Shown in pieces: positions 1 to 64,000 of a stretch of 64,000 bases of DNA (the stretch's first letter is position 1; the number at the start of each line of letters is the position of its first letter). Location: IMG/VR virus record IMGVR_UViG_3300022745_000018, positions 64,001 to 128,000 of that record, one strand, 5' to 3'. The notes below the pieces were generated by a model that searched no databases, was not told the origin of the DNA, and saw nothing but the letters and a program-made list of their open reading frames with translations. Made by a program: the position numbers and the translations under genes. This stretch comes from a virus.

Positions 1-168
1 GATAAACTCCTTAGAAAGTTACATTAAGTTCACGTGTGATGGTTCCATTGACCCGGACCCGAAGGGTATTGCGTTGTGTAGACGAGAAGCCTACACCAGA
101 TAATTGATCACCCTCTGGGTTGATCTTGTTATTAGCGCCAAGTAATTCGAATACTCGGCGGTGCTGAT

Positions 169-2055
169 TCAAATCCTCTCGGACGTACTCGTTATAGAAT
201 CCACGGACAGGTTCATCTGTCTTGCATCCATCAAGAATGTGTGTTTATTACCGATCCCACCGCCATCTTTCCAATGGTTAGGCGAATTCAGAACAAATTT
301 CACAGGAACGAACTGATTTGTGTTGATTCCCCAGACCGTCTTGACTGAAGATGAACTCTTCAAGACTGGTTTTACCGTCAAGTTTCCAGATTGATCTTTG
401 ATGATATTGGCGACATGGATATCACCATGTACACGTTGGTCATGGGTAAACGTTGTCACTTGGCCGCCAATTTCAATTTCAACGACGAAACCAATGTCTT
501 GGTTGCTGCGGCGGTGGTACTGATTGACGACCAACTTATATTCACCTGGGCGCATTCTTGAACTGTTTTTGTAGACGATATTTTCGCATGGATCTTTTCT
601 GATACCATCGATGCCATTCGCATCTACATCAAGCATGCCGCCATTCGCAGATAGTGCACGGCGATTACCGAAATAGACGTGACCGTAGTCGTAATTGCGT
701 TTCGCATTTCCATTGACTTCTTCATACATGTGGAAGTCCAAGTCGTCTTCATTGAACCATGCAAGGCGACACATCAGATCTCCTTCAACTGCACCACCAG
801 CGGCTTTGACACGTTCTTTGATCGAGTCCGTGACATCGCCTTTGTATGCCCAGCTGAATTTATTGTCCCACTTGAAGATATTCCCAGCGGTTGGATCGGA
901 TGGTGCAACCAATGTCATCAGATTGGCCGCTTGTTTGTTCTCGATAAGAACTTCCAAGGATTTCGTTCCGGGTAGGACATTCTCAATGAATTTCTCAATC
1001 GAGATGGTTTCGATACCAGACACGGTTGCCTTTGCCTTGACTGCTTTGGTTGGAGCCAAGTCATCGAAAGCATTCTGAGAGATCTTCTTCGCGGCCCGTG
1101 ATGCACGCCAAATAACGTCATTGACAGACAAGTCACTCTCAATAGCGAGACGGCGATCAAAAGCAGTTGCGATTCCGAGATCGTTCACGACTTTCTTTGC
1201 AGCATCAATCTGCTTTTTGGTCACGATGGCGACTGGTCGTTTGTAGTTCGCAGGAGCCATTACTGCTTCGTATTTTCGCACAGCGACTTCCAAATCGACG
1301 TCGTTAGAAACGTCAATCAGGAATGTACCAACTGCAGTGTTACGAAGACGTGTAACTGCGGGAATTAGTTTCCCGACTTTCATCCATGCAAAGATCTTCA
1401 GATCTTCGGATTTGTTCGCTGCTTTCTGCAGATCGCGGAATGCTTTGACCGCACCAAGATATTCATCACCGCGGTACAGAGAACCTTGATTGGTCAATTC
1501 AATGAATGTATCCAGTGAGTCTGGTGTAAGTTCTGTCAGACCACGATAGAATACATCGAAGGTAGATTTGAATTCACCAGACAATGTACCGATGCTGCTA
1601 GATGGTGCAACCATGAAAGGTGGCAGATTCAGATGAAAGTGGTCCCAACGTTTAGGTTCACCAGAAACAGTTGCTTCAAATGATTTGTCGGTACCAACAG
1701 TCTTCTCGAAATGGAGAAACTTACCAACGATCGTGCCAGAACGGACAAGATCCGCCATTGCTTGTGCGACTTCTTTGTAGAACCCAATGTCGGATTCCGC
1801 TGCACCATCCCAAATCGTCTGAATTTTTCCATTGACGATAGAAACCATGCCACCGATCGTGCGAATAAAATGCTTGCAGCAAGAACAATCGTGCTGAGTG
1901 CGTTCACGATAGATTGGATTTGAACCTTCAGGGAATGACTTCAGATATGTGTTCCAAAGATCATCTCCACTAATGCTAGTTTCAAAAGCATTCTCGCTCT
2001 TGATCATTTCTGCAAATTGCTTAGCAACTGCATTTTTCAAATTCACAAAATTCAT
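169..2055 (-). CDS. Large phage hypothetical protein (N-terminal HDCxCC motif, YfaP/DUF2135-like 'LAWFNEDDLDFH...LDVD' region); C-terminus appears frameshifted, alternative frame continues to 11
   Basis: 628-aa ORF with AAGGA RBS. At ~232-240 the frame shifts; the alternative frame reads ILDGCKTDEPVRGFYNEY...RELNVTF* to TAA at 11-13, followed by AAGGAG. Confidence 0.7.
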   Translation of the reverse strand: MNFVNLKNAVAKQFAEMIKSENAFETSISGDDLWNTYLKSFPEGSNPIYRERTQHDCSCCKHFIRTIGGMVSIVNGKIQTIWDGAAESDIGFYKEVAQAMADLVRSGTIVGKFLHFEKTVGTDKSFEATVSGEPKRWDHFHLNLPPFMVAPSSSIGTLSGEFKSTFDVFYRGLTELTPDSLDTFIELTNQGSLYRGDEYLGAVKAFRDLQKAANKSEDLKIFAWMKVGKLIPAVTRLRNTAVGTFLIDVSNDVDLEVAVRKYEAVMAPANYKRPVAIVTKKQIDAAKKVVNDLGIATAFDRRLAIESDLSVNDVIWRASRAAKKISQNAFDDLAPTKAVKAKATVSGIETISIEKFIENVLPGTKSLEVLIENKQAANLMTLVAPSDPTAGNIFKWDNKFSWAYKGDVTDSIKERVKAAGGAVEGDLMCRLAWFNEDDLDFHMYEEVNGNAKRNYDYGHVYFGNRRALSANGGMLDVDANGIDGIRKDPCENIVYKNSSRMRPGEYKLVVNQYHRRSNQDIGFVVEIEIGGQVTTFTHDQRVHGDIHVANIIKDQSGNLTVKPVLKSSSSVKTVWGINTNQFVPVKFVLNSPNHWKDGGGIGNKHTFLMDARQMNLSVDSITSTSERI

Positions 2056-2070
2056 AATGAAAATTCCTTT

Positions 2071-2298
2071 TTAGGAGTTATTGGTTTTTCGACGGAAGCT
2101 GACGAAAGAATTGGAACCCAACACAATTTCCATCTCTGTGTTGTAGTACTGAATCACAACATTCACTTTACCGTATTGTGTAGTGATGCTCTTGATTTTG
2201 TAGAAGACTGTTTCTGGGAATGTATCTGCCGTAGTGATCGCGAGGAAGTCGCGAGGTTTCAAGTCGATAGCATCACCATTCATTACTTCGTAAGACAT
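2071..2298 (-). CDS. Hypothetical protein
   Basis: 75-aa ORF, AAGGA RBS, part of a packed minus-strand early operon. Confidence 0.65.
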   Translation of the reverse strand: MSYEVMNGDAIDLKPRDFLAITTADTFPETVFYKIKSITTQYGKVNVVIQYYNTEMEIVLGSNSFVSFRRKTNNS

Positions 2299-2397
2299 GA
2301 TTTCCTTTCAGCGATCAGATATCCGATAGCAAGCAGAGAAATGAAAATTACTGCACAATCAATGTAATCCATGATAGTTTCCTTTGTCGATGGATGA

Positions 2398-2424
2398 ATT
2401 GTATTCGCGGTACCTTTATGTGGT
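2398..2424 (-). promoter_or_regulatory. ACYACA-box promoter (ACCACA-15nt-TACAAT)
   Basis: One of 13 copies; followed by conserved TCATCCATCGACAAA. Confidence 0.75.
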
Positions 2425-2670
2425 TGTTTGCAGTACTTGACAGAATGCAACAACATTTTCCCATTGGATTGAATCCGCTTGACTTGCTGAATAGACCGTC
2501 ATGTGTTCAACTGGGTAACGATGTTTTCGCTGCCATGCATGGAGAATACAAAACTTGCTACCTAAGTAGATAGAGTGCGGTTGTTTTCCATGTGTTTCAA
2601 TCCAGAGTGGGCTTGAGTCTGGGTACCAAATATTTGTGTTCATATTAACGAATGTCCGGATCTGTTTCAA
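2416..2670 (-). CDS. Hypothetical protein
   Basis: 84-aa ORF; its stop overlaps the promoter box (ends QTTT*). Confidence 0.55.
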   Translation of the reverse strand: MKQIRTFVNMNTNIWYPDSSPLWIETHGKQPHSIYLGSKFCILHAWQRKHRYPVEHMTVYSASQADSIQWENVVAFCQVLQTTT

Positions 2671-2926
2671 ATTTGGGTTTGTTGATCATGTCCTTCGTGA
2701 TCGCGACGATCGCCAGCCAATTAACCGACACACCAATCACAATCAGATACAAAATCGATAGAGATTTGAAAAGTTCATGTAACGCTTCATCACCAACAAA
2801 GAAAGTGATGAGGAACCAGATGAATGAAACCGAAGATAGTCCAATCGAAACGGCAATCAAGATGATCAGAAATCCAGCGAAAGTCGTTAGACAGTCATTG
2901 ATCGAATCCAATGAGATGTACTTCAT
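2645..2926 (-). CDS. Two-TM membrane protein
   Basis: Two hydrophobic segments; ATGA coupling to the upstream gene. Confidence 0.65.
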   Translation of the reverse strand: MKYISLDSINDCLTTFAGFLIILIAVSIGLSSVSFIWFLITFFVGDEALHELFKSLSILYLIVIGVSVNWLAIVAITKDMINKPKFETDPDIR

Positions 2927-3210
2927 GATTGAATGTTCCTGGTTATTTCAAGTTTTGGTTTGTTGATTGCAGATTTCACGATCCAAATGAACCCAATCCC
3001 ACACAATGTGGAGAAATTCAACAGTATGTAAGACACTAACAAAGACGCGAAGAATTTATATTCAGCTTCGTTGCTAGGTTGTAGAAACTGCAATAAGGAT
3101 CCCGCCGAGAAAACTAACGTAAGTAAGCTTGCGCCGACACTCAATAGAAATAATGTCATCTCAGTACGATCCAAGATCACGTTAAGCTTGCAATGAGTAT
3201 CGTGCTTCAT
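2923..3210 (-). CDS. Two-TM membrane protein, possible paralogue of 2645..2926
   Basis: Same topology and shared INKPK motif near the C-terminus. Confidence 0.65.
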   Translation of the reverse strand: MKHDTHCKLNVILDRTEMTLFLLSVGASLLTLVFSAGSLLQFLQPSNEAEYKFFASLLVSYILLNFSTLCGIGFIWIVKSAINKPKLEITRNIQS

Positions 3211-3419
3211 AGAATCCTCGTTACGGTTAGTGGGTTAGATACTTTAGGCAAATTCGCAGATTCGCCTATCCGCAGTTTTGATGCAGATTCGCGATCGTTC
3301 TGAGAGAATCCGAGTAGATCGGACATCCAAGACAGATCATGAATCTGGTCGTTCGTATTGATGTAACCTTCCTTCCAAGTAAACTTGAAAAGTTTGGTTG
3401 CGAATTGAGCAGTATTCAT
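3207..3419 (-). CDS. Hypothetical protein
   Basis: 70-aa ORF coupled to its neighbours. Confidence 0.6.
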   Translation of the reverse strand: MNTAQFATKLFKFTWKEGYINTNDQIHDLSWMSDLLGFSQNDRESASKLRIGESANLPKVSNPLTVTRIL

Positions 3420-3820
3420 TATGCACCGAAGCTGTAATTTGTGACTTTTTCTTTACCGATTTCTTTTGCAAAGAAGTCCAAGTCACATTTGAATTTCTGA
3501 TCGCCAAGTTTGTAGACGGCTTTTGTACTGGAAGTCATGCCACAGAAGATCACTTTCTTTCCTCTGTAGATGAATTCTTTTCCGCAATCTGCTTGGGTGA
3601 GACCGTAGACCCAGCCATAACGATTGGTTTTCAATGCATGTTCTGGGTTAACGTCGTTTCCGTAGACTTCAGCTTCACCCATCGTGCAGGTGAATTTGAA
3701 TTGTGTTTCGGAGTACGTAACATTGAATGGCGAAACTTTCAAATCGTTTTCTTTTGCGAAATTGGCCAGAACGATTTTCAGTTCGTTGCGCAATTTTTCA
3801 ATACGGTTCTTGTCAATCAT
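3419..3820 (-). CDS. Hypothetical early protein
   Basis: Start moved to MIDKNR (GGAG RBS), directly downstream of the promoter at 3853-3879. Confidence 0.65.
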   Translation of the reverse strand: MIDKNRIEKLRNELKIVLANFAKENDLKVSPFNVTYSETQFKFTCTMGEAEVYGNDVNPEHALKTNRYGWVYGLTQADCGKEFIYRGKKVIFCGMTSSTKAVYKLGDQKFKCDLDFFAKEIGKEKVTNYSFGA

Positions 3821-3852
3821 TTGAATTCTCCGGTTTGTTTGTCGATGGTTGA

Positions 3853-3879
3853 ATTTTATAACACCATCAATCATGTAGT
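3853..3879 (-). promoter_or_regulatory. ACYACA-box promoter (ACTACA-15nt-TAAAAT)
   Basis: Repeated motif with downstream TCAACCATCGACAAAC. Confidence 0.75.
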
Positions 3880-3921
3880 CATTTTAGATTCTTGACTGTT
3901 TTGTTTCCAGGATTTCTGTCC

Positions 3922-3928
3922 ATTAAAT
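3922..3928 (+). promoter_or_regulatory. Putative late promoter ATTAAAT
   Basis: Same motif lies upstream of several late/structural genes. Confidence 0.5.
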
Positions 3929-3962
3929 TGACAATAACAAATGACTCTTGTGTAGGAACTAC

Positions 3963-6416
3963 ATGTCAAAGATTAACGTAAACACAATTTCTTCGCTAGA
4001 CGATAGCTCATCCGTCACCGTTGGCGATATTGCGAAGAAATCCTATCTAACTTCAATTTCAGTTGCCGCTTCTGATTTCAGTAAGACCGGTGGTAATACA
4101 GTTCAGAATCTATCTGGGATGACACCAACCATTGATGGAACGATCTATCATTGCGTTTCATGGTACAACGGCTTCGCATCTACGACAAGAGGACCGTGCG
4201 GTGGTGGTACGTTTGTTTGGAATGCTACATTGGCGAAAAGCAAACATAATGGTGGAACAATCATCAGCCCAACAGTCCCAGCATACAATGGTACATCTCA
4301 AACTCTTGCTGGTTTCTTAAATGGGACTGGAGAAACTGCAACCGGAACAAATGGTTGTTGGGTCCGGGTGATGCCAACTGAAGAGATTTGGGTAGAGTGG
4401 TTCGGTGCAGATCCAACCGGATCTATCATCTCCACGGTAGCGATCCAAGGTGCAATTGATTATGCAATCTACAATAAGAATAATAGCGGTTCACAAGGTC
4501 GTCATGCTTCGGTTAGACTTGGGGGTGGTATTTTTACAATCGATGATGTCGTCCACCTAGGTTATGGTGTCGGTGGTTTTACTTCGGTTAGTTTGATTGG
4601 TTCTGGGTATGCATATCGCGGTTCGACTGCATTCAACGGGACATCTATCGTAACAACTAGAAAAGATCGCCCAGCGTTTAACTTTCAAGGTGGTCGCGGA
4701 AGTAGACTGAAAGCGATGTCTATCATCGGTCTTAACACGACTCAAATTCAGAGTAACAATATGGGTGTCTATGGCGGTGCTCTGAATGATGATACGGTAG
4801 CATCCAATTGGGTAGATCCAACAATCACAACTTCAAGATATGCACCATATGCCGCAGTGACAGTTGATGCATATTCTGGCACGAGACCGGGTACATCATA
4901 TCCTGATGTATCGTATCCATCATTCTTTGGCGCGGTTTCTCAGTATGGCAAATCGTTCTCTAGCGATTGCCGTCTTGAAGATGTCCAGATATCTGGTTGG
5001 GTGGTCGGTTTGGCCAACCAACCGTCGAACGCTGATGGTAATGGAGATTACACGAAGTTGATTGGTTGCCAGATAGAGATGGTGCAGTATGGTGTATCGA
5101 TCGGCAATTCACAATCCAGAAACGTATCAGTTGATAACTTGGTGGCAGGACAATATTACTGCTTATTCACCAATCGTCAACATGGTAAACAGATTGGTGA
5201 ATTTGGTGGTGATATCAAGAATGTGTCGTGTGGCGCTGGTATCAAAATCTTCGATGTGGCGACTGCATATGGAGGATCACTAACGGTTACGAACCTATAT
5301 TGCGAATCTCAGTATAGTCTTGGTACAATCTCAGCGACGTCGTCAAATGACCAGTCAGTTCACTTCGTCAATTGCTTGATGTCATACACTGGTCAAGACG
5401 CGACTCGCGGTGTTCCTGCGTATATTTTAGATGGTGGTGGTTCTCTTTGCGACATCAAATTTACCGGCGGAGCGCAAGGCGATTACATCTCAGTCTGGAC
5501 AACAAACCACCAAGCATGTACATTTGATGGTACGATGATGAAGCCGTTAACCAGAGATGTGTCGATCTTGGCAGAATATTATGGTGTTGCTCATAACGCG
5601 ACTTGCGGTGGGGTTGTGATTGACCAGCTCGGGTATGGTGTTGGTTTCCATGTACCGAGAAATCAGAAGATTAAGTTCAAGCGATATAATCTCGACACAC
5701 TAGCACAAGGTGGTACTACTTTTGCTCAAGATGGGTACAAATTTTCCGATAGGACAACCTGCATACCAATCTATGTAGCATTCGCTCAAGCAAAATCTGA
5801 ATCGTACGGGGACAATGTAAAAACACCAAGAGCGGTTTGGGCTGTGGCTAAAACTTCATTGGCTTCAGTGACATTGACTAATAAGACGCTGACGTTCACT
5901 TACACAGGCCAGCCAGATTGGGCATTCAATACTCGTGGTTTTGATGTCGGTGATGTGATCTATGACGATCAATCCGGAAGCGTCTTCTTCGTTCAATCTC
6001 GTACAGGAACTGCTGTCACCGCCATCCTGCAGAACAATTACAAATCGAACGGTGCGGGTGGTTTCAACCAAGTCACTGCATTCTCAACAACGTCTGGTAA
6101 TCTATGGTCGGCAAACTGTAGAATCTATACACCACAATACTATCTACGCGGCGACACCACTTCTGGTTCTGGTTCGATTACGAACTGTGCCCGTGATGAT
6201 GGATATGCTGCTTGGTACAATGGTGATATCGCCGTCAATGATCATATGGTTGTGATGGATACTATGGATCGGATCACTGGACCGAATACGGCACAGATCA
6301 CTGCTAGAGATCATACAGCAGGAACTATCACGATCTCAGGAACTGCTGCAAGATCAGAAACTCGTCGTCGATTGGCACTCTTCGTTCGTCAACCACCAGC
6401 TAACTCAGTACTGTAA
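3963..6416 (+). CDS. Tailspike/receptor-binding protein 1 (beta-helix depolymerase-like)
   Basis: GGGTFVW...HNGGTII...GCWVR N-terminal module, VEWFGADPTG...AIQGAID pectate-lyase-like start, Gly/Ser/Thr/Asn-rich body; start at ATG 3963 after AGGA. Confidence 0.75.
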   Translation: MSKINVNTISSLDDSSSVTVGDIAKKSYLTSISVAASDFSKTGGNTVQNLSGMTPTIDGTIYHCVSWYNGFASTTRGPCGGGTFVWNATLAKSKHNGGTIISPTVPAYNGTSQTLAGFLNGTGETATGTNGCWVRVMPTEEIWVEWFGADPTGSIISTVAIQGAIDYAIYNKNNSGSQGRHASVRLGGGIFTIDDVVHLGYGVGGFTSVSLIGSGYAYRGSTAFNGTSIVTTRKDRPAFNFQGGRGSRLKAMSIIGLNTTQIQSNNMGVYGGALNDDTVASNWVDPTITTSRYAPYAAVTVDAYSGTRPGTSYPDVSYPSFFGAVSQYGKSFSSDCRLEDVQISGWVVGLANQPSNADGNGDYTKLIGCQIEMVQYGVSIGNSQSRNVSVDNLVAGQYYCLFTNRQHGKQIGEFGGDIKNVSCGAGIKIFDVATAYGGSLTVTNLYCESQYSLGTISATSSNDQSVHFVNCLMSYTGQDATRGVPAYILDGGGSLCDIKFTGGAQGDYISVWTTNHQACTFDGTMMKPLTRDVSILAEYYGVAHNATCGGVVIDQLGYGVGFHVPRNQKIKFKRYNLDTLAQGGTTFAQDGYKFSDRTTCIPIYVAFAQAKSESYGDNVKTPRAVWAVAKTSLASVTLTNKTLTFTYTGQPDWAFNTRGFDVGDVIYDDQSGSVFFVQSRTGTAVTAILQNNYKSNGAGGFNQVTAFSTTSGNLWSANCRIYTPQYYLRGDTTSGSGSITNCARDDGYAAWYNGDIAVNDHMVVMDTMDRITGPNTAQITARDHTAGTITISGTAARSETRRRLALFVRQPPANSVL

Positions 6417-6433
6417 ACATTAAAGGACAATAG

Positions 6434-8440
6434 ATGTCAAAATCACTAATAACAAAAAAGAAACTTGATAGTATCGTCTCAGTGAAGACGTTCGGTGTCG
6501 TGGGTGATGGCGTAGCGGACGATACCGCTGGGTGGTTAGCTTGGATTGATTATTGTGCAACCAATAAATTAGGTTTCATTTGTAACGAAACCATCAACTC
6601 TAAAATTTCAAGTAAATTGACATTCCCAAGAGTCACAGTCACGTACAATGGTGCACCAAAATGTCTGCCAATAGATTTAAGAAATGTGGATTTTTCATAC
6701 ACGGGCAGTCGAACAGATATCGTGATTGATATCGGAGAAGCACCTGGTGCTTCTGGATATTTTACAGAAACTGACATTTTCTTACCTAGGCTGAGTGCAT
6801 ATGGGACTGTCCAATGGCCAGGATCGTTGGCTACATCAGACATCGGTGTTAGAATTAGACAAGCAATCAGATGTCGAATTCATGAAAATTTTATATATGG
6901 GTTCACCAACGGAATTGTATATAGTGGCTGTGCATACAATACCATGAATGGTAAACACATTAGCGATTCTAAATTCGGTTTAGTCTATACAACAGAAGGA
7001 TCTACCGCCGATTATAGTTTCGCTAATGAAAACACTAGAATCGGCGGTAAAATAGGTGGATCGTCTTCTTCATCCGGTCTCGGTAATGCATACATGATCG
7101 TATTCACTTGGGATAAGATCTCTAGTTATAGAGGGCACAATGCTAATCGGTTTATAGCTCCATGCCTCGAAAGCAATGGTGCTGGGACATACCAAATGCC
7201 GATTTGGTTTGATGGTGTTGGTGGCATCAATTCTTTTGATCATGTGCGAGTAGAGGGATGTAAGGGGCCAGTCGGTCTTTTCGATGGTGGTGGTGGATCT
7301 AGGGCATACGGAACAACAATTAACCTCGATTACATTTCCTATACAGGTCAAGAAATTTCTGTTAGACAGGTCAATGGGGCCGCCGGTAATGTCATAACTG
7401 GTGCTGGTAGCGTTTCGGATTATTGGAACAGTGGAGACCTTCAAAAGCTAATCACATCTGGTGGTGCTGCTGGAGTATCTTATCTACGAGGAAAGGAATT
7501 GTTTTTCCTCAATAACGGAACACCCACGCTAGCTGATGTTAGGAGATTGGAATCTGTATTTGCGAATGCAATCAAGATGAATAGGAACGGAATCCAATTG
7601 GATTCCGGTGGATATGTTAGATTATGTGTTGCTATAGATAGCAGCAATATCAAAGATTTCGAGTGTTCGTATAATAGCTTAGATGGGTTTGTTGGTAGAC
7701 CAACATTCATTGCTCTTGATTCGCAAGGTCAAATACTTTCTGGTAGTGCTACAGAGACATTTGCGAATCCGGTCTCTGGTACCATGTACTCAAATGAACA
7801 ATATGTAAAGGCGGTTTCTTATATAGGAGACGCGGGGCAGATGTTGACCATAGGTACCCCAATGTATTCACCGTCTGCAGACTCTAGTGTCAATAAGACA
7901 GTACGTGTTACTGTACGACCAGAAGTGAAGACTTTGATTTTTGGTGTTGTTGGTGCGTCAACTCAAGCCTTAGTGAAAAGCATTTCTGTTAGAAGTTTTT
8001 CTTCACCTAATTTGGTTGGTGAAGCTAGACCACTTTCTTCTGGGCGTGGGTCTCTACGAGTATTTTCTCTTTCTGATGAAGATGGTCTAGAAAGAATGGC
8101 GACGGCTAAACCAGATACAGCTGGTACTTTTGGGTATTATCAACGCGGTTCTATTGTGTATAACCGTAGTGCTGCATCGGGGCAACCGGCTGGTTGGCAG
8201 TGTAGTAGTTCTGGATATTTAGCACCTACATGGGTATTATCAACAAATTACCAAGTCCCCGGGATGCTCGTAACTAACGACACTGGTAAGATTTACGAAC
8301 TGACTACACCCGGTACTTCATCTAGTTCAGGCGGTCCTACCGGAACTACATCGAGTTGGGACGGGATATCTGATGGGACTGCTAAGTGGAGATATGTAGG
8401 TGCACTCGTAACATTCGTCAGTTTGCCTAATAATCCATGA
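6434..8440 (+). CDS. Tailspike/receptor-binding protein 2
   Basis: VSVKTFGVVGDGVADDTA motif; C-terminal GSIVYN...GWQC...DGTAKWRY module. Confidence 0.75.
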   Translation: MSKSLITKKKLDSIVSVKTFGVVGDGVADDTAGWLAWIDYCATNKLGFICNETINSKISSKLTFPRVTVTYNGAPKCLPIDLRNVDFSYTGSRTDIVIDIGEAPGASGYFTETDIFLPRLSAYGTVQWPGSLATSDIGVRIRQAIRCRIHENFIYGFTNGIVYSGCAYNTMNGKHISDSKFGLVYTTEGSTADYSFANENTRIGGKIGGSSSSSGLGNAYMIVFTWDKISSYRGHNANRFIAPCLESNGAGTYQMPIWFDGVGGINSFDHVRVEGCKGPVGLFDGGGGSRAYGTTINLDYISYTGQEISVRQVNGAAGNVITGAGSVSDYWNSGDLQKLITSGGAAGVSYLRGKELFFLNNGTPTLADVRRLESVFANAIKMNRNGIQLDSGGYVRLCVAIDSSNIKDFECSYNSLDGFVGRPTFIALDSQGQILSGSATETFANPVSGTMYSNEQYVKAVSYIGDAGQMLTIGTPMYSPSADSSVNKTVRVTVRPEVKTLIFGVVGASTQALVKSISVRSFSSPNLVGEARPLSSGRGSLRVFSLSDEDGLERMATAKPDTAGTFGYYQRGSIVYNRSAASGQPAGWQCSSSGYLAPTWVLSTNYQVPGMLVTNDTGKIYELTTPGTSSSSGGPTGTTSSWDGISDGTAKWRYVGALVTFVSLPNNP

Positions 8441-8459
8441 TTGAGCATTTAAGAGAGTC

Positions 8460-8466
8460 ATTAAAT
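8460..8466 (+). promoter_or_regulatory. Putative late promoter ATTAAAT within a 19-bp repeat GTCATTAAATCCATCAATA
   Basis: Identical 19-mer at 8457-8475 and 11137-11155, each upstream of an RBP gene. Confidence 0.6.
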
Positions 8467-8494
8467 CCATCAATAATCTCAACGAAGAAGAACT

Positions 8495-11131
8495 ATGTCA
8501 TCCAGGATAAAAGCAGATATCATCTCAACGGTCGGTGGTCCAGACATCCAAGTCAATCAATTGGCCAAGATCTCCGACATTCACGATATCGTGACGTCAT
8601 CAACAGAATCAGTGACTGTGGTTGAAGGTCAGACGGCAATCACTTTCCAAACTTTAAGGTATACACCTAATTCTGGAAACTTGCATGTTTATGTGAATGG
8701 TCTACGCGAAACTCAATTCGTTGAGCCGTCTACATCATCTATTGTCATGCTAAATTCTTTGGCGGCTGGTGACATCGTTACCGCAACCGCCAGTTTAGTC
8801 AGAGAACTAACGCCAGGTGTTGCAAGTGGGATCGTTGGTTTGGCAAAAGAAACACAAACTGCATCCCCCGGGCAAACGCAATTTGACTTAGCAACAATCA
8901 CTTATACACCAGGTGCGAAGAATCTATCGGTTTTCGTCAACGGTGTCTATAAATCTCCAGCGCTTTACACTGAGAACAATTCTACGCGAATCACATTCAG
9001 TTCTGGGATGACTGGTGGAGAAGTCGTTGACTTCTCGGTCGTTCAGCTATCTGTTGTAAATGGTACATCCAGACGCTTTAGATACGTCGCCACAGCAGGA
9101 CAAACTTCTTTCAGTGGATCTGATTATAACGGAAAGACGATGTCATACGACGTCGGTTTCGTTGATGTTTATCTGAATGGTATTCGTTTAGACCAAACTG
9201 ACTTTACTGCTAGCACAGGTACTTCGATTGTCTTAGCGGTTAGCGCAAGCACCAGTGACGAAATCAATGTCGTTGCTTATGGTAATTTCCAATTATCTAA
9301 CATCAATAGCCAAGACGTCAAGTTTACCCAAACTGGCACAGGAGCTGTTGAACGTGACGTACGAGCCAAATTAAAAGATACTGTCTCAGTACTAGACTTT
9401 GGTGCAGATCCAACTGGTGTATCTGATTCCACAGCTGCATTCAATTTAGCGGTTTCTAATTGTCAAATCAGTGGCAAATCTTTAACGATCCCGTCAGGGA
9501 CATATAACTATACCGGTAATTTATATTCGCTGCCGATTACTATGATAGGTGTAGATCGGCCAAAGATCATCCTAACTGGCCGTTTTCAATTTCAGACCGA
9601 CAACAACATCTTAGGAAATTCTACACTCTCCGCTGGCTCTAGTGTTGGGACACAATCTGTCACAGTTTCTTCTGCTACCAATTTCGCTGCTGGGCAACTA
9701 CTCGTTGTGTACGACCCAACGGTCATGGATTCGGCTTACAATAGAGGTAGTTACACTACGGCTTTAATAACTTCAGTGGTCGGCACGACCATCAATTTAA
9801 AAGATCCGTTAGTGTATCCTCTTTTCTCTGGTGCAACAGTGACGTCTCGAGCGGCCGCAAGCGCGAACGTTAGCGGCATTGATTTCTATATGCCCAATGT
9901 ACCTGGGTCCAATCTGTATTGTTTAGTCTATTCTGGGTTGGTAAATCCAACGATCTCTGATTGTAGATTCTTCGAGACCAGTGCTCAGAAAGTTACACTC
10001 AACAATGCGGTATATGTTCAGCAATGTTACGGACTGGAAGTCAACAAATTTTACTCCAATGGCCCGCTTTACGGGATAAGCATAATCGGTGGCCGTCAAT
10101 TCAATATTCGCGGTGCTACGATGTACAATGGGCGTCATCCAGTCGTTCCGTCTTTTGGTGCAAGTAATATAGAAGTGGACGGTGTCACGACTCATAATTG
10201 CGCATGTGCACTGGATGGTCACGTTGCGTTTAACATTTCATATAGAAATGTGAGAGAGTATAATTCTTCTGAGTGGTTTGCATTAAGAGCACTTGGTGTA
10301 ACCATCCAGAACATGCAATCAGAACACATAGTGGCCCTGTCCGGTTCACCGCAATTACATGATAATTTCTTGACGCCATCGTATTCAAGTCTGAATCAAT
10401 CATTTGATTTAGAAATAGACGATTTTAGGATACAGGGTCCTAGCACAGCCAATTTGGACATTGTCGCTGGTAAAAACATCAGACTCCAGAATTGTTATTG
10501 GCCCGGCATTACATTATCTGTTAGCGGTGGCACTGCTCTTAATGCATCATCTGCGAAAATTGATAGCAATTGTGTGTTCGCGGCTCAAGGTAATACCAGA
10601 ATTTATGTATCCAGCGTGAATGGGAATCAGCAGAAATTGGATGCCGTTTTAAATTCAAGCGTTTACGAAATTCAGACACCTAAATCGTTCATAGATACTG
10701 TTGGTTATTCCGCGAAGTGCCGGGGCTTACTATATCCCAGTGCGTCAACAACAAACGGATCTATCATCAGTTGTAAAATTTATGATGACTTTGGGTATGG
10801 CCCTGCTGGGTATCTGAGATACGTAAGCGGTTCATTAGTGATCATCGTGAAAGACATTACAGGTTCACGTAGACTTAAATATGGATTCGCTCACACCATC
10901 GTTAGTACTAGTGCTATTGCGTTCGATGTTACACCAATAACAAATGAAGCATTCCCGGCTTCAGCCAATCCATCCACCGTCACTATTTCAAACATATCAC
11001 ATGCAGGTGTGACACAGGTTGGTGCTAGCAGATTTGGACATTTTGTAGGTTTTGATGTGACGTTCTCTTTACCAAGTACACCTAGGACCATTGAATTGCA
11101 GTACGAACTTGAACTTAATGCAATGACTTGA
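8495..11131 (+). CDS. Tailspike/fibre protein 3 with three N-terminal 'GQT.F...VYVNG' repeats (attachment/branching domains)
   Basis: Three repeated modules, then TGAVERDVRAKLKDTVSVLDFGADPTG and a beta-helix. Confidence 0.75.
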   Translation: MSSRIKADIISTVGGPDIQVNQLAKISDIHDIVTSSTESVTVVEGQTAITFQTLRYTPNSGNLHVYVNGLRETQFVEPSTSSIVMLNSLAAGDIVTATASLVRELTPGVASGIVGLAKETQTASPGQTQFDLATITYTPGAKNLSVFVNGVYKSPALYTENNSTRITFSSGMTGGEVVDFSVVQLSVVNGTSRRFRYVATAGQTSFSGSDYNGKTMSYDVGFVDVYLNGIRLDQTDFTASTGTSIVLAVSASTSDEINVVAYGNFQLSNINSQDVKFTQTGTGAVERDVRAKLKDTVSVLDFGADPTGVSDSTAAFNLAVSNCQISGKSLTIPSGTYNYTGNLYSLPITMIGVDRPKIILTGRFQFQTDNNILGNSTLSAGSSVGTQSVTVSSATNFAAGQLLVVYDPTVMDSAYNRGSYTTALITSVVGTTINLKDPLVYPLFSGATVTSRAAASANVSGIDFYMPNVPGSNLYCLVYSGLVNPTISDCRFFETSAQKVTLNNAVYVQQCYGLEVNKFYSNGPLYGISIIGGRQFNIRGATMYNGRHPVVPSFGASNIEVDGVTTHNCACALDGHVAFNISYRNVREYNSSEWFALRALGVTIQNMQSEHIVALSGSPQLHDNFLTPSYSSLNQSFDLEIDDFRIQGPSTANLDIVAGKNIRLQNCYWPGITLSVSGGTALNASSAKIDSNCVFAAQGNTRIYVSSVNGNQQKLDAVLNSSVYEIQTPKSFIDTVGYSAKCRGLLYPSASTTNGSIISCKIYDDFGYGPAGYLRYVSGSLVIIVKDITGSRRLKYGFAHTIVSTSAIAFDVTPITNEAFPASANPSTVTISNISHAGVTQVGASRFGHFVGFDVTFSLPSTPRTIELQYELELNAMT

Positions 11132-11139
11132 TGAGCGTC

Positions 11140-11146
11140 ATTAAAT
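11140..11146 (+). promoter_or_regulatory. Putative late promoter ATTAAAT
   Basis: Second copy of the 19-bp repeat. Confidence 0.6.
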
Positions 11147-11173
11147 CCATCAATAGAATTCTAAAGAAATACA

Positions 11174-12868
11174 ATGTCATCAGAACTAGTCCTACGAACA
11201 CTGACGCCAATTGATGGCGGTTCATCAGTCCCCGTTTTAGATATCCAATCAAAGTCTGCTCTAAAGGCAATCACTGTCTCGGCTTCTGACTTCGGGAAAT
11301 CTAGTGGTAACACAATTCAGAACCTCTATGGGTCGGTCCCAACAACAGATGGAGTGCAATATAACTGCGTTTCATTCTACAACGGATTTGCAGCAACAAC
11401 GCGTGGCGCTCAGGGCGGTGGCTTGTTTGTTTGGAATGCGAACAAGCCGAAGTCCAGCCACAACGGCATCACAGTAATAAGCCCGACCGTTCCAGCCGTT
11501 GACAGTGGCGGACAGACACTTTCGGGCTTTCTCATTGGAACAGGTGAAACAGCCTCCGGCACGAATGGTGTTTGGGTTCGCGTTGATTCGTCAAATCTTG
11601 ACACCACAATGGGCGGGGCAAAGATAGACGGAATCACTGATGATTACGCAGCAATTGCTGCATGTTTGACTGCAATATCTACAAATGGCGGTGTTGTAAC
11701 ATCATTGGCGGGAACTTCTTTAAGTTCTGCTGCAATTACTATTCCAGATAACTGCACATTAAAAGGGCAAGGCAGAGAAGCAAGCATCATTCAGTTCACA
11801 TGTGCTACAGATGGAGTTGTTATTTCAGCTAACTATGCTCAGTATCGCTTGATGGACATTCAGTTACAGACCACAAACGCATCAGCGGGCAAGGCTATTA
11901 ACGTTAGTAATAAAACTCTGGGAGCTAGCAATGACGAAATTGAGAGCGTCAACATTACTGCGACTGGCTCGGGGCGTTGGGCATATGGACTTTGGGGCAC
12001 AAACTTTCAGACATCACGTGTTGAGAGTCTGAGAATCTATCAGTCAGCAACGGTCGGTATCCATATAGAGTATGGGTGCAATGCCGTCAATTGGCGAAAT
12101 GTCGAAGTCGTTGGGTCATCTGGTACAGGGACAATTCAACGGGCGCTTGAGATTGACACTACATCCAGTACGGGTGGCACGCAGTCATTCGAAGCCAACT
12201 TCTATGGAGTCACCTTCCAAGGGTATTTCACGAAGTCTCTTGTGTATTCTACTGGGTGTAATCCAAAGTTCTTCGGCGCTCACTTTGAGAACACCAACGT
12301 GGCACCTACGGATGGTGCCGATTTCGTCTTGAATGGAACATCAGTCAACTGCTCCCTGAATGGCATCCAGGGTGGTTCGATTCTGACATCAGGTACGGTA
12401 CGGAACTTCAGCATCGCTCAAAGTGAAGTGAATGCGATCACGATAGGCGCTAGTACTGTAGCAAATCTCTTCTGTGTAAGGTATTCCGCTCTCACACAGA
12501 ATGCTGGGTGTATTGTTAACTTAATTGGTGGTGATATTTCTGGTACATATCAGAAAAACTTTCTACAGAACACGCTACTTTACTATACAGCATTCCCGAC
12601 GATGATTAGCGACAACAGCGCATCACCAACGCTTCCCGGTCTTCAAGATTTGGTGTTGTTCAACAATTCATCGGCAACCAATGTCACCAGCATCGCTGGT
12701 GGGAAAACTGGTCAACGCTTGACGGTAATGTTCGGCAATGCAAACACGACCTTAGTTGATGGTACAAACCTTCGTATGGCTGGTAATCTGACTGGTGCGA
12801 TTAACACGACAATCAGTTTTATCCACGATGGCACAAATTGGTTTGAGACGTGCCGATCAGTTAATTGA
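11174..12868 (+). CDS. Tailspike/receptor-binding protein 4
   Basis: N-terminal ~110 aa closely similar to RBP1 (ASDFxKxxGNTxQNL...YNGFAxTTRG..GGGxFVWNA); unrelated beta-helix body. Confidence 0.75.
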   Translation: MSSELVLRTLTPIDGGSSVPVLDIQSKSALKAITVSASDFGKSSGNTIQNLYGSVPTTDGVQYNCVSFYNGFAATTRGAQGGGLFVWNANKPKSSHNGITVISPTVPAVDSGGQTLSGFLIGTGETASGTNGVWVRVDSSNLDTTMGGAKIDGITDDYAAIAACLTAISTNGGVVTSLAGTSLSSAAITIPDNCTLKGQGREASIIQFTCATDGVVISANYAQYRLMDIQLQTTNASAGKAINVSNKTLGASNDEIESVNITATGSGRWAYGLWGTNFQTSRVESLRIYQSATVGIHIEYGCNAVNWRNVEVVGSSGTGTIQRALEIDTTSSTGGTQSFEANFYGVTFQGYFTKSLVYSTGCNPKFFGAHFENTNVAPTDGADFVLNGTSVNCSLNGIQGGSILTSGTVRNFSIAQSEVNAITIGASTVANLFCVRYSALTQNAGCIVNLIGGDISGTYQKNFLQNTLLYYTAFPTMISDNSASPTLPGLQDLVLFNNSSATNVTSIAGGKTGQRLTVMFGNANTTLVDGTNLRMAGNLTGAINTTISFIHDGTNWFETCRSVN

Positions 12869-12930
12869 TGTGGTTGGTGTATCAATGTCCGTCGAGATCT
12901 CGACGATTATAGACATAAAGGAATTCTAAA

Positions 12931-13185
12931 ATGGCTACAAATTTGTTTAGCGATCAGGTACAGAACATTTCGAATGTTCCTGGTTCAACGGTAACCGATG
13001 CTCTTAATACGATTAGAGAAAGTTCAGCCACAGGCGGCGGCACTGAGAGAGTGATGTTCATCAACGAGAAGACGATCAATACAAACTTCACAGTGCCCGC
13101 TGGATTCAATGCTCTATCAGCAGGCCCTATGACTATCAATGCTACCGTGACGGTAGCAGATGGTTCCACTTATGTGGTGATCTGA
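12931..13185 (+). CDS. Small virion/fibre-associated protein
   Basis: AAGGA RBS; FTVPAGFNALSAGPMTINATVTVADGSTYVVI motif typical of T4-like fibre-associated proteins. Confidence 0.6.
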   Translation: MATNLFSDQVQNISNVPGSTVTDALNTIRESSATGGGTERVMFINEKTINTNFTVPAGFNALSAGPMTINATVTVADGSTYVVI

Positions 13186-13847
13186 TCGACGATCTGCTTT
13201 TTATAGATCGCTTTCTTCATTAGAACTTTGGCTGCATAACCACCTGCACCACCAAGACTGCCATTGTACCGCAATAGTGCTTCGGCTTCAGTGCTACTGA
13301 TTTTCTTGTACTCTGATAAGATCTGGGCCCCAACGTCGATATTCACTTGAGGGTCTAACAGTTGGCCCTTCTCGGCCTTCTCTTTGTGCCAAGTGTGGAT
13401 GATCTGCATCAAACCAACTGCATTGCCGCTACTGACGACCGTATAGTCAAACTTTGATTCAACGGCCATCACAGCAAGAATCGTCATTGGGTCGATAGAC
13501 CACTTCGTTGCCGAATCCATGATCCATTTGGCATAGGTATTCGCCAATTTCATATCGATTCCGCCGTCACGATGGATGATAGATGCAATCGCGTTTGATA
13601 GAGCACTTCCAGTGACGCTAGAACGAATATCATTGGACAGATAGGAGATTCTACGGTAAGTTTCTCCGACGATGACTGAAGTGTATTTGAATGCTCCAAT
13701 TGCAATGATTGCAGCCATCACTGCGGCGCAAACCTTCAACCACCCAAACCGGTTGACTACTTTGTAGGTACCGTCTTTTGAGAACTTCAGTTTCACTTGT
13801 GGCATTTTACTAAATGCACGAGTTATACCAATCAAAGTCTTCTTCAT
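13170..13847 (-). CDS. SLT-domain lytic transglycosylase (T4 Vs.1-like), N-terminal TM
   Basis: AVMAVESKF catalytic Glu, AVGLMQI, NIDVGAQIL, ALLRYNG motifs. Confidence 0.85.
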   Translation of the reverse strand: MKKTLIGITRAFSKMPQVKLKFSKDGTYKVVNRFGWLKVCAAVMAAIIAIGAFKYTSVIVGETYRRISYLSNDIRSSVTGSALSNAIASIIHRDGGIDMKLANTYAKWIMDSATKWSIDPMTILAVMAVESKFDYTVVSSGNAVGLMQIIHTWHKEKAEKGQLLDPQVNIDVGAQILSEYKKISSTEAEALLRYNGSLGGAGGYAAKVLMKKAIYKKQIVDQITT

Positions 13848-13868
13848 ATCAAATACTCCATTCTGGTG

Positions 13869-14975
13869 TTACAGAAAATCTTTAGCAAAGGTTTCCCACG
13901 AACTTAGAGTCCGAGATGCTGTAAAGATTCGTTTCTTGATTGTGGATTCCAACTTACCGTCCAATGCAGCGAAGATTTCCGCACGGAACTTATCGTCCAC
14001 AATCTTCAGCGCAATTGATTTCCGATCGCCATTCGTTTCGGCAATCAGGTTTGGTAGAGATGAACTGATGTCGTGTTTCGTGGTCGTCATGAAATGGACG
14101 ATCTTATCACGAAGGTCAGATACTTCCTCTTTCCGTGGTGACGGCAGCAATGCGATAGCATCGTCAATTGTACCGGAAAGAACCATCTCTGCGATGTCTT
14201 TGTCAAACTGACATTTTGAGACGGCTTTATGTAGTTGACAATATTCGTCAGTTTTCAATTTAACCCAGCCGCTGTTGGAACGAATGACGAATCCTTCGAT
14301 GCCCTTCAGTTGGTGATAAGAACTGATAATTGATTTGATATCCGCCGTGTAGGAATTCGCTATGTCGATGTAGCCGAACGAATCCGCGATGTGCTTCATG
14401 TCCTTATACGACAGATAATCACCGAGACGATTCCGCATCGCGATCAAATGGAGAAACGGTTCAGCGTAACGAATGACTACTGAATTCAATGGAGACCAGT
14501 ATTCAAAGATCGGATGAATACCACCAGCGATGCATGCGTCAATGAAAGCAACATACTTTGGTTTGTCGGCAATGAAATCCTCAGCATACTGCGAATGAGT
14601 CGTTTCTCCAGCACGAGTACCGAGAACCCAACCACGTGGATTTGTATTGGTCCGAATGACGCGGATCATTGAACCGTCAATTTTCTCCAATGCTTCTGCT
14701 TCACTTGAAAGAACGAGTTTCTGATCTGGTTTTTCGCCAAGATTGAAGAACTTGTGTAGACCAAGACCGACGAGTTCTCCGGTTTCTGCATTGAAAGCAA
14801 TTCCACGCATTTCCAATGAAGACGGAAAATCAAAGGTATGACTATCGTTGATCGCATAATCAAAGACGATATAGTCAGACTTCGCGATTTCAATGAATTC
14901 CGGTTTGGCTGCCGCGATTGCTCGACATTCAGCCAAAGTTGGTATTTTGTGATTGACCTTAATGAACATGTTCAC
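13869..14975 (-). CDS. rnlA: RNA ligase 1 (T4 RnlA-like)
   Basis: EMRGIAF, HKFFNLGE, motif I EKIDGS, FEYWSPLN, EGFVI, VKLKT.EY. Confidence 0.85.
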   Translation of the reverse strand: MNMFIKVNHKIPTLAECRAIAAAKPEFIEIAKSDYIVFDYAINDSHTFDFPSSLEMRGIAFNAETGELVGLGLHKFFNLGEKPDQKLVLSSEAEALEKIDGSMIRVIRTNTNPRGWVLGTRAGETTHSQYAEDFIADKPKYVAFIDACIAGGIHPIFEYWSPLNSVVIRYAEPFLHLIAMRNRLGDYLSYKDMKHIADSFGYIDIANSYTADIKSIISSYHQLKGIEGFVIRSNSGWVKLKTDEYCQLHKAVSKCQFDKDIAEMVLSGTIDDAIALLPSPRKEEVSDLRDKIVHFMTTTKHDISSSLPNLIAETNGDRKSIALKIVDDKFRAEIFAALDGKLESTIKKRIFTASRTLSSWETFAKDFL

Positions 14976-15499
14976 ATTCCTGAGTTCAACGAATCGATGA
15001 TGGCATTCTCAGCAACAGTCAGCTGCAAGAACGTGCGATTGTATTTTTCCATACGAGCAATGTCCTTTTCACGGACACCCTTCAGACGTGTGATATCTGA
15101 ATTATGTTCAATGTCGCACTTCTTTACACGGATAACATCGATGCCACCAGAGATCACTTGCTTCACGTATTCTTCATGAGTTTGACCAGGCATCTTCGTC
15201 AGCTTGAAGATACCTTGAATGACGGCTTCCGAAACACCAGCGCTACGAAGATCATGAGCAGTGACTGAAGTATCTTCAAAGAGATCGTGACCGATGCACA
15301 TGCAGAGTGCTTCTACACTGGCATTGGTGATTCCGTAGTTCGTGCGGTAAATGTTCATGACCGTCATTGGATGGAGGATGTATGGGTATCCACCTTTATC
15401 AAATTGACCATTGTGAGCATTGGTTGCAATCACGATCATCGTATTGAGCATTTCGCCATTCTGTTTCATTGTGTTTTCCATTTCAAAGTCCTTCGTCAA
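14972..15499 (-). CDS. HD-domain (p)ppGpp-hydrolase-like protein (small alarmone hydrolase/Mesh1 family)
   Basis: AHNGQ.DKGG.PYILHP, HDLFEDT, LTK, VKKCDIEHN motifs. Confidence 0.8.
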   Translation of the reverse strand: MTKDFEMENTMKQNGEMLNTMIVIATNAHNGQFDKGGYPYILHPMTVMNIYRTNYGITNASVEALCMCIGHDLFEDTSVTAHDLRSAGVSEAVIQGIFKLTKMPGQTHEEYVKQVISGGIDVIRVKKCDIEHNSDITRLKGVREKDIARMEKYNRTFLQLTVAENAIIDSLNSGM

Positions 15500-15707
15500 A
15501 AGCCGCGTGAATCAAACACATTTCAGTGACGAGATCGTCTACTTCTGCGGTTGTCAACAAATCAGCGGAAGACAACTTCGATACCGCGGTTGTATCGATA
15601 GCAGTGATGCCATGTTTTTCACGAAGAATATAAGCTGCTTGTTTGACTGCAAAACTAACAGGGTGTTTCTTTTCTGTCAGTTCTCTAACTGTGTAATACA
15701 TTTTCAT
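15483..15707 (-). CDS. Hypothetical protein
   Basis: Start MKMYYT with GAGG RBS, downstream of a promoter. Confidence 0.55.
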   Translation of the reverse strand: MKMYYTVRELTEKKHPVSFAVKQAAYILREKHGITAIDTTAVSKLSSADLLTTAEVDDLVTEMCLIHAAFDEGL

Positions 15708-15739
15708 GCCGTACCTCAATTTGTTTTGTCGATGGATGA

Positions 15740-15766
15740 ATTTTATACAAGACTGCTTTATGTAGT
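15740..15766 (-). promoter_or_regulatory. ACYACA-box promoter
   Basis: ACTACA-15nt-TAAAAT-TCATCCATCGACAAAAC. Confidence 0.75.
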
Positions 15767-15776
15767 AGAAACAACC

Positions 15777-15799
15777 GAAGGACTGCATTGCAGTCCTTC
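15777..15799 (-). terminator. Hairpin after the TAXI gene (possible terminator)
   Basis: GAAGGACTGC-ATT-GCAGTCCTTC 10-bp stem; weak U-tract. Confidence 0.45.
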
Positions 15800-15819
15800 A
15801 TCTTTAGTTCAAAGTCAGA

Positions 15820-16752
15820 TTACTTTGATTTGAATGGAGTGATCTCAGATACTTGAGAATTGGGATTCGCTTCGTTCCAACCAGGTTCATATCGACCTTG
15901 TTTCAGTTCGTCCATGTTTGCAGTGATACATTGACGGAATGCAGCGACTGTTGCTTGACGAGCTCCAGTGAATTGACGAGTCACGATCATGTTCTGAACA
16001 CCCAATGAATTCATGTTGTAGACAGCAATGTTTTTGTAGTTCAGAGCTTTAACACGATAGGGGTCGGAAGCAGGAGCATCAAACGGAACCAATGTCAACC
16101 CAGAAGATTGAGACAGTGCACTGACTGTACCTGAAGGCCAACCAGAGACAGTGAATGCCGCGGCGACTTTGCCGTTCTTGACGAGAGCGAATGCTTCATT
16201 GTCAGACTTCACATCGACGAATTGGATTCCGTAACCATACTGCTTATCCAATTGGCGACCAAGGATCTGCGCAGTACCAACAACAGCGACAGTCTGTCCG
16301 CGGAGTTGCGAGAATGATTGGATCACTACTGTTTTCTGATCACCCTTCATGAATCCCAGTTTCTTTGGACCTTCAACATTGAAACCACCAGCAGCGACCA
16401 CGATGTGCAAGTAATTGCTGTTCACCGCCATCAAGTTTTGGAGAGCAGCGATGGTGTCGTCACCATTCTTCATCACTTTCCACGTATCCACTTGAACGAA
16501 GCCAACATCTGCTTTCTTGGTGGACAGAGCATTCAGATTGTCAAGACCGCCGCCCGTGGTTAGTTCACAGAGATTGACCTTTCGACCACAGACCTTCTTC
16601 ACATCAGCGAAGAGGTTCGAATACCCTTTGCCGGCAGGACCCGTTGCGACGGTCAGACCTTCACATTCTGCTGCAGGGGCATCGTCTACCTTTGCAGCAA
16701 TCGCGGAGAGTGCCACGCTGGCGCTCAACAGCATCATAATAACTTTTTTCAT
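15820..16752 (-). CDS. TAXI-family TRAP solute-binding-like periplasmic protein
   Basis: Signal peptide; LTVATGPAGKGY, TGGGLDNLNAL...ADVGFVQVD, YLHIVV, FSQLRGQTVAV motifs. Confidence 0.8.
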   Translation of the reverse strand: MKKVIMMLLSASVALSAIAAKVDDAPAAECEGLTVATGPAGKGYSNLFADVKKVCGRKVNLCELTTGGGLDNLNALSTKKADVGFVQVDTWKVMKNGDDTIAALQNLMAVNSNYLHIVVAAGGFNVEGPKKLGFMKGDQKTVVIQSFSQLRGQTVAVVGTAQILGRQLDKQYGYGIQFVDVKSDNEAFALVKNGKVAAAFTVSGWPSGTVSALSQSSGLTLVPFDAPASDPYRVKALNYKNIAVYNMNSLGVQNMIVTRQFTGARQATVAAFRQCITANMDELKQGRYEPGWNEANPNSQVSEITPFKSK

Positions 16753-16764
16753 TTCAGTTGTTCC

Positions 16765-16905
16765 TTAAAAATTGAACTTGGATTGAGATTGAGGTTGTTG
16801 GATTGTGTTAGTTGGTTGATTTGCATCAGGTGCCGAGAGGTACCCGATGACGATGATGGCAACCAACACGACCATCAGCGTATATTTAAGAATCTTGTAG
16901 AACAT
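16765..16905 (-). CDS. Small single-TM membrane protein (46 aa, not in ORF track)
   Basis: MFYKILKYTLMVVLVAIIVIGYLSAPDANQPTNTIQQPQSQSKFNF; TAAGGAG RBS; fills the gap in the operon. Confidence 0.7.
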   Translation of the reverse strand: MFYKILKYTLMVVLVAIIVIGYLSAPDANQPTNTIQQPQSQSKFNF

Positions 16906-16917
16906 CAGTCGTACTCC

Positions 16918-17646
16918 TTAGACTTTTGCTGTAAGGTTGATTGCGGACACATCAATCGTCATGCCTGCATCAAACTTGAGTTGTTTGGCATCCGTCAGTT
17001 TCACGGATTCCATTTCAAGTTCAGCGAACACTCGATTGAAGTTGTCTGCTACGGAAGTAAATGCTTCATCGGCAAGCAGCGTATCCATGATCTGTTTACC
17101 AGATGCGGAATTCAAACTATTGAGAGCGGCATCGCCAGCAGTTTTGAACTTCCATTGGAATTCGCGATCCTCCACAGCCAAACGAAGTTCGTCCAATGCA
17201 GTTAGTGCTGCTTGATACTTCCCAACCAGATTCTGATGTGCATCCGTCATTGCGATGATAGCACGTTCTTGTGCAGATGCATCGTAATCTTTTCGTTCTC
17301 GTTTTCGCTGAGCGACCATGTCTTTCAGAGAAGTAATCTGTGCACCAATTGCAGCGACTGCTTGTTTGAATTCATTCACTTGCCGAGTCTTCTGCATCAG
17401 ATAGTTCTGTAATTGTTCGATTGGATTGTTTCGCGCTTCTGCTTTTCGCAACGAAAGAACCCAGTTTTCCATCTTCTGACCTAGGAACGGAATCAATTGA
17501 ATGACGCCCATTCCAACCAAACCGATTACACCCAAAGCAAGAAGGCCAACTCCTGCACTAACAGCAGCCCAGATGACTGGTGCAATAACCGCTAGCAGAA
17601 GAACTGCCCCAGCCGCAAATAGACCACGAAACACTTTTTGATTCAT
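16918..17646 (-). CDS. Membrane-anchored coiled-coil protein, PspA/IM30-like
   Basis: Two N-terminal TM segments, then NNPIEQLQNYL and long heptad helices. Confidence 0.55.
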   Translation of the reverse strand: MNQKVFRGLFAAGAVLLLAVIAPVIWAAVSAGVGLLALGVIGLVGMGVIQLIPFLGQKMENWVLSLRKAEARNNPIEQLQNYLMQKTRQVNEFKQAVAAIGAQITSLKDMVAQRKRERKDYDASAQERAIIAMTDAHQNLVGKYQAALTALDELRLAVEDREFQWKFKTAGDAALNSLNSASGKQIMDTLLADEAFTSVADNFNRVFAELEMESVKLTDAKQLKFDAGMTIDVSAINLTAKV

Positions 17647-17658
17647 AATGATTTTCCT

Positions 17659-18216
17659 TTAGATTGAAACGCAATTCTTGAATGTATTAGCGAACTCTTG
17701 AATTCGCTCTGGTGTGCTCTCAATAGCAAGACGATTGCGCATTCGATCAACCACTTCGTTCGGAACTCCGTGGACATTCCCGTAATCGGAATTCAGTTGA
17801 ATGAAGGCGACATCTGCTTTACCGCGATCGTTGATGATTGCTTCAATGTACCGAGCCATGTGAAGCAATTCAATGTTGGTGTTACAGAGAATGACACGAC
17901 GACCGATAGCGATATGATGAACGAATGTCTCGAAACACCAATCATGAGCTCGCCCAAGATGTTTTGCTTGGAAATCATAGAAACCATCTGGACGAATCCA
18001 ATAATCATCAGTTTCTAAAACCACCGCATAATCATCGATAGATAGACCTTCACGATCGCCGAACTCATCGGAAATTTCCTTGGCCATCGTTGACTTACCA
18101 GATCCCGGTGCACCACGCATGAAGATCGCATCGAGATCTAATAGATCATCAATCTTAGGAAGACTGTTGAAAGTTGTGATTCTGACATTCACGTCATTTG
18201 TGTAAATCGTAGGCAT
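17659..18216 (-). CDS. P-loop kinase (AAA_33 / polynucleotide-kinase-like)
   Basis: MRGAPGSGKST, ETDDYW, AHDWC, CNTN, NVHGVP..VVDRM motifs; start moved to MPTIY. Confidence 0.8.
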   Translation of the reverse strand: MPTIYTNDVNVRITTFNSLPKIDDLLDLDAIFMRGAPGSGKSTMAKEISDEFGDREGLSIDDYAVVLETDDYWIRPDGFYDFQAKHLGRAHDWCFETFVHHIAIGRRVILCNTNIELLHMARYIEAIINDRGKADVAFIQLNSDYGNVHGVPNEVVDRMRNRLAIESTPERIQEFANTFKNCVSI

Positions 18217-18217
18217 G

Positions 18218-18403
18218 TTAGTTTCCGAAGTAGATCGCAATACTCGCCACCGTGAAAACAATCGCAGTTTTGAATGGTGTCGCGGAATATGTACAGAACA
18301 CATTACCACGTTTGATCTCGGCAGTATACCCAGTGTATTCCAATGCGAACCAAATCCACGAAAGGACGGACATGATGACGAAGAAGATCAAAAAGGTTTT
18401 CAT
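18218..18403 (-). CDS. Small two-TM membrane protein
   Basis: Hydrophobic ORF within the operon. Confidence 0.5.
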   Translation of the reverse strand: MKTFLIFFVIMSVLSWIWFALEYTGYTAEIKRGNVFCTYSATPFKTAIVFTVASIAIYFGN

Positions 18404-18405
18404 GA

Positions 18406-18633
18406 TTAGAATTTCCACCGATAGATCGTCCCATATGAAAACGACGGAACTTCTCCACCTCCGTCACCCCAAATTTCACCGTCGTAAGACCATTCCCAAT
18501 CATCGTGAGGATCGCCGGAAAGGTCAACACCTTCTGCTTGAGCTTTGGCGTAGACATACATCGCATGATAAAACGCAACTTTGAATTCCGTTGCATTGTA
18601 CCGAAAATGTTTGATTTGAGGGTCGGACATCAT
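18406..18633 (-). CDS. Hypothetical protein
   Basis: MMSDPQIK start downstream of a promoter, AAGG RBS. Confidence 0.55.
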   Translation of the reverse strand: MMSDPQIKHFRYNATEFKVAFYHAMYVYAKAQAEGVDLSGDPHDDWEWSYDGEIWGDGGGEVPSFSYGTIYRWKF

Positions 18634-18661
18634 AAACCTTAATTTCTTTGTCGTTGGATGA

Positions 18662-18688
18662 ATTTTATACAACCATCAATCATGTAGT
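18662..18688 (-). promoter_or_regulatory. ACYACA-box promoter
   Basis: ACTACA-15nt-TAAAAT-TCATCCAACGACAAA. Confidence 0.75.
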
Positions 18689-19552
18689 CGTTTTGTTCTC
18701 AAAATCCAAAAACAAGAACTCATTGAATCCTGTATTCTGTTGAGATAAACCACCATACCCTCTTGGGTTGCAGATAATATTTGTGTTATTGATTTCGTAA
18801 TCCATCGCATCATGCATATGTCCGTGGATCCAGTAATCAGCCGCAAAATCTGGATCGTACATCATATCAGATAGTTCGGTGTAATATCCGAAATTCAAGT
18901 CCGTGTATTGAAAATTTCGATACTTGGAGTGTACGGATCTATATGATGGGGCATGGTGTGTCACCACGACGACGGATTGCTCTGGATAATCACGTTTAGC
19001 GTTAGCCTCAATACAAGCCAATGTTTTCTTGTGCTCATTGAAAAAGTCCATTGCTTGAACTTTACGAGAATTGCCATCAGTACGCATATACCGACTGTCA
19101 TTCATACCATTCATGACACCATAAACGACTAGAGGGTTCATGTTGTTGAAACTGGTCCAAAGAGTACCGCCGACAAACTTGATGTCGTCAATCGTGATCG
19201 TGGAGTTGTGCAGAATCTGAACATTAGTGACTTCTTGCTCAACCAAATGTGCTCTACATTTCTCAACGATCGTGTCTATCGAAGCATCCCAATAGTCATG
19301 GTTACCCAGAACGATCACAACAGCATGGAACGTCTTAGCGACATTCTTAATCCAAGAATCTTGATCATGTCGCCGTTTGAATGCTTCATCCGCGACCCAA
19401 ATGTCGCCAGCGATCACCAAAATTGATTCTGCATCATCTTTGTGTGGTGTTGGCGACCAGATGATGTCAAACTCTCGCATCCCGTGTTTGAATTTTGCCG
19501 TGAATGACATATCCAAATGGATGTCAGAGATGACTCTGAGTTTTCTTTTCAT
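18680..19552 (-). CDS. Calcineurin-like metallophosphoesterase
   Basis: SDIH, AGDI, GNHDY, THHAP, HGHMH, NPRGY motifs. Confidence 0.9.
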   Translation of the reverse strand: MKRKLRVISDIHLDMSFTAKFKHGMREFDIIWSPTPHKDDAESILVIAGDIWVADEAFKRRHDQDSWIKNVAKTFHAVVIVLGNHDYWDASIDTIVEKCRAHLVEQEVTNVQILHNSTITIDDIKFVGGTLWTSFNNMNPLVVYGVMNGMNDSRYMRTDGNSRKVQAMDFFNEHKKTLACIEANAKRDYPEQSVVVVTHHAPSYRSVHSKYRNFQYTDLNFGYYTELSDMMYDPDFAADYWIHGHMHDAMDYEINNTNIICNPRGYGGLSQQNTGFNEFLFLDFENKTTT

Positions 19553-19556
19553 AGGA

Positions 19557-19931
19557 TTAGAACTTGATGTAGATGGTCCACGAGCAATCAGTTACACCCT
19601 CAGCATCATATCCGAAGCCGTTGAGGATGAAGAGGATTGTTGGCAAGACGTCAGTTTCCCATTCATGGAGATCTTTAATTCTCTCAAAGATGACTTTGTT
19701 GTCATCCGAAACATCTGCAAGCATATCCCTTATATCGTTGAAATGATGCTTCACGTAGAAACCGTATGTACGTGGTTCTGACTTTCTTAGCAAAACCACC
19801 ATCTCTTCCATTCCCTTGATGATGATCTCAACGACACCAGTACAGACTGCATGAAGAGCGGCAGTATTCTCAGTAACAGCACGCTCTTTGATAGCCCGCA
19901 ATTCTGTAGCGTGTTTTATCTTAAGTTCCAT
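19557..19931 (-). CDS. Hypothetical protein
   Basis: 124-aa ORF with AGGTG RBS. Confidence 0.6.
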   Translation of the reverse strand: MELKIKHATELRAIKERAVTENTAALHAVCTGVVEIIIKGMEEMVVLLRKSEPRTYGFYVKHHFNDIRDMLADVSDDNKVIFERIKDLHEWETDVLPTILFILNGFGYDAEGVTDCSWTIYIKF

Positions 19932-19964
19932 AACAATTTCACCTTTTCAGTTGACGATGGTGTT

Positions 19965-19991
19965 ATTGTAATGCAATGCTTATTTTGTGGT
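19965..19991 (-). promoter_or_regulatory. ACYACA-box promoter
   Basis: ACCACA-15nt-TACAAT. Confidence 0.65.
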
Positions 19992-20171
19992 TGAATCACA
20001 AGTAACGATCCACAGTGGATTGGTGGCAGGATAGCTTGGATACATCGGTGCTTGATAAGGTGGCACATATTCTGGACCACGATCGAGAAGCAGCGCCAAC
20101 TCCAAAACAATTTCTTCCAGCTTCTTCACTCTGTCTTGGAGATCATGAATCTGTTCTTCAGGCGTTTTCAT
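19980..20171 (-). CDS. Hypothetical Pro-rich small protein
   Basis: Coupled to the upstream ORF. Confidence 0.55.
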   Translation of the reverse strand: MKTPEEQIHDLQDRVKKLEEIVLELALLLDRGPEYVPPYQAPMYPSYPATNPLWIVTCDSTTK

Positions 20172-20377
20172 TCAAACCCATCCTGTGCAGCTCCACTAAT
20201 TTTTCTGATGACACTTGGAGCACCTGCATCATCAAAACCACCGAAGATAGCGATTGTAATCAATACGATGAAAATCACTACAACGAAAACGGCCGAGAGT
20301 ACTGCTTGGAGCAAAAGATCCAAAATTGCAGCCAATCTTCTAATTGCTGTCCAAAAGAAACGTTTGATCAAGTCCAT
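20168..20377 (-). CDS. Single-TM membrane protein
   Basis: Hydrophobic segment; coupled ORF. Confidence 0.55.
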   Translation of the reverse strand: MDLIKRFFWTAIRRLAAILDLLLQAVLSAVFVVVIFIVLITIAIFGGFDDAGAPSVIRKISGAAQDGFE

Positions 20378-21075
20378 AGATACTTTCTGAGTTCAATGAT
20401 TTCTTTCAAGAAATGCGTCATCTTCTCGTCGTACTCTTTTTCAAGACGAGTAATTTCTTGATAGTCTTTGTAATCATATGCGCTATCCCAGAAAGGTTTC
20501 GTTTCTTTCGCGAACTTGTAGACTCCAATGATCCGTTCGTGAGCGGTTCTACCCTCTTCGTCTCTAATATCGGAAGTAGCTTGGAACGACAACCAATCAA
20601 TACCCAGCTTGGCTCTAACAGAAGGATCTGCTTTGATCATTGCTTTGTACTCTTTGCGAAGGCTTTCATTGGCACACCACACCGTCATGTGGCTGCATTC
20701 AACTTCAACGAAGTCAACAACAGCAGTCAATAGTGCATCCGGAATGCGTTCACATAGGTCGTACCATTCACCCGGTCTACCTTCTCTAGTTCTAAGGACA
20801 TGCGTCTTGTTTCGACGGCAACGGATATTAGCAGATAGACCACGATAAGTCTTTTCTGGGAATCGGATAACATCCCAGAATGCTGTATTGACTTTCAGTA
20901 GAGCATACCCTACCTTAGAAGATTCCTTTAGAATCCTGTCGCGTTCACCGAATTCAAATAAGGCAACTCGTGGAGTCACCATCTTGAATGTCTTGATGAT
21001 TAGATCATCAATGTAAAATTCAACAGATGATAAGCGATCACTAAACATTTCATTCAACTTTCGGTTTGCCAGCAA
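20368..21075 (-). CDS. Hypothetical protein (start uncertain)
   Basis: 235-aa ORF in the operon direction. Confidence 0.6.
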   Translation of the reverse strand: MLANRKLNEMFSDRLSSVEFYIDDLIIKTFKMVTPRVALFEFGERDRILKESSKVGYALLKVNTAFWDVIRFPEKTYRGLSANIRCRRNKTHVLRTREGRPGEWYDLCERIPDALLTAVVDFVEVECSHMTVWCANESLRKEYKAMIKADPSVRAKLGIDWLSFQATSDIRDEEGRTAHERIIGVYKFAKETKPFWDSAYDYKDYQEITRLEKEYDEKMTHFLKEIIELRKYLWT

Positions 21076-21141
21076 GCAGACTATTGACCATCATTTGGTA
21101 CACAGCAACGACAATTTTTTCTTTTTTGGACATACGATACC

Positions 21142-21348
21142 TTAGATGTTTGTTTCAATGACTTCGCGGAGACGCTTTGGAAACTTTGGAAACTTCTCAC
21201 TGACGAATACTTTCTTAGTGTAATCGAAACCACGAACCATCATCATATCAGTGAACTCTTTATGCAATTCACGTTTGGCTGCATACGAATTCGTCAGTTC
21301 CTCAACGAATTCACTTTGATACTTTGATTCAATTTGTTTCATTTTCAT
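21142..21348 (-). CDS. Hypothetical protein
   Basis: ATGA overlap with the ligase gene. Confidence 0.6.
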   Translation of the reverse strand: MKMKQIESKYQSEFVEELTNSYAAKRELHKEFTDMMMVRGFDYTKKVFVSEKFPKFPKRLREVIETNI

Positions 21349-22679
21349 TCTCCAGAAATTGTGCGGAAATCTTCAGCGGCGGTCGTGGTGTTCTTGTCAT
21401 CCCGCCACTTATTGAATCGAGGAAGAAACAGACTTGCTGTTGCGGAATTTCTAGCACGAATCAGTTCGTTGTATTGAATCTCTGCGATTCGCCCAACGAA
21501 CTCACCGGGATCTTCATTGCGCATCTTGTCTGTCATACCGGAACAATTGACTCGAACTTTACCATCGTCAGTCTCAAAAACCAGAGAACCGATCATTCCT
21601 TCGTATTTACCATTTCCTGGATTGAAGCCAACACAGCGCATATCCGCTGGATCTTCGTCACCTTCCTTCAGCTTCAGAATTTTGGTGCTCCGGATATCGG
21701 CCCAAGGTTCATCCTGCTCTTTCAACATAGATCCCTCCTGCCCAAGATCTCGAAGTTCTTGGAAGTGCTTCTGAGCATCCTCGATGCTATAAACAAGCTT
21801 TCCAGGAATGTGCGACAATGAATATGGAGAAACTGCTGTAGCGAGTTTCACAAACTCTGATGTTTTCTGACGACGAGCGGTATAAGGCGAAGCATATCCG
21901 CGTTTCCAGAAATCATCAATTGGAATGACGTCCCAAGCAACAAGGTGGAGTCGTGCAGCCTCTTCTTCGGAGATAGTACCTTTCACTGCTTTGTTAGCAA
22001 TACCATTGGCGGTTTTGCGATCGAGGAATTTACCCTTTGCATCAACCGACAGAAGTTCTCCATCAATTACATGACCGCGAAGTTCTGGGATTGAACCGAG
22101 GAAATCGAATTTTCCATGGACGGTCATATCATTGAAACCGCGAGTGTACAGTTCCACTTCACCGGTTTTCTTAATTGCAATGTGGGTGCGGCATCCATCA
22201 GATTTCAGTTCAGACCAGACACCTTTCTGCCAATTGAATTGCTCAGCCAATTTGGATGAGAATGGTTTAGCAAGCATGCAAGGTAAAGATGGCACCAAAC
22301 CTGGCCAAACTTTATCCACAGAAGAATCTACACCGCAATCTGGTTTTTTCTGCAAGATTGCGTGAACGAGTTTCTGAGTTTCTACGTCCAACATAGACAG
22401 AATCTGCGTGATTCGTTCGCGAGCGGCATTCCCTGTGTATTTACGGGATGCGATATCTGCAACCAAGCAATCCATCGCCCATTGCAATGCACCATCACCA
22501 CTCTCGGCACCTGTTGGTGCATCAATCCGTTTCTTCTGATAGAAGTTGATACGTGGATTCAGACACAATTCAAACCAACGTTTAAGAACGAGATTTGAGG
22601 AATTTTCTTCAAGCAACTGCACTTTGACTTTCTTGGAACCAACAGCTGCGATGGCACTAACAACGTCTTTGACTTGCAT
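21345..22679 (-). CDS. 30: ATP-dependent DNA ligase (gp30)
   Basis: PCMLAK, motif I ELKSDGCR, IDGELL, AWDVIP, EGSMLK, KLK, LFLPRF..WRDDK. Confidence 0.95.
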   Translation of the reverse strand: MQVKDVVSAIAAVGSKKVKVQLLEENSSNLVLKRWFELCLNPRINFYQKKRIDAPTGAESGDGALQWAMDCLVADIASRKYTGNAARERITQILSMLDVETQKLVHAILQKKPDCGVDSSVDKVWPGLVPSLPCMLAKPFSSKLAEQFNWQKGVWSELKSDGCRTHIAIKKTGEVELYTRGFNDMTVHGKFDFLGSIPELRGHVIDGELLSVDAKGKFLDRKTANGIANKAVKGTISEEEAARLHLVAWDVIPIDDFWKRGYASPYTARRQKTSEFVKLATAVSPYSLSHIPGKLVYSIEDAQKHFQELRDLGQEGSMLKEQDEPWADIRSTKILKLKEGDEDPADMRCVGFNPGNGKYEGMIGSLVFETDDGKVRVNCSGMTDKMRNEDPGEFVGRIAEIQYNELIRARNSATASLFLPRFNKWRDDKNTTTAAEDFRTISGE

Positions 22680-22712
22680 ATTTCACTTTGAATGATTAAG
22701 TATGATGAAACT

Positions 22713-22739
22713 ATTGTAACAAACCAACGATCATGTGGT
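22713..22739 (-). promoter_or_regulatory. ACYACA-box promoter upstream of the ligase
   Basis: ACCACA-15nt-TACAAT. Confidence 0.7.
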
Positions 22740-22951
22740 TAATCACCATAGTCTTTGAAGTTACCCAGATGTTCATTGAAGTTGTAACCAGCATGATACG
22801 CAGCATGCTCTTCTGGTGTACTTGCAGCAACACGTTTGAAGTCCGGAGCAGTCATTTTATGTGGATTCGGGCGGCGGCGATAGTAACTATCTGCTTTACC
22901 ACGATCGTAGAATGAGCCGCGCGATTTGTCGTATTTTGTGGTTTCGTCCAT
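22739..22951 (-). CDS. Small phage protein
   Basis: GSFYDRGKADSYYRR.P.PH...YHAGY..NE..GNFKDY motif, recalled from T4-like phages. Confidence 0.7.
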   Translation of the reverse strand: MDETTKYDKSRGSFYDRGKADSYYRRRPNPHKMTAPDFKRVAASTPEEHAAYHAGYNFNEHLGNFKDYGD

Positions 22952-22961
22952 ATATCATCCT

Positions 22962-23195
22962 TTACTTGTGATATTTATAGACTCTACCCAAAACCAATGT
23001 CGCTAAGGTCTCTGTGGTACGACCGAGGTAATTGACGCTCTTCACGCGAGCTTGTGGATAACCACTAGGCGACATCCCAATGTATGTACCAGATTTGACT
23101 TTGGTACTTCTATAACCCCGACAGATACAAAGCACAGATTCACCAGGTTCGATCTCTTGACCAAGATGATTCACAAATTTTGTTGCTACCGTCAT
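22962..23195 (-). CDS. Hypothetical protein (NHLGQEIEPG motif)
   Basis: 77-aa ORF in the operon. Confidence 0.6.
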   Translation of the reverse strand: MTVATKFVNHLGQEIEPGESVLCICRGYRSTKVKSGTYIGMSPSGYPQARVKSVNYLGRTTETLATLVLGRVYKYHK

Positions 23196-23396
23196 TTAGA
23201 CGCTTTCCTTTTCAAGTTGTTGATAGATCCACTCATCTGGATCACCCGTGCGAGCTTTCGCGGTACCGTAAGGCATTTCTCCAGTAGAGAGATAGTGCTC
23301 AAACAGTCGACCCATACACCCTTCACTCAATTCACTGATCTCTCCAGTACGGAGCTTAGCGATTTCTTCATGATCTTCCGGTGTAATGTATTTCAT
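23196..23396 (-). CDS. Small phage protein (GEMPYGTAKARTGDPDEWI motif)
   Basis: TAAGGA RBS; motif recalled from large phages. Confidence 0.7.
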   Translation of the reverse strand: MKYITPEDHEEIAKLRTGEISELSEGCMGRLFEHYLSTGEMPYGTAKARTGDPDEWIYQQLEKESV

Positions 23397-23422
23397 GGTG
23401 TTTCCTTAAATGCGATGATGAA

Positions 23423-23449
23423 ATTGTATCACCGCAGTTCTAATGTAGC
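23423..23449 (-). promoter_or_regulatory. ACYACA-box promoter (GCTACA variant)
   Basis: GCTACA-15nt-TACAAT. Confidence 0.6.
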
Positions 23450-23683
23450 ATTTTTCATTAGACGCTTCTTGTATCGCTCCAATTTCTCAGCCACGATGGT
23501 ACGAGTTGATCTGAATTCAATTTCTATGATTACGCCAATTGTTGTGTAGCGTACATCAATGGATTCAACGAATGGCGAATTCTTCCTACTCTGGAGCTTC
23601 TTCACGATCGTCATTGCTTTTCTCCAGTAATTTGGACCATCATCAACTTCATTGACATGTCGTGTCACCGTGAACTTTGTCAT
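23429..23683 (-). CDS. Hypothetical protein
   Basis: 84-aa coupled ORF. Confidence 0.55.
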   Translation of the reverse strand: MTKFTVTRHVNEVDDGPNYWRKAMTIVKKLQSRKNSPFVESIDVRYTTIGVIIEIEFRSTRTIVAEKLERYKKRLMKNATLELR

Positions 23684-24015
23684 TTCCCAGACTCCAATCT
23701 TTTCACTATAGAATCGATGATTGGATTCTGTGGAGCGGAAAAAGCATCAATGCCGCGTTCCTTAACTAGTTGGCCGCATAAAGCATATGCCCAAGTCAAA
23801 CGTTCATACAGTTCATCCTCAATCTGAAGATGTTCCTTGATGACTGTTTTGTACTCTCTAGTCCGTTCCCATGGAATGAAAAACCACTTAAACCAGAACG
23901 ATGCTGCGTGTTTCGACCTTAGTGAGTTTCTGACGTCTTCATGGTTCTTACAGACATCTCTGTAATGCTCTTCCCAATCATCAATTTCTCTAAACAGATT
24001 TTCGATCATTGACAT
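23680..24015 (-). CDS. Hypothetical protein
   Basis: 111-aa coupled ORF. Confidence 0.6.
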   Translation of the reverse strand: MSMIENLFREIDDWEEHYRDVCKNHEDVRNSLRSKHAASFWFKWFFIPWERTREYKTVIKEHLQIEDELYERLTWAYALCGQLVKERGIDAFSAPQNPIIDSIVKRLESGK

Positions 24016-24482
24016 CAGATACTCCAGACAGTGACATCACGATCACTCAGTCTTGTTTCAACAATGGACGAAATGATTCTCCAATCACCTCCACCCAAAC
24101 CTGCACCAATCTTTGGCATATGAATTTGCTGCTTCGTTGCTCGTACAAATTTTCCCACTACATCCAATGCAGCATCGACTGCATCATACGACACATATTT
24201 CCGCCCATCGTTGCCATAGTACTTTTGAGTAATCGCGTTCGCGATCATTAGCGTCGGAGCCACTTCAACAAGAACGACTTGACCTAGAAGATCGTCGGTC
24301 TCAACTAAACAGTATGCATCGTTGTATGCTTTGCACTTATCACTGTATGGTGTAAAGATCTCTGGGTGCATATTTCGTAGTGCTTTCGCTACACCAGAAC
24401 CCATGACGCCTTGACAATTACATCCATGAACGATCACACCAGATTTCACTTGGGTGATATCACCTTGACGATAAGTAATCAT
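24015..24482 (-). CDS. Macrodomain ADP-ribose-processing protein (T4 Tk.4-like)
   Basis: GDIT, IVHGCNCQGVMGSGVAKA, NAITQ..YG, MPKIGAGLGGGDW. Confidence 0.9.
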   Translation of the reverse strand: MITYRQGDITQVKSGVIVHGCNCQGVMGSGVAKALRNMHPEIFTPYSDKCKAYNDAYCLVETDDLLGQVVLVEVAPTLMIANAITQKYYGNDGRKYVSYDAVDAALDVVGKFVRATKQQIHMPKIGAGLGGGDWRIISSIVETRLSDRDVTVWSI

Positions 24483-24679
24483 TCGTGTTCCTTGTTGAAT
24501 TGGTTTACGTCAGAATCAGAATACACATCTGTCTTGATTTTAGACCATTGAATTGGTTTGAATTTCTGGCATGCATCAGCCGAATCACCAGTGTTTACGG
24601 GAATGTCGTAGAACTCGCACACATGTTTGCCAGTGTACTTATTGTTGGACAACCATTCACACCCACCACAACTTCTCAT
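24479..24679 (-). CDS. Small Cys-rich (Zn-binding-like) protein
   Basis: MRSCGGCEW...HVCEF...DACQKF; ATGA coupling to the GNAT gene. Confidence 0.5.
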   Translation of the reverse strand: MRSCGGCEWLSNNKYTGKHVCEFYDIPVNTGDSADACQKFKPIQWSKIKTDVYSDSDVNQFNKEHE

Positions 24680-25329
24680 TTTTCGCCTTTCGATGTTGGA
24701 CGAACCCACCAAGGTACCAGACTTGCCCGTGGTGCTGCCAGGAATTGTTGGATTTTCTCTTGTGTTTCTGTCAAAGCAGTCTTGATGGCCGAATCGCACA
24801 CCAGAATGCCGTTGATTACATAATTGCCCATTGCATAATATGGATCTACCGTACCAGGGAACTCAATGAATCCAGAGCGTTCTGAATAGTCTACAATATT
24901 AACTCTATCACAATATTTTCGAGCAAGCTTGTTCATCCAAACATTAGAAGACAGACAATTGATCTGCAACTTCTCTACACCAGTTGATTGTGCCCAGAGG
25001 ATGAGGTTGTTAAACAATGCAGAACCTACACCAGAATGACGACGATCGCTAGAAACCGAAACACCAATCTCATAGACACCATGAGATACTTTGGCTGCGT
25101 GAAGGAACCCAATCACATTCGTACCATCTTCGATGTAGCAGACATGATCGTTATGGATGTTGATCCTATCGATGTAATCCGACAGAGCTTCGTCTTTCAG
25201 ATTGGCGAAGAACCGCATGCGTCGATCATCTTCCGACAGTGCAACCAGATGTTCGAGGAATTTCTTTTTGAGGATTGGCCAATAGACAAAATTTGAATTG
25301 TCTATCGTCTTGACTACATGAAGCATCAT
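24676..25329 (-). CDS. GNAT-family acetyltransferase
   Basis: LSEDDRRMRFF, EIGVSV..DRRHSGVGSAL acetyl-CoA motif, CLSSN.WM..LARK. Confidence 0.85.
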   Translation of the reverse strand: MMLHVVKTIDNSNFVYWPILKKKFLEHLVALSEDDRRMRFFANLKDEALSDYIDRINIHNDHVCYIEDGTNVIGFLHAAKVSHGVYEIGVSVSSDRRHSGVGSALFNNLILWAQSTGVEKLQINCLSSNVWMNKLARKYCDRVNIVDYSERSGFIEFPGTVDPYYAMGNYVINGILVCDSAIKTALTETQEKIQQFLAAPRASLVPWWVRPTSKGEK

Positions 25330-25332
25330 GAA

Positions 25333-25578
25333 TCAGTATCCGATCCAAGACGAGACGGCCTTACCGATAAGAACCGCGAATAGACCAGACATGACCAATT
25401 GCAATCTGACGATCCACTTCTTGTTCTTACGATAGAACGACTTTGAATGAAGGGCCGCGTCAATTAGAAGAAAGATGCCGATCCAAAGAATGACGATAAG
25501 GATTGCCGGGAGAATGTAAGGGGATTCCCAGAATGCTTGTTCCAATGGGTTGCGATAGACGATGATAGATTGAGACAT
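25333..25578 (-). CDS. Two-TM membrane protein (IIVYRNPLEQAFWE motif)
   Basis: GGAG RBS, two TM segments. Confidence 0.65.
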   Translation of the reverse strand: MSQSIIVYRNPLEQAFWESPYILPAILIVILWIGIFLLIDAALHSKSFYRKNKKWIVRLQLVMSGLFAVLIGKAVSSWIGY

Positions 25579-25604
25579 AGATCACTCCAAAATAATGAAC
25601 GAAA

Positions 25605-25691
25605 TGGAGCGGGTGACAGGATTCGAACCTGCGTAAACTATTCGCCGCTTGCTTGGAAGGCAAGTGCTCTGACCAACTGAGCTACACCCGC
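25605..25691 (-). tRNA. tRNA-Gly(TCC) with an abnormally long (15-nt) variable region
   Basis: GCGGGTG acceptor, CTTGC-CTTCCAA-GCAAG, TTCGAAT, T-CCA. Confidence 0.9.
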
Positions 25692-25747
25692 ATGATTTTA
25701 AATAACTTCAAGATCAATTTTATTTCAAATTCGATCATGTAGTTGAT

Positions 25748-25839
25748 TGGTGGAGACGGTGAGATTTGAACTCACGGACCTATTTCTAAGCCGACGATTT
25801 TCAAGATCGTTGCAATCAGCCGGACTCTGCCACGTCTCC
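25748..25839 (-). tRNA. tRNA-Ser(TGA)
   Basis: ACGAT-CTTGAAA-ATCGT, long variable arm, A-CCA. Confidence 0.9.
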
Positions 25840-25861
25840 GATAATTAAGTTGATTCCAAAC

Positions 25862-25938
<77 letters not shown>

Positions 25939-25956
25939 TCAAAACCTACAATTCAA

Positions 25957-26032
25957 CGGTTCCATCTGTTGGATTCGAACCAACGACCTCCCGCTTACAA
26001 GGCGGATACTCTTCCAGCTGAGTTAAGATGGA
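25957..26032 (-). tRNA. tRNA-Thr(TGT), genomic 3' end ACCG (no encoded CCA)
   Basis: TCCGC-CTTGTAA-GCGGG; TCCATCT/AGATGGA acceptor. Confidence 0.85.
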
Positions 26033-26034
26033 TC

Positions 26035-26123
26035 TGGTGCGAAAAGAGAGACTCGAACTCTCACGGTATTTAACTCCCGCCAGAACCTAAATCTGGTGCG
26101 TCTACCAATTTCGCCATTCTCGC
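26035..26123 (-). tRNA. tRNA-Leu(TAG)
   Basis: CCAGA-TTTAGGT-TCTGG, long variable arm, A-CCA. Confidence 0.9.
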
Positions 26124-26135
26124 ACTGTTTATCAT

Positions 26136-26504
26136 TTATTCACAATTTGTGGTGCCTCGAGCTGGATTCGAACCAGCGACCTTCACCTTATCAAGATGAT
26201 ACTCTACCAACTGAGTTACCGAAGCATGTTCTCTTATGTACTGAGTGATCTTGTACGAATTTGCTACGGTATTGGAAAGATTCTCTTGCAGCAAACTCAG
26301 TACATCGTCCGGATAAGTCTTGAGCCAATGAACGGAGCCATACCATTCCAAACCAAATAACCGAACGAAAAACTTCTTTTTGTATTCAGCTTCAGCTGCT
26401 TCACGACGCTGAAAGAACAATCGATGCAAAGTTTCTGCTTCTGCACGAAGTCGAGCATCTTCTTCCAGCAATTCACCAAGACTTGCAATTTCTTTCTCAT
26501 TCAT
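26136..26504 (-). CDS. Hypothetical protein whose 3' end runs through tRNA-Ile
   Basis: 122-aa ORF; the last ~30 codons overlap the tRNA on the same strand. Confidence 0.5.
   Translation of the reverse strand: MNEKEIASLGELLEEDARLRAEAETLHRLFFQRREAAEAEYKKKFFVRLFGLEWYGSVHWLKTYPDDVLSLLQENLSNTVANSYKITQYIREHASVTQLVEYHLDKVKVAGSNPARGTTNCE
26150..26225 (-). tRNA. tRNA-Ile(GAT)
   Basis: TCATC-TTGATAA-GGTGA, canonical D and T arms, A-CCA. Confidence 0.85.
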
Positions 26505-26606
26505 TTCTCAGAATCCTTAAACTCAAGACCAACTGTGTGAACGACTTCTTCTATCCATTGATCACGAGTTCCATTGTATTTCATGATATCCTCATTGTTG
26601 AATGCA

Positions 26607-26632
26607 ATTATATCATACGCTCAACATGTGGT
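26607..26632 (-). promoter_or_regulatory. ACYACA-box promoter inside the tRNA cluster
   Basis: ACCACA-14nt-TATAAT. Confidence 0.7.
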
Positions 26633-26637
26633 TGTTT

Positions 26638-26731
26638 TGGTGGCGAAAGTGGGATTCGAACCCACGGGGCGTCTATTCAACACCCGACGGCTTAGCAAGC
26701 CGCTGATTTAAACCAGCTCATCCATCTCGCC
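26638..26731 (-). tRNA. tRNA-Ser(GCT)
   Basis: GCGGC-TTGCTAA-GCCGT, long variable arm, A-CCA. Confidence 0.9.
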
Positions 26732-26736
26732 GATGT

Positions 26737-26812
26737 TGGACGCGGAAGAGGGACTTGAACCCTCGACACATGACGTATGAAGCCACTGCTCTACCAACTG
26801 AGCTATTCCGCG
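26737..26812 (-). tRNA. tRNA with CAT anticodon (elongator Met or Ile2)
   Basis: GTGGC-TTCATAC-GTCAT; CGCGGAA/TTCCGCG acceptor, T-CCA. Confidence 0.8.
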
Positions 26813-26813
26813 G

Positions 26814-26886
26814 CAAATCTGGTAGGATTCGAACCTACGACCTTCGGTTTTGGAGACCGACGCTCTGCCAATTGAGCTACAGACTT
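26814..26886 (-). tRNA. tRNA-Trp(CCA), no encoded CCA end
   Basis: TCGGT-CTCCAAA-ACCGA; G73 lies 1 nt before the next tRNA. Confidence 0.88.
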
Positions 26887-27367
26887 ATGTTGTTTTATTC
26901 TTGGGAACGAACGTTTCGTCCAACGGTTTCCAAGTAATCGTTGTGAAATTCAGATCGAAATCTGGAATCGGTAACTCAGACGGTTCAATCACGTCTTTGA
27001 TGTTGTAGGCAACAGTCATATGACACTTATATGAAGGATACGTGCTCGTTGCGCCGTTATTCAATAGTACCCTATTCAATGCAGCGGCATAACGACTATC
27101 TATCCTCAGAACGAGACATTTACCTTCCGTCTTTGTCGGAAAGACTTCCCATTCAACTGGAGTTCCCGTGCATGAATTTGGTGTTGCTAAAGTAAACGGT
27201 TTCTTGATCGGTATATCGTCGATAGGTGTCTGCGAATAGATCACTGTGACGTGATACGTATCCGGGTCCAATCGTTCAGATAGACCAAACTTTTCAACGA
27301 AAGCGTCCAACTTATCCTTAGATTCCTCATCAGGATTTAGACAAACAAAAACTCCATCCAAACTCAT
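26885..27367 (-). CDS. 2H phosphoesterase, T4 gp57B/Acb1-like (candidate anti-CBASS nuclease)
   Basis: Two HxT motifs (YHVTVIYS, CHMTVAY), GATSTYPSY; located next to tRNAs as 57B is in T4; start moved to MSLDG. Confidence 0.75.
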   Translation of the reverse strand: MSLDGVFVCLNPDEESKDKLDAFVEKFGLSERLDPDTYHVTVIYSQTPIDDIPIKKPFTLATPNSCTGTPVEWEVFPTKTEGKCLVLRIDSRYAAALNRVLLNNGATSTYPSYKCHMTVAYNIKDVIEPSELPIPDFDLNFTTITWKPLDETFVPKNKTT

Positions 27368-27380
27368 GCGATTCTCCAAA

Positions 27381-27530
27381 TCACCAATGTCTGATAACAC
27401 CAGCGATGATAAAAATGTTAGTAATCACCGCGCTCAAGACCAAAATTGATCTAATGATTGCGACTCTATCGGCTTCATTGTTAGATGAACCAGATTTTTC
27501 TCCAAGAGCCTTTGCCCAAATTCTCCACAT
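27381..27530 (-). CDS. Small membrane protein (49 aa, not in ORF track)
   Basis: MWRIWAKALGEKSG...EADRVAIIR...ITNIFIIAGVIRHW, a motif recalled from T4-like aquatic phages. Confidence 0.7.
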   Translation of the reverse strand: MWRIWAKALGEKSGSSNNEADRVAIIRSILVLSAVITNIFIIAGVIRHW

Positions 27531-27548
27531 CACAAACCCTTCATTTCA

Positions 27549-27625
27549 TGGAACGCCGAGAGAGATTTGAACTCTCGAAAAATGGATTTGCAATCCATCG
27601 CATTAGACCACTCTGCCATCGGCGC
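27549..27625 (-). tRNA. tRNA-Cys(GCA)
   Basis: ATGGA-TTGCAAA-TCCAT, T-CCA. Confidence 0.9.
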
Positions 27626-27627
27626 AC

Positions 27628-27701
27628 TGGGGTGTAGTCGGGAATCGAACCCTGGCCAATTGGGTCACAACCAATTATTCTACCACTAAACTAACTACAC
27701 C
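27628..27701 (-). tRNA. tRNA-His(GTG)
   Basis: ATTGG-TTGTGAC-CCAAT, G-1:C73, imperfect T stem. Confidence 0.85.
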
Positions 27702-27708
27702 ATAAACA

Positions 27709-27785
27709 TGGCGGCTCGTATGGGACTCGAACCCATGACCTCCACCGTGACAGGGTGGCGCTCTAACCAACTGAGCTAACGAACC
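27709..27785 (-). tRNA. tRNA-Asp(GTC)
   Basis: CCACC-CTGTCAC-GGTGG, G-CCA. Confidence 0.92.
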
Positions 27786-27865
27786 ATTGAAGATTGCATA
27801 TACAATCCTCAGGAAATCCGACTGCAGAATTTATATAGACGCGCTGCAGCCTCCGCGCCATTGTC

Positions 27866-27940
27866 TGGCAGAGGAGGTAGGAATCGAACCTACGAATGTC
27901 GGGATCAAAACCCGATGCCTTACCATTTGGCTACTCCCCA
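27866..27940 (-). tRNA. tRNA-Gln(TTG)
   Basis: TCGGG-TTTTGAT-CCCGA, TAGCCAA D arm, G-CCA. Confidence 0.9.
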
Positions 27941-27947
27941 ACAAAAT

Positions 27948-28022
27948 TGGTACGACGTGCATGATTTGAACATGCGACCGACGGATTATGAGTCCGCTGC
28001 TCTACCGCTGAGCTAACATCGT
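27948..28022 (-). tRNA. tRNA with CAT anticodon (Ile2 or Met)
   Basis: GCGGA-CTCATAA-TCCGT, A-CCA. Confidence 0.85.
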
Positions 28023-28024
28023 AT

Positions 28025-28116
28025 TGGCTCCACTCCGAGGATTCGAACCTCGCTCCTACTTAATTCAGAACCTCCGGTTAACAGCCGGGTGCCTTCGCCT
28101 AGCCAGCACGAGTGGA
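28025..28116 (-). tRNA. tRNA-Asn(GTT) with a ~20-nt variable region and atypical D arm
   Basis: TCCACTC/GAGTGGA acceptor, CCGG-CTGTTAA-CCGG, G-CCA. Confidence 0.82.
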
Positions 28117-28120
28117 ATAT

Positions 28121-28216
28121 TCAAATCTTTTTAGATTTACTCTCTATCAAAACAGCATTTCCATGATGGAGGAACACAGATTTCCACTTTTCAACCAATT
28201 GCTCTACTGTTTTCAT
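28121..28216 (-). CDS. 31-aa mini-ORF resembling the gp23 capsid N-terminal propeptide
   Basis: MKTVEQLVEKWKSVFLHHGNAVLIESKSKKI; AGGA upstream; fills the Tyr-Asn spacer. Confidence 0.4.
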   Translation of the reverse strand: MKTVEQLVEKWKSVFLHHGNAVLIESKSKKI

Positions 28217-28239
28217 AAACGAGATCGTCCTATCAAATG

Positions 28240-28332
28240 TGGTGGGTGTGGTTGGAGTTGAACCAACAATGTTTACCACGAGGGGACGGGTTTACAGCCC
28301 GCCGATGCACACACCATAGCATCAACACACCC
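28240..28332 (-). tRNA. tRNA-Tyr(GTA) with an extended 5-bp D stem
   Basis: GCGGG-CTGTAAA-CCCGT, GATGC/GCATC D stem, A-CCA. Confidence 0.87.
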
Positions 28333-28338
28333 AATGAA

Positions 28339-28548
28339 CTTTATACACCTGACGACTCATTCGTCACGCCAGTTTTATTCGTGACCATTTTACCGATACG
28401 ATGAAGCAGCTGCTCGGATTGTGGTACGTAGAATTTAGTTGATAGCGGAGTTTACTAGTTTAGCCTCATTCGCAGAGATTCACTCGTTCGCACGGGTTTC
28501 GAAGCCGCACTTTCTCAACATCTACAACAAATCACCAGGTGTATAAAG
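28339..28548 (-). ncRNA. Putative structured ncRNA (~210 nt) closed by a 13-bp terminal stem
   Basis: CTTTATACACCTG ... CAGGTGTATAAAG; no credible ORF. Confidence 0.6.
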
Positions 28549-28559
28549 ACCGACATGCG

Positions 28560-28647
28560 GTACCATTGTTGAAACATGCTATGGGACCACGCTATAGGGG
28601 CATCGGTCATCCTCCCCAAGCTAATTAACATGTTTCAACAATGGTAC
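28560..28647 (-). ncRNA. Putative ncRNA/hairpin with a 19-bp stem overlapping the tRNA-Glu 3' end
   Basis: GTACCATTGTTGAAACATG ... CATGTTTCAACAATGGTAC. Confidence 0.55.
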
Positions 28648-28718
28648 TCAGTACGGGATTCGAACCCGTGTTACCGCCGTGAAAGGGCGGTGTCCTAGGC
28701 CAGCTAGACGAACTGAGC
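28642..28718 (-). tRNA. tRNA-Glu(TTC)
   Basis: CCGCC-CTTTCAC-GGCGG, GTCTAG..CTAGGAC D arm, A-CCA. Confidence 0.92.
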
Positions 28719-28725
28719 ATTGAAT

Positions 28726-28801
28726 TGGTCTCGGATGGAGGATTTGCACCCCCGGCCTCATGGTCCCAAACCATGCGCTCTACTCACTGAGCTAATCCGA
28801 G
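28726..28801 (-). tRNA. tRNA-Pro(TGG), variant T loop TGCAAAT
   Basis: CATGG-TTTGGGA-CCATG, C1:G72, A-CCA. Confidence 0.87.
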
Positions 28802-28859
28802 AAACATTTCGTTTGATGACTATTTATCAGTCTCTCGATTGATCTTTGGTGAAAAATCA

Positions 28860-28988
28860 ATTTTAACAGATGATGCTCTGACCTCTGGAGTCTTTTTCAC
28901 CGCGCTGGTTAGGCTGCTTCATACCGAGACTCGGGTACCAGCCAAGTTTATCGGTCTGCTATCAGTGATGAACATCATCTATTAAAAT
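28860..28988 (-). ncRNA. Putative structured ncRNA (~130 nt), 16-bp terminal stem
   Basis: Minus strand ATTTTAATAGATGATG/CATCATCTGTTAAAAT with one G.U pair. Confidence 0.6.
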
Positions 28989-29097
28989 CACTTCAATGGG
29001 TACGACTTGATACGTACTTGAGAAGATCACAAGTACGTCTCGAACCGTATCGCAACTCACCTACTGCATGTCCTATCCATGCCGCCACTGAAATGAT
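28987..29097 (-). ncRNA. Putative tRNA-shaped ncRNA (~110 nt), 13-bp terminal stem
   Basis: ATCATTTCAGTGG/CCATTGAAGTGAT (2 G.U), D-like arm GCATG/CATGC, T-like arm GTACG-TATCAAGT-CGTAC. Confidence 0.55.
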
Positions 29098-29102
29098 ATT
29101 CT

Positions 29103-29310
29103 ATATCTCAACTTCAGTGTTTCGATGCATGCTAAGATCGGCTTTCCAAGACGTTACTGATTGTAGCTGACGGGAGCGACCCGATTGCTGTGGCGTTTCA
29201 CCACCAATCTTTCCTACAAAACACGAAGTATTCGTGTGAGTGAAAGAAGCAAAACTGCCCTATCCGATGACTGCTTTTGTCCATGCATCGAAACACTGAA
29301 GTCGAAATAT
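29103..29310 (-). ncRNA. Putative structured ncRNA (~210 nt), 21-bp perfect (29-bp with G.U) terminal stem
   Basis: ACTTCAGTGTTTCGATGCATG / CATGCATCGAAACACTGAAGT plus internal hairpins. Confidence 0.65.
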
Positions 29311-29313
29311 TCC

Positions 29314-29618
29314 ATTGATAGTAGTTGCCACTGTAATTTCCGGCATTCACCATCACAACCACAAACTAATCTGCATTGCTACTCGTAAACTTGCAAATTA
29401 AGTATTGCCGTTCCATCTTTTGCATCGTTTAGTTCGCGTCTGTGATGCGTATCAGCCTACGCATTTACTATCAATTCTGCCTACCAGTCACTCTGGTGCT
29501 CCGCGTTGCTGGTAACGAACCAAGGCAGAATTGATAGCAGTGGGGTTCCACTACCCACACTCGAGTTTGATTACTGCGGTTCACTCCGCATATGGACTTA
29601 GAGATCTTGACTATCAAT
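29314..29618 (-). ncRNA. Putative ncRNA(s) delimited by four alternating ATTGATAG/CTATCAAT repeats
   Basis: Copies at 29314, 29468, 29530 and 29611; inner 15-bp stem 29468-29482/29523-29537. Confidence 0.55.
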
Positions 29619-29626
29619 AACATTCA

Positions 29627-29743
29627 TGGAGTGGCTGGAGGGATTCGAACCCACGACTCGCCCATGTTAGGAAATGTACATCTCATTAACATGTCGGCTG
29701 TGCATTATTCAGCTCATAACTCTACCAACTGAGTTACAGCCAC
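29627..29743 (-). ncRNA. tRNA-like RNA with canonical D and T arms and CCA but no anticodon arm (replaced by two hairpins)
   Basis: GTGGCTG-TA-ACTC-AGTTGGTA-GAGT ... GTGGG-TTCGAAT-CCCTC-CAGCCAC-T-CCA; terminal stem extended to 17 bp (29621-29753). Confidence 0.7.
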
Positions 29744-29759
29744 TCCATGAATGCTTTGT

Positions 29760-29786
29760 TGGTGCGCCTGGAGAGATTCGAACTCC
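29760..29786 (-). pseudogene. 3' fragment of a tRNA (T loop + CAGGCGC-A-CCA, Arg-like acceptor)
   Basis: GGAG-TTCGAAT-CTCTC-CAGGCGC-ACCA with the 5' half missing; abuts the endonuclease gene. Confidence 0.65.
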
Positions 29787-29822
29787 ATAAATATCATCAA
29801 ACTTTATTACACCACTGTTGTC

Positions 29823-30605
29823 ATGTCATACCAAAGATTGAAGTCATCCTGTTTGTCATGTAAAAGACTGATTTCTGCTAATTTATTAACCACACATGTG
29901 TCTAGCAAATCGTGTCAAACATACAAACAACCAAATATCATAAACGGACATTGTAGATTTTGCAATTTGCGCATGGCAGAAATAGAAAACAAAGAACGTG
30001 GAAATCACGTAAAATGGTGCAAAGAAAACCCAGAACGCGGCTTCATGAATGGTTCAAGACAAGCCATCTGCAATCAAATGAACACACCCGCTGCTAGATC
30101 AAAAGCAGTTCTTGGTATAAAAGCAGCCCACGCTAGTGGGCGATACGATGCATCCAATATCAGAAAGAAGAACAAACCCAGACATTCACACTCAATAGAA
30201 ACTAAAGCAAAATTATCAAAGATTGCTAGAGAATCGAAACACAGAAGAATTTGCAAAAGAACACACCAGTTCGTTGATAAAAGAGGGCGTGTTTATAAAT
30301 TCGATTCTTCATGGGAAGATGCACTAGCAACACGATTAGATGAACTAGATATCGAATGGACAAGACCGCATGAACCGATACCATATATCCTGAATGGTAA
30401 ACAACACCACTATTTCCCAGACTTCTTTTTACCAGATTACGATGTTTATCTAGACCCGAAAAACAGTTTCGTCATGAAACAACAATTGGAAAAGATAACG
30501 ATCATTTCCAATTCTGTGAAATTGATATGCATTACGTCTTTGAACGAATGTAAAAGTTTTTCAGTAGATTATATGAGCGCCAGACTGGACTCGAACCAGC
30601 ATTGA
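29823..30605 (+). mobile_element. Free-standing homing-endonuclease-like gene (Zn-finger-like N-terminus, NUMOD3-like HSIETKAKLS, C-terminal PD-(D/E)xK domain)
   Basis: FDSSWE...YFPDFFLP...YLDPKN; antisense to the tRNA cluster; A-rich; ATAAATA late-promoter-like motif at 29787-29793; start moved to MSYQR. Confidence 0.75.
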
Positions 30606-30651
30606 TTCCATTACACTGCTACGCTTTAGAAGAGCGTTGTGATACTGGCGC
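30576..30651 (-). tRNA. D-armless tRNA-Arg(TCT)-like RNA with a 20-nt variable region
   Basis: GCGCCAG-TATCACA-ACGCT-CTTCTAA-AGCGT-(20 nt)-GCTGG-TTCGAGT-CCAGT-CTGGCGC-T; stem extended to 15 bp (30569-30659). Confidence 0.6.
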
Positions 30652-30663
30652 TCATATAACCCA

Positions 30664-30767
30664 CAATTCAAAAGAACAATAACGTCTCTTCAATGCATCA
30701 GGCACATCAAAGCCATGTTGGTGGCGGCAACATCTTGGAAAAGAGTCCGCATCGTTCTTTTGAATTG
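30664..30767 (-). ncRNA. Putative structured ncRNA (~104 nt), 17-bp terminal stem
   Basis: Minus strand CAATTCAAAAGAACGAT ... ATTGTTCTTTTGAATTG (one G.U), internal hairpin ATGTTG-CCGCCAC-CAACAT. Confidence 0.55.
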
Positions 30768-30868
30768 GCTCTATTTCTAGAGCCAAAGGAATCAACTTAA
30801 TTTTTAATGAACATTACATACAGCGGTAACCGCCATTTGTTTTCGACTGTTTGTTTGTCGATGGATGA

Positions 30869-30895
30869 ATTTTATACAAGACTCATTCATGTGGT
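30869..30895 (-). promoter_or_regulatory. ACYACA-box promoter at the head of the ncRNA/tRNA cluster
   Basis: ACCACA-15nt-TAAAAT-TCATCCATCGACAAAC. Confidence 0.8.
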
Positions 30896-31192
30896 TGTTT
30901 TCATTTGCCTGCATTCTCTCATTGCCCATTCAATGGTTGAATCAACTTGAGAAATCAGTTCGGTGAATAACGGGCCACCTTCTTCTAATGCCACCTTATT
31001 GCTATCTACATGATAGTAAATGCACAAGAACCCAAATTTCGATTTGATCTGTGTGAACTTGACTGCATCCTCTCCAATCAACCACCAGATTTTTTCCATA
31101 GCATCACCGATCGTTTTATCCCATTCCGAGCAGACTGCAACATCACATCCAGTTGCGATCACCTTCAGAACTCTGGGATCTCGATCAGCCAT
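30887..31192 (-). CDS. Phage hypothetical protein (QIKSKFGFLCIY motif)
   Basis: Resembles the Q.KEKFG.LR.Y motif family; ends KTTT* over the promoter box. Confidence 0.7.
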   Translation of the reverse strand: MADRDPRVLKVIATGCDVAVCSEWDKTIGDAMEKIWWLIGEDAVKFTQIKSKFGFLCIYYHVDSNKVALEEGGPLFTELISQVDSTIEWAMRECRQMKTTT

Positions 31193-31373
31193 TCAACTGT
31201 TCTTGAGTCTGATAGCGTTTTGCATCTTCAGGAGTCTTGATCTCGAAAAGACCATCTGCGCCTTCGGATACATGTGCATCAGGATTCTTGCGGAAGATCG
31301 CATCGTAATTTGTTGCGAACGTACTGTAATCAGTAGGTCTCTGTTTAGAACCCTTACCTGCTTCATGAGCCAT
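31185..31373 (-). CDS. Small phage protein (AGKGSKQRPTD...NYDAIF)
   Basis: Motif recalled from many phages; GAGG RBS. Confidence 0.7.
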   Translation of the reverse strand: MAHEAGKGSKQRPTDYSTFATNYDAIFRKNPDAHVSEGADGLFEIKTPEDAKRYQTQEQLNG

Positions 31374-31376
31374 GAT

Positions 31377-32414
31377 TCACCTCACTCTAAACTTAATGTC
31401 ATTTGGATATTCACCACCCTTTGAATTTCGGATCTCTATTCGATAATCCTTAATGGGTGATGAGCAATTTATCGTTAACTGTTTGGATGTTTCTGATGGA
31501 TAAACTATCCGTTCGACTTCCACATCAGCCAATGTCTTCAATTTATTGTCGTCTATGAAGAAAGTTTCCCAACCGTCTTTGCGATCTCTTGCATAATAGT
31601 AATTGCAACCCCAAGCTCGGCGCATGATGTCTGTCGTTTCGTATTTGTTGTGACCGGTGGCTGGGATTTTCTGTCTATCCAGTATTATCCCATTCCTGGT
31701 ATCGAACGACTCTTGGAGTGTATTCAAGTTAACACCAAAGGATTGCAGAAACTTTGCACCAAACGAATGCTGGTCTAAGGTAGTACCATCAAATAACGAC
31801 TTCGCCCCGCTATATGACGAAAACGTATCGCCGTGTGCCGACTTCAATGAGATGTAATGTTTCTCACCAGTTTTCGTTGTCACGACGGCATCACCAACTA
31901 CAGACCCAAGATGTTCAATTGGTACATCAGATTTTCTAGTGGAACCTTTACGTTCAGATACATTAGCGATGTTTTGCTTATCCGGTAACCCTAAGTCAAC
32001 CAGCTTGGTAAACAAATCAGATCCCTTTGTTCCCTGTTCGCCGTCGAAGATTGCTTTACGTAGAGAATCGATGATCTGCTTCTCGAACTTATGACCACCG
32101 TTACCATTAGAAGCAATCACCAAATCATAGTCAACGTCTTCTATCGTAAAACTGAAACTTGGGAATTTTGAACTGTTTACAGAGATCTCGTTGAACTTGA
32201 TTCTTGAGATAGATCCTGGATACGACACCAGGACATCTGGAATGACATCCAGTACATTTACTAGCGGTGGTGTGTTAGTATCTATTGGATGGATCCGATA
32301 CTCTCTTGTAGACCCATCTAGACCGATCGTACCAGACTTGGCATAACCGATCCGGTATGAATGTTTCTTGAAAGAGTCATCCAGCCAAGAACCGAAGTCT
32401 TTGCGTGAAGGCAT
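31377..32414 (-). CDS. PD-(D/E)xK-like nuclease / hypothetical protein
   Basis: GHKFEKQI ... GDAVV ... YISLKS pattern. Confidence 0.55.
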   Translation of the reverse strand: MPSRKDFGSWLDDSFKKHSYRIGYAKSGTIGLDGSTREYRIHPIDTNTPPLVNVLDVIPDVLVSYPGSISRIKFNEISVNSSKFPSFSFTIEDVDYDLVIASNGNGGHKFEKQIIDSLRKAIFDGEQGTKGSDLFTKLVDLGLPDKQNIANVSERKGSTRKSDVPIEHLGSVVGDAVVTTKTGEKHYISLKSAHGDTFSSYSGAKSLFDGTTLDQHSFGAKFLQSFGVNLNTLQESFDTRNGIILDRQKIPATGHNKYETTDIMRRAWGCNYYYARDRKDGWETFFIDDNKLKTLADVEVERIVYPSETSKQLTINCSSPIKDYRIEIRNSKGGEYPNDIKFRVR

Positions 32415-32576
32415 TCAATGGCCGACACCGTTCTTAGCCAACCACCACAACCCAACATTAGAGAATGCATATCCAGAATAGACGATGGCCATAGGGACCG
32501 ATGACTTCATGAAGAGTTGCTCAGCCGCGATGTATGCATAGATGAGACCAGTGATAATGATCAATGAAGGTGACAT
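32415..32576 (-). CDS. Small two-TM protein (53 aa, not in ORF track)
   Basis: MSPSLIIITGLIYAYIAAEQLF...IVYSGYAFSNVGLWWLAK; fills the operon gap. Confidence 0.65.
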   Translation of the reverse strand: MSPSLIIITGLIYAYIAAEQLFMKSSVPMAIVYSGYAFSNVGLWWLAKNGVGH

Positions 32577-32577
32577 G

Positions 32578-33000
32578 TTACTTTACGATTTGTTTGATTG
32601 ATAGATCATTTCCAATTGAAGCGATAACTTCGTCGTAGATTCTGAACTTTTCCAAGAAATAGAAGTCCTTTACTCCACATTGGATTAAAAGGTTTGCGCA
32701 ATGCTCGCACGGACTATGTGTACAGACAACGATGCCGTTCTTCAAAGAGACACCTCTTCTAGCTGCGTGTGCGATCAGATTCTCTTCAGCATGAATGACG
32801 CCTCGTTTGGTTACAAGTTCACCATCAACAAGAACTTCGCATTCATTGTTAGATCCACGGCGTGTACCATTGTAACCATAGCAGATGATATCACCGTCGC
32901 TAGTCAATGCAACGGCACCAACTTTCAATCGCTGAGCCTTCGATTCCTGAGCTATTCGTGAAGCAAAGTCAGCAATCAACAAAAGATCATTCTGTCTCAT
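32578..33000 (-). CDS. cd: dCMP deaminase
   Basis: KVGAV, GYNG, HAEEN, HSPCEHCA Zn motif. Confidence 0.9.
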   Translation of the reverse strand: MRQNDLLLIADFASRIAQESKAQRLKVGAVALTSDGDIICYGYNGTRRGSNNECEVLVDGELVTKRGVIHAEENLIAHAARRGVSLKNGIVVCTHSPCEHCANLLIQCGVKDFYFLEKFRIYDEVIASIGNDLSIKQIVK

Positions 33001-33232
33001 CTGTCAACCAATGTTCTCTAAGGACTGCTTCAGACAATGCAGACAGGATGAATTTTGAAATGTCGGCCTCTAGCATCTCTTGAAACGAATCATGCGGAAA
33101 GAATGGGATCTCTGAGATTTCGTAATTGAAATCCAGATATGTATCCCCATCCGCGGCTTCACGAGTGGTAAAATTCGTCAAATAGACCGTCACACCAGCC
33201 ATTTCATAATCAGTTGGAATAGTAATAATCAT
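32987..33232 (-). CDS. Hypothetical protein
   Basis: 81-aa coupled ORF. Confidence 0.6.
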   Translation of the reverse strand: MIITIPTDYEMAGVTVYLTNFTTREAADGDTYLDFNYEISEIPFFPHDSFQEMLEADISKFILSALSEAVLREHWLTDETE

Positions 33233-33234
33233 GA

Positions 33235-33408
33235 TTACCTCACATACCTATAATATTCGTTTGCTTCTTCTTCGTCGTCAAACCCAAATTCCTCTAGGTT
33301 ATCGACATACCGTTTCTTTCTAACGATCTGAGCGATTGTCTTGTGTTCTACGTGACTCTGGTTGTCAAAGTCTCTTTTGTCGTCTTCACGATGACTGAAC
33401 TTCTTCAT
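33235..33408 (-). CDS. Small charged protein (57 aa, not in ORF track)
   Basis: MKKFSHREDDKRDFDNQ...ELYRYVR; fills the gap after gp59. Confidence 0.5.
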   Translation of the reverse strand: MKKFSHREDDKRDFDNQSHVEHKTIAQIVRKKRYVDNLEEFGFDDEEEANEYYRYVR

Positions 33409-33937
33409 GAACTAAATCTCTGTATTTAGAAGGATTGAAAAATGCACGGTACTTAATGATCTTTTCAATTGGTCGTTTGAGATACAGAACATCTAAATCG
33501 TTCCGCATCTCTGTCAACTCTTTGCAATCAGGATCCCTGCATAAAATATATTCAGGCGGAATCCTATTTGCCATGAATCCAAGAATCAGATTCTGCATGT
33601 TGGACTCGCGGTGCAATTCGTTCATTTCCCTAATGAGATATGAAGCCGAATCTCTTCTACCAATCATGCGATTACTGCATTCTCGTACAGATTCCTTGGA
33701 AGCATATCGCACATCTACATCAGATAGTTCGCACTCAACCGAAGTCAACACCAACATCTCTTTTGTTTTGTACTCATTCGCAAACCATTCAAACTTGAAC
33801 ATCTGTGCCTCTGACATGGATTCAAGTTTCTTATTGATGTTAGCAGTGTTGCATCCATACTTCGCCATTTGATAGGAAAAGTTCTTGAAATGCAAATGAG
33901 TTGCATACCAATACTTGAATGCTTGAAAGCGGTTCAT
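33386..33937 (-). CDS. 59: Helicase loader gp59-like
   Basis: FQAFKYWYATHLHF...Y...KYG N-terminus, KIIKYRAFF C-terminus; synteny with gp33 and rnh. Confidence 0.75.
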   Translation of the reverse strand: MNRFQAFKYWYATHLHFKNFSYQMAKYGCNTANINKKLESMSEAQMFKFEWFANEYKTKEMLVLTSVECELSDVDVRYASKESVRECSNRMIGRRDSASYLIREMNELHRESNMQNLILGFMANRIPPEYILCRDPDCKELTEMRNDLDVLYLKRPIEKIIKYRAFFNPSKYRDLVHEEVQSS

Positions 33938-34185
33938 AGATCATCAATTGCGTTATTTTGACTTTTTGCTAGACCAGATTCAATTGCACATGCTTTCAAT
34001 TTCTCAACAAGAACTGGCGTCATGAATTCAACCAGCTCATCGGGATCTTTATCAGCCTCGTCGGCGAACGCCAACACAGCATCAAAGTAAGACATCCCAG
34101 TCAGAACCATCTCCTCAATCTTCAACGAAAAATTCGCTTTAGATAGAAAGATGTTTTTGTCCAAAGGCTGCTCAATCAATTCCAT
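33934..34185 (-). CDS. 33: Late transcription co-activator gp33
   Basis: FSLKIEEMV..GMSYFDAVL.F...LVEKLK..A. Confidence 0.8.
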   Translation of the reverse strand: MELIEQPLDKNIFLSKANFSLKIEEMVLTGMSYFDAVLAFADEADKDPDELVEFMTPVLVEKLKACAIESGLAKSQNNAIDDL

Positions 34186-34642
34186 GTTCTTTCCTATATG
34201 TCAGAATTTCAAACAACTTCTTTGCATATCTGTATTTGGCATCAAGTTCTCGCCAGATTCTCCAGCCAGTGAAGTCAATTTCATCCATTGGAAATACTTC
34301 AGAAACTTCTTCGTCGAGTAACATGAAATTCAGAGCGGCTCTGTAACCATTCATGCAAGCTTCCACTTGATTCAATTTCAATGGAGCGATCATTGCTTGA
34401 CTATTACATGCATTCTCTGCCCAATCTTCGCCATCGTTGAATTTTTCAATGGTCAGAATAGGACTGAGGTGCTGAGCCAAGCTCGGATAGATCACTTGAT
34501 TGATTTCACAAGCAACTTGCACGAAATCCGAACTGTCTTCAATAACGGCATTCTTTAGAGAGGACAGAACGAATTTCTCTTTTTCCTTAATCGTCATCTG
34601 TTTAGTTGCGGTCATTTCTTGATCGAATCCAAAAATGAACAC
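34172..34642 (-). CDS. Hypothetical protein (start uncertain)
   Basis: ORF between rnh and gp33. Confidence 0.6.
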   Translation of the reverse strand: MFIFGFDQEMTATKQMTIKEKEKFVLSSLKNAVIEDSSDFVQVACEINQVIYPSLAQHLSPILTIEKFNDGEDWAENACNSQAMIAPLKLNQVEACMNGYRAALNFMLLDEEVSEVFPMDEIDFTGWRIWRELDAKYRYAKKLFEILTYRKEHGID

Positions 34643-35034
34643 AACACTTCATGAGTCAGCTTCGAGTATTTTGAAGCCAGATCTTTCTTCAGTACGAGGG
34701 CTAGTGCATCGCTCTCATCTTTGTGGAGAATCTGCATCAACCAACCCAGACGATTTGCACGAACGTGTTTGGTGATTTTCATTTCAAACAGATTCTCAAT
34801 AGTCATTGATGTCTGCTTATTGAAAAGGATAGCACCTTCGGTACCGCGAGGATATTCAACACCTTTCACGGTGGCGATATCGAAATCCAACCAACGGTCA
34901 TCGGTGGCCAATTCAATGTAGAACTTAAGATAGTGAGCCTCTTTGGAAGCATTCTTAAGGAATTCAGCTGGATCGGCGCTTTCATTTGCTTTAGCAAGTA
35001 CCTCGTCCAACATATCGTATGCAATCTTGATCAT
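34612..35034 (-). CDS. T4-like protein typically downstream of RNase H
   Basis: ILHKDESDAL..VLKKDL..KY..LT motif; position. Confidence 0.65.
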   Translation of the reverse strand: MIKIAYDMLDEVLAKANESADPAEFLKNASKEAHYLKFYIELATDDRWLDFDIATVKGVEYPRGTEGAILFNKQTSMTIENLFEMKITKHVRANRLGWLMQILHKDESDALALVLKKDLASKYSKLTHEVLCSFLDSIKK

Positions 35035-35969
35035 TAGAAAAAATCTCCGATTTTGGTGTATAGTTCTTTCATCCCTCGAGACGAAAGGTGGTTCAAGAGT
35101 TTCATTTTGTTGAAATTTCTTTGATTGGTTGATTCATTATAACATTCAACGATGCCCGTGTAAATTTCTTTTGGGATCCTTCGATAGTCAATGAGAGTTC
35201 TGTTTCTATCGAATCCAGCTCTGATGTCGTCAGGCTGCCCTTCATGTGGCTCACGACCTGCTTTATGAGCGGTAATGAATGATGCACAAAATTTCTCGGT
35301 AATTGGTTTCTGACGGTCGTTGTTGACGAATGTATTATCTCCCATTCGGATGTTGGGGATGTCGTCACCCCCGTCACCACCAATAATCTTCTTCAGTAGA
35401 TAGATGTCGGCTGAGCAATCGCCTTTCACCATCTTCTTCTTGACCGGATGCCATTGCTTGACATTTTTGTATGTCTGCAATTGATAGTGATCTGTGTCGG
35501 AACTGATGATGAGGATTTCTTCTACTTCTGGATCGCCAAAGATGTTGGTGTCTTCGCTAACACGTTCAGAAACACGTTTCACTAAAGCACCGATGATGTC
35601 ATCACCTTCCGCTTTAGGATATTTCACCACAGTGAAAGGATAGAAGTTTTTCAGATCTTCGATGATTGAATTCTGAACTTCTCCAATGAACTTCCAATCG
35701 ATGCCGCTTTCGTCCGAACCACGATTCAAACGACGGCGGTACTTATAGTTCGGAAAATAGTCACGGCGCCATGAACTGTTGTCGCATGCAATCACCATCT
35801 CCGTCCCATATGTTGGTTTGTGTTTGACGAAATTGAAACGCAACGAATTCAAGACAGTGTGAGTTAGAATGTTCTTCGATTCTTCACACGGATTCATTGC
35901 CGCCGACTTCAGAACTCCATCCGTATGAATGGGAGCCAAGAAGATTTGAGAAAAGTCTACGATGATCAT
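35034..35969 (-). CDS. rnh: RNase H / 5'-3' exonuclease (T4 rnh)
   Basis: MIIVDFSQI, WRRDYFPNYK..R, AEGDDIIG, SSDTD..QLQ, GDGGDDIPN. Confidence 0.93.
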   Translation of the reverse strand: MIIVDFSQIFLAPIHTDGVLKSAAMNPCEESKNILTHTVLNSLRFNFVKHKPTYGTEMVIACDNSSWRRDYFPNYKYRRRLNRGSDESGIDWKFIGEVQNSIIEDLKNFYPFTVVKYPKAEGDDIIGALVKRVSERVSEDTNIFGDPEVEEILIISSDTDHYQLQTYKNVKQWHPVKKKMVKGDCSADIYLLKKIIGGDGGDDIPNIRMGDNTFVNNDRQKPITEKFCASFITAHKAGREPHEGQPDDIRAGFDRNRTLIDYRRIPKEIYTGIVECYNESTNQRNFNKMKLLNHLSSRGMKELYTKIGDFF

Positions 35970-36157
35970 CGTGAAAATACCTTACAGATCAACCAAAACA
36001 CAATAAAGAACTGCCACCATTTTGGTGATCTAATGACAGGATGTGTCGTCTCTGGAAGTTTAGCCGCGAAATGCAACCAACACTTCCACGAAACGTAATA
36101 CAAAATCAAAAACCAAATGTAGGACATCTTAGTCTTTGAATTTTTCCAACCATGCAT
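35966..36157 (-). CDS. Small membrane protein
   Basis: Two hydrophobic aromatic segments. Confidence 0.45.
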   Translation of the reverse strand: MHGWKNSKTKMSYIWFLILYYVSWKCWLHFAAKLPETTHPVIRSPKWWQFFIVFWLICKVFSR

Positions 36158-37160
36158 TGGAAACAGCTTTCACAATTTCCTTACCATCGGTTGATTTGAA
36201 CACCAAGCCTTCACGTAGAGTTCCCGTTGTACCCAAAACAGATTTACCATCCGCCGCTTCAAGAATCTTCTTGATTGTATCGCCGGGTTTGAACTTGAAC
36301 GACACATAATTGAAAATCGGTGCTTGCGGTAGAGCCATCTTTGTCAACAAATCTTGGCGTTCGATTGGTGTCAGGAAATTTCCATTCGATTGCACTGTAA
36401 ACAGAGCTAGATAAGTCTGATTGAGATTGTATTTGTTGCCTTGTACACTGTTGCCGTAGATTTCACCCTGGAGAGCATAACCATCCAGATTGTATGCACG
36501 CATCCGCTGTTCAATCTCATATTCACGAGCAGTCTTCCAGTAGAGATTCTGTTTGTCTTCAACGAGATTGATGTTACGTGAACAGACAATGAATTCGCCA
36601 TCGATCAGAGCAAACGTGACAGACGTTCCGTCGATCTTTTCAGACACTTCCCAAGTCATTTCAGATTCAATCCATTGTTCCAATGAACGATTGAGGTTCT
36701 GAATTCGTTCGCAATCTGTTTTACGGATAGTGGCGGGGAAATTGCCCTTCTGAACTCCAGCCAAACAAGCTGGAATCGGTGGTTCGTATTTGAGGACACC
36801 TAGAAGCTCAGTTACATCGGAACCAGGTTCAAGGAGCGACAATTCTTGCTTGATGGTGATAGGCAACAGCAATCCCTGTGACAGTTCACCGCGGAGACGA
36901 ATTGTCCGCAGTTTTTCACCTTTCACACCACAGTATTCACGCGGTTCTTTTCCTTTAGAGAGGAACGGTGCCAATTCAGTTGGGACCCACGAATCGACTT
37001 CAAAGTAGACCGCGACATCACCAGCTTTGAATTCGCCTTTTCGGATGACGACTTGCCAACCACCAATCATCGCAAGTTCGAGGGAATCCGCATTTGAGTG
37101 AACATTGACTGAATCGATATTCACAATCTTCGCAAGTTTTCGTTTGATTTCATCTTCCAT
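36129..37160 (-). CDS. RNA ligase, DRB0094/Rnl2-like, with N-terminal OB (tRNA-binding-like) domain
   Basis: RKLA...HSNADSLELA.IGGWQVV, LRGELSQGL, KTDCERIQN, EKIDGTS, QGEIYG, REGLVFK. Confidence 0.9.
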   Translation of the reverse strand: MEDEIKRKLAKIVNIDSVNVHSNADSLELAMIGGWQVVIRKGEFKAGDVAVYFEVDSWVPTELAPFLSKGKEPREYCGVKGEKLRTIRLRGELSQGLLLPITIKQELSLLEPGSDVTELLGVLKYEPPIPACLAGVQKGNFPATIRKTDCERIQNLNRSLEQWIESEMTWEVSEKIDGTSVTFALIDGEFIVCSRNINLVEDKQNLYWKTAREYEIEQRMRAYNLDGYALQGEIYGNSVQGNKYNLNQTYLALFTVQSNGNFLTPIERQDLLTKMALPQAPIFNYVSFKFKPGDTIKKILEAADGKSVLGTTGTLREGLVFKSTDGKEIVKAVSNAWLEKFKD

Positions 37161-37202
37161 TCACATACTCCTTCATGATGTTAATTTTTTGTCCACGGGA
37201 TG

Positions 37203-37228
37203 ATTGTATCAAGAATCTTTCATGTGGT
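37203..37228 (-). promoter_or_regulatory. ACYACA-box promoter upstream of the RNA ligase
   Basis: ACCACA-14nt-TACAAT. Confidence 0.65.
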
Positions 37229-37237
37229 AGTTATCTA

Positions 37238-37897
37238 TCAAACACGGAAAGCAAATCTAATGTCATCGCTGATGGTGCTAAGAGATAGTGACTTGTCTCC
37301 AACAATGATCAAAGAACCTCCGTTCGTTCCGATTGAAAAATGAACGAAGTCCATCATTTCACGCAAATCTCTATCAGATGCTATTGAAGGTTCGTCAATA
37401 GCCAACAGATCAAGTCTCATGCCTCTGGTGGCCGATATTCCAATAGTGTTATAGAAAATCTTTGAATGATTATCAAACCCCATACAAGATGCGCAATTTA
37501 CATCCAATTCGAGCTTCATGAAATCTGGCATATTCTGATGCATGTACCAGATTATCGATCTGATGGCATCACCCATCTTTCGATTCGGTGTAGCGCACAT
37601 GCATATTACGTCTTGTTTGAATCTAGCAAACCAATATACATATGCCGCTAAAATAGTAGTCGTCTCACCGGTCGAACGTTCGGCTTGCCAAACAACTTTC
37701 TTTTCGGTAACAAAGCTCTTGATAACATTCTGTTGCTCATCGGATAGTTTCAAAAGAACTTTAGAGTTTGCGCGATCGTAAATGTTAGACTCGTCTGTAC
37801 CATTCCAAACATAACAATAGTTGCTAATGAAATAGATCGGGTCTTCAGCACACCTCTTAAACTCTATCAGTTCTTCGGTATTAGACACAAATTTCAT
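37238..37897 (-). CDS. Truncated paralogue of the large terminase (gp17) ATPase domain with a degenerate Walker A
   Basis: EFKRCAEDPIYFISNYCYV gp17 N-terminus; RSTGETT instead of RQxGKT; RGMRLDLLAIDE Walker B; no nuclease domain. Confidence 0.75.
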   Translation of the reverse strand: MKFVSNTEELIEFKRCAEDPIYFISNYCYVWNGTDESNIYDRANSKVLLKLSDEQQNVIKSFVTEKKVVWQAERSTGETTTILAAYVYWFARFKQDVICMCATPNRKMGDAIRSIIWYMHQNMPDFMKLELDVNCASCMGFDNHSKIFYNTIGISATRGMRLDLLAIDEPSIASDRDLREMMDFVHFSIGTNGGSLIIVGDKSLSLSTISDDIRFAFRV

Positions 37898-38367
37898 TTC
37901 AGAACCTCTGGTGCAAGTCTTTCCATGATATCGTTCAATTCAGTAAACGATAGAGACATCGACAATCTTGTTCCAATGTCCGCATTCTTGACGCGGGCAC
38001 TCAAGTAGATGGTGCTACAGATGGATAGTTTGAAGACGTTATCCAAGATATCTTCTTCTTTTTCCATGACTAAGGACTCTGCTTGAGAAACAATTGCACT
38101 CAATAGAGACAGATTCTTAGCGGCTTCCTTTTCAGGTAGTGTGTACTGTTCGATATTCTTGACGTTGAGGATAACATCGATAGTACCCTCACTAAAGAAG
38201 ACGAACCACCCAATGTCGGATGTAGATAATGAGTCTAGAAGGTCTTGCACCGTATAGTATGTACGATCCTGTAGCATCTTGGCTGCGTGACGAACTAGAA
38301 GCGGTAGAGATGTGTCCGTGATAATCAATTGCGGATTGACGTACATCTGTTCAAAGGAATCACTCAT
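37894..38367 (-). CDS. Hypothetical protein
   Basis: 157-aa coupled ORF. Confidence 0.6.
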   Translation of the reverse strand: MSDSFEQMYVNPQLIITDTSLPLLVRHAAKMLQDRTYYTVQDLLDSLSTSDIGWFVFFSEGTIDVILNVKNIEQYTLPEKEAAKNLSLLSAIVSQAESLVMEKEEDILDNVFKLSICSTIYLSARVKNADIGTRLSMSLSFTELNDIMERLAPEVLK

Positions 38368-39664
38368 TAAGCATCTCCAAATATCTTTCAGTTGGTGTTA
38401 CCTTTGATAAAGCAGCGAATTCCGATTCGCATTTCTTGATTTCAAGTCTAAGACTCTCCACCTCATCGGTCGTACAGTTATATAACGGAATGCCAGTGAA
38501 CTTACTTCCGTATTCTTGAGTAGTAATGTTTTCTTGAATGTATTCAAGAAGCTGGCTCTTGGACGTCTTCCTAAAATCAATCTTATTGGCGATCACTGCC
38601 TCAATGAATTTGATTTTGTCCTTCAAGAATGCCGAACGGTCACTAAGGTTCTTCAGTTCATATTCAAGTTTCTCAGAAACTTTCTTTGTTCTGTATTGCA
38701 CGAAATAGTGAACGAGTTCAGCGACAGAATTGAAGATCTTCAGTTTCCCATCAACATCGAGTGTTGTTAGATTCTCTGAATGGTTCTTTTCAAGTTTGAA
38801 GTACTTATGCGGGTTCTTTTCAATCTTTGACTTCTGTTCACCAGAGACTCTGACTGTAAACCCAAATCCTTCACCGGAACAATTGTCGGTGTAATCGCGA
38901 ATTAGACCTTCGTTCTCAAGTTCGTTCAAGAACTCAACATATTTTTCACGGTCATATCCGATAGGCAACTCAGTGATTTCGTATGTGTATTTACCGACAT
39001 ACTCAATGATGCCTCTAGTTCTCCAAGAACCGTCTTCATTATCAACAACCTCTCCTCTGAAATGAGGGAATGTTGGTTTGATTGGTTTATTGGCCGCTAA
39101 GTATGCATCGGGGTTCTTGATACATTTCTTGACGGCATCAACAACATCATTGGTGGAATGAGGTAAAATTGTGGATGCGAAACCAACCGCGATCCCTGAT
39201 GTACCATTGATCAAAATCCAAGGGATGATTGGGAGATAGTGAGCTGGTTCTGGATTGTCTTGATCCAAAGCCTTGGGAGCAACTTCGATATCTCTGAACC
39301 ACCGTTTGTAGTTTTCTGATAGAGAAACATAGATGTAACGTGGAGCAGCTGCATCTTGAATCAAACGACTGCCGAAGTTGCCGTGGGCTTGAAAGATTGG
39401 TGCATTGTTTGACCATTCGGCGGCCATACCAATGACAGCACCAATCGCGGACGCTTCTCCGTGATTGTAATTATACCTAGAGATTGAGCCTAAGTCAGCG
39501 CATTTAGTCTTCTTACCACCGTAACCATCAATAGATGCATATAGCAATTTCCTAGTGACGGCTTTCAGTCCATCGATGACATGAGGGATCGCTCTATTCT
39601 CAAGCACATACATTGAGTACTGTCGGTACTCATCGTTGATAATTTCTGAGATTGATTTGTTCAT
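38360..39664 (-). CDS. 52: Type II topoisomerase medium subunit (gp52)
   Basis: RAIPH.IDGLK, YNHGE, HGNFGSR...AAAPRY catalytic Tyr, NGTSGIAVGF. Confidence 0.95.
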   Translation of the reverse strand: MNKSISEIINDEYRQYSMYVLENRAIPHVIDGLKAVTRKLLYASIDGYGGKKTKCADLGSISRYNYNHGEASAIGAVIGMAAEWSNNAPIFQAHGNFGSRLIQDAAAPRYIYVSLSENYKRWFRDIEVAPKALDQDNPEPAHYLPIIPWILINGTSGIAVGFASTILPHSTNDVVDAVKKCIKNPDAYLAANKPIKPTFPHFRGEVVDNEDGSWRTRGIIEYVGKYTYEITELPIGYDREKYVEFLNELENEGLIRDYTDNCSGEGFGFTVRVSGEQKSKIEKNPHKYFKLEKNHSENLTTLDVDGKLKIFNSVAELVHYFVQYRTKKVSEKLEYELKNLSDRSAFLKDKIKFIEAVIANKIDFRKTSKSQLLEYIQENITTQEYGSKFTGIPLYNCTTDEVESLRLEIKKCESEFAALSKVTPTERYLEMLNE

Positions 39665-41517
39665 TTCTTGATCATTTCACAGGCAGAAGACAAACCTTCA
39701 CCAACAAGCCATTCTTTTCTAGGTAATGAAGATTCGCCGAATGCCATTTCCAATGGAGCGAAGTCGTCCGCAGTAACTTCCATGATGACTGGGTTGTTAA
39801 TGAATTCCTTGTAGACTTCTTTCGGCATTGTGCCGAGACCTTTGTAATAACTGACGTCCCAACCTTTTGAATTGAAAGCAGCATACTCTTCATGCGTATA
39901 GAAGATCTTCATCTGCTTACCTTTTCGGCAATCATACAGAGGAGCTAACATTCTACAGATTCGTTTCTCAGTGAACAATTCTGGCCAATTGCTAAACAGA
40001 TTGAGTAGCAAACAGAAGATCGCGGCTCCATCGGTATCGCTATCTGTGATGATAGCGATCTTGCCGTAATTCAAATCAGTTGCCTTCTTCCCGAATTCCA
40101 AACCAATGATCGATAGCAATTCAGAGATTTCTTTGTTCTCCATGATTTTTAGAGGGCGCATCCCACGGACATTCATGATCTTACCCTTAAGTGGGTAGCC
40201 GCCAATCTTCTTCGGATCGCGAACGGCAATCAATGGACCGATAGCAGATAGACCCTCAGCGATGCAAAGGATTCTGTTTTCAGGATTCTTATCTGTAGCG
40301 GCAATGTGGTTGACGACAGTAATTCGTTTAGATTGTTTCTGTTTTGCCGCGAGTTCCCTACGTTCAGCCAAGTCCTTCTTATATAGGATAGCCTCAATCA
40401 TCGGATCAATGATTGACGGTGTGGAAACAATCTTTTTGGAAATCGATTCAAAATCAACCGACGCAAAGATAGGACTGACTTCACCCCAAGAATTTGTGAT
40501 GCGCTCCTTCGTCTGAGATTCAAAACGAGGAGCATTGAAATTCCGAACCCAGATCGCAAAAAGTAAATGCTGTTTGATCTGATTCGGAAGAACATCAATC
40601 TTGTGCTTCTTCTTGATAAAAGCACGAAGAGATTCGATGATTTGTTGCAAGCCATAGTCCACATGAGAACCACCCAGCTTCACATGAATACCGTTCAGAT
40701 AACTGTGAACTCGGAATTCTTCATTAGCACCTGATGGAGCCAAGACAAATGCTAGTCCAGAATCTTCGTGATAGATGGCATCATCGTGGAATTTCTTCGC
40801 AATCTGTTTGATGTTCTTGAACTGAATCTTGGTTGTCTCTGAACCGATCGTCAGTTTGAACGTGATCTTTGGATACATAATGGCTGCATTCACCAGACGA
40901 TCACGAATCATGTCAATATGATCCTCAGTGAATTCCTTTAGACCGAATCTAGCCAAATCTGGAATGAACGATACGATGGTACCACGTTCTTTTCCACCGC
41001 TTTCGATTTTCCAATCCATCTCTGCCCGATTGTTCTTACAAAGAAGGACGAGTTTCTTTTTACCGTCACGAGTCTCTCCTCTAAATTCAGTAGAGAAGAT
41101 ATTCGTCAGCGCCGCCCCCATCCCGTTCGTTCCACCGGTGATTCGTTTTGAATCATCGAAGTTAGAACCAGCACGCAACTCAGTCCATGCCCAAACTGGA
41201 CGTGGTTTACCATCAATGATCTCTTGAGGAATGCCACGTCCATTATCTGATACAGTGATCATCGTACCGTTATAGGTATCCGCAATCTCTAGACCAATTT
41301 CTGTAGAGAATTCACCAGAAGTACGAATATGCTCATCAATAGAATTCTGAATGATTTCGTCGATGATCTTCAATAGACCAGGGACTACGATCTTTTTCTG
41401 CCAGACACAATCAATGATGCCTTCATATGGTTCTGCAGTGATAGATCCGATGTAAACACCAGATCTAGCAAGCGCATGCTCACGGTCAGATAATACCTTG
41501 AATTCTTCGGTCGTCAT
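39661..41517 (-). CDS. 39: Type II topoisomerase large subunit (fused gp39+gp60)
   Basis: EIIQNSIDE, DNGRGIP, GSNF, GTNGMG GHKL motifs; AEGLSA, PLKGK, DSDTDG TOPRIM; YYKGLG. Confidence 0.95.
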   Translation of the reverse strand: MTTEEFKVLSDREHALARSGVYIGSITAEPYEGIIDCVWQKKIVVPGLLKIIDEIIQNSIDEHIRTSGEFSTEIGLEIADTYNGTMITVSDNGRGIPQEIIDGKPRPVWAWTELRAGSNFDDSKRITGGTNGMGAALTNIFSTEFRGETRDGKKKLVLLCKNNRAEMDWKIESGGKERGTIVSFIPDLARFGLKEFTEDHIDMIRDRLVNAAIMYPKITFKLTIGSETTKIQFKNIKQIAKKFHDDAIYHEDSGLAFVLAPSGANEEFRVHSYLNGIHVKLGGSHVDYGLQQIIESLRAFIKKKHKIDVLPNQIKQHLLFAIWVRNFNAPRFESQTKERITNSWGEVSPIFASVDFESISKKIVSTPSIIDPMIEAILYKKDLAERRELAAKQKQSKRITVVNHIAATDKNPENRILCIAEGLSAIGPLIAVRDPKKIGGYPLKGKIMNVRGMRPLKIMENKEISELLSIIGLEFGKKATDLNYGKIAIITDSDTDGAAIFCLLLNLFSNWPELFTEKRICRMLAPLYDCRKGKQMKIFYTHEEYAAFNSKGWDVSYYKGLGTMPKEVYKEFINNPVIMEVTADDFAPLEMAFGESSLPRKEWLVGEGLSSACEMIKK

Positions 41518-41996
41518 TTTACCAGCAAAGAGTTGACTTCTTTCTCCAGAATTTTGGAGATGAATGCATGAGAGAAGTCGTACATATTCATATTATCGAC
41601 GACGTTCTTGGATAGAACAAAGCCGATAGAAGAATTTTCCAAAACCAATTGTTTGAATTCAGATAGTTGAATCACACCACATTGATTCCTCGGAGCTTTC
41701 TTTCCAGTCACGTATGCAACCAAACGCTCAAGAGCGGTAGCGCGACCAACCTTCTTATCGTAAGGCAGACGAAGATCTGCACTATGCATCTTTGCGTATG
41801 CAAAGATAATAGAATCATCACAGCGTGCATAAGCAATCGTGAATCTTGGGTATGATGCTTCTTGCGTCACTTCCCATTTTTCAATTGGCAACGACTTTGA
41901 TCTTGGTTGCCACCAAGACTTTGCATGCACATACCGTACTGAAGATGTTTCATATTCAGTGTCATATGCGGCACTTTTGAAGTCACTTTCATTCAT
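41514..41996 (-). CDS. Hypothetical protein
   Basis: 160-aa ORF coupled to topoisomerase, AAGG RBS. Confidence 0.65.
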   Translation of the reverse strand: MNESDFKSAAYDTEYETSSVRYVHAKSWWQPRSKSLPIEKWEVTQEASYPRFTIAYARCDDSIIFAYAKMHSADLRLPYDKKVGRATALERLVAYVTGKKAPRNQCGVIQLSEFKQLVLENSSIGFVLSKNVVDNMNMYDFSHAFISKILEKEVNSLLVK

Positions 41997-42147
41997 GATC
42001 TACCTTCTTTCTATGTTTCTGATTTCGAGACTTTTCCAAATATTTCTTCCGATTTTTATGTACACCACACCGATTATATTGCCGAGAATGTTTCGCGACA
42101 TAATTTCGTTGTTTTACTTTTGGTGCAGACATATCTAAAATTCAATG

Positions 42148-42238
42148 TGGTACCCGAAACCGGACTTGAACCGGTACGCCATCTGATCGTAGCGGCGGAT
42201 TTTAAGTCCGCTGTGTCTACCAATTTCACCATCCGGGC
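42148..42238 (-). tRNA. tRNA-Leu(TAA), isolated, with its own promoter
   Basis: GCGGA-CTTAAAA-TCCGC, long variable arm, A-CCA. Confidence 0.92.
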
Positions 42239-42252
42239 ACTATCACAAATCA

Positions 42253-42279
42253 ATTGTACACTATCAGCGATAATGTAGT
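42253..42279 (-). promoter_or_regulatory. ACYACA-box promoter for tRNA-Leu(TAA)
   Basis: ACTACA-15nt-TACAAT. Confidence 0.7.
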
Positions 42280-42282
42280 TGT

Positions 42283-42555
42283 TTAAAATGGATGGCTTGA
42301 AGTTTTGTTCAACCGTGAGCCGGGTGCTTCGGCATGTATCTTCTTGAGAACATCGCGGAAGCCATTATCAATTCGCCCATACCCAGAAGTAACTGCTGAG
42401 TACGAAATTGCGGCCGAAGAAACACAACGGGTCAGCGACCCAACTTCATTACATGATGGACATACATCTGTAGCCACCTCATCTCTATCTGAAATCCTTT
42501 TGGATAATTCAGTTCTTGTTCCGCATTTGGAACAAGCATAATCATACAGCGCCAT
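42283..42555 (-). CDS. FmdB-family zinc-ribbon protein
   Basis: YDYACSKCG...CPSC; GFRDVLKKIH...PGS. Confidence 0.85.
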   Translation of the reverse strand: MALYDYACSKCGTRTELSKRISDRDEVATDVCPSCNEVGSLTRCVSSAAISYSAVTSGYGRIDNGFRDVLKKIHAEAPGSRLNKTSSHPF

Positions 42556-42778
42556 CTTGTTTCTCCGTGAGCTTTACTAATTTTGCTGAGAACATCAAGT
42601 CATCGACGATGGCATTCGGTAGAACAAAGAACATTCTAATGAATGCAAATCCCAATCTAATCGTGTTCATGAAGAAATGAAAGAATGTTAAACCGATGGC
42701 TAAAACAGACACAACGAGTTGATCTTTTAGATCTAAATGAACAGACTGAATTTCTTCTCTACTGAATTTCTTTTCCAA
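42542..42778 (-). CDS. Hypothetical membrane protein
   Basis: Hydrophobic ORF in the operon. Confidence 0.45.
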   Translation of the reverse strand: MEKKFSREEIQSVHLDLKDQLVVSVLAIGLTFFHFFMNTIRLGFAFIRMFFVLPNAIVDDLMFSAKLVKLTEKQDGAV

Positions 42779-42936
42779 CTGAGTCCTCTTCTGCGGTGTC
42801 TACAATAACCACACTGGATTTATCAACTTCACCACAGACATGACATCTGAAGCCGACGAAAACATAATTTCGATCACGCCAAGTAATGACGTCACCGGTA
42901 TTCGTCTTCATTAGATGTGAGAGCCAATGCTTAAAC

Positions 42937-43290
42937 TTATTGACCATTTCGACCACGTTGATATGCATCTGCTTCTGCTGCACGCTGAATCTCAAGCATA
43001 CGGTCAACTCGACCTTTGCAGTATGCAAGAGCCACGGAATCATTCACATATGCTCCACAGTAATCAACATAGGGTCCATAGGACGGCGGTTGTCGGTTGA
43101 CTTGAACTGGCACAGGGATTCCGATTGGTACACCGGGTGCATAGATGACGGCTGGTTCTGGAGTCTTCGTGACTTGTGTGAATAGACGATAGACGCCTGC
43201 ACCAACAATGGCTGCTTCACCTTCACTCAATCTAGCGTGAGCGAATGTACATGTGAAAATAGTCAGAGCAATCAAAAATTTCTTGAACAT
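42937..43290 (-). CDS. Secreted/periplasmic hypothetical protein
   Basis: MFKKFLIALTIFTCTFAHA signal peptide, AAGGA RBS. Confidence 0.65.
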   Translation of the reverse strand: MFKKFLIALTIFTCTFAHARLSEGEAAIVGAGVYRLFTQVTKTPEPAVIYAPGVPIGIPVPVQVNRQPPSYGPYVDYCGAYVNDSVALAYCKGRVDRMLEIQRAAEADAYQRGRNGQ

Positions 43291-43315
43291 ACAAATCCTT
43301 TCAATGATTTGATCC

Positions 43316-43342
43316 ATTATTGCACATTTAACGAAATGTAGT
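43316..43342 (-). promoter_or_regulatory. ACYACA-box promoter
   Basis: ACTACA-15nt-AATAAT. Confidence 0.55.
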
Positions 43343-43438
43343 AGTTCGTTAAAATGCCCGATAATGAAATAACACAATTAGATGTGGTATCCAATATCGG
43401 GCATGGATCTAGACGAATCTAAACGATTCTACGACCAA

Positions 43439-44350
43439 TCAATCGTCGTTAACGAGACTGGAGAAGAATGCATCATCGTCATCTTCAGGCATACTAGGTG
43501 TAGGGACAGCCGCGACACGTTTAGCGGGATTTGTTGCTTTAGGTTTCTCAGAAGCAGCCAACTCGGCGAGTGCATCCAATTCAGGATCTTGAGCAGCCTG
43601 TTGAGCACGAGCAGCGCCATTGGATTTACTAACCCCAGTGACCCATTCGAACTTCTTCTTCAATTCGTCATACGATTTGAACTTCTCAGGAGCAACATCA
43701 GCCTTCAGATCATAGCACTTGGCCAAGACGGCATCAATCTTCTTCTTATCACCACCAAACAGGGGTTTAGCGGCACCGAATGTAGAAGTGTCGTAGTTGG
43801 GGAACTTGCTAACGATTGTTCTAACCAGCTTGAAGTCTGCACCAGTCATTGGATCGAATGCGTTGATTGGTTCTGCACCCAAATCTGCATCAGGTTTAGC
43901 AGCAGCAACGATCTTGGCAAACATCTTCTTGGGCATCTTGTACTTAAACACACCACCCTCAGCTTCAGGATTGTTAGTGTCCTTAATCACCAAGATGTTG
44001 ACTGTGTAAGTTTCTTTGCGTTTGCGGCCGCGAACGATCTCCTTGTTCGCTTCTACTTCAGTTTCCCAAAGTTCACGATTGGCTTCGGAGACAGGATCTG
44101 GCAGACCGATAGTTGAAGGACTATCTTCAATATACCAACGATTGGTATTGGCATCTTTGAATGCAAAAGAGAATTTGCGTTGGAATGGGATCTCGTCGAT
44201 GTTCTTGTCAGGCAAGATACGGATCACAGCAGAGGCATTACCAACCTTGTCAGGTGTAGGTCTCCAGTATTCTGAATCCCCTTCATTATTATCGTAGGTT
44301 TTCTTTTGTGAAATTGTGTCAAATTGTTGAAGCAGTTTTGAAAAGTCCAT
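43439..44350 (-). CDS. 32: Single-stranded DNA-binding protein gp32
   Basis: WRPTPDKVGNASAVIRILP, WYIEDSPSTIG..DPV, RKRK..Y..NILVIKD, GADFKL, FKSYDELK, acidic tail. Confidence 0.95.
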   Translation of the reverse strand: MDFSKLLQQFDTISQKKTYDNNEGDSEYWRPTPDKVGNASAVIRILPDKNIDEIPFQRKFSFAFKDANTNRWYIEDSPSTIGLPDPVSEANRELWETEVEANKEIVRGRKRKETYTVNILVIKDTNNPEAEGGVFKYKMPKKMFAKIVAAAKPDADLGAEPINAFDPMTGADFKLVRTIVSKFPNYDTSTFGAAKPLFGGDKKKIDAVLAKCYDLKADVAPEKFKSYDELKKKFEWVTGVSKSNGAARAQQAAQDPELDALAELAASEKPKATNPAKRVAAVPTPSMPEDDDDAFFSSLVNDD

Positions 44351-44438
44351 TTTGATTTCCTTTTTGAAGTTTAGTGAATCCGATTTGTTATTGTCAGATC
44401 GGCAACTGACTATCTATTTATCTCTGTCTAGAAAGACA

Positions 44439-44470
44439 AATGGAGACCGCAGTATTTCGCGGTCTCCATT
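44439..44470 (-). terminator. Rho-independent terminator-like hairpin
   Basis: AATGGAGACCGC-N8-GCGGTCTCCATT, followed on the minus strand by TGTCTTT. Confidence 0.55.
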
Positions 44471-44483
44471 CAAGATTCTCTAG

Positions 44484-44675
44484 TTACAGAGAATAGCAGG
44501 TCAGACCGGTGCGTGTCTGACTGGTTTGGATTGCCATGCCATGTTCGTAACGCAGATCATAGATTCGAGCAGACAGACGCTGGATGCCCATCTTCTCAGC
44601 TTGAGCTTTGGTCACAGAACGGCCAGCCTCGAACAGAGCAGCCAGTTTTTCCAGTTGAGTTTTGGTTTTCTTCAT
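44484..44675 (-). CDS. Small helix-turn-helix DNA-binding protein
   Basis: GRSVTKAQA..MGIQRLSARIYDLR winged-HTH motif. Confidence 0.75.
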   Translation of the reverse strand: MKKTKTQLEKLAALFEAGRSVTKAQAEKMGIQRLSARIYDLRYEHGMAIQTSQTRTGLTCYSL

Positions 44676-44732
44676 TTCATACCTTTCATGTTAAAGAAAA
44701 ATGATGGTGGATAACTGCACCATCTACAGTTT

Positions 44733-44760
44733 ATTTTACACAGCAAAATCGCCATGTAAA
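44733..44760 (-). promoter_or_regulatory. Sigma70-type promoter TTTACA-16nt-TAAAAT with A-rich UP element
   Basis: Four copies of the AAAATTTTACAT class in this window. Confidence 0.7.
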
Positions 44761-44916
44761 ATTTTTCTTAGCTGAGCGCCGGTAACGTAACCAGAACCAA
44801 CCCGCATAGAATGATCACATCAGAATTCGGTACTTTGAAATAGACACCGACCATACCCATTCCAACCAGTGTTACGCCAGAGACAAATGAGGCAATGTTC
44901 TTCATGATATGTTCTT

Positions 44917-46269
44917 TCATTTTGCTACCGTATCGAACCAAGTGTTAACACCAGCGAAGGCACGTTCACGGATCTCGTCAAACGTTGGCCTGTAAAGAAC
45001 CTTACCGTTTTCGTAGTAAGTAACGAAGTCAGCAGAATCTTGATTTCCGCCCTTCGATTTCTTACCAGGATCCGTGATAGGATTCTTCACTGTTTTGACA
45101 GCCTTGCCACCAATGATCATCTCAGATGTTTTCTGAGCAAACTTGGATGTGTCACGTGTAACGGATTGCAGCAAGCCACCACCTGAGCCTAGCACGACAC
45201 ATTCGGGAGCATACCCGAGGTCAACCACTTTCTGCATTAGCATCAAAGCAGTGGTTGGGTTGATGCCATCGCCTTGAATGATACCGACATTGTTGATCAC
45301 TTTCTTGCCTTTGCTATTGATCTTGTAACCAAACGCATTACTTTGCATTTCAAGCAGAGCAGGCACGACTTCGAACATATCACCTGAATCTGGACGGAAC
45401 ACGACCTTGGCTCCAGAATTCACGATCTGTTCTTTGAACGTCGTACATAGGAGAGCAGCTTCGCGGAAAGTATTGTAACCATCAATCACGATGGAAACAA
45501 TAGAACCAGGTTTCGCATAGACATCAAGCATTCGCTTGAGATATTCATGTTGACCGCCTTCACCGTACGAACATTGGACGCTGTGTTCAGATGCAGGAAC
45601 TGAGAATCCGATCGGACCCTTTGCTCCGTAATAGTGTTTAGCGTACTGCAGAGCAGCGACATTGTCTGTACCGCTAAAGAAAACCAAATGGCCAAGACCG
45701 CCGACACCTGAAGATTCGAACGAGGTGGCGCCACGAGAACCGAAGTCATTCAAAGCAAATGGAAGATTTCCTGGATTGTCTGATGCAATATCATAGAACC
45801 ACTTCAGCGACTTGTAGAGTTCTAGACCCTGAGATGCGATCGTGGTGGGATACCAGACAGATCGCTGCATCGCAGTCTCGATGAACGATGCCAGGGTTGG
45901 GCACTTTGGATCCGTGGAAACAACAGACACAATTGCGGTGTTTGAAGGGACAACTTGACCCTCAGGAATACCACGAACACGAAGAGGTAGGAATCCGCCG
46001 TGTTTGTTGAGGACATGTTCCCACATCGCTCGGTCAAACGGTTCACCGTGTGGAACGATCAGTTCTTCCGCTTCGTCAATGTCAGCTTTTGTGATTGGTG
46101 TTTCCAGCCAGTCCTTGATATAGACACTTAGACCTAAGGGGACGATTCGTTTACCAGAAACACGCGGTTCAATGTACGAATACATCGATTCGGTTCCGTT
46201 TGGATAGACTGCTAAAGTCTGACTGTATTTGTACGAATCTGCACTGAGAACTACATTTTTCTTGAACAT
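44917..46269 (-). CDS. nadV: Nicotinamide phosphoribosyltransferase (NadV/Nampt)
   Basis: ADSYKYSQ, WYPTTIAS, DFGSRG, F.GTD, SVPASEHS, FRPDSGD, IIQGDG, GSGGGLLQ, DPGKKSK. Confidence 0.93.
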   Translation of the reverse strand: MFKKNVVLSADSYKYSQTLAVYPNGTESMYSYIEPRVSGKRIVPLGLSVYIKDWLETPITKADIDEAEELIVPHGEPFDRAMWEHVLNKHGGFLPLRVRGIPEGQVVPSNTAIVSVVSTDPKCPTLASFIETAMQRSVWYPTTIASQGLELYKSLKWFYDIASDNPGNLPFALNDFGSRGATSFESSGVGGLGHLVFFSGTDNVAALQYAKHYYGAKGPIGFSVPASEHSVQCSYGEGGQHEYLKRMLDVYAKPGSIVSIVIDGYNTFREAALLCTTFKEQIVNSGAKVVFRPDSGDMFEVVPALLEMQSNAFGYKINSKGKKVINNVGIIQGDGINPTTALMLMQKVVDLGYAPECVVLGSGGGLLQSVTRDTSKFAQKTSEMIIGGKAVKTVKNPITDPGKKSKGGNQDSADFVTYYENGKVLYRPTFDEIRERAFAGVNTWFDTVAK

Positions 46270-46293
46270 TTTTAACTCCTATAGATGTTCGGT

Positions 46294-47298
46294 TTAACAC
46301 ACTTGAGATTTGTAAGCCGGTTCTTGAACCACACCGGTCATTACTGAGATGATGTCTTTATGATCATCAAACATAGCGATACTGTTGAGTGCTTCGGATA
46401 AAGGCACCCATCGGCAACTAGCAGCATCATCACGCCCATTTGCTCTCGGCAGAGAACCATCCTTATCAGGTTGAATTCTAATATGAACAGCAAGGGTGCT
46501 TCTTGGGATCCCCATGCAGCGTGTAGGATCGTCAAATAGACGCGTTCCTACAATCGAACCACGGAGAACTTTTTCTGGGACACGAACATTCGTTTCTTCA
46601 TTGAGTTCGCGGATAGCGCAGTCCAAGAAGGTTTCGTCGCGATTTTTGAAGCCGCCTGGTAAAGCCATCGTTCCTGCGCCGGGTGCAAACTTTCGTTCGA
46701 TCAGAAGGATGTGGCCATTGCATTCCAAGATAGCATCACCACAATTGAAATTGAGTGTATCTGGGTATGGGTATTTAGCGAATGCAACCTTCTCACGTTC
46801 ATAGAAAAGGTAATCACCTAGTACCGTTTCTGGTACAGACCGATCTCGTTCAGCAAACAACTTGTTGCGGATCGTTGTTGCATCTATAGCATGAGATGAT
46901 TCTACGCTACGGAATTCAAATTCCGGGAACCAATTCAAATAATCATTCCCGATCTTGTAATGACCGAACAGAATGACTTTTTCGTCAGGTTTTGCTAACG
47001 AACCAATCGTCATCCTAACATCGGTGAGCCATTGCCCATCCGAATAACGATAGTCGTTCAGCGGAGCAAATTCCACTCTAGAGAGATCGATTTTGCTGTT
47101 TCGCATAGCGACGATTAGTGCTTGTACACGTTCGCTATACGTCCATGGATTTTTGATCGAGCGGCATTGGTTAGCTGAACCAACCAAAACCAGTAAACGA
47201 TCCACTTGAGATGCGGCTACACCCAACAAGTGCATATGGCCAGCATGCGGTTTTCCAGATTGAAACCGCCCAATAACAACTCCTACAGTTTTCTTCAC
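46294..47298 (-). CDS. Bifunctional NMN adenylyltransferase / Nudix ADP-ribose pyrophosphatase (NadM-Nudix, NatV-like)
   Basis: IGRFQ..PHAGH, KNPWTYSER, ALPGGF....E....CAIRELNEET Nudix box, GRDDA, FDDH. Confidence 0.93.
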   Translation of the reverse strand: MKKTVGVVIGRFQSGKPHAGHMHLLGVAASQVDRLLVLVGSANQCRSIKNPWTYSERVQALIVAMRNSKIDLSRVEFAPLNDYRYSDGQWLTDVRMTIGSLAKPDEKVILFGHYKIGNDYLNWFPEFEFRSVESSHAIDATTIRNKLFAERDRSVPETVLGDYLFYEREKVAFAKYPYPDTLNFNCGDAILECNGHILLIERKFAPGAGTMALPGGFKNRDETFLDCAIRELNEETNVRVPEKVLRGSIVGTRLFDDPTRCMGIPRSTLAVHIRIQPDKDGSLPRANGRDDAASCRWVPLSEALNSIAMFDDHKDIISVMTGVVQEPAYKSQVC

Positions 47299-47330
47299 CT
47301 GAACTCCTCAGATATATGATGATAGAATTT

Positions 47331-47358
47331 ATTTTACACAGACTCTAGAGAATGTAAA
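47331..47358 (-). promoter_or_regulatory. Sigma70-type promoter for the NAD salvage operon
   Basis: AAAAAATTTTACA-16nt-TAAAAT. Confidence 0.7.
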
Positions 47359-47365
47359 ATTTTTC

Positions 47366-48412
47366 TCACAGATGTTTGTAGACATGGTCTACAAACAGTT
47401 CATGACGATGTTTCTGCCAATGTTCGAAGTCGTCTTTGATCAACTGTTCTGTTACTTCCGCCGTTCTAGCGATAATAGCAGACTGATGATATTTTGTACC
47501 ATTCGTCAGATATCTAATGAACTCACCCAATTGCTTTCCGGATAGACCAGTCAGACGACCAACGATATCTCCATTGAATTTCTCTCTAGCCATCAATTGA
47601 AGACTATGACGGCGATGGATCTCGAAATGATCTTGAGCAGCATGTGGGAATTCAGTGAAGATCAGACCGTTCCAGATACGCTTGTCTTCAGGGAATACAT
47701 ACCAATCTTTTTCTCCCAGCGATTCGCACCACTTCAAGAATGCCGTGTATGTTTTGCGCTTCTTATCACGAACGCGGGCAATTGAATTCCGATTCTCCAG
47801 TAAATAGATGGACGGATTGAACAGATCGTTGTCGGCTACGTATTTGAACATCTCCTCGAGCGTCTGGAATCCTTCTAGATGCACTTCAGGATCGTAACCG
47901 ATTAACCGCAAAGCCGCGGAGAAATCTCTCGTGACGACGATGTTTCCGATTCTGTCAGTACCTGCGTTAACTGGCATCCATAGACCGTCATGTCCAAACT
48001 TCAACCCAAGCTTATGGAAAATTCTACCAAGGAGGTTACCACAATCATTGTAGGAGAAGTACCGCAGAGCGAAGTCGTATGATTGACGAGCGATATGAAT
48101 CAGATCAACCTGTACGACACCATCATCCAAAGGAATACCCAATGAAATGATTTTAGATTTCTTGTCTGCCCAAGCAAACTGCGAATGTTCAATTGCACCA
48201 AGTTCTCTATCAATTTGAGTCGTAGAATCCACCGTCTCGTCGAGCATCACGACAATGTCGATATCACCAAAGTCATCCTTGTCTCGGTATGCAGGAATAA
48301 CATCGGCTGTATACCCCAAAGAACGGATTTTCTCTACAACATCAGCAGAGATCGTGATGAACTGTTCTTTGTTCATTCGTTTGGCTTGAAAGCCCAATGC
48401 AGTGCCACCCAT
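47366..48412 (-). CDS. Pol-beta-superfamily nucleotidyltransferase
   Basis: MGG.AL N-terminus, KDDFGDIDIVV, VQVDLI catalytic aspartates. Confidence 0.75.
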   Translation of the reverse strand: MGGTALGFQAKRMNKEQFITISADVVEKIRSLGYTADVIPAYRDKDDFGDIDIVVMLDETVDSTTQIDRELGAIEHSQFAWADKKSKIISLGIPLDDGVVQVDLIHIARQSYDFALRYFSYNDCGNLLGRIFHKLGLKFGHDGLWMPVNAGTDRIGNIVVTRDFSAALRLIGYDPEVHLEGFQTLEEMFKYVADNDLFNPSIYLLENRNSIARVRDKKRKTYTAFLKWCESLGEKDWYVFPEDKRIWNGLIFTEFPHAAQDHFEIHRRHSLQLMAREKFNGDIVGRLTGLSGKQLGEFIRYLTNGTKYHQSAIIARTAEVTEQLIKDDFEHWQKHRHELFVDHVYKHL

Positions 48413-48413
48413 A

Positions 48414-48974
48414 TCATTTCCTTACTACTGAAAGCATCATGACGATGTAGTCTGAACCACACCAATACACAGAGTGTTCTTTCCGAGGATTGAAGATAAG
48501 CGCTCTTTCATAAAGAGCACCATAACTCTTCTTACTTGTCACTGAATCGTAATACTGAAATCTTGGTAGATCGCAGTAGATAGTTTTTGAGTTTCGCTCT
48601 TCATTGACAACTGCAATCGGTAGTACGAAGAAATGGATTTTCGGATGAATATCATCGGTATGCGGAGTAACCGATATTGTGTGCATCTGAAATTCTACAC
48701 AACCTGAAGGTATGTGATCGATGTACTTTCGATTCTTGTTGTAGTCATCACCAACCAATTCAAACCCATCATCCGACACGGACTCAATGATGAAGCATTG
48801 AAGTTCTTTCGGTAATTCAGAGAACTCCATCAAAGGGCCGCTAAATGAATTTACTTCATAAGTACATTGGTCAAATTTCGACCAAATCGACTTTGCAAAA
48901 TCTTCAGATACAAGTGGAGAGTGAATCATAGCGATCTCCAAAACATCAAACGGCGGGCGAGGCGACGATACCAT
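48414..48974 (-). CDS. Possible 2OG-Fe(II)/cupin-fold protein
   Basis: VTPHTDD ... LIFNPRKEHSV (HxD...H). Confidence 0.5.
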   Translation of the reverse strand: MVSSPRPPFDVLEIAMIHSPLVSEDFAKSIWSKFDQCTYEVNSFSGPLMEFSELPKELQCFIIESVSDDGFELVGDDYNKNRKYIDHIPSGCVEFQMHTISVTPHTDDIHPKIHFFVLPIAVVNEERNSKTIYCDLPRFQYYDSVTSKKSYGALYERALIFNPRKEHSVYWCGSDYIVMMLSVVRK

Positions 48975-49192
48975 TGATCACGACGGACTTCAGTGATGCT
49001 CGCTGTCTGTCGTTTGAATTCAGAACACTGCTTCTTCCAATCACCCGGCATATAATGAACTCTGTAGTAATGGCCATGATTGATTGCACCTGGCCAAATG
49101 TAACGGCCACCAGTCTCACACAGAATAGAATGAAACTTGGTGAAGTGCTCAGCTGGAATATTCTCAGATACTATATGCATGCTTATCCTCAA
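48926..49192 (-). CDS. Hypothetical protein
   Basis: 88-aa ORF in the operon. Confidence 0.5.
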   Translation of the reverse strand: MRISMHIVSENIPAEHFTKFHSILCETGGRYIWPGAINHGHYYRVHYMPGDWKKQCSEFKRQTASITEVRRDQWYRRLARRLMFWRSL

Positions 49193-49688
49193 CAGGCAAA
49201 CAAAGTCTCAATGTAACGCCACAACGAAGGCAAGAATACCTCTTACCCTCAGCGATTCGTTTAGCGACGATAGGTCCAACCGGTTGAATACAGCAATGGC
49301 ATTCAGCCCGCTGACGATTTGAATTAGTATTTGAACTAAACTCTCGAGAAATAAACCGAGATGGTTTACCACCAATAGACGCAACAATGCGCTTCCATTC
49401 TTTACCATGCGACTGTTTTGCTTCTGGATGTAGACAAGCAGTAATTACATGAGCGACTTCATGACGCACAATTTCGTCTAAGAACGGTTCACCGTAGAGT
49501 TTGAGTCTGGTTTCGTTGATCTGAATCTTACAGATCTTCTTATCAATCAAATGATCATCAAAGAAAGCACGACCGACTACATGTTTACGATTCATGTAAG
49601 ACAGCTGAACGGTGAAATCTGCAGTTTGAGAATAGCGCTTTAGTAATTCATTGGCTAAAGCAATACACTTGTCATGATATTGATTCAT
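49164..49688 (-). CDS. SprT-like zinc metalloprotease
   Basis: VGRA, HEVAH (HExxH), HGKEWK, C-terminal CxC/CxxC. Confidence 0.88.
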   Translation of the reverse strand: MNQYHDKCIALANELLKRYSQTADFTVQLSYMNRKHVVGRAFFDDHLIDKKICKIQINETRLKLYGEPFLDEIVRHEVAHVITACLHPEAKQSHGKEWKRIVASIGGKPSRFISREFSSNTNSNRQRAECHCCIQPVGPIVAKRIAEGKRYSCLRCGVTLRLCLPVEDKHAYSI

Positions 49689-49721
49689 TTTGAAAACTAC
49701 ATTTTGTTTGTCGATGGATGA

Positions 49722-49748
49722 ATTTTATCCAACCATCGATCATGTAGT
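49722..49748 (-). promoter_or_regulatory. ACYACA-box promoter
   Basis: ACTACA-15nt-TAAAAT-TCATCCATCGACAAAC. Confidence 0.75.
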
Positions 49749-50302
49749 TATTTCAATCCAATGAATTTGGATACCGATAGAAGTTTCTTGGCGATGTATC
49801 CACCGACAGTAGTTGAATCGGTCATGCTAGATATCGGTTTGTCCCAGATTGTTTCGACGGCCAATTTTGTCTCTAAGATAGATGCTTGTTTTGCGATAAT
49901 TGACGAATTTTCAATTTCGGCCAATGTTGCACCTGAACCACCAGAGGTATTTACTGTCTGTGCTTGCACGGGAACAACAGATCTTATTAGAACATTGTAG
50001 GTACCCAAAGTTGGGACTAACGGATCTCCACCGCCATCAACGAATAGATTGCCGGTAATCGTCAGTGTATGCGATGCTTCCATCGGGCGAACACGCCAAC
50101 CATTCTGAAGAAAGTAATACGGAGGAATTGAGATGCCACCACCCAAGTCATCACCACCCACCGTCTTGAATGCAGGTAAGTATTTAGAATTGTCGCCAAT
50201 AGTTATCCAATCAACCCACCTAGAATATATTTCAGCGGCGCTGACTGTTGCGCTATCCAAGACAATTCTTTTAGATGCTGGGTCGAAAAGAATGGCCATC
50301 AC
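49748..50302 (-). CDS. Putative virion structural protein
   Basis: EIYSRWVDW...YLPAFKTVGGD...YFLQNGWRVRP; TTAAAT motif upstream. Confidence 0.6.
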   Translation of the reverse strand: MMAILFDPASKRIVLDSATVSAAEIYSRWVDWITIGDNSKYLPAFKTVGGDDLGGGISIPPYYFLQNGWRVRPMEASHTLTITGNLFVDGGGDPLVPTLGTYNVLIRSVVPVQAQTVNTSGGSGATLAEIENSSIIAKQASILETKLAVETIWDKPISSMTDSTTVGGYIAKKLLSVSKFIGLK

Positions 50303-50347
50303 TAATCGTTCATGAAAACAATAAAGGGATTTAACCCTCTATTGTGC

Positions 50348-51700
50348 TTACGAGTAAACCCTGTCCTGCTCAGCGACTAGAGATAACGTAATTGTTTTAG
50401 ATCTTGTTAGTGTTCCTGTTGTCACCACAAACTTTCCGGAACCTGGCTTAATACCAATCAGAGTAACTGCTCTATCCGTTCCACCAGTAAATCCGCCCTG
50501 CGTATTGCCATCGTAGTCATATGTAAACGAGATAGAACCTGAAGAAATTGTACCAGTGATAGGTGTACCGGATGCATCATTAACTGTGATTGCACCGGAT
50601 TCGCCGTAATCATTACCAGTGCCGGGAGGAGATGTGAACATCAGACGATATGACGAACCTGCACCAATCAGAGGTGAATTAGCACTAATCACACCAGAAG
50701 AACTGTATGGGTTAGTGCGCTTTGTATTTGAATCGTCGTAGAACTCAACTCTGTTACTATCAGCAGAGGCAACGTTATCAATGTAGACCGATTGGCTAGT
50801 GACCAACGTATCACCAACGAATGTTAGCAAGTCTGGTTGAATCTTACCAATCTTTGCACCAGCTGTACCGGAAGAATTGATATCTGATGACTGTCTCAGC
50901 AGATACTGAATCTTCGTGTAAATCTGTTCCAAAGATGCACCATTGCCATTGATGATGATCTTGAAATTATACGAAGTACCACCAATCGTCCTTGATTGGT
51001 TTGCCGTGTAATATGACACAGTGATACCTGAATACGGTGAACCCGTCATTGCCCCGTCGGCAGCTTGAATCTTCAAGTCATCTTCGTTGGCGATCAAGAA
51101 GTTAACTTTGTAAGCACCTGTACCAGTCGCACCGGTATCAGCCAAGATAGATGACTTGTACTTTTTACCATATTCACGAACGAATGTCTTGGCGTATGTT
51201 CGTTTATCTAGGTTGCCGTTCGTTGCATCACCAAACACTTGAACACCGACGTTGAATTGGTCAGTGAATGGGAAGTTGATTGGGGAATCAGTGGCACCTA
51301 GGTGGTAATACGGTTGAGCACCAACGTTGATAGAACCCAAGCCAATGAAACCGGCATATTGACGTTGCAGCAAACCAGCAGACGAATACTCTGACCAACC
51401 ACCATCACGTAACATATTGCGAGTGGTATCATCAAACCAAGTCCAACCTGAATACGTTGCACCATCAGTACCCAACTGAAACTGACCTGACAATGCGTCA
51501 ATCGCATACATCGGGAACGGTGAATCTTGATACGTTACAGTCGCCCACGAGTCCACCAATTTCGAATAGACGGCCTGCAGTGTAACGCCGTCTTTCGCAA
51601 CCAAGTTGCCAGTTGCGACTAATCTAATCGTCTTTGCAGTTTCGTCGATGATGATCTCTGTGCCGACGTTTAGCAGGGACTTATTTGTAATTTTTGCCAT
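50348..51700 (-). CDS. Putative virion structural protein
   Basis: DGVTLQAVYSKL...PFPM.AI; G/S/T-rich beta protein; GAGGA RBS and ATAAATA upstream. Confidence 0.65.
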   Translation of the reverse strand: MAKITNKSLLNVGTEIIIDETAKTIRLVATGNLVAKDGVTLQAVYSKLVDSWATVTYQDSPFPMYAIDALSGQFQLGTDGATYSGWTWFDDTTRNMLRDGGWSEYSSAGLLQRQYAGFIGLGSINVGAQPYYHLGATDSPINFPFTDQFNVGVQVFGDATNGNLDKRTYAKTFVREYGKKYKSSILADTGATGTGAYKVNFLIANEDDLKIQAADGAMTGSPYSGITVSYYTANQSRTIGGTSYNFKIIINGNGASLEQIYTKIQYLLRQSSDINSSGTAGAKIGKIQPDLLTFVGDTLVTSQSVYIDNVASADSNRVEFYDDSNTKRTNPYSSSGVISANSPLIGAGSSYRLMFTSPPGTGNDYGESGAITVNDASGTPITGTISSGSISFTYDYDGNTQGGFTGGTDRAVTLIGIKPGSGKFVVTTGTLTRSKTITLSLVAEQDRVYS

Positions 51701-51729
51701 GTTTCAATCCTCTAATTTCAAGTATTTAT

Positions 51730-54525
51730 TTACGAATAGTTTCTATCGACAACTAAACTAACTGGTATCGTTGAATTTGTTGTCGTGAGGGCCAGGTTGC
51801 GAATATAGTAAGGTACATACCCGGCTTTAATGAAACCTACATCGATGTTCTGAGTACCAGAATATGTATATGTATACGAAGACGTTGAATTTGCATCCAC
51901 GCTCGCAAGAATTGTTGTCGTGCCACTTGATAAGATCACGACATCGCACCCAGTTGGTAAACCAGTGAACGTTACTGTGTTGGAGTCAAGCGCATAGTAA
52001 TTAGCTTGCGCGGTTGCCGTTGAAATGGTATTGACATAGAACGATGTGATCGCCGTGGTATTGGTGACGGTCGTTGTTATCTTTAGACGCAACTTCACGC
52101 CTTTTGTTGGATCTAATACACCCAAGCCGTTGAGTGCTGTACCAAGTGTCGTTGCTGTGTAGTTGGCTGTAGTCATTGTTGACCAACCAACGCCATCGTT
52201 TTTATCTACAGAGAAGTTGTAGTTATAGTTAGTTGCAGTACCACCAGCCATGACCGCTGCTGAGTTGGTGAATTGTGTATGACCGAGGGCATAGTACAGC
52301 ATTTCAAAGGTTGCAGTTTGCCCGATGGTTGGCATGTATAGACCGCCAGCTGCAGTGAACGCAGAACCATTTGTCAACGCAACTTGCGAAGCAGTCGCCG
52401 TTGTCGCCTCATTCATTAGAATCGCAATTCTACCAGTTGTGGTTGCGGTGAAATGATCAAACCAATGTGTCCCGTACACGGCAGTTTGTGCAGCGTATGT
52501 AGGTGTAGAACCACAACCGCGCGTCGTCATATTCAACATACTATTAACCGGGGCATCAGCATAATCACCCATACAATTATCCGAGAAGATAAATGTTGAT
52601 GAGTTGTCACCAGAATATAAATTCGTCCTCGTCCCTGAACAGAACAACCTTTGCATATAGATATATGAAGCAGCGGCACCAGCGCCGATGGCGCAAACAG
52701 TACCAGTCTGATTCACAGAACCCAAAGATAATTGAGACAATGGGGAAGTCCCAATATTGCGTAATTTGATCCTAGTGCAACCAGCAGCGTTGATTGATAG
52801 AATGGCGGTATAAGGATGAGCATCAGCTAAACCACCGAAAGTTAAGCCATCAAACATGCAATCTGACGTAGCTAAGGCAGTCTCCCATACTGACATTGGG
52901 TTTGTTATTGCTGTTGCTACACCGGAATCGTAATACACTGCATTAGTGAACTTTAGATTATTACATGCCGTTAATAGATATCTTCCATGACCTATCACTG
53001 GCTTCGTCCAAGTGCACGATCCCACACGAGTTAGCGTTGCGCAACCAGTCGTCGCATTGGCTCTAATGACAAATGAGAATTCTTTACACGAATTGAAGTT
53101 AAACCCCGTCATGTCGGATAAGGATGACACGTATCTACCAGCAAGTGCAAGTGTAGCTGACGTGAAGACGCAGCCATTAAAATCACCACCAGCGAAACAC
53201 AGAGACATCAGTAAACCGAATTGAGCATTAGCTGCTTCTTGTCCAACAGCAACACGATATATCTTCATTGGCTGAGCGATCTCAGATAGAGACAATTGTG
53301 TAGCCACTGCAGCAAATCTCATCTCTACTGAGTACGACTGGCTGAATGACGGATACCAATTCAATAGTACCTTGTTCATCTTAGTCACTCCACCACCGGT
53401 AGTAGTAAAGTCAAATCGCGTCGCTAATGTTGCGTTCGGTAAAACGTTAGCGGTTCTAGCAGCCGTCGTATTATTTGCCGTAATGATGTTAGGGATTCTA
53501 ACTCTTCTACCCGATGTAGGTACATAACCAACAGTGTTTGTACCGTCGGAACCAAATCTCAGAACGCCAGCGGTAGATACCCAACAGACTTTTCCACGAA
53601 CCGCATCCGTTGGTGTAGACGCAGCAGCCAAAAGAGAACCTGCACATGGGTATGCTTCAGGCACAACAGCTGAACCGCCGGAAACATATGTGCCTGGATT
53701 TGCACTGGTGACGGTGAATGATGTAGATGTCACTGCGGTGATTTCTAAATCAGCTACGTTGTACCCAGATGGTGAAGCACCAGTCACGGTGACTTCGTCT
53801 CCGACTAAGAATGTGTTGCTTGAACACTGGTATGTGATGGAACCACCGGAATATGAAGCACCAGTGATAGTGACCACATCTGAATCGACATAGACGGCTG
53901 GGTAATACTGAATACCACCGTTAGTCGGTAATTGATATGTTGTTGTTGATAGACCAGATGTCGTACCGGCTGAATACCATGCACCATAGATCTCAACTGA
54001 ACCGAGGCGGTTCACTATGAACCCAGCCGACTCATCACCATTTACTTCAATGAATCCAATTGTGGGTGCACCAGAAATAGTGAATGTGAAACCTGCCTGT
54101 GTGAATGTGCCACTTGATGGCAATGTGCCAGAAACATTGGTGACTTTAAGGAAACCTGTTGCCACACCTGTTAAAACTGGAGCAACGTTGACGGCTGAAT
54201 ATAAACCGATTGTGTTTGCAGTTGTCGTGGATAAAGTAATTGGCGCACCTGCGGTCAATGAACCAGAACCAGCAGTGAATGGGATCAACCAGACCTTCGT
54301 TGCATCGATGATAAACTTACCACCCTTTGATGCATTGATGGTAATGTTCCCCCATGTTGTTGAAGTAGTGCCGCCTAAACCATACCGGCTATCCTGATCT
54401 TGAGTGACAGTCCAACCGTTCGTATCAATAGTGTCACCGCCAGTTCTAGCAGTAGCGACACCCCAAATTGCGGCATTACCTACATCTCGTAGGGTACCGT
54501 TGCCGGCCATGGTAAAAGCAGTCAT
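51730..54525 (-). CDS. Large Thr/Gly-rich virion (fibre/spike-like) protein
   Basis: 931 aa, beta-rich, internal DUF2612-like 'VGDEVTVTGASPSGYN' module. Confidence 0.65.
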   Translation of the reverse strand: MTAFTMAGNGTLRDVGNAAIWGVATARTGGDTIDTNGWTVTQDQDSRYGLGGTTSTTWGNITINASKGGKFIIDATKVWLIPFTAGSGSLTAGAPITLSTTTANTIGLYSAVNVAPVLTGVATGFLKVTNVSGTLPSSGTFTQAGFTFTISGAPTIGFIEVNGDESAGFIVNRLGSVEIYGAWYSAGTTSGLSTTTYQLPTNGGIQYYPAVYVDSDVVTITGASYSGGSITYQCSSNTFLVGDEVTVTGASPSGYNVADLEITAVTSTSFTVTSANPGTYVSGGSAVVPEAYPCAGSLLAAASTPTDAVRGKVCWVSTAGVLRFGSDGTNTVGYVPTSGRRVRIPNIITANNTTAARTANVLPNATLATRFDFTTTGGGVTKMNKVLLNWYPSFSQSYSVEMRFAAVATQLSLSEIAQPMKIYRVAVGQEAANAQFGLLMSLCFAGGDFNGCVFTSATLALAGRYVSSLSDMTGFNFNSCKEFSFVIRANATTGCATLTRVGSCTWTKPVIGHGRYLLTACNNLKFTNAVYYDSGVATAITNPMSVWETALATSDCMFDGLTFGGLADAHPYTAILSINAAGCTRIKLRNIGTSPLSQLSLGSVNQTGTVCAIGAGAAASYIYMQRLFCSGTRTNLYSGDNSSTFIFSDNCMGDYADAPVNSMLNMTTRGCGSTPTYAAQTAVYGTHWFDHFTATTTGRIAILMNEATTATASQVALTNGSAFTAAGGLYMPTIGQTATFEMLYYALGHTQFTNSAAVMAGGTATNYNYNFSVDKNDGVGWSTMTTANYTATTLGTALNGLGVLDPTKGVKLRLKITTTVTNTTAITSFYVNTISTATAQANYYALDSNTVTFTGLPTGCDVVILSSGTTTILASVDANSTSSYTYTYSGTQNIDVGFIKAGYVPYYIRNLALTTTNSTIPVSLVVDRNYS

Positions 54526-54529
54526 CTAA

Positions 54530-54757
54530 TTAACCTAAAAGAATCGCGAAATTTTGATCTATGAGTTTAGCATCAATAAGTATAGCAGATTGGTCGATCA
54601 AAGACAGTTCCTTTAAGAACTCTTCGATGTATGAGAACTGACTCGTCTGAATCCAATTATTGACATTCGTCTCGTTCATATCAGTGATGCTTGATGTGAT
54701 ATACGACCAATCCAATTGAATCCAACCGTCTGGAAAAACTAACAGAATGTCACTCAT
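54530..54757 (-). CDS. Hypothetical protein
   Basis: 75-aa coupled ORF. Confidence 0.55.
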   Translation of the reverse strand: MSDILLVFPDGWIQLDWSYITSSITDMNETNVNNWIQTSQFSYIEEFLKELSLIDQSAILIDAKLIDQNFAILLG

Positions 54758-54951
54758 TTCTCAACCCTCGCATAAATGCCATACGAACGCAGCTCAGTGA
54801 GCAGCAGTGAATCTGGATTTTCCAGAGATAGAGAAAGTTCTACACCCTTTGCAGTCGACTTGTACTTTATTGATGTTACCCCAGGAAGCACCTTACCTTT
54901 CCAGTAAAAATACTTCCCAACTATTGCATAATTATTACTTACAATGTTCAT
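54754..54951 (-). CDS. Hypothetical protein
   Basis: GGAGG RBS, ATTAAAT upstream. Confidence 0.6.
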   Translation of the reverse strand: MNIVSNNYAIVGKYFYWKGKVLPGVTSIKYKSTAKGVELSLSLENPDSLLLTELRSYGIYARVEK

Positions 54952-54991
54952 TCAACCTCCCTGTTGATTACAATTGAATTTAATCAAGGGA

Positions 54992-55726
54992 TTATGAATA
55001 TGTGTACGACGATCTATCGGTCCAACGGCATAAGAAGTCAGATGAGCCGTTCGCCCATGTTTCTGTTACATCACCTTCGGCATTTATCAGGATTTTGCGA
55101 ATTCTCCATGAAGGGGAACCCTCGGCTGTTCCGGGAGCAGCTTCTCCTTTATAAAGCAGTTCGTCGCTCACAGTATCAATTCTCTTTGAATATAACATTT
55201 CTTCCTCTGATGTAGATGATCCTGGTGTTTGGTAGATGAACTTTCGTTTAGATGACGACCAGACCAAAGTCTGACCGTCCATTGGATTACCTACAACATC
55301 ATCCATTCGTGTGATCTGGACTTCACCAGAACCTACACCGGATATCATGGTGGGTATCGACTTCACGTCTCGTTCAATCATCTGAAGTTGACGGCGAAGA
55401 ACCTCAAGTTCATCCTTCAGTTTCTTTACACTATCGTTGGCGATAGCATCGGTTTCATTGGCTGTCTTTTCAAGTTTTTCCTGAACATCCGCGACAGCTT
55501 CTTCAAGTTGAGATTCTAGAGTTTTTACTAATTCGACAACAGTTTCTTTACCAATTGGTTTAGAAGCTTCTTTTACTTTCTTGGCTTCTTTTACTGTATC
55601 AAATAACTCAGATAGTAAAGGACCTACACTTTCTTTCTTCCGCTCTAATTCCGCTGCTTCTTTTGCAGCTTTTTCTTCATTTGCTTTTTTGATTAAAGCA
55701 GCGAAATCTTTTAACTTTTCTGTCAT
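54992..55726 (-). CDS. Coiled-coil late protein with a C-terminal 'YKGEAAPG...WRIRKI' module
   Basis: N-terminal heptads, SGVGSGEV...MDDV linker, C-terminal structural module. Confidence 0.6.
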   Translation of the reverse strand: MTEKLKDFAALIKKANEEKAAKEAAELERKKESVGPLLSELFDTVKEAKKVKEASKPIGKETVVELVKTLESQLEEAVADVQEKLEKTANETDAIANDSVKKLKDELEVLRRQLQMIERDVKSIPTMISGVGSGEVQITRMDDVVGNPMDGQTLVWSSSKRKFIYQTPGSSTSEEEMLYSKRIDTVSDELLYKGEAAPGTAEGSPSWRIRKILINAEGDVTETWANGSSDFLCRWTDRSSYTYS

Positions 55727-55728
55727 AG

Positions 55729-56343
55729 TTATTCGTTAAGGATAAAGGTTGTTGAATCTAACGGTTCAGCAATTCCCTTATTCATTTTTCTGTATTCTAT
55801 CAAAGACTTCATTCTTGATTTAGTTTCTTCTGCCGAAAACCAAATCTCTACACCTTTACTAATATCAGCAAGCTCTTCGTCTGTTAGAAAACCAGAATAA
55901 GTCTTTCTTTCGATGTTTCTCCAGATTTCATGAAAACTATTGGCATTCTTCTTTACATTAGTCACATGACTAACCGGTGGACTGTAATGAGCAGAATGAC
56001 ACATTATCGCTGCAGAGTCAGTAATAGTCACTTTGTCTGAATTCAACATTATCAATGTACCAGCTGACATACATTCGCCTTCGATGATAGAATGAATTTT
56101 GGCTTTAGACCTATTCATTGCCTCAATGATACCCAAAGCAGCATATACATTGCCACCTTCTGTATTGATGTAGAAAATGACCTCATCATTTTCTGTGGCG
56201 GTGTTCAATAGATGCTTCAGCTGTCTGTAATGGCTGGCTCCGACGATCGGTTCGTCCAGAAAGACATGATACTGCTTATTGACGTTTTCATGGATTTCGA
56301 TGTACCCATCAGTGGATTCTTCGTCTTCGTACTCTTCTGCCAT
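55729..56343 (-). CDS. ClpP-like protease
   Basis: FYINTEGG, CMSAGTLI (Ser), IMCHS (His), EIWFSAEE. Confidence 0.85.
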   Translation of the reverse strand: MAEEYEDEESTDGYIEIHENVNKQYHVFLDEPIVGASHYRQLKHLLNTATENDEVIFYINTEGGNVYAALGIIEAMNRSKAKIHSIIEGECMSAGTLIMLNSDKVTITDSAAIMCHSAHYSPPVSHVTNVKKNANSFHEIWRNIERKTYSGFLTDEELADISKGVEIWFSAEETKSRMKSLIEYRKMNKGIAEPLDSTTFILNE

Positions 56344-56482
56344 CGTTCAACTCCTAGTCCATGAATTTAATCACATCCAGCATCATCAAATCATGAAAAT
56401 ATTTGTAACTAAGTGTAACAAACTATCATCAAAATCATCCAAAGCCATATCCAGATTCACTTTCGATGCTCGCTAAAAAAAT

Positions 56483-56511
56483 TTTACATTTCTTGAAGCA
56501 CTCGTTATAAT
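56483..56511 (+). promoter_or_regulatory. Sigma70-type promoter TTTACA-17nt-TATAAT firing into a non-coding region
   Basis: Near-consensus with A-tract UP element. Confidence 0.75.
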
Positions 56512-56875
56512 ATTCATATAGAAGCCCTAAAAGTGATCTATTTTCGCTGCGCTCAAAGAGATCGTGTTCTAAATCTATGAGACTTGAATGATATCTAGAA
56601 CTGTACTAGATGTCGTAATAGACCTATAACTAATGAAATTGCATGCGTAGCATGCAAATGTGCGTAGCACATTCATAGATCTCATCTGTAATTATGAATA
56701 TCTTAAAGAATATCTAGACGCGTACATGCATGCGCGTAGAGAATCAACGATCCAGTGTTTCCAGACACTCCAGAAGATCATACCAATGGTATCCAACAGA
56801 CAAGTACTATTGAAGTGAATCCAGATGCATCCAGATGTTACTACAGTCCATATCATCTGATAGTATGGATGTAGA
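56512..56875. other. Non-coding region with GCGTAGC mini-hairpins and TCCAG(A) repeats (candidate replication origin)
   Basis: TTGCATGCGTAGCATGCAA (56639-56657), AATGTGCGTAGCACATT (56657-56673), five TCCAG copies in 56750-56836. Confidence 0.4.
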
Positions 56876-56887
56876 TTAAATTTATTC

Positions 56888-57364
56888 ATGAAATCCGTCA
56901 AACGAAAGTCCAGATACAAACAAGGTGTCTATAATCCAAAGTACCCAGAAAAGTATCAAGGTACAGTACCAATCATCTACAGATCATCCTGGGAGAAACG
57001 GTTCATGGTTTACTTAGACTTAGAACCATCAGTCATTCTATGGGCATCTGAGTCATTAGTAGTTCCATACATCAGTCCAGTAGATAACAGACCACATCGT
57101 TATTTCGTTGACTTTTTGGCTCAAATGAAAAGAAAAGATGGTTCAGTGAAAAATTATGCAATTGAATTGAAACCTAAAAAAGAAATGATGGAACCAAAGC
57201 AACCAAAAAAGATTCCCAGAGATGCAAAGAAGATTGAACGTTTGATCACAGAAGCAAATACCTATTCAGTCAATAAAGCAAAATGGGAAGCTGCTGACGA
57301 ATATTGCAGAAAAAGAAACGTGACTTTCATTGTCCTAAATGAAGAAGATATTGGAATAGTATGA
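56888..57364 (+). CDS. 4: Head completion nuclease gp4 (TnsA-like)
   Basis: YKQG.Y.PKYPEKY.G, IYRSSWE..FM, WASE...PY.SP.D...HRYFVDF, IELKP, VNKAKWEAA. Confidence 0.92.
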   Translation: MKSVKRKSRYKQGVYNPKYPEKYQGTVPIIYRSSWEKRFMVYLDLEPSVILWASESLVVPYISPVDNRPHRYFVDFLAQMKRKDGSVKNYAIELKPKKEMMEPKQPKKIPRDAKKIERLITEANTYSVNKAKWEAADEYCRKRNVTFIVLNEEDIGIV

Positions 57365-57984
57365 ATCAGCAAAACAGAAACCAGTCGATCTTTGAACAGA
57401 TTAAGCAGAATCCAGATTTTCATCAGAAGAATGCCATCAATTGGTTTAAGAAGATCATCAAAGAATTGGGTGATTACGATAAAGCAGCTTTACTTAGGAC
57501 TACGAAAGACATTCAGACATCCAGACTTTTTCCTGGTGCAATGAACTTTTATGTATATGATCCAAAGACAAAAGAGAAATTGCCCTATTATGACAAATTC
57601 CCGTTGGTTCTGATAATTGGGATTACTGATAAGGGATTCTCTGGTATCAATTTCCATTACTTACCAATACCAATCAGAATCAAATTGTATGAAAAGATTG
57701 ATGCTCTGTCGAAGATGAAGAAGTATTCTCAGCAAAGGATTCTTCAATTGACTTGGGAAACCTTATTGAATGCGTCGAGATTCCCTGAGGTTAGACCGGC
57801 AATCAAACAGTACTTGTTTGGTCACATCAGATCACGAATCATCAAAGTTCCGTTAGAAGACTGGAAGACAGCTCTGATGTTGCCTAACGAGGACTTCGCT
57901 AAAGTATCCACCGCTACAGTTCATCGCATCTCTGCTGCATCATTGTCAAGAAGACCATCGAGACGTGCTAAAGGTAGACTGTGA
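57361..57984 (+). CDS. 2: DNA end protector gp2
   Basis: PG.M.FYVYDPKTKEKLPYYDKFPLV, GINFHYLP, RPAIKQYL..H.RS. Confidence 0.92.
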   Translation: MNQQNRNQSIFEQIKQNPDFHQKNAINWFKKIIKELGDYDKAALLRTTKDIQTSRLFPGAMNFYVYDPKTKEKLPYYDKFPLVLIIGITDKGFSGINFHYLPIPIRIKLYEKIDALSKMKKYSQQRILQLTWETLLNASRFPEVRPAIKQYLFGHIRSRIIKVPLEDWKTALMLPNEDFAKVSTATVHRISAASLSRRPSRRAKGRL

Positions 57985-57992
57985 ACTAAAAT

Positions 57993-58021
57993 TTTACATT
58001 TGAATTTGTGGTAGTTATAAT
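57993..58021 (+). promoter_or_regulatory. Sigma70-type promoter for 55-47-46
   Basis: AAAATTTTACA-17nt-TATAAT. Confidence 0.75.
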
Positions 58022-58047
58022 TGAATTATTTGTGAAACTCTTTATCA

Positions 58048-58674
58048 ATGTCGTACGTAAAAAACAAAGATCTATATGAAGCTTATGTTGCATTCAAACG
58101 CGACATTAAAGAAGCTGAATCAAACGGCGAACCTCTACCACCAATTCCAAGATTCATTGCTGAATCGTTCACGAAGATTGCGACCAAGCTATCGCATAGT
58201 TACAATTTCGTGAACTATCCATATAGGGATGAGATGATTGCTGAGGCGGTCTTGAAGTGCGTCAAGAAGGCATACAAGTTTGATCCAGATGCTTCACAGA
58301 ATCCATTTGCGTACTATATGCAGACATGCTGGAACGAATTTCTTGTAGTGATCAAGCGAGAGCAAAAAGAGACATCAATCAAAGCAAAGATGCTCCGCAA
58401 TACGGATATGTCAGTCTATGCAGAGCATGCTCAACATGATGATGAGGGTGGTAATGCATTCGTCGAGTTCCTGAAGGAAAACGATGTCTATGTCGATTAC
58501 ATTGAACAATCGAAGCAGAATAGAGCTGAAAAGAATTCCACTGGTCAACTCCATCCGTCTTTGCGCCATCGTAACCTAACTCCTTATAAAAAGAAGGAAG
58601 CTGTTGTTACTGAAGTAGTTCCTCCGGTTATTGACGATGATGACATTGTTGATCTATGGGGGAGTGATGAATGA
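58048..58674 (+). CDS. 55: Late sigma factor gp55
   Basis: YVKNKDL, IA..LS...NF.NY.YRDEMI.EA, FDP....NPFAY..Q.CW..F...IK.E. Confidence 0.93.
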   Translation: MSYVKNKDLYEAYVAFKRDIKEAESNGEPLPPIPRFIAESFTKIATKLSHSYNFVNYPYRDEMIAEAVLKCVKKAYKFDPDASQNPFAYYMQTCWNEFLVVIKREQKETSIKAKMLRNTDMSVYAEHAQHDDEGGNAFVEFLKENDVYVDYIEQSKQNRAEKNSTGQLHPSLRHRNLTPYKKKEAVVTEVVPPVIDDDDIVDLWGSDE

Positions 58675-59729
58675 CGAAAGCTATCGTTCTGGGTGACACT
58701 CATTGGGGTGCGAACAACGATTCAACTGTGATGCACTCCCATTTTGAGAAGTTCTACAAAGAACTTTTTGAATATGTTGATCTCCACAAAATCAAACACG
58801 TCATTCAAACCGGTGATCTGTTTGACAAACGCAAAGCAGTCAATTTCTTGACATTGCAGAGATCGAACGAACAGTTCTTTAAACCCTTGCAAGATAGGGG
58901 CATGTCACTTTATGTGATTGCTGGTAATCACGATTGTACATATAAGAATACCAATTCAATCAATTCGGTGAATCTGCTGGTCAACAAACCTCAGATGTAC
59001 GCTGTTACTCAATATCCAGCGACGCTTATGGTTGGAGATCAAATGGTTGATTTCTTTCCATGGGTGAATGAATCGAACATCAAAGAAACGCTTGAGAAGG
59101 CATCGTCGCCATCATCGAAGATTGCTGTTGGACATTTCGAATTCTCATCGTTCCCAATGTATCCCGGTATCATGGCCGATGCTGGTATGAACCACAAACT
59201 GTTTGAGAAATACACTTCGGTTTATTCTGGTCATTATCATACAATTTCCACTAAGGACAACATTGTCTACACCGGGATTCCGTATGAATTGACTTGGGGT
59301 GATTACGACGATCCTAAGGGCTTCTGGGTGGTTGACTTGGCGAAGCCCAAGAACAAACCGAAATTCATTGAGAATAAGAATACTCTGTTCGTCAAAATTC
59401 AGTATGACGATTCTATTGAGAACGGAGTACCAGATGTCGATGTTGAGAACAAATATGTAAAAGTCTATGTCGTCTCAAAGAACGACCAATATCAGTTCGA
59501 TAGTTACATCGCGAACCTTTCAGCAAAGAAGCCCTATAACATCCAAGTTATAGATGTTGATGTAGCCAATGCAGTTCAAGATGCTCTTGCTGCAAAGGCT
59601 GAATTCAAATCAACGATTGACATGATAAACCATGTTGTGGATCAGATGGATATGAATGTGGACAAACAGAAATTGAAAACGATGATCACAGAAGTGTATA
59701 GTGAAGCCATGGAGATGGTGTCTCTATGA
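58671..59729 (+). CDS. 47: Recombination endonuclease gp47 (Mre11/SbcD-like)
   Basis: GDTHWG, GDLFD.RK, GNHD, GHFE, SGHYH, PYELTW.DY.DPKGF. Confidence 0.95.
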   Translation: MTKAIVLGDTHWGANNDSTVMHSHFEKFYKELFEYVDLHKIKHVIQTGDLFDKRKAVNFLTLQRSNEQFFKPLQDRGMSLYVIAGNHDCTYKNTNSINSVNLLVNKPQMYAVTQYPATLMVGDQMVDFFPWVNESNIKETLEKASSPSSKIAVGHFEFSSFPMYPGIMADAGMNHKLFEKYTSVYSGHYHTISTKDNIVYTGIPYELTWGDYDDPKGFWVVDLAKPKNKPKFIENKNTLFVKIQYDDSIENGVPDVDVENKYVKVYVVSKNDQYQFDSYIANLSAKKPYNIQVIDVDVANAVQDALAAKAEFKSTIDMINHVVDQMDMNVDKQKLKTMITEVYSEAMEMVSL

Positions 59730-61450
59730 TCTTAAAGAAAGTGCGTGGCAAGAACTTTTTCAACATCGGCAATGCCTTTCTTGAATTTGATATCGCAAAA
59801 CATCATACAGCGGTCGTTGGTGGCAAGAACGGATCTGGTAAAAGTTCTTTGGTGAACATGATCACGTTTGCTCTATTCAATCAGACAATCAAGAATGTTA
59901 CGAAACCACAAATCGTTAATTCAGTAAATGGTAAGAACTGTTTAGTTGAGATTGAATTCAGTGCCAATGGTAAAGAATATTTAGTTCGCCGTGGGGTGAA
60001 GCCAAACGTCTTTGAGATCATTGAAGATGGTGTTGCACTGAATCAATCTGCTGCTACTGATTTTCAAGAGATGTTGGAGAAGACGATCCTGAAGACAAAC
60101 TTCAAGACATTCTCTCAGACTTCCGTTCTATCAGTTGAGAATTACAAACCGTTCATGTCAATGCGAGCTTATGAGCGTCGCCAATTTGTTGAAGATATTC
60201 TGGACATCCGCGTCTTCACATTCATGAATCAGATTGTGAAACAAAGATTGACGAAGTCTAAAGAAGAACTGAAAATCTTGGACATCAAGCTAACCTCTTC
60301 AAAAGAAAAGGCAATGCTGCAGAAGAAACATTTAGACCGTTTGCAGAACTTGGTAGATGAATCAACTGCAGAACAGAGTTCCAAGTTGCAAGAACTAACT
60401 ACTCAACGAGATTCAAAAGCAGCATTAGTCCTTAGTATGTCCAGTGAAGTTGACGTGTCAGCCAAGGAACTTAGCAGCCTTTCGTCGCGGGCATCTGAAA
60501 TCAACAATACTCAGACGAAGATCAATAAGATTGTTGGTGCAATTGAGAAAATTTCTAGCGACATTGAATCTCTTCACGAAACGGGCAACTGTCCTACATG
60601 CAAACAGGACATTTCCGATGCCCCAATCTTCGAAGAAATGGAGAACAATCGTAGTCGTCTGAAGCGGATGATGTCTGATCTATCTGAAACGATCAAGGAT
60701 GGCGACGACGTGTTTGCTAGAGTGAAGACTCTATCAGAAGTCATCTCATCTACCGAATCTAAAATCTTCTTAAACCAAGAGGCCGTCATTTCATTAGACG
60801 AAGAGATTCAGAAACTATTGGATACCGATTCATCCAAGATCAATTCAAAAATCAACGAAATTGCTGAACTGAAATCGGATCTGAGAATCGTTGCTAAAGA
60901 AGTGTTAGATCTTAGAGCAAGACAGTCCGAAATCAAGACGGACTTTGATTATTTGGACACGATGATTGAACTGTTTAAGGACACTGGCGTGAAATCCAAA
61001 ATCGTTTCACAGTACATCCCTATCATCAATCAGACTATCAACGAATACTTGGACAAATTAGACTTCTTCGTCTCGTTTGAACTCGATGAGAATTTTTCTG
61101 AGGTCATTAAGTCGCGCCATCGTGATAACTTCTCATATGATAGCTTTTCAGCTGGTGAGAAACAGCGCATCGATTTGGCCCTGATGTTTACATTTAGGAA
61201 ACTTGCGGCCATCCGCAATTCCATTCAATGCAACATGCTGTTTTTAGACGAACTGATGGATGCATCGATGGATGCCGCTGGAATCGAATCTATGCTAAAG
61301 ATATTTGATGCCCCAGAACTCCGGCAGTCAAACATTATAGTTATATCACATAGGAATCGCGATGTGCTAGAGGATGCATTCGAGGGCTCCTACGAGGTAT
61401 ATCGTGAGCAAGGCTTCTCGCAGATTCGAGATGTCAACGAATCTAAGTGA
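59726..61450 (+). CDS. 46: Recombination ATPase gp46 (Rad50/SbcC-like)
   Basis: GKNGSGKS, CPTC.Q zinc hook, FSAGEKQRIDLA, LDE, ISH. Confidence 0.95.
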   Translation: MILKKVRGKNFFNIGNAFLEFDIAKHHTAVVGGKNGSGKSSLVNMITFALFNQTIKNVTKPQIVNSVNGKNCLVEIEFSANGKEYLVRRGVKPNVFEIIEDGVALNQSAATDFQEMLEKTILKTNFKTFSQTSVLSVENYKPFMSMRAYERRQFVEDILDIRVFTFMNQIVKQRLTKSKEELKILDIKLTSSKEKAMLQKKHLDRLQNLVDESTAEQSSKLQELTTQRDSKAALVLSMSSEVDVSAKELSSLSSRASEINNTQTKINKIVGAIEKISSDIESLHETGNCPTCKQDISDAPIFEEMENNRSRLKRMMSDLSETIKDGDDVFARVKTLSEVISSTESKIFLNQEAVISLDEEIQKLLDTDSSKINSKINEIAELKSDLRIVAKEVLDLRARQSEIKTDFDYLDTMIELFKDTGVKSKIVSQYIPIINQTINEYLDKLDFFVSFELDENFSEVIKSRHRDNFSYDSFSAGEKQRIDLALMFTFRKLAAIRNSIQCNMLFLDELMDASMDAAGIESMLKIFDAPELRQSNIIVISHRNRDVLEDAFEGSYEVYREQGFSQIRDVNESK

Positions 61451-61461
61451 TCGATTACGGT

Positions 61462-62916
61462 TTATGCCGTCTTTGACCAATAGTCCTGCATCTGGACTTT
61501 GGAGAATGAAGATTCGTTGTTTCTGACCATCAGAATACCATCTGGTTGACTTGATGATCCGTTAGATCCAACGATAGTTGGTGGACTAGACACGATGATC
61601 GGTTGTTGATTCTGAGTGGCTGGTCTCATGACAACTGAATCTCTTTGTTGGTTCAGGTTATCAATAGACTGGACAAAGTTTCCTTTTGATGGAGTGATTG
61701 CTTTTTGTCCAGCATCTTCATTAAGCAGATCGTAGATAGCTCCACCAAATGTATTCTGTCTGCCAGACACCACTGACGACAGTGCATCCAACCCTGGTGC
61801 TACAACACTAGATCCTAGACCAAAGCCAGCCATTCCAGCGGCACCTAAACCGATTGCTGGGATCTGAGCTATTGATGATAGAGTGCTCATTATTCCACCC
61901 ACCATCGTTGACCCCTCTGCTGCAGCAATACCGGTTTCAGCCGTCCCTTTCGGTAGCAACTTCTCTAGAGTTTTTGCGACGGTAGAGTCGACGACATCTG
62001 AACCAAACGTTCTTGCGGGTTTGATCATGCTATCGTTGACCATATCAATTGATCTGTCCACGATGGCTTTACCGGCGGAATAGGTTTTCGTCCCTTTCGC
62101 CTTCGTCTTTATTAACGAAACGATTTTATCAACGAATGTTGGTTTGTCGTCTTTCTTTGGTTGCTTCTCAACCACATCCGTGACGTCATTTTTATTTGTT
62201 CGAGACGCCAGCGTCTTTAAGACTTCGTCTTGTTTTCCAAACAAACCAGATTCAATTTTCTCTCTTTGATGTTCATAACGCAATTCTGGGTTGCGCTCTT
62301 CGATGGTATCATCCATCTCAATCATCAACTGATCTAACTGTTGCAGTTGACCTGACATCGTCTTCAGAGTTAGCGATGCTTCTTTAGTGTTCGTCGCGAT
62401 ACTAGTCAGTTGCTTCAGTTCGGCTTGACCGGTTGCACTTTGTGTCTGTTGAATTTGTTTTACGGATAGACCATCGCGCTTTAGGAAAGCATCGTACTTT
62501 TCATAGACTTCCTTGTGCTGCTCTCGATGTGCCGCAAAGTCTTTTGCATTCATCTTCCTACCAGAACTGAGGATCTTAACGATCTCGGATTTTCGTTCGT
62601 TTGCTTTTTCTGGTGTAGACGATTTTGTCTCGGTATCTGCAAACCGAGACTCTTTTGCTAAAGCTCTGTAGTTTTCTAGAATCTGAGCGGCAAGATCTCC
62701 CAAGACTGGTGATCTATCTGCTATGGAGTTCACTAGTCTGTCACCAAGCGGCGACATCATTAGAGATTTGAATGCACTCTCTAATGTAGGTTTCTTGATG
62801 ATATCTTCAATCGTGCCCTTTGTACCAGCCAGTTTTTCGCTGAACAGTTCTTTATGGGAATTGAAGATGTTTTTAGCGGTTAGACTAAGTGCTTCCCTAA
62901 TCAGTGCTGCACTCAT
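61462..62916 (-). CDS. Baseplate hub/tape-measure-like protein (gp29-like)
   Basis: Helical body, Gly/Ala-rich segment, C-terminal QQPIIVSSPPT...VRNNESSF motif. Confidence 0.5.
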   Translation of the reverse strand: MSAALIREALSLTAKNIFNSHKELFSEKLAGTKGTIEDIIKKPTLESAFKSLMMSPLGDRLVNSIADRSPVLGDLAAQILENYRALAKESRFADTETKSSTPEKANERKSEIVKILSSGRKMNAKDFAAHREQHKEVYEKYDAFLKRDGLSVKQIQQTQSATGQAELKQLTSIATNTKEASLTLKTMSGQLQQLDQLMIEMDDTIEERNPELRYEHQREKIESGLFGKQDEVLKTLASRTNKNDVTDVVEKQPKKDDKPTFVDKIVSLIKTKAKGTKTYSAGKAIVDRSIDMVNDSMIKPARTFGSDVVDSTVAKTLEKLLPKGTAETGIAAAEGSTMVGGIMSTLSSIAQIPAIGLGAAGMAGFGLGSSVVAPGLDALSSVVSGRQNTFGGAIYDLLNEDAGQKAITPSKGNFVQSIDNLNQQRDSVVMRPATQNQQPIIVSSPPTIVGSNGSSSQPDGILMVRNNESSFSKVQMQDYWSKTA

Positions 62917-62928
62917 TTGAATCCAATC

Positions 62929-63255
62929 TTAAATTGGGTACAACATGTACGAAGCTAATACATCAACTGAGGCTGCTACGGATGATTTTACTTTAAGTGA
63001 ATCGCCAGACTCCAAAACCAATTTCTGATCTGCCCCCGATGGTACAACAGATCTACCAGGAAGTAGATCTGTACCTTTTAGCAAATAGTAATCGGTACCG
63101 GCTCTAGTGATGTAAACGTCAACTAAGATGATGCCGTTTGTTATGTTGGATACAGTCAGTCCGATGATGGTTGTTGAATTACCAGCAGTGCCATCCAAGA
63201 CACTTACTCCAGATGTCCCGATAGAACCTGTTGGTTTTAGTTTGAATGCTGTCAT
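62929..63255 (-). CDS. Small virion structural protein
   Basis: TTIIGLTVSN...KLVLESGDSLKV.S....SVD...S motif typical of T4-like structural regions. Confidence 0.65.
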   Translation of the reverse strand: MTAFKLKPTGSIGTSGVSVLDGTAGNSTTIIGLTVSNITNGIILVDVYITRAGTDYYLLKGTDLLPGRSVVPSGADQKLVLESGDSLKVKSSVAASVDVLASYMLYPI

Positions 63256-63264
63256 TTATTTTCC

Positions 63265-63477
63265 TTAACTAAGAGCTACCGCTAAAGCCAAGGCATTGTC
63301 AGCCAATGTCGTTGCAGTCGTCGAGAACGTTGTCATAGTTACTCGAGTTTGGATATCGTCGTTGATGCTCTTCAGATTGGCATCAAATTCGGCATTCGTC
63401 AACGGCAAACCCTTCACCGCATCTGGTGCAGGTGGAGTCGTCCCGGAATTCGTTTCTCTGTATAGAATGTTAGCCAT
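63265..63477 (-). CDS. Small virion protein (KGLPLTNAEFDAN motif)
   Basis: Motif of fibre/structural N-termini; ALALAVAL C-terminus. Confidence 0.6.
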   Translation of the reverse strand: MANILYRETNSGTTPPAPDAVKGLPLTNAEFDANLKSINDDIQTRVTMTTFSTTATTLADNALALAVALS

Positions 63478-63478
63478 C

Positions 63479-63703
63479 TTAGACCTTATTGATCAATGCT
63501 TGCAACATTGATTCTATTTTTGTTAATCTATCATCCAATTTATTCACTTTGGAATGCAGTTCTTGTTGTTGGATTGCTTTAGCCATTTTGATGTCATGGG
63601 TGTATCTAGCATGATCGTCGTCTACCACCACCAACCCGGTATCTGTTCTGAAATGACCTGGGATTGGTACTCCATCTAAGCCAACAACTTTTACTGTTTT
63701 CAT
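63479..63703 (-). CDS. Small coiled-coil late protein
   Basis: Typical gene following a large structural gene. Confidence 0.6.
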   Translation of the reverse strand: MKTVKVVGLDGVPIPGHFRTDTGLVVVDDDHARYTHDIKMAKAIQQQELHSKVNKLDDRLTKIESMLQALINKV

Positions 63704-64000
63704 TAGCTTAACATGATTGCTCTGTAATCAGATATGATTGGTGGATCATATTGAGTATCTGACGTGAGAACGAACTTGATAGTGAATGTATCGAATTCAG
63801 AAATATCATCCAAGTAGAATTCGTACTCTTTAAATTCACCCTTCTTGGTTGATCTATTTCGTGTCACATCACAGTTCATCTTCTGCCAAGCAAATGTATT
63901 GTGAATCGTTCCAGTACTTGAATTGGATGTTCTCAAGTAGATATCGAATCCAGAAGAACTGTTGCTATATGCAGTCGCGATGATCCGTGCACCTTTTGAT
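63703..64000 (-). CDS. C-terminus of a large virion structural protein (DUF4815-like); starts beyond the window
   Basis: FKEYEF...FDTFTIKFVL.S.....PPIISDYRAI motif; frame appears open to the window end. Confidence 0.65.
   Translation of the reverse strand, partial: SKGARIIATAYSNSSSGFDIYLRTSNSSTGTIHNTFAWQKMNCDVTRNRSTKKGEFKEYEFYLDDISEFDTFTIKFVLTSDTQYDPPIISDYRAIMLS

What the first reader, a model, noticed from the sequence alone, without database searches (positions are those of the whole stretch)
28339..30767. Back-to-back array of stem-closed non-coding RNA units embedded in the tRNA operon
Seen: between tRNA-Tyr and the promoter at 30869-30895, nearly all non-tRNA, non-endonuclease DNA is tiled by units whose ends are long inverted repeats. 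These are 28339-28548 (13 bp), 28560-28647 (19 bp), 28860-28988 (16 bp), 28987-29097 (13 bp), 29103-29310 (21 bp perfect, 29 bp with G.U), 29314-29618 (four repeats), 29621-29753 (17 bp), 30569-30659 (15 bp) and 30664-30767 (17 bp). Several abut with gaps of 0-6 nt, and each has different stem and interior sequences. Every non-Watson-Crick position I traced in these stems is a G.U pair on the minus strand, the tRNA strand, which is the signature of selection on RNA rather than DNA. Known: T4 carries two stable RNAs of unknown function in its tRNA cluster, and long stems are RNase III-type substrates. Inference: this is a polycistronic cassette of about nine distinct structured RNAs released from one early transcript. 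They may be decoys or inhibitors of host tRNA-targeting, RNA-sensing or translation machinery. This is the best candidate for an undescribed system in the window.
Basis: partly seen in the sequence, partly recalled or inferred. Interest (0 to 1): 0.9.

Follow-up and report, generated by a model that had tools for sequence, protein, structure and literature searches.

The report
Stem-clamped small RNA cassettes in phage tRNA operon
An uncultured freshwater T4-like phage carries, at the head of its tRNA operon, about ten different small structured RNA genes, each clamped shut by its own long stem; two are tRNA look-alikes, three have relatives in unrelated phages, and this expands on phage T4's two long-unexplained stable RNAs.

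Summary
On the tRNA (minus) strand, 28339-30767 holds 9 of the genome's 13 units closed by 16 or more pairs, and every unit with 20 or more. All 19 non-Watson-Crick pairs in the closing stems are G.U on that strand, none on the other, so the selection acts on RNA.

The units are not one family:
- Unit 8 is a tRNA-Arg(UCU) with a rewired D region. The type occurs in 47 viral loci and is supported by covariation.
- Unit 7 is a tRNA mimic without an anticodon arm.
- The core of unit 5 recurs in a podovirus-like contig, and that of unit 6b in cultured Curvibacter phage P26059A. In both cases the clamps have different sequences.
- Unit 2 is a hairpin that starts in the 3' end of tRNA-Glu. It recurs at that position in two other phages with covarying stems.

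Similar arrays occur in other phage tRNA operons, and one whole clamped module is shared between two otherwise dissimilar arrays.

Best reading: these are independent small RNA genes, co-transcribed with the tRNAs and excised and stabilised through sequence-independent leader-trailer duplexes, probably by host RNase III. What the cargo RNAs do is unknown. Nothing matches Rfam beyond tRNA.

Earlier AI notes of this scan describe the same kind of array on other DNA. The closest known case is T4 rnaC/rnaD.

The parts
30664..30767 (-). Unit 9: a 104-nt stem-closed RNA module with an 18-pair clamp that includes 2 G.U. It is the first unit of the array.
   Evidence: Fold z -5.2. It forms a separate MFE domain and was picked up by the stem scan. 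No homologue was found.
30564..30664 (-). Unit 8: a non-canonical tRNA-Arg(UCU) with body 30576-30651, wrapped in a 20-pair leader-trailer stem. The acceptor pairs 30651-30645 with 30583-30577. A 3-bp D-like helix (30641-30639 with 30616-30614) encloses the anticodon arm (30637-30621, anticodon at 30630-30628). A 13-nt linker bearing GG (30613-30601) leads into the T arm (30600-30584). No CCA is encoded.
   Evidence: Rfam tRNA scores 36.4 bits with the D arm skipped, and ARAGORN misses it. The pattern scan found 47 IMG/VR loci. Over 34 distinct sequences, 97% of cells are paired, the covariation score is 0.79 against 0.21 for shuffles, and the D-like helix is 100% paired with GC/AU/UA/CG types. 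Only 4 hits, all in MAG contigs, were found across 185,579 prokaryote species genomes.
29751..30605 (+). A 284-aa endonuclease ORF antisense to the operon, which interrupts the array. It is not an RNA unit.
   Evidence: PHROG endonuclease and Holliday-junction-resolvase families, E 2e-12 to 4e-9. The Pfam Phage_endo_I hit is weak and below cut-off.
29762..29790 (-). An orphan tRNA 3' half (T arm, acceptor 3' strand and ACCA) lying inside the endonuclease ORF. Its acceptor strand matches unit 8's in 6 of 7 positions, and its T arm resembles unit 7's.
   Evidence: Read directly from the sequence. Direct-repeat families D1 and D3. BLAST matches to tRNA 3' halves in other loci.
29619..29755 (-). 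Unit 7: a tRNA mimic (body 29630-29743) with acceptor, D arm, T arm and U73-CCA. The anticodon and variable region is replaced by about 55 nt of other hairpins. It is closed by a 19-pair stem that buries the CCA.
   Evidence: Rfam tRNA scores 40.4 bits with 55 nt inserted in place of the anticodon arm. Fold z -7.5. The interior has no homologue.
29314..29618 (-). Unit 6: a composite domain. An outer 8-9 bp closure encloses 6a (about 29530-29618), 6c (a 17-pair hairpin, 29466-29539), a small hairpin, and 6b (29352-29446, about 19 closing pairs).
   Evidence: The core of 6b is 72% identical over 101 nt to Curvibacter phage P26059A (L128:2484-2573). The clamp differs in sequence, with 5 compensatory pairs (4 in the clamp, 1 in an inner helix). 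The covariance model R1 finds only these two members in 634 kb.
29103..29310 (-). Unit 5: a 208-nt multi-junction RNA. P1, the 29-pair clamp, pairs 29310-29282 with 29131-29103. P2 pairs 29268-29264 with 29141-29137. P3 pairs 29262-29257 with 29152-29147. P4 is a variable hairpin at 29247-29208. The conserved hairpins are P5 (29204-29190) and P6 (29189-29165).
   Evidence: Fold z -7.3. The homologue L094:11615-11808 (minus strand) is 93% identical over the 61-nt core 29144-29204, while P1, P2 and P4 have unrelated sequences. Independent MFE folds of the two give the same topology. L094 is a podovirus-like contig.
28987..29097 (-). Unit 4: a 111-nt three-way-junction module with a 13-pair clamp (2 G.U).
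   Evidence: No homologue was found.
28858..28990 (-). Unit 3: a 133-nt module with a 21-pair clamp (4 G.U). It abuts unit 4.
   Evidence: No homologue was found.
28642..28801 (-). Canonical tRNA-Pro(UGG) and tRNA-Glu(UUC) embedded within the array.
   Evidence: ARAGORN and Rfam.
28560..28647 (-). Unit 2: an 88-nt long hairpin with a 22-pair clamp. Its 5' arm begins in the last 6 nt (including the CCA) of tRNA-Glu.
   Evidence: z -6.9. Positional counterparts directly after tRNA-Glu occur in L062 (1251-1412) and L050 (6620-6701). Beyond the tRNA-constrained first 7 bp, the stems change on both strands.
28339..28548 (-). Unit 1: a 210-nt multi-branched module with a 23-pair clamp (5 G.U). It is the last unit before tRNA-Tyr.
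   Evidence: No homologue was found.

Best explanation
The stretch is a battery of about ten independent small RNA genes at the promoter-proximal end of the phage's tRNA operon, transcribed on the minus strand together with the tRNAs. Each RNA is a 'cargo' fold closed by its own long leader-trailer duplex of 13-29 pairs, mostly 17-23. The duplex works through its shape, not its sequence. It makes each module fold on its own. Most likely it is also the substrate for a double-strand-specific nuclease (host RNase III, since the phage encodes none) that cuts the polycistronic transcript into discrete hairpin-ended RNAs resistant to exonucleases.

The cargos are of different kinds:
- a topologically rewired but probably functional tRNA-Arg(UCU);
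- an anticodon-less tRNA mimic;
- at least two non-tRNA RNA families shared with unrelated phages;
- a hairpin that sequesters the 3' end of tRNA-Glu;
- several modules found so far only in this phage.

Shown: RNA-level, strand-specific selection; discreteness of the units; conserved cores with compensatory clamps; and a whole clamped module shared between two otherwise dissimilar arrays.

Inferred: co-transcription, RNase III cleavage, stability, and any function of the cargos.
For: - Enrichment of clamped units is about 50-fold over the rest of the genome.
- Closing stems hold 19 G.U against 0 A.C here, and 56 against 18 in units of other phages oriented by their tRNAs.
- A span-limited MFE fold recovers the units as separate domains on the minus strand only.
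- Every clamp has a different sequence. Clamps are nevertheless retained where the cargo is conserved: unit 5 against L094 (29 against 16 pairs, unrelated sequence, P2 changed at all 5 pairs), and unit 6b against the Curvibacter phage. The hairpin after tRNA-Glu (unit 2) recurs at the same position in three phages with covarying stems, although its interior is not conserved.
- Units abut with gaps of 0-6 nt.
- L050 and L062 share a 160-nt clamped module at 94% identity while their flanks are unrelated, and the homology ends at the clamp.
- In other phages, units with at least 17 pairs on the tRNA strand are 4 times denser in tRNA zones than outside. Arrays occur in L032, L050, L062, L056 and L128.
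- In other phages some canonical tRNAs sit inside such clamps, which fits a processing role.
- T4 has two annotated stable RNAs in the same operon position.
Against: - No expression or end-mapping data could be obtained.
- The proposed promoter is not supported by the consensus scan.
- Five units (1, 3, 4, 7 interior, 9) have no detected homologue, so their interiors are untested.
- The unit 5 and 6b families each rest on only two distinct sequences.
- RNase III involvement is an argument from stem length and sequence independence only. The host and its RNase III specificity are unknown.
- Clamps may serve only as folding insulators or protein-binding stalks.
- Arrays this dense are seen in a minority of related phages.
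Confidence: 0.6

Rival explanations
1. The clamps are only processing or insulation scaffolds of the tRNA operon, and most interiors are decayed tRNA genes or neutral structured spacer. The heavy structure might, for example, keep a long untranslated transcript free of Rho loading sites. On this view there is no independent cargo function.
For: Two interiors are tRNA-like and one orphan tRNA half lies in the array. Five interiors have no detectable homologue. In unit 2 the clamp is conserved while the interior varies from 82 to 162 nt. Canonical tRNAs sit inside clamps in other phages.
Against: The unit 5 core is 93% identical across a myovirus and a podovirus-like contig while its helices P1, P2 and P4 are replaced. 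The unit 6b core is conserved in a Curvibacter phage. Whole clamped modules are shared between otherwise dissimilar arrays. Rfam's tRNA model does not match units 1-6 or 9 even at E up to 10.
Confidence: 0.17
2. The units are Y-RNA-like 'handle' RNAs that dock a Ro60/Rsr-type ring protein, as earlier notes of this scan propose for ACAGCAA-box RNAs in other phage tRNA arrays.
For: The heptamer ACAGCAA lies in the invariant core of unit 5 (29185-29191, minus strand). Units are stem-closed and some mimic tRNA, as YrlA does (Chen et al. 2014, PMC4201824). The lead came from earlier AI notes.
Against: No TROVE, DUF2828 or RtcB gene is present in the 99%-complete genome. The YrlA model gives only sub-threshold hits on tRNAs. 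The heptamer occurs once in the array and follows an internal hairpin, not an end-to-end 7-bp stem. It occurs 17 times in the window against 10.6 expected by chance. The YrlA 5' motif GNCGAAN0-1G occurs once, at a 3' end. The clamps share no sequence.
Confidence: 0.06
3. The inverted repeats are DNA-level features: miniature mobile elements with terminal inverted repeats, or cruciform or hairpin targets of the endonuclease encoded in the middle of the array.
For: An endonuclease with weak similarity to junction-resolving enzymes sits in the array. Modules move between phages as units.
Against: The G.U to A.C asymmetry of 19:0 cannot arise from selection on duplex DNA. Every unit has different arms, so no common recognition sequence exists. 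There are no flanking target-site duplications. Arms 60-300 nt apart do not readily extrude cruciforms (established knowledge). The asymmetry follows the tRNA strand in other phages too.
Confidence: 0.04

Closest known systems
Phage T4 rnaC (species 1) and rnaD (species 2) small stable RNAs
   Same: They are non-coding RNAs of 119-139 nt encoded head to tail within the tRNA operon of a T4-type phage, on the tRNA strand and next to tRNA-Arg and a homing endonuclease (T4 annotation). rnaC carries a T-arm-like hairpin, as unit 7 does. Their function is unknown.
   Different: There is no sequence similarity beyond the T loop. The T4 RNAs lack long leader-trailer clamps. Here there are about ten units instead of two, each with a 13-29 pair clamp, and some are shared with unrelated phages.
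RNase III processing stalks: the leader-trailer duplexes around 16S/23S rRNA and the hairpins between phage T7 early mRNAs (established knowledge, not tested here)
   Same: In both, a long duplex whose sequence does not matter is formed by the two flanks of a product RNA within a polycistronic transcript. Stem length is about two helical turns. Covariation keeps the pairing.
   Different: Cleavage has not been demonstrated here. The products would be small RNAs of 70-210 nt of many kinds. The phage has no RNase III gene and the host is unknown.
Bacterial and phage Y RNAs (YrlA/YrlB) bound by Rsr/Ro60 (Chen et al. 2014, PMC4201824; Rfam RF02553)
   Same: They are small RNAs closed by a long terminal stem, some with a tRNA-like domain, and some are encoded by phages.
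   Different: There is no Ro60-type gene, no YrlA model match and no 5' GNCGAA motif. In unit 7 the clamp extends the acceptor stem, whereas in YrlA the terminal stem stands elsewhere relative to the tRNA-like domain.
D-armless mitochondrial tRNAs and other non-canonical tRNAs (review PMC7609411). This is the comparator for unit 8 only.
   Same: These are tRNAs that depart from the cloverleaf in the D region while keeping the acceptor, anticodon and T arms.
   Different: Unit 8 keeps a D-like helix and a GG-bearing loop but in a different strand order. The helix encloses the anticodon arm and the loop follows it. The review has no hit for the terms phage, virus or permuted.

Membership tests
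T4-type small stable RNAs of phage tRNA operons (rnaC/rnaD) | Non-tRNA, non-coding units encoded inside the tRNA gene cluster on the tRNA strand | tested here: met
   The units lie between and upstream of tRNAs on the minus strand. The G.U asymmetry fixes the strand. The T4 arrangement is shown.
T4-type small stable RNAs of phage tRNA operons (rnaC/rnaD) | Sequence or structure homology to rnaC or rnaD | tested here: not met
   Only T-loop strings match. The T4 RNAs lack long clamps.
T4-type small stable RNAs of phage tRNA operons (rnaC/rnaD) | Accumulate as discrete, stable, processed RNAs during infection | not testable with these tools
   No transcript data are available.
RNase III processing stalk | A leader-trailer duplex of roughly two helical turns enclosing the product | tested here: met
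   Clamps of 13-29 pairs, with nine units at 17-29 pairs.
RNase III processing stalk | Pairing conserved while sequence is free (compensatory change) | tested here: met
   Unit 2 in three phages. Unit 5 against L094. Unit 6b against L128, with 5 compensatory pairs, 4 of them in the clamp.
RNase III processing stalk | Cleavage by RNase III | not testable with these tools
   No phage RNase III gene. The host is unknown.
tRNA (Rfam RF00005) | Score above the gathering threshold with a complete cloverleaf | tested here: inconclusive
   Units 7 and 8 score 40.4 and 36.4 bits against a cut-off of 29, but only by skipping the anticodon arm (unit 7) or the D arm (unit 8). ARAGORN finds neither. The unit 8 family has its own covarying fold. 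The other units do not match.
YrlA / Y RNA with Ro60 (Rsr) | Match to the YrlA covariance model, the 5' GNCGAAN0-1G motif, and a TROVE-domain gene nearby | tested here: not met
   sub-threshold hits on tRNAs only; one motif, at a 3' end; no TROVE or DUF2828 gene.
ACAGCAA-handle RNAs noted earlier in this scan | An end-to-end stem of about 7 bp followed by 2 nt and ACAGCAA, repeated across the units, with a Ro60-like gene | tested here: not met
   The heptamer occurs once in the array, after an internal hairpin of unit 5. No Ro60-like gene was found. The definition of the handle is known to me only from AI notes.
Miniature inverted-repeat mobile elements | Shared terminal inverted repeats among copies, and target-site duplications | tested here: not met
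   All arms differ. There are no flanking duplications. The strand asymmetry argues for selection on RNA.

The most novel reading that the evidence does not exclude
Phages of several unrelated lineages draw on a shared, horizontally exchanged library of clamp-closed small RNAs, including tRNA mimics and a rewired tRNA, which they load into their tRNA operons. These RNAs would act as decoys or inhibitors of host tRNA-targeting, RNA-sensing or translation-control systems. That would make them an RNA counterpart of the protein anti-defence genes, such as the Acb1 homologue that sits in the same operon.
Probability: 0.2. Interest if true: 0.88.

Novelty: new variant of a known kind. Interest (0 to 1): 0.72.

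Why it matters
T4's two stable RNAs in its tRNA cluster have had no assigned function for about fifty years. This array suggests they are the small visible part of a much larger and more diverse class of phage small RNAs with a recognisable gene architecture: a cargo plus a sequence-free clamp. That architecture could be searched for systematically.

A homologous cargo and a comparable array occur in a cultured phage-host pair, Curvibacter phage P26059A on strain IMCC26059. The question can therefore be tested directly at the bench.

Separately, unit 8 shows that a tRNA can apparently keep its arms while the order of its D-region strands is rewired. This is of interest for tRNA structure, for tRNA gene finders (ARAGORN misses it), and for how phages supply AGA decoding.

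Tried and rejected
- Rfam at gathering and at E up to 10: only tRNA-type hits.
- GenBank phages, near and distant modes on all parts: only tRNA matches, plus one weak hit that led to the Curvibacter phage.
- The nearest relatives by flanking protein are only about 44% identical, and their loci held no tRNAs.
- Acb1-based locus search: nothing.
- Exact-word scans for unit 7 and unit 1 gave nothing real. The metagenome scan for the unit 5 core returned only the same contig as L094. A gapped pattern for unit 5 gave chance hits only. L129 is a doubtful third member of the 6b family. Covariance model R1 found no further 6b members in 634 kb.
- Homology to T4 rnaC/rnaD was rejected.
- The Y-RNA/Ro60 reading and the ACAGCAA-handle reading were tested and not met.
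- The mobile-element and cruciform reading was rejected on strand asymmetry, unique arms and absence of target duplications.
- Phage-encoded RNase III, CCA-adding enzyme and RtcB: absent.
- The consensus promoter and terminator scan gave no support for the proposed promoter, and hits were at or below the shuffle expectation.
- Literature searches found no description of such arrays. The library is incomplete, so this is weak evidence of novelty.
Full report
**Context.** The window is bases 64001-128000 of a 171.9-kb, 99%-complete IMG/VR virus record. Its genes mark it as a distant T4-like phage: topoisomerase II large subunit, DNA ligase and others, with the topoisomerase at most 44% identical to those of cultured phages. 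Eighteen canonical tRNA genes lie on the minus strand at 25605-28801. Also in the operon are an Acb1 (anti-CBASS) homologue at 26885-27400 and, antisense to it, a 284-aa endonuclease ORF at 29751-30605.

**Observation.**
- Perfect inverted repeats of at least 12 bp with a span of 60-330 nt number 14 in the whole genome, and 7 of them lie in 28339-30767.
- A strand-specific scan that allows G.U pairs finds nine minus-strand units here with 17-29 closing pairs. The maximum elsewhere in the window is 15. All units with at least 20 pairs in the genome are here.
- A span-limited MFE fold of the minus strand yields the same units as separate domains. The plus strand does not give them.
- Each unit folds better than its shuffles, with z from -2.7 to -7.5.
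- The closing stems contain 19 G.U and no A.C pairs (p 4e-6). After correcting for the G+U-rich composition of the strand, p is about 2e-5.
- The units share no repeats other than T-loop strings, have no flanking duplications, and abut with gaps of 0-6 nt.

The proposed promoter is not supported by the consensus scan.

**What the units are.** Rfam finds only tRNA-type matches. Two of these were missed by ARAGORN: 29630-29743 (unit 7) and 30576-30651 (unit 8).

Unit 8:
- A degenerate pattern taken from it and from one relative found 47 IMG/VR loci. Only four hits came from one genome each of 185,579 prokaryote species, all in MAG contigs, two of them of phage-genome size.
- In 34 distinct sequences the fold is: acceptor; two nucleotides; a 3-bp helix that encloses a normal anticodon arm carrying UCU; a 13-nt GG-containing linker; then the T arm.
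- This fold is 97% paired, with a covariation score of 0.79 against 0.21 for shuffles. The 3-bp helix is 100% paired through GC, AU, UA and CG.
- My reading is that the D 5' strand plus the D loop have been moved to behind the anticodon arm, which keeps the stacking topology. This is inference.
- Many members encode CCA, and ARAGORN finds no tRNA-Arg gene in the phage. Unit 8 is therefore probably a working tRNA.

Unit 7 has an acceptor, D arm, T arm and CCA, but about 55 nt of other hairpins stand where the anticodon arm should be.

Unit 5:
- It has one homologue, L094:11615-11808, in a podovirus-like contig. The metagenome record found is the same contig.
- The 61-nt core is 93% identical.
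- Independent folds of the two give the same junction, while the clamp (29 against 16 pairs), P2 (all five pairs changed) and the P4 hairpin have unrelated sequences.

Unit 6 and unit 2:
- Unit 6 is composite. Its sub-unit 6b (29352-29446) matches a unit of cultured Curvibacter phage P26059A with a different clamp and 5 compensatory pairs (4 in the clamp, 1 in an inner helix).
- Unit 2 is a hairpin starting in the last six nucleotides of tRNA-Glu. The same arrangement follows tRNA-Glu in L062 and L050, with the stems changed on both strands and interiors of 82-162 nt.

Units 1, 3, 4, 9 and the interior of unit 7 have no detected homologue.

**Recurrence elsewhere.**
- Relative G001 has two 23-pair units directly upstream of its first tRNA, again with G.U only on the tRNA strand.
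- L062, L050 and L056 carry arrays inside tRNA clusters.
- The Curvibacter phage has, in a 1-kb unannotated gap, a tRNA-Arg followed by at least four clamped units. One of these is a tRNA-like RNA that its authors listed as tRNA-Pyl (PMC5964084).
- Across other phages, units with at least 17 pairs on the tRNA strand are four times denser in tRNA zones than outside, and their stems hold 56 G.U against 18 A.C.
- L050 and L062 share only patches. One patch is a whole clamped module at 94% identity, whose homology ends at the clamp. Modules therefore appear to be exchanged as cassettes.

**Mechanism.** The clamp is kept, but its sequence is free, and it is about two helical turns long. This is the signature of a duplex read through its shape. 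The best-known precedents are the RNase III stalks around rRNAs and between T7 early RNAs (established knowledge). The phage has no RNase III, CCA-adding enzyme, RtcB, TROVE or DUF2828 gene, so a host enzyme would have to act. I put 0.6 on the whole model of independent RNA genes excised and stabilised through clamps. Within that, I put about 0.85 on 'functional RNA genes' and about 0.5 on RNase III specifically. The functions of the cargos are open.

**Comparison with known systems.**
- T4 rnaC and rnaD occupy the same genomic niche. They share no sequence with these units and have no clamps.
- The Y-RNA reading fails each membership test. So does the ACAGCAA-handle reading, although that heptamer lies in the invariant core of unit 5.
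- DNA-level readings are excluded by the strand asymmetry.

**Earlier notes.** AI notes of this scan describe similar clamped cassette arrays in tRNA operons of other freshwater phages, and one of them also points to RNase III stalks. I treat them as leads, not as evidence. I found no paper describing such arrays, but the library is incomplete.

**Limits.**
- No transcript data were available.
- The unit 5 and 6b families have two distinct members each.

Noticed in passing
window 30576-30651 (minus); L037-L083; L131-L134: A family of tRNA-Arg(UCU) genes with a rewired D region: a 3-bp helix encloses the anticodon arm and a GG-bearing loop follows it. It occurs in 47 IMG/VR loci but in only 4 MAG contigs among 185,579 prokaryote species genomes. 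ARAGORN does not detect it. L051/L077 appear to hold three related copies in a row.
   Followed up: yes
window 29762-29790 (minus), inside ORF 29751-30605 (plus): An orphan tRNA 3' half with ACCA. Its acceptor strand resembles unit 8's and its T arm resembles unit 7's. It lies inside an antisense endonuclease gene whose other end overlaps unit 8. This looks like the scar of an endonuclease-gene insertion into a tRNA gene.
   Followed up: partly
window 26885-27400 (minus): A 171-aa Acb1 (anti-CBASS phosphodiesterase) homologue (Pfam E 7e-20) is embedded between tRNA genes. In T4 the counterpart gene 57B lies close to the tRNA cluster.
   Followed up: no
L128:1900-2950 (Curvibacter phage P26059A, KY981271): A 1-kb unannotated gap in a cultured phage holds a tRNA-Arg followed by at least four stem-closed units. 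The published 'tRNA-Pyl' is a tRNA-like cargo inside a 17-pair clamp. A conserved tail motif follows two consecutive clamps there and follows unit 6b in the window.
   Followed up: partly
L050:6777-6870 and L062:985-1078; L050:6328-6437 and L062:587-697: Further short patches of 93-100% identity between two otherwise dissimilar tRNA-operon regions, in a different order relative to tRNA-Glu. This is more evidence of module shuffling.
   Followed up: no
genome 56380-56640, 51448-51593 and 46917-47195 (outside the window, upstream of it): Three further inverted-repeat units with 16-19 closing pairs lie elsewhere in the genome. One is equally good on both strands. They were not examined.
   Followed up: no
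window 29614-29800 (minus): An alternative 19-pair helix (5 G.U) would enclose the orphan tRNA half together with unit 7, in competition with unit 7's own clamp. Unit 6 likewise has mutually exclusive closures through four 8-mers.
   Followed up: no
L131 (184.6-kb contig) and L133 (201.5-kb contig): Contigs filed in bacterial MAGs carry the virus-type rewired tRNA-Arg and are of T4-like phage genome size. They may be phage genomes binned as bacteria.
   Followed up: no
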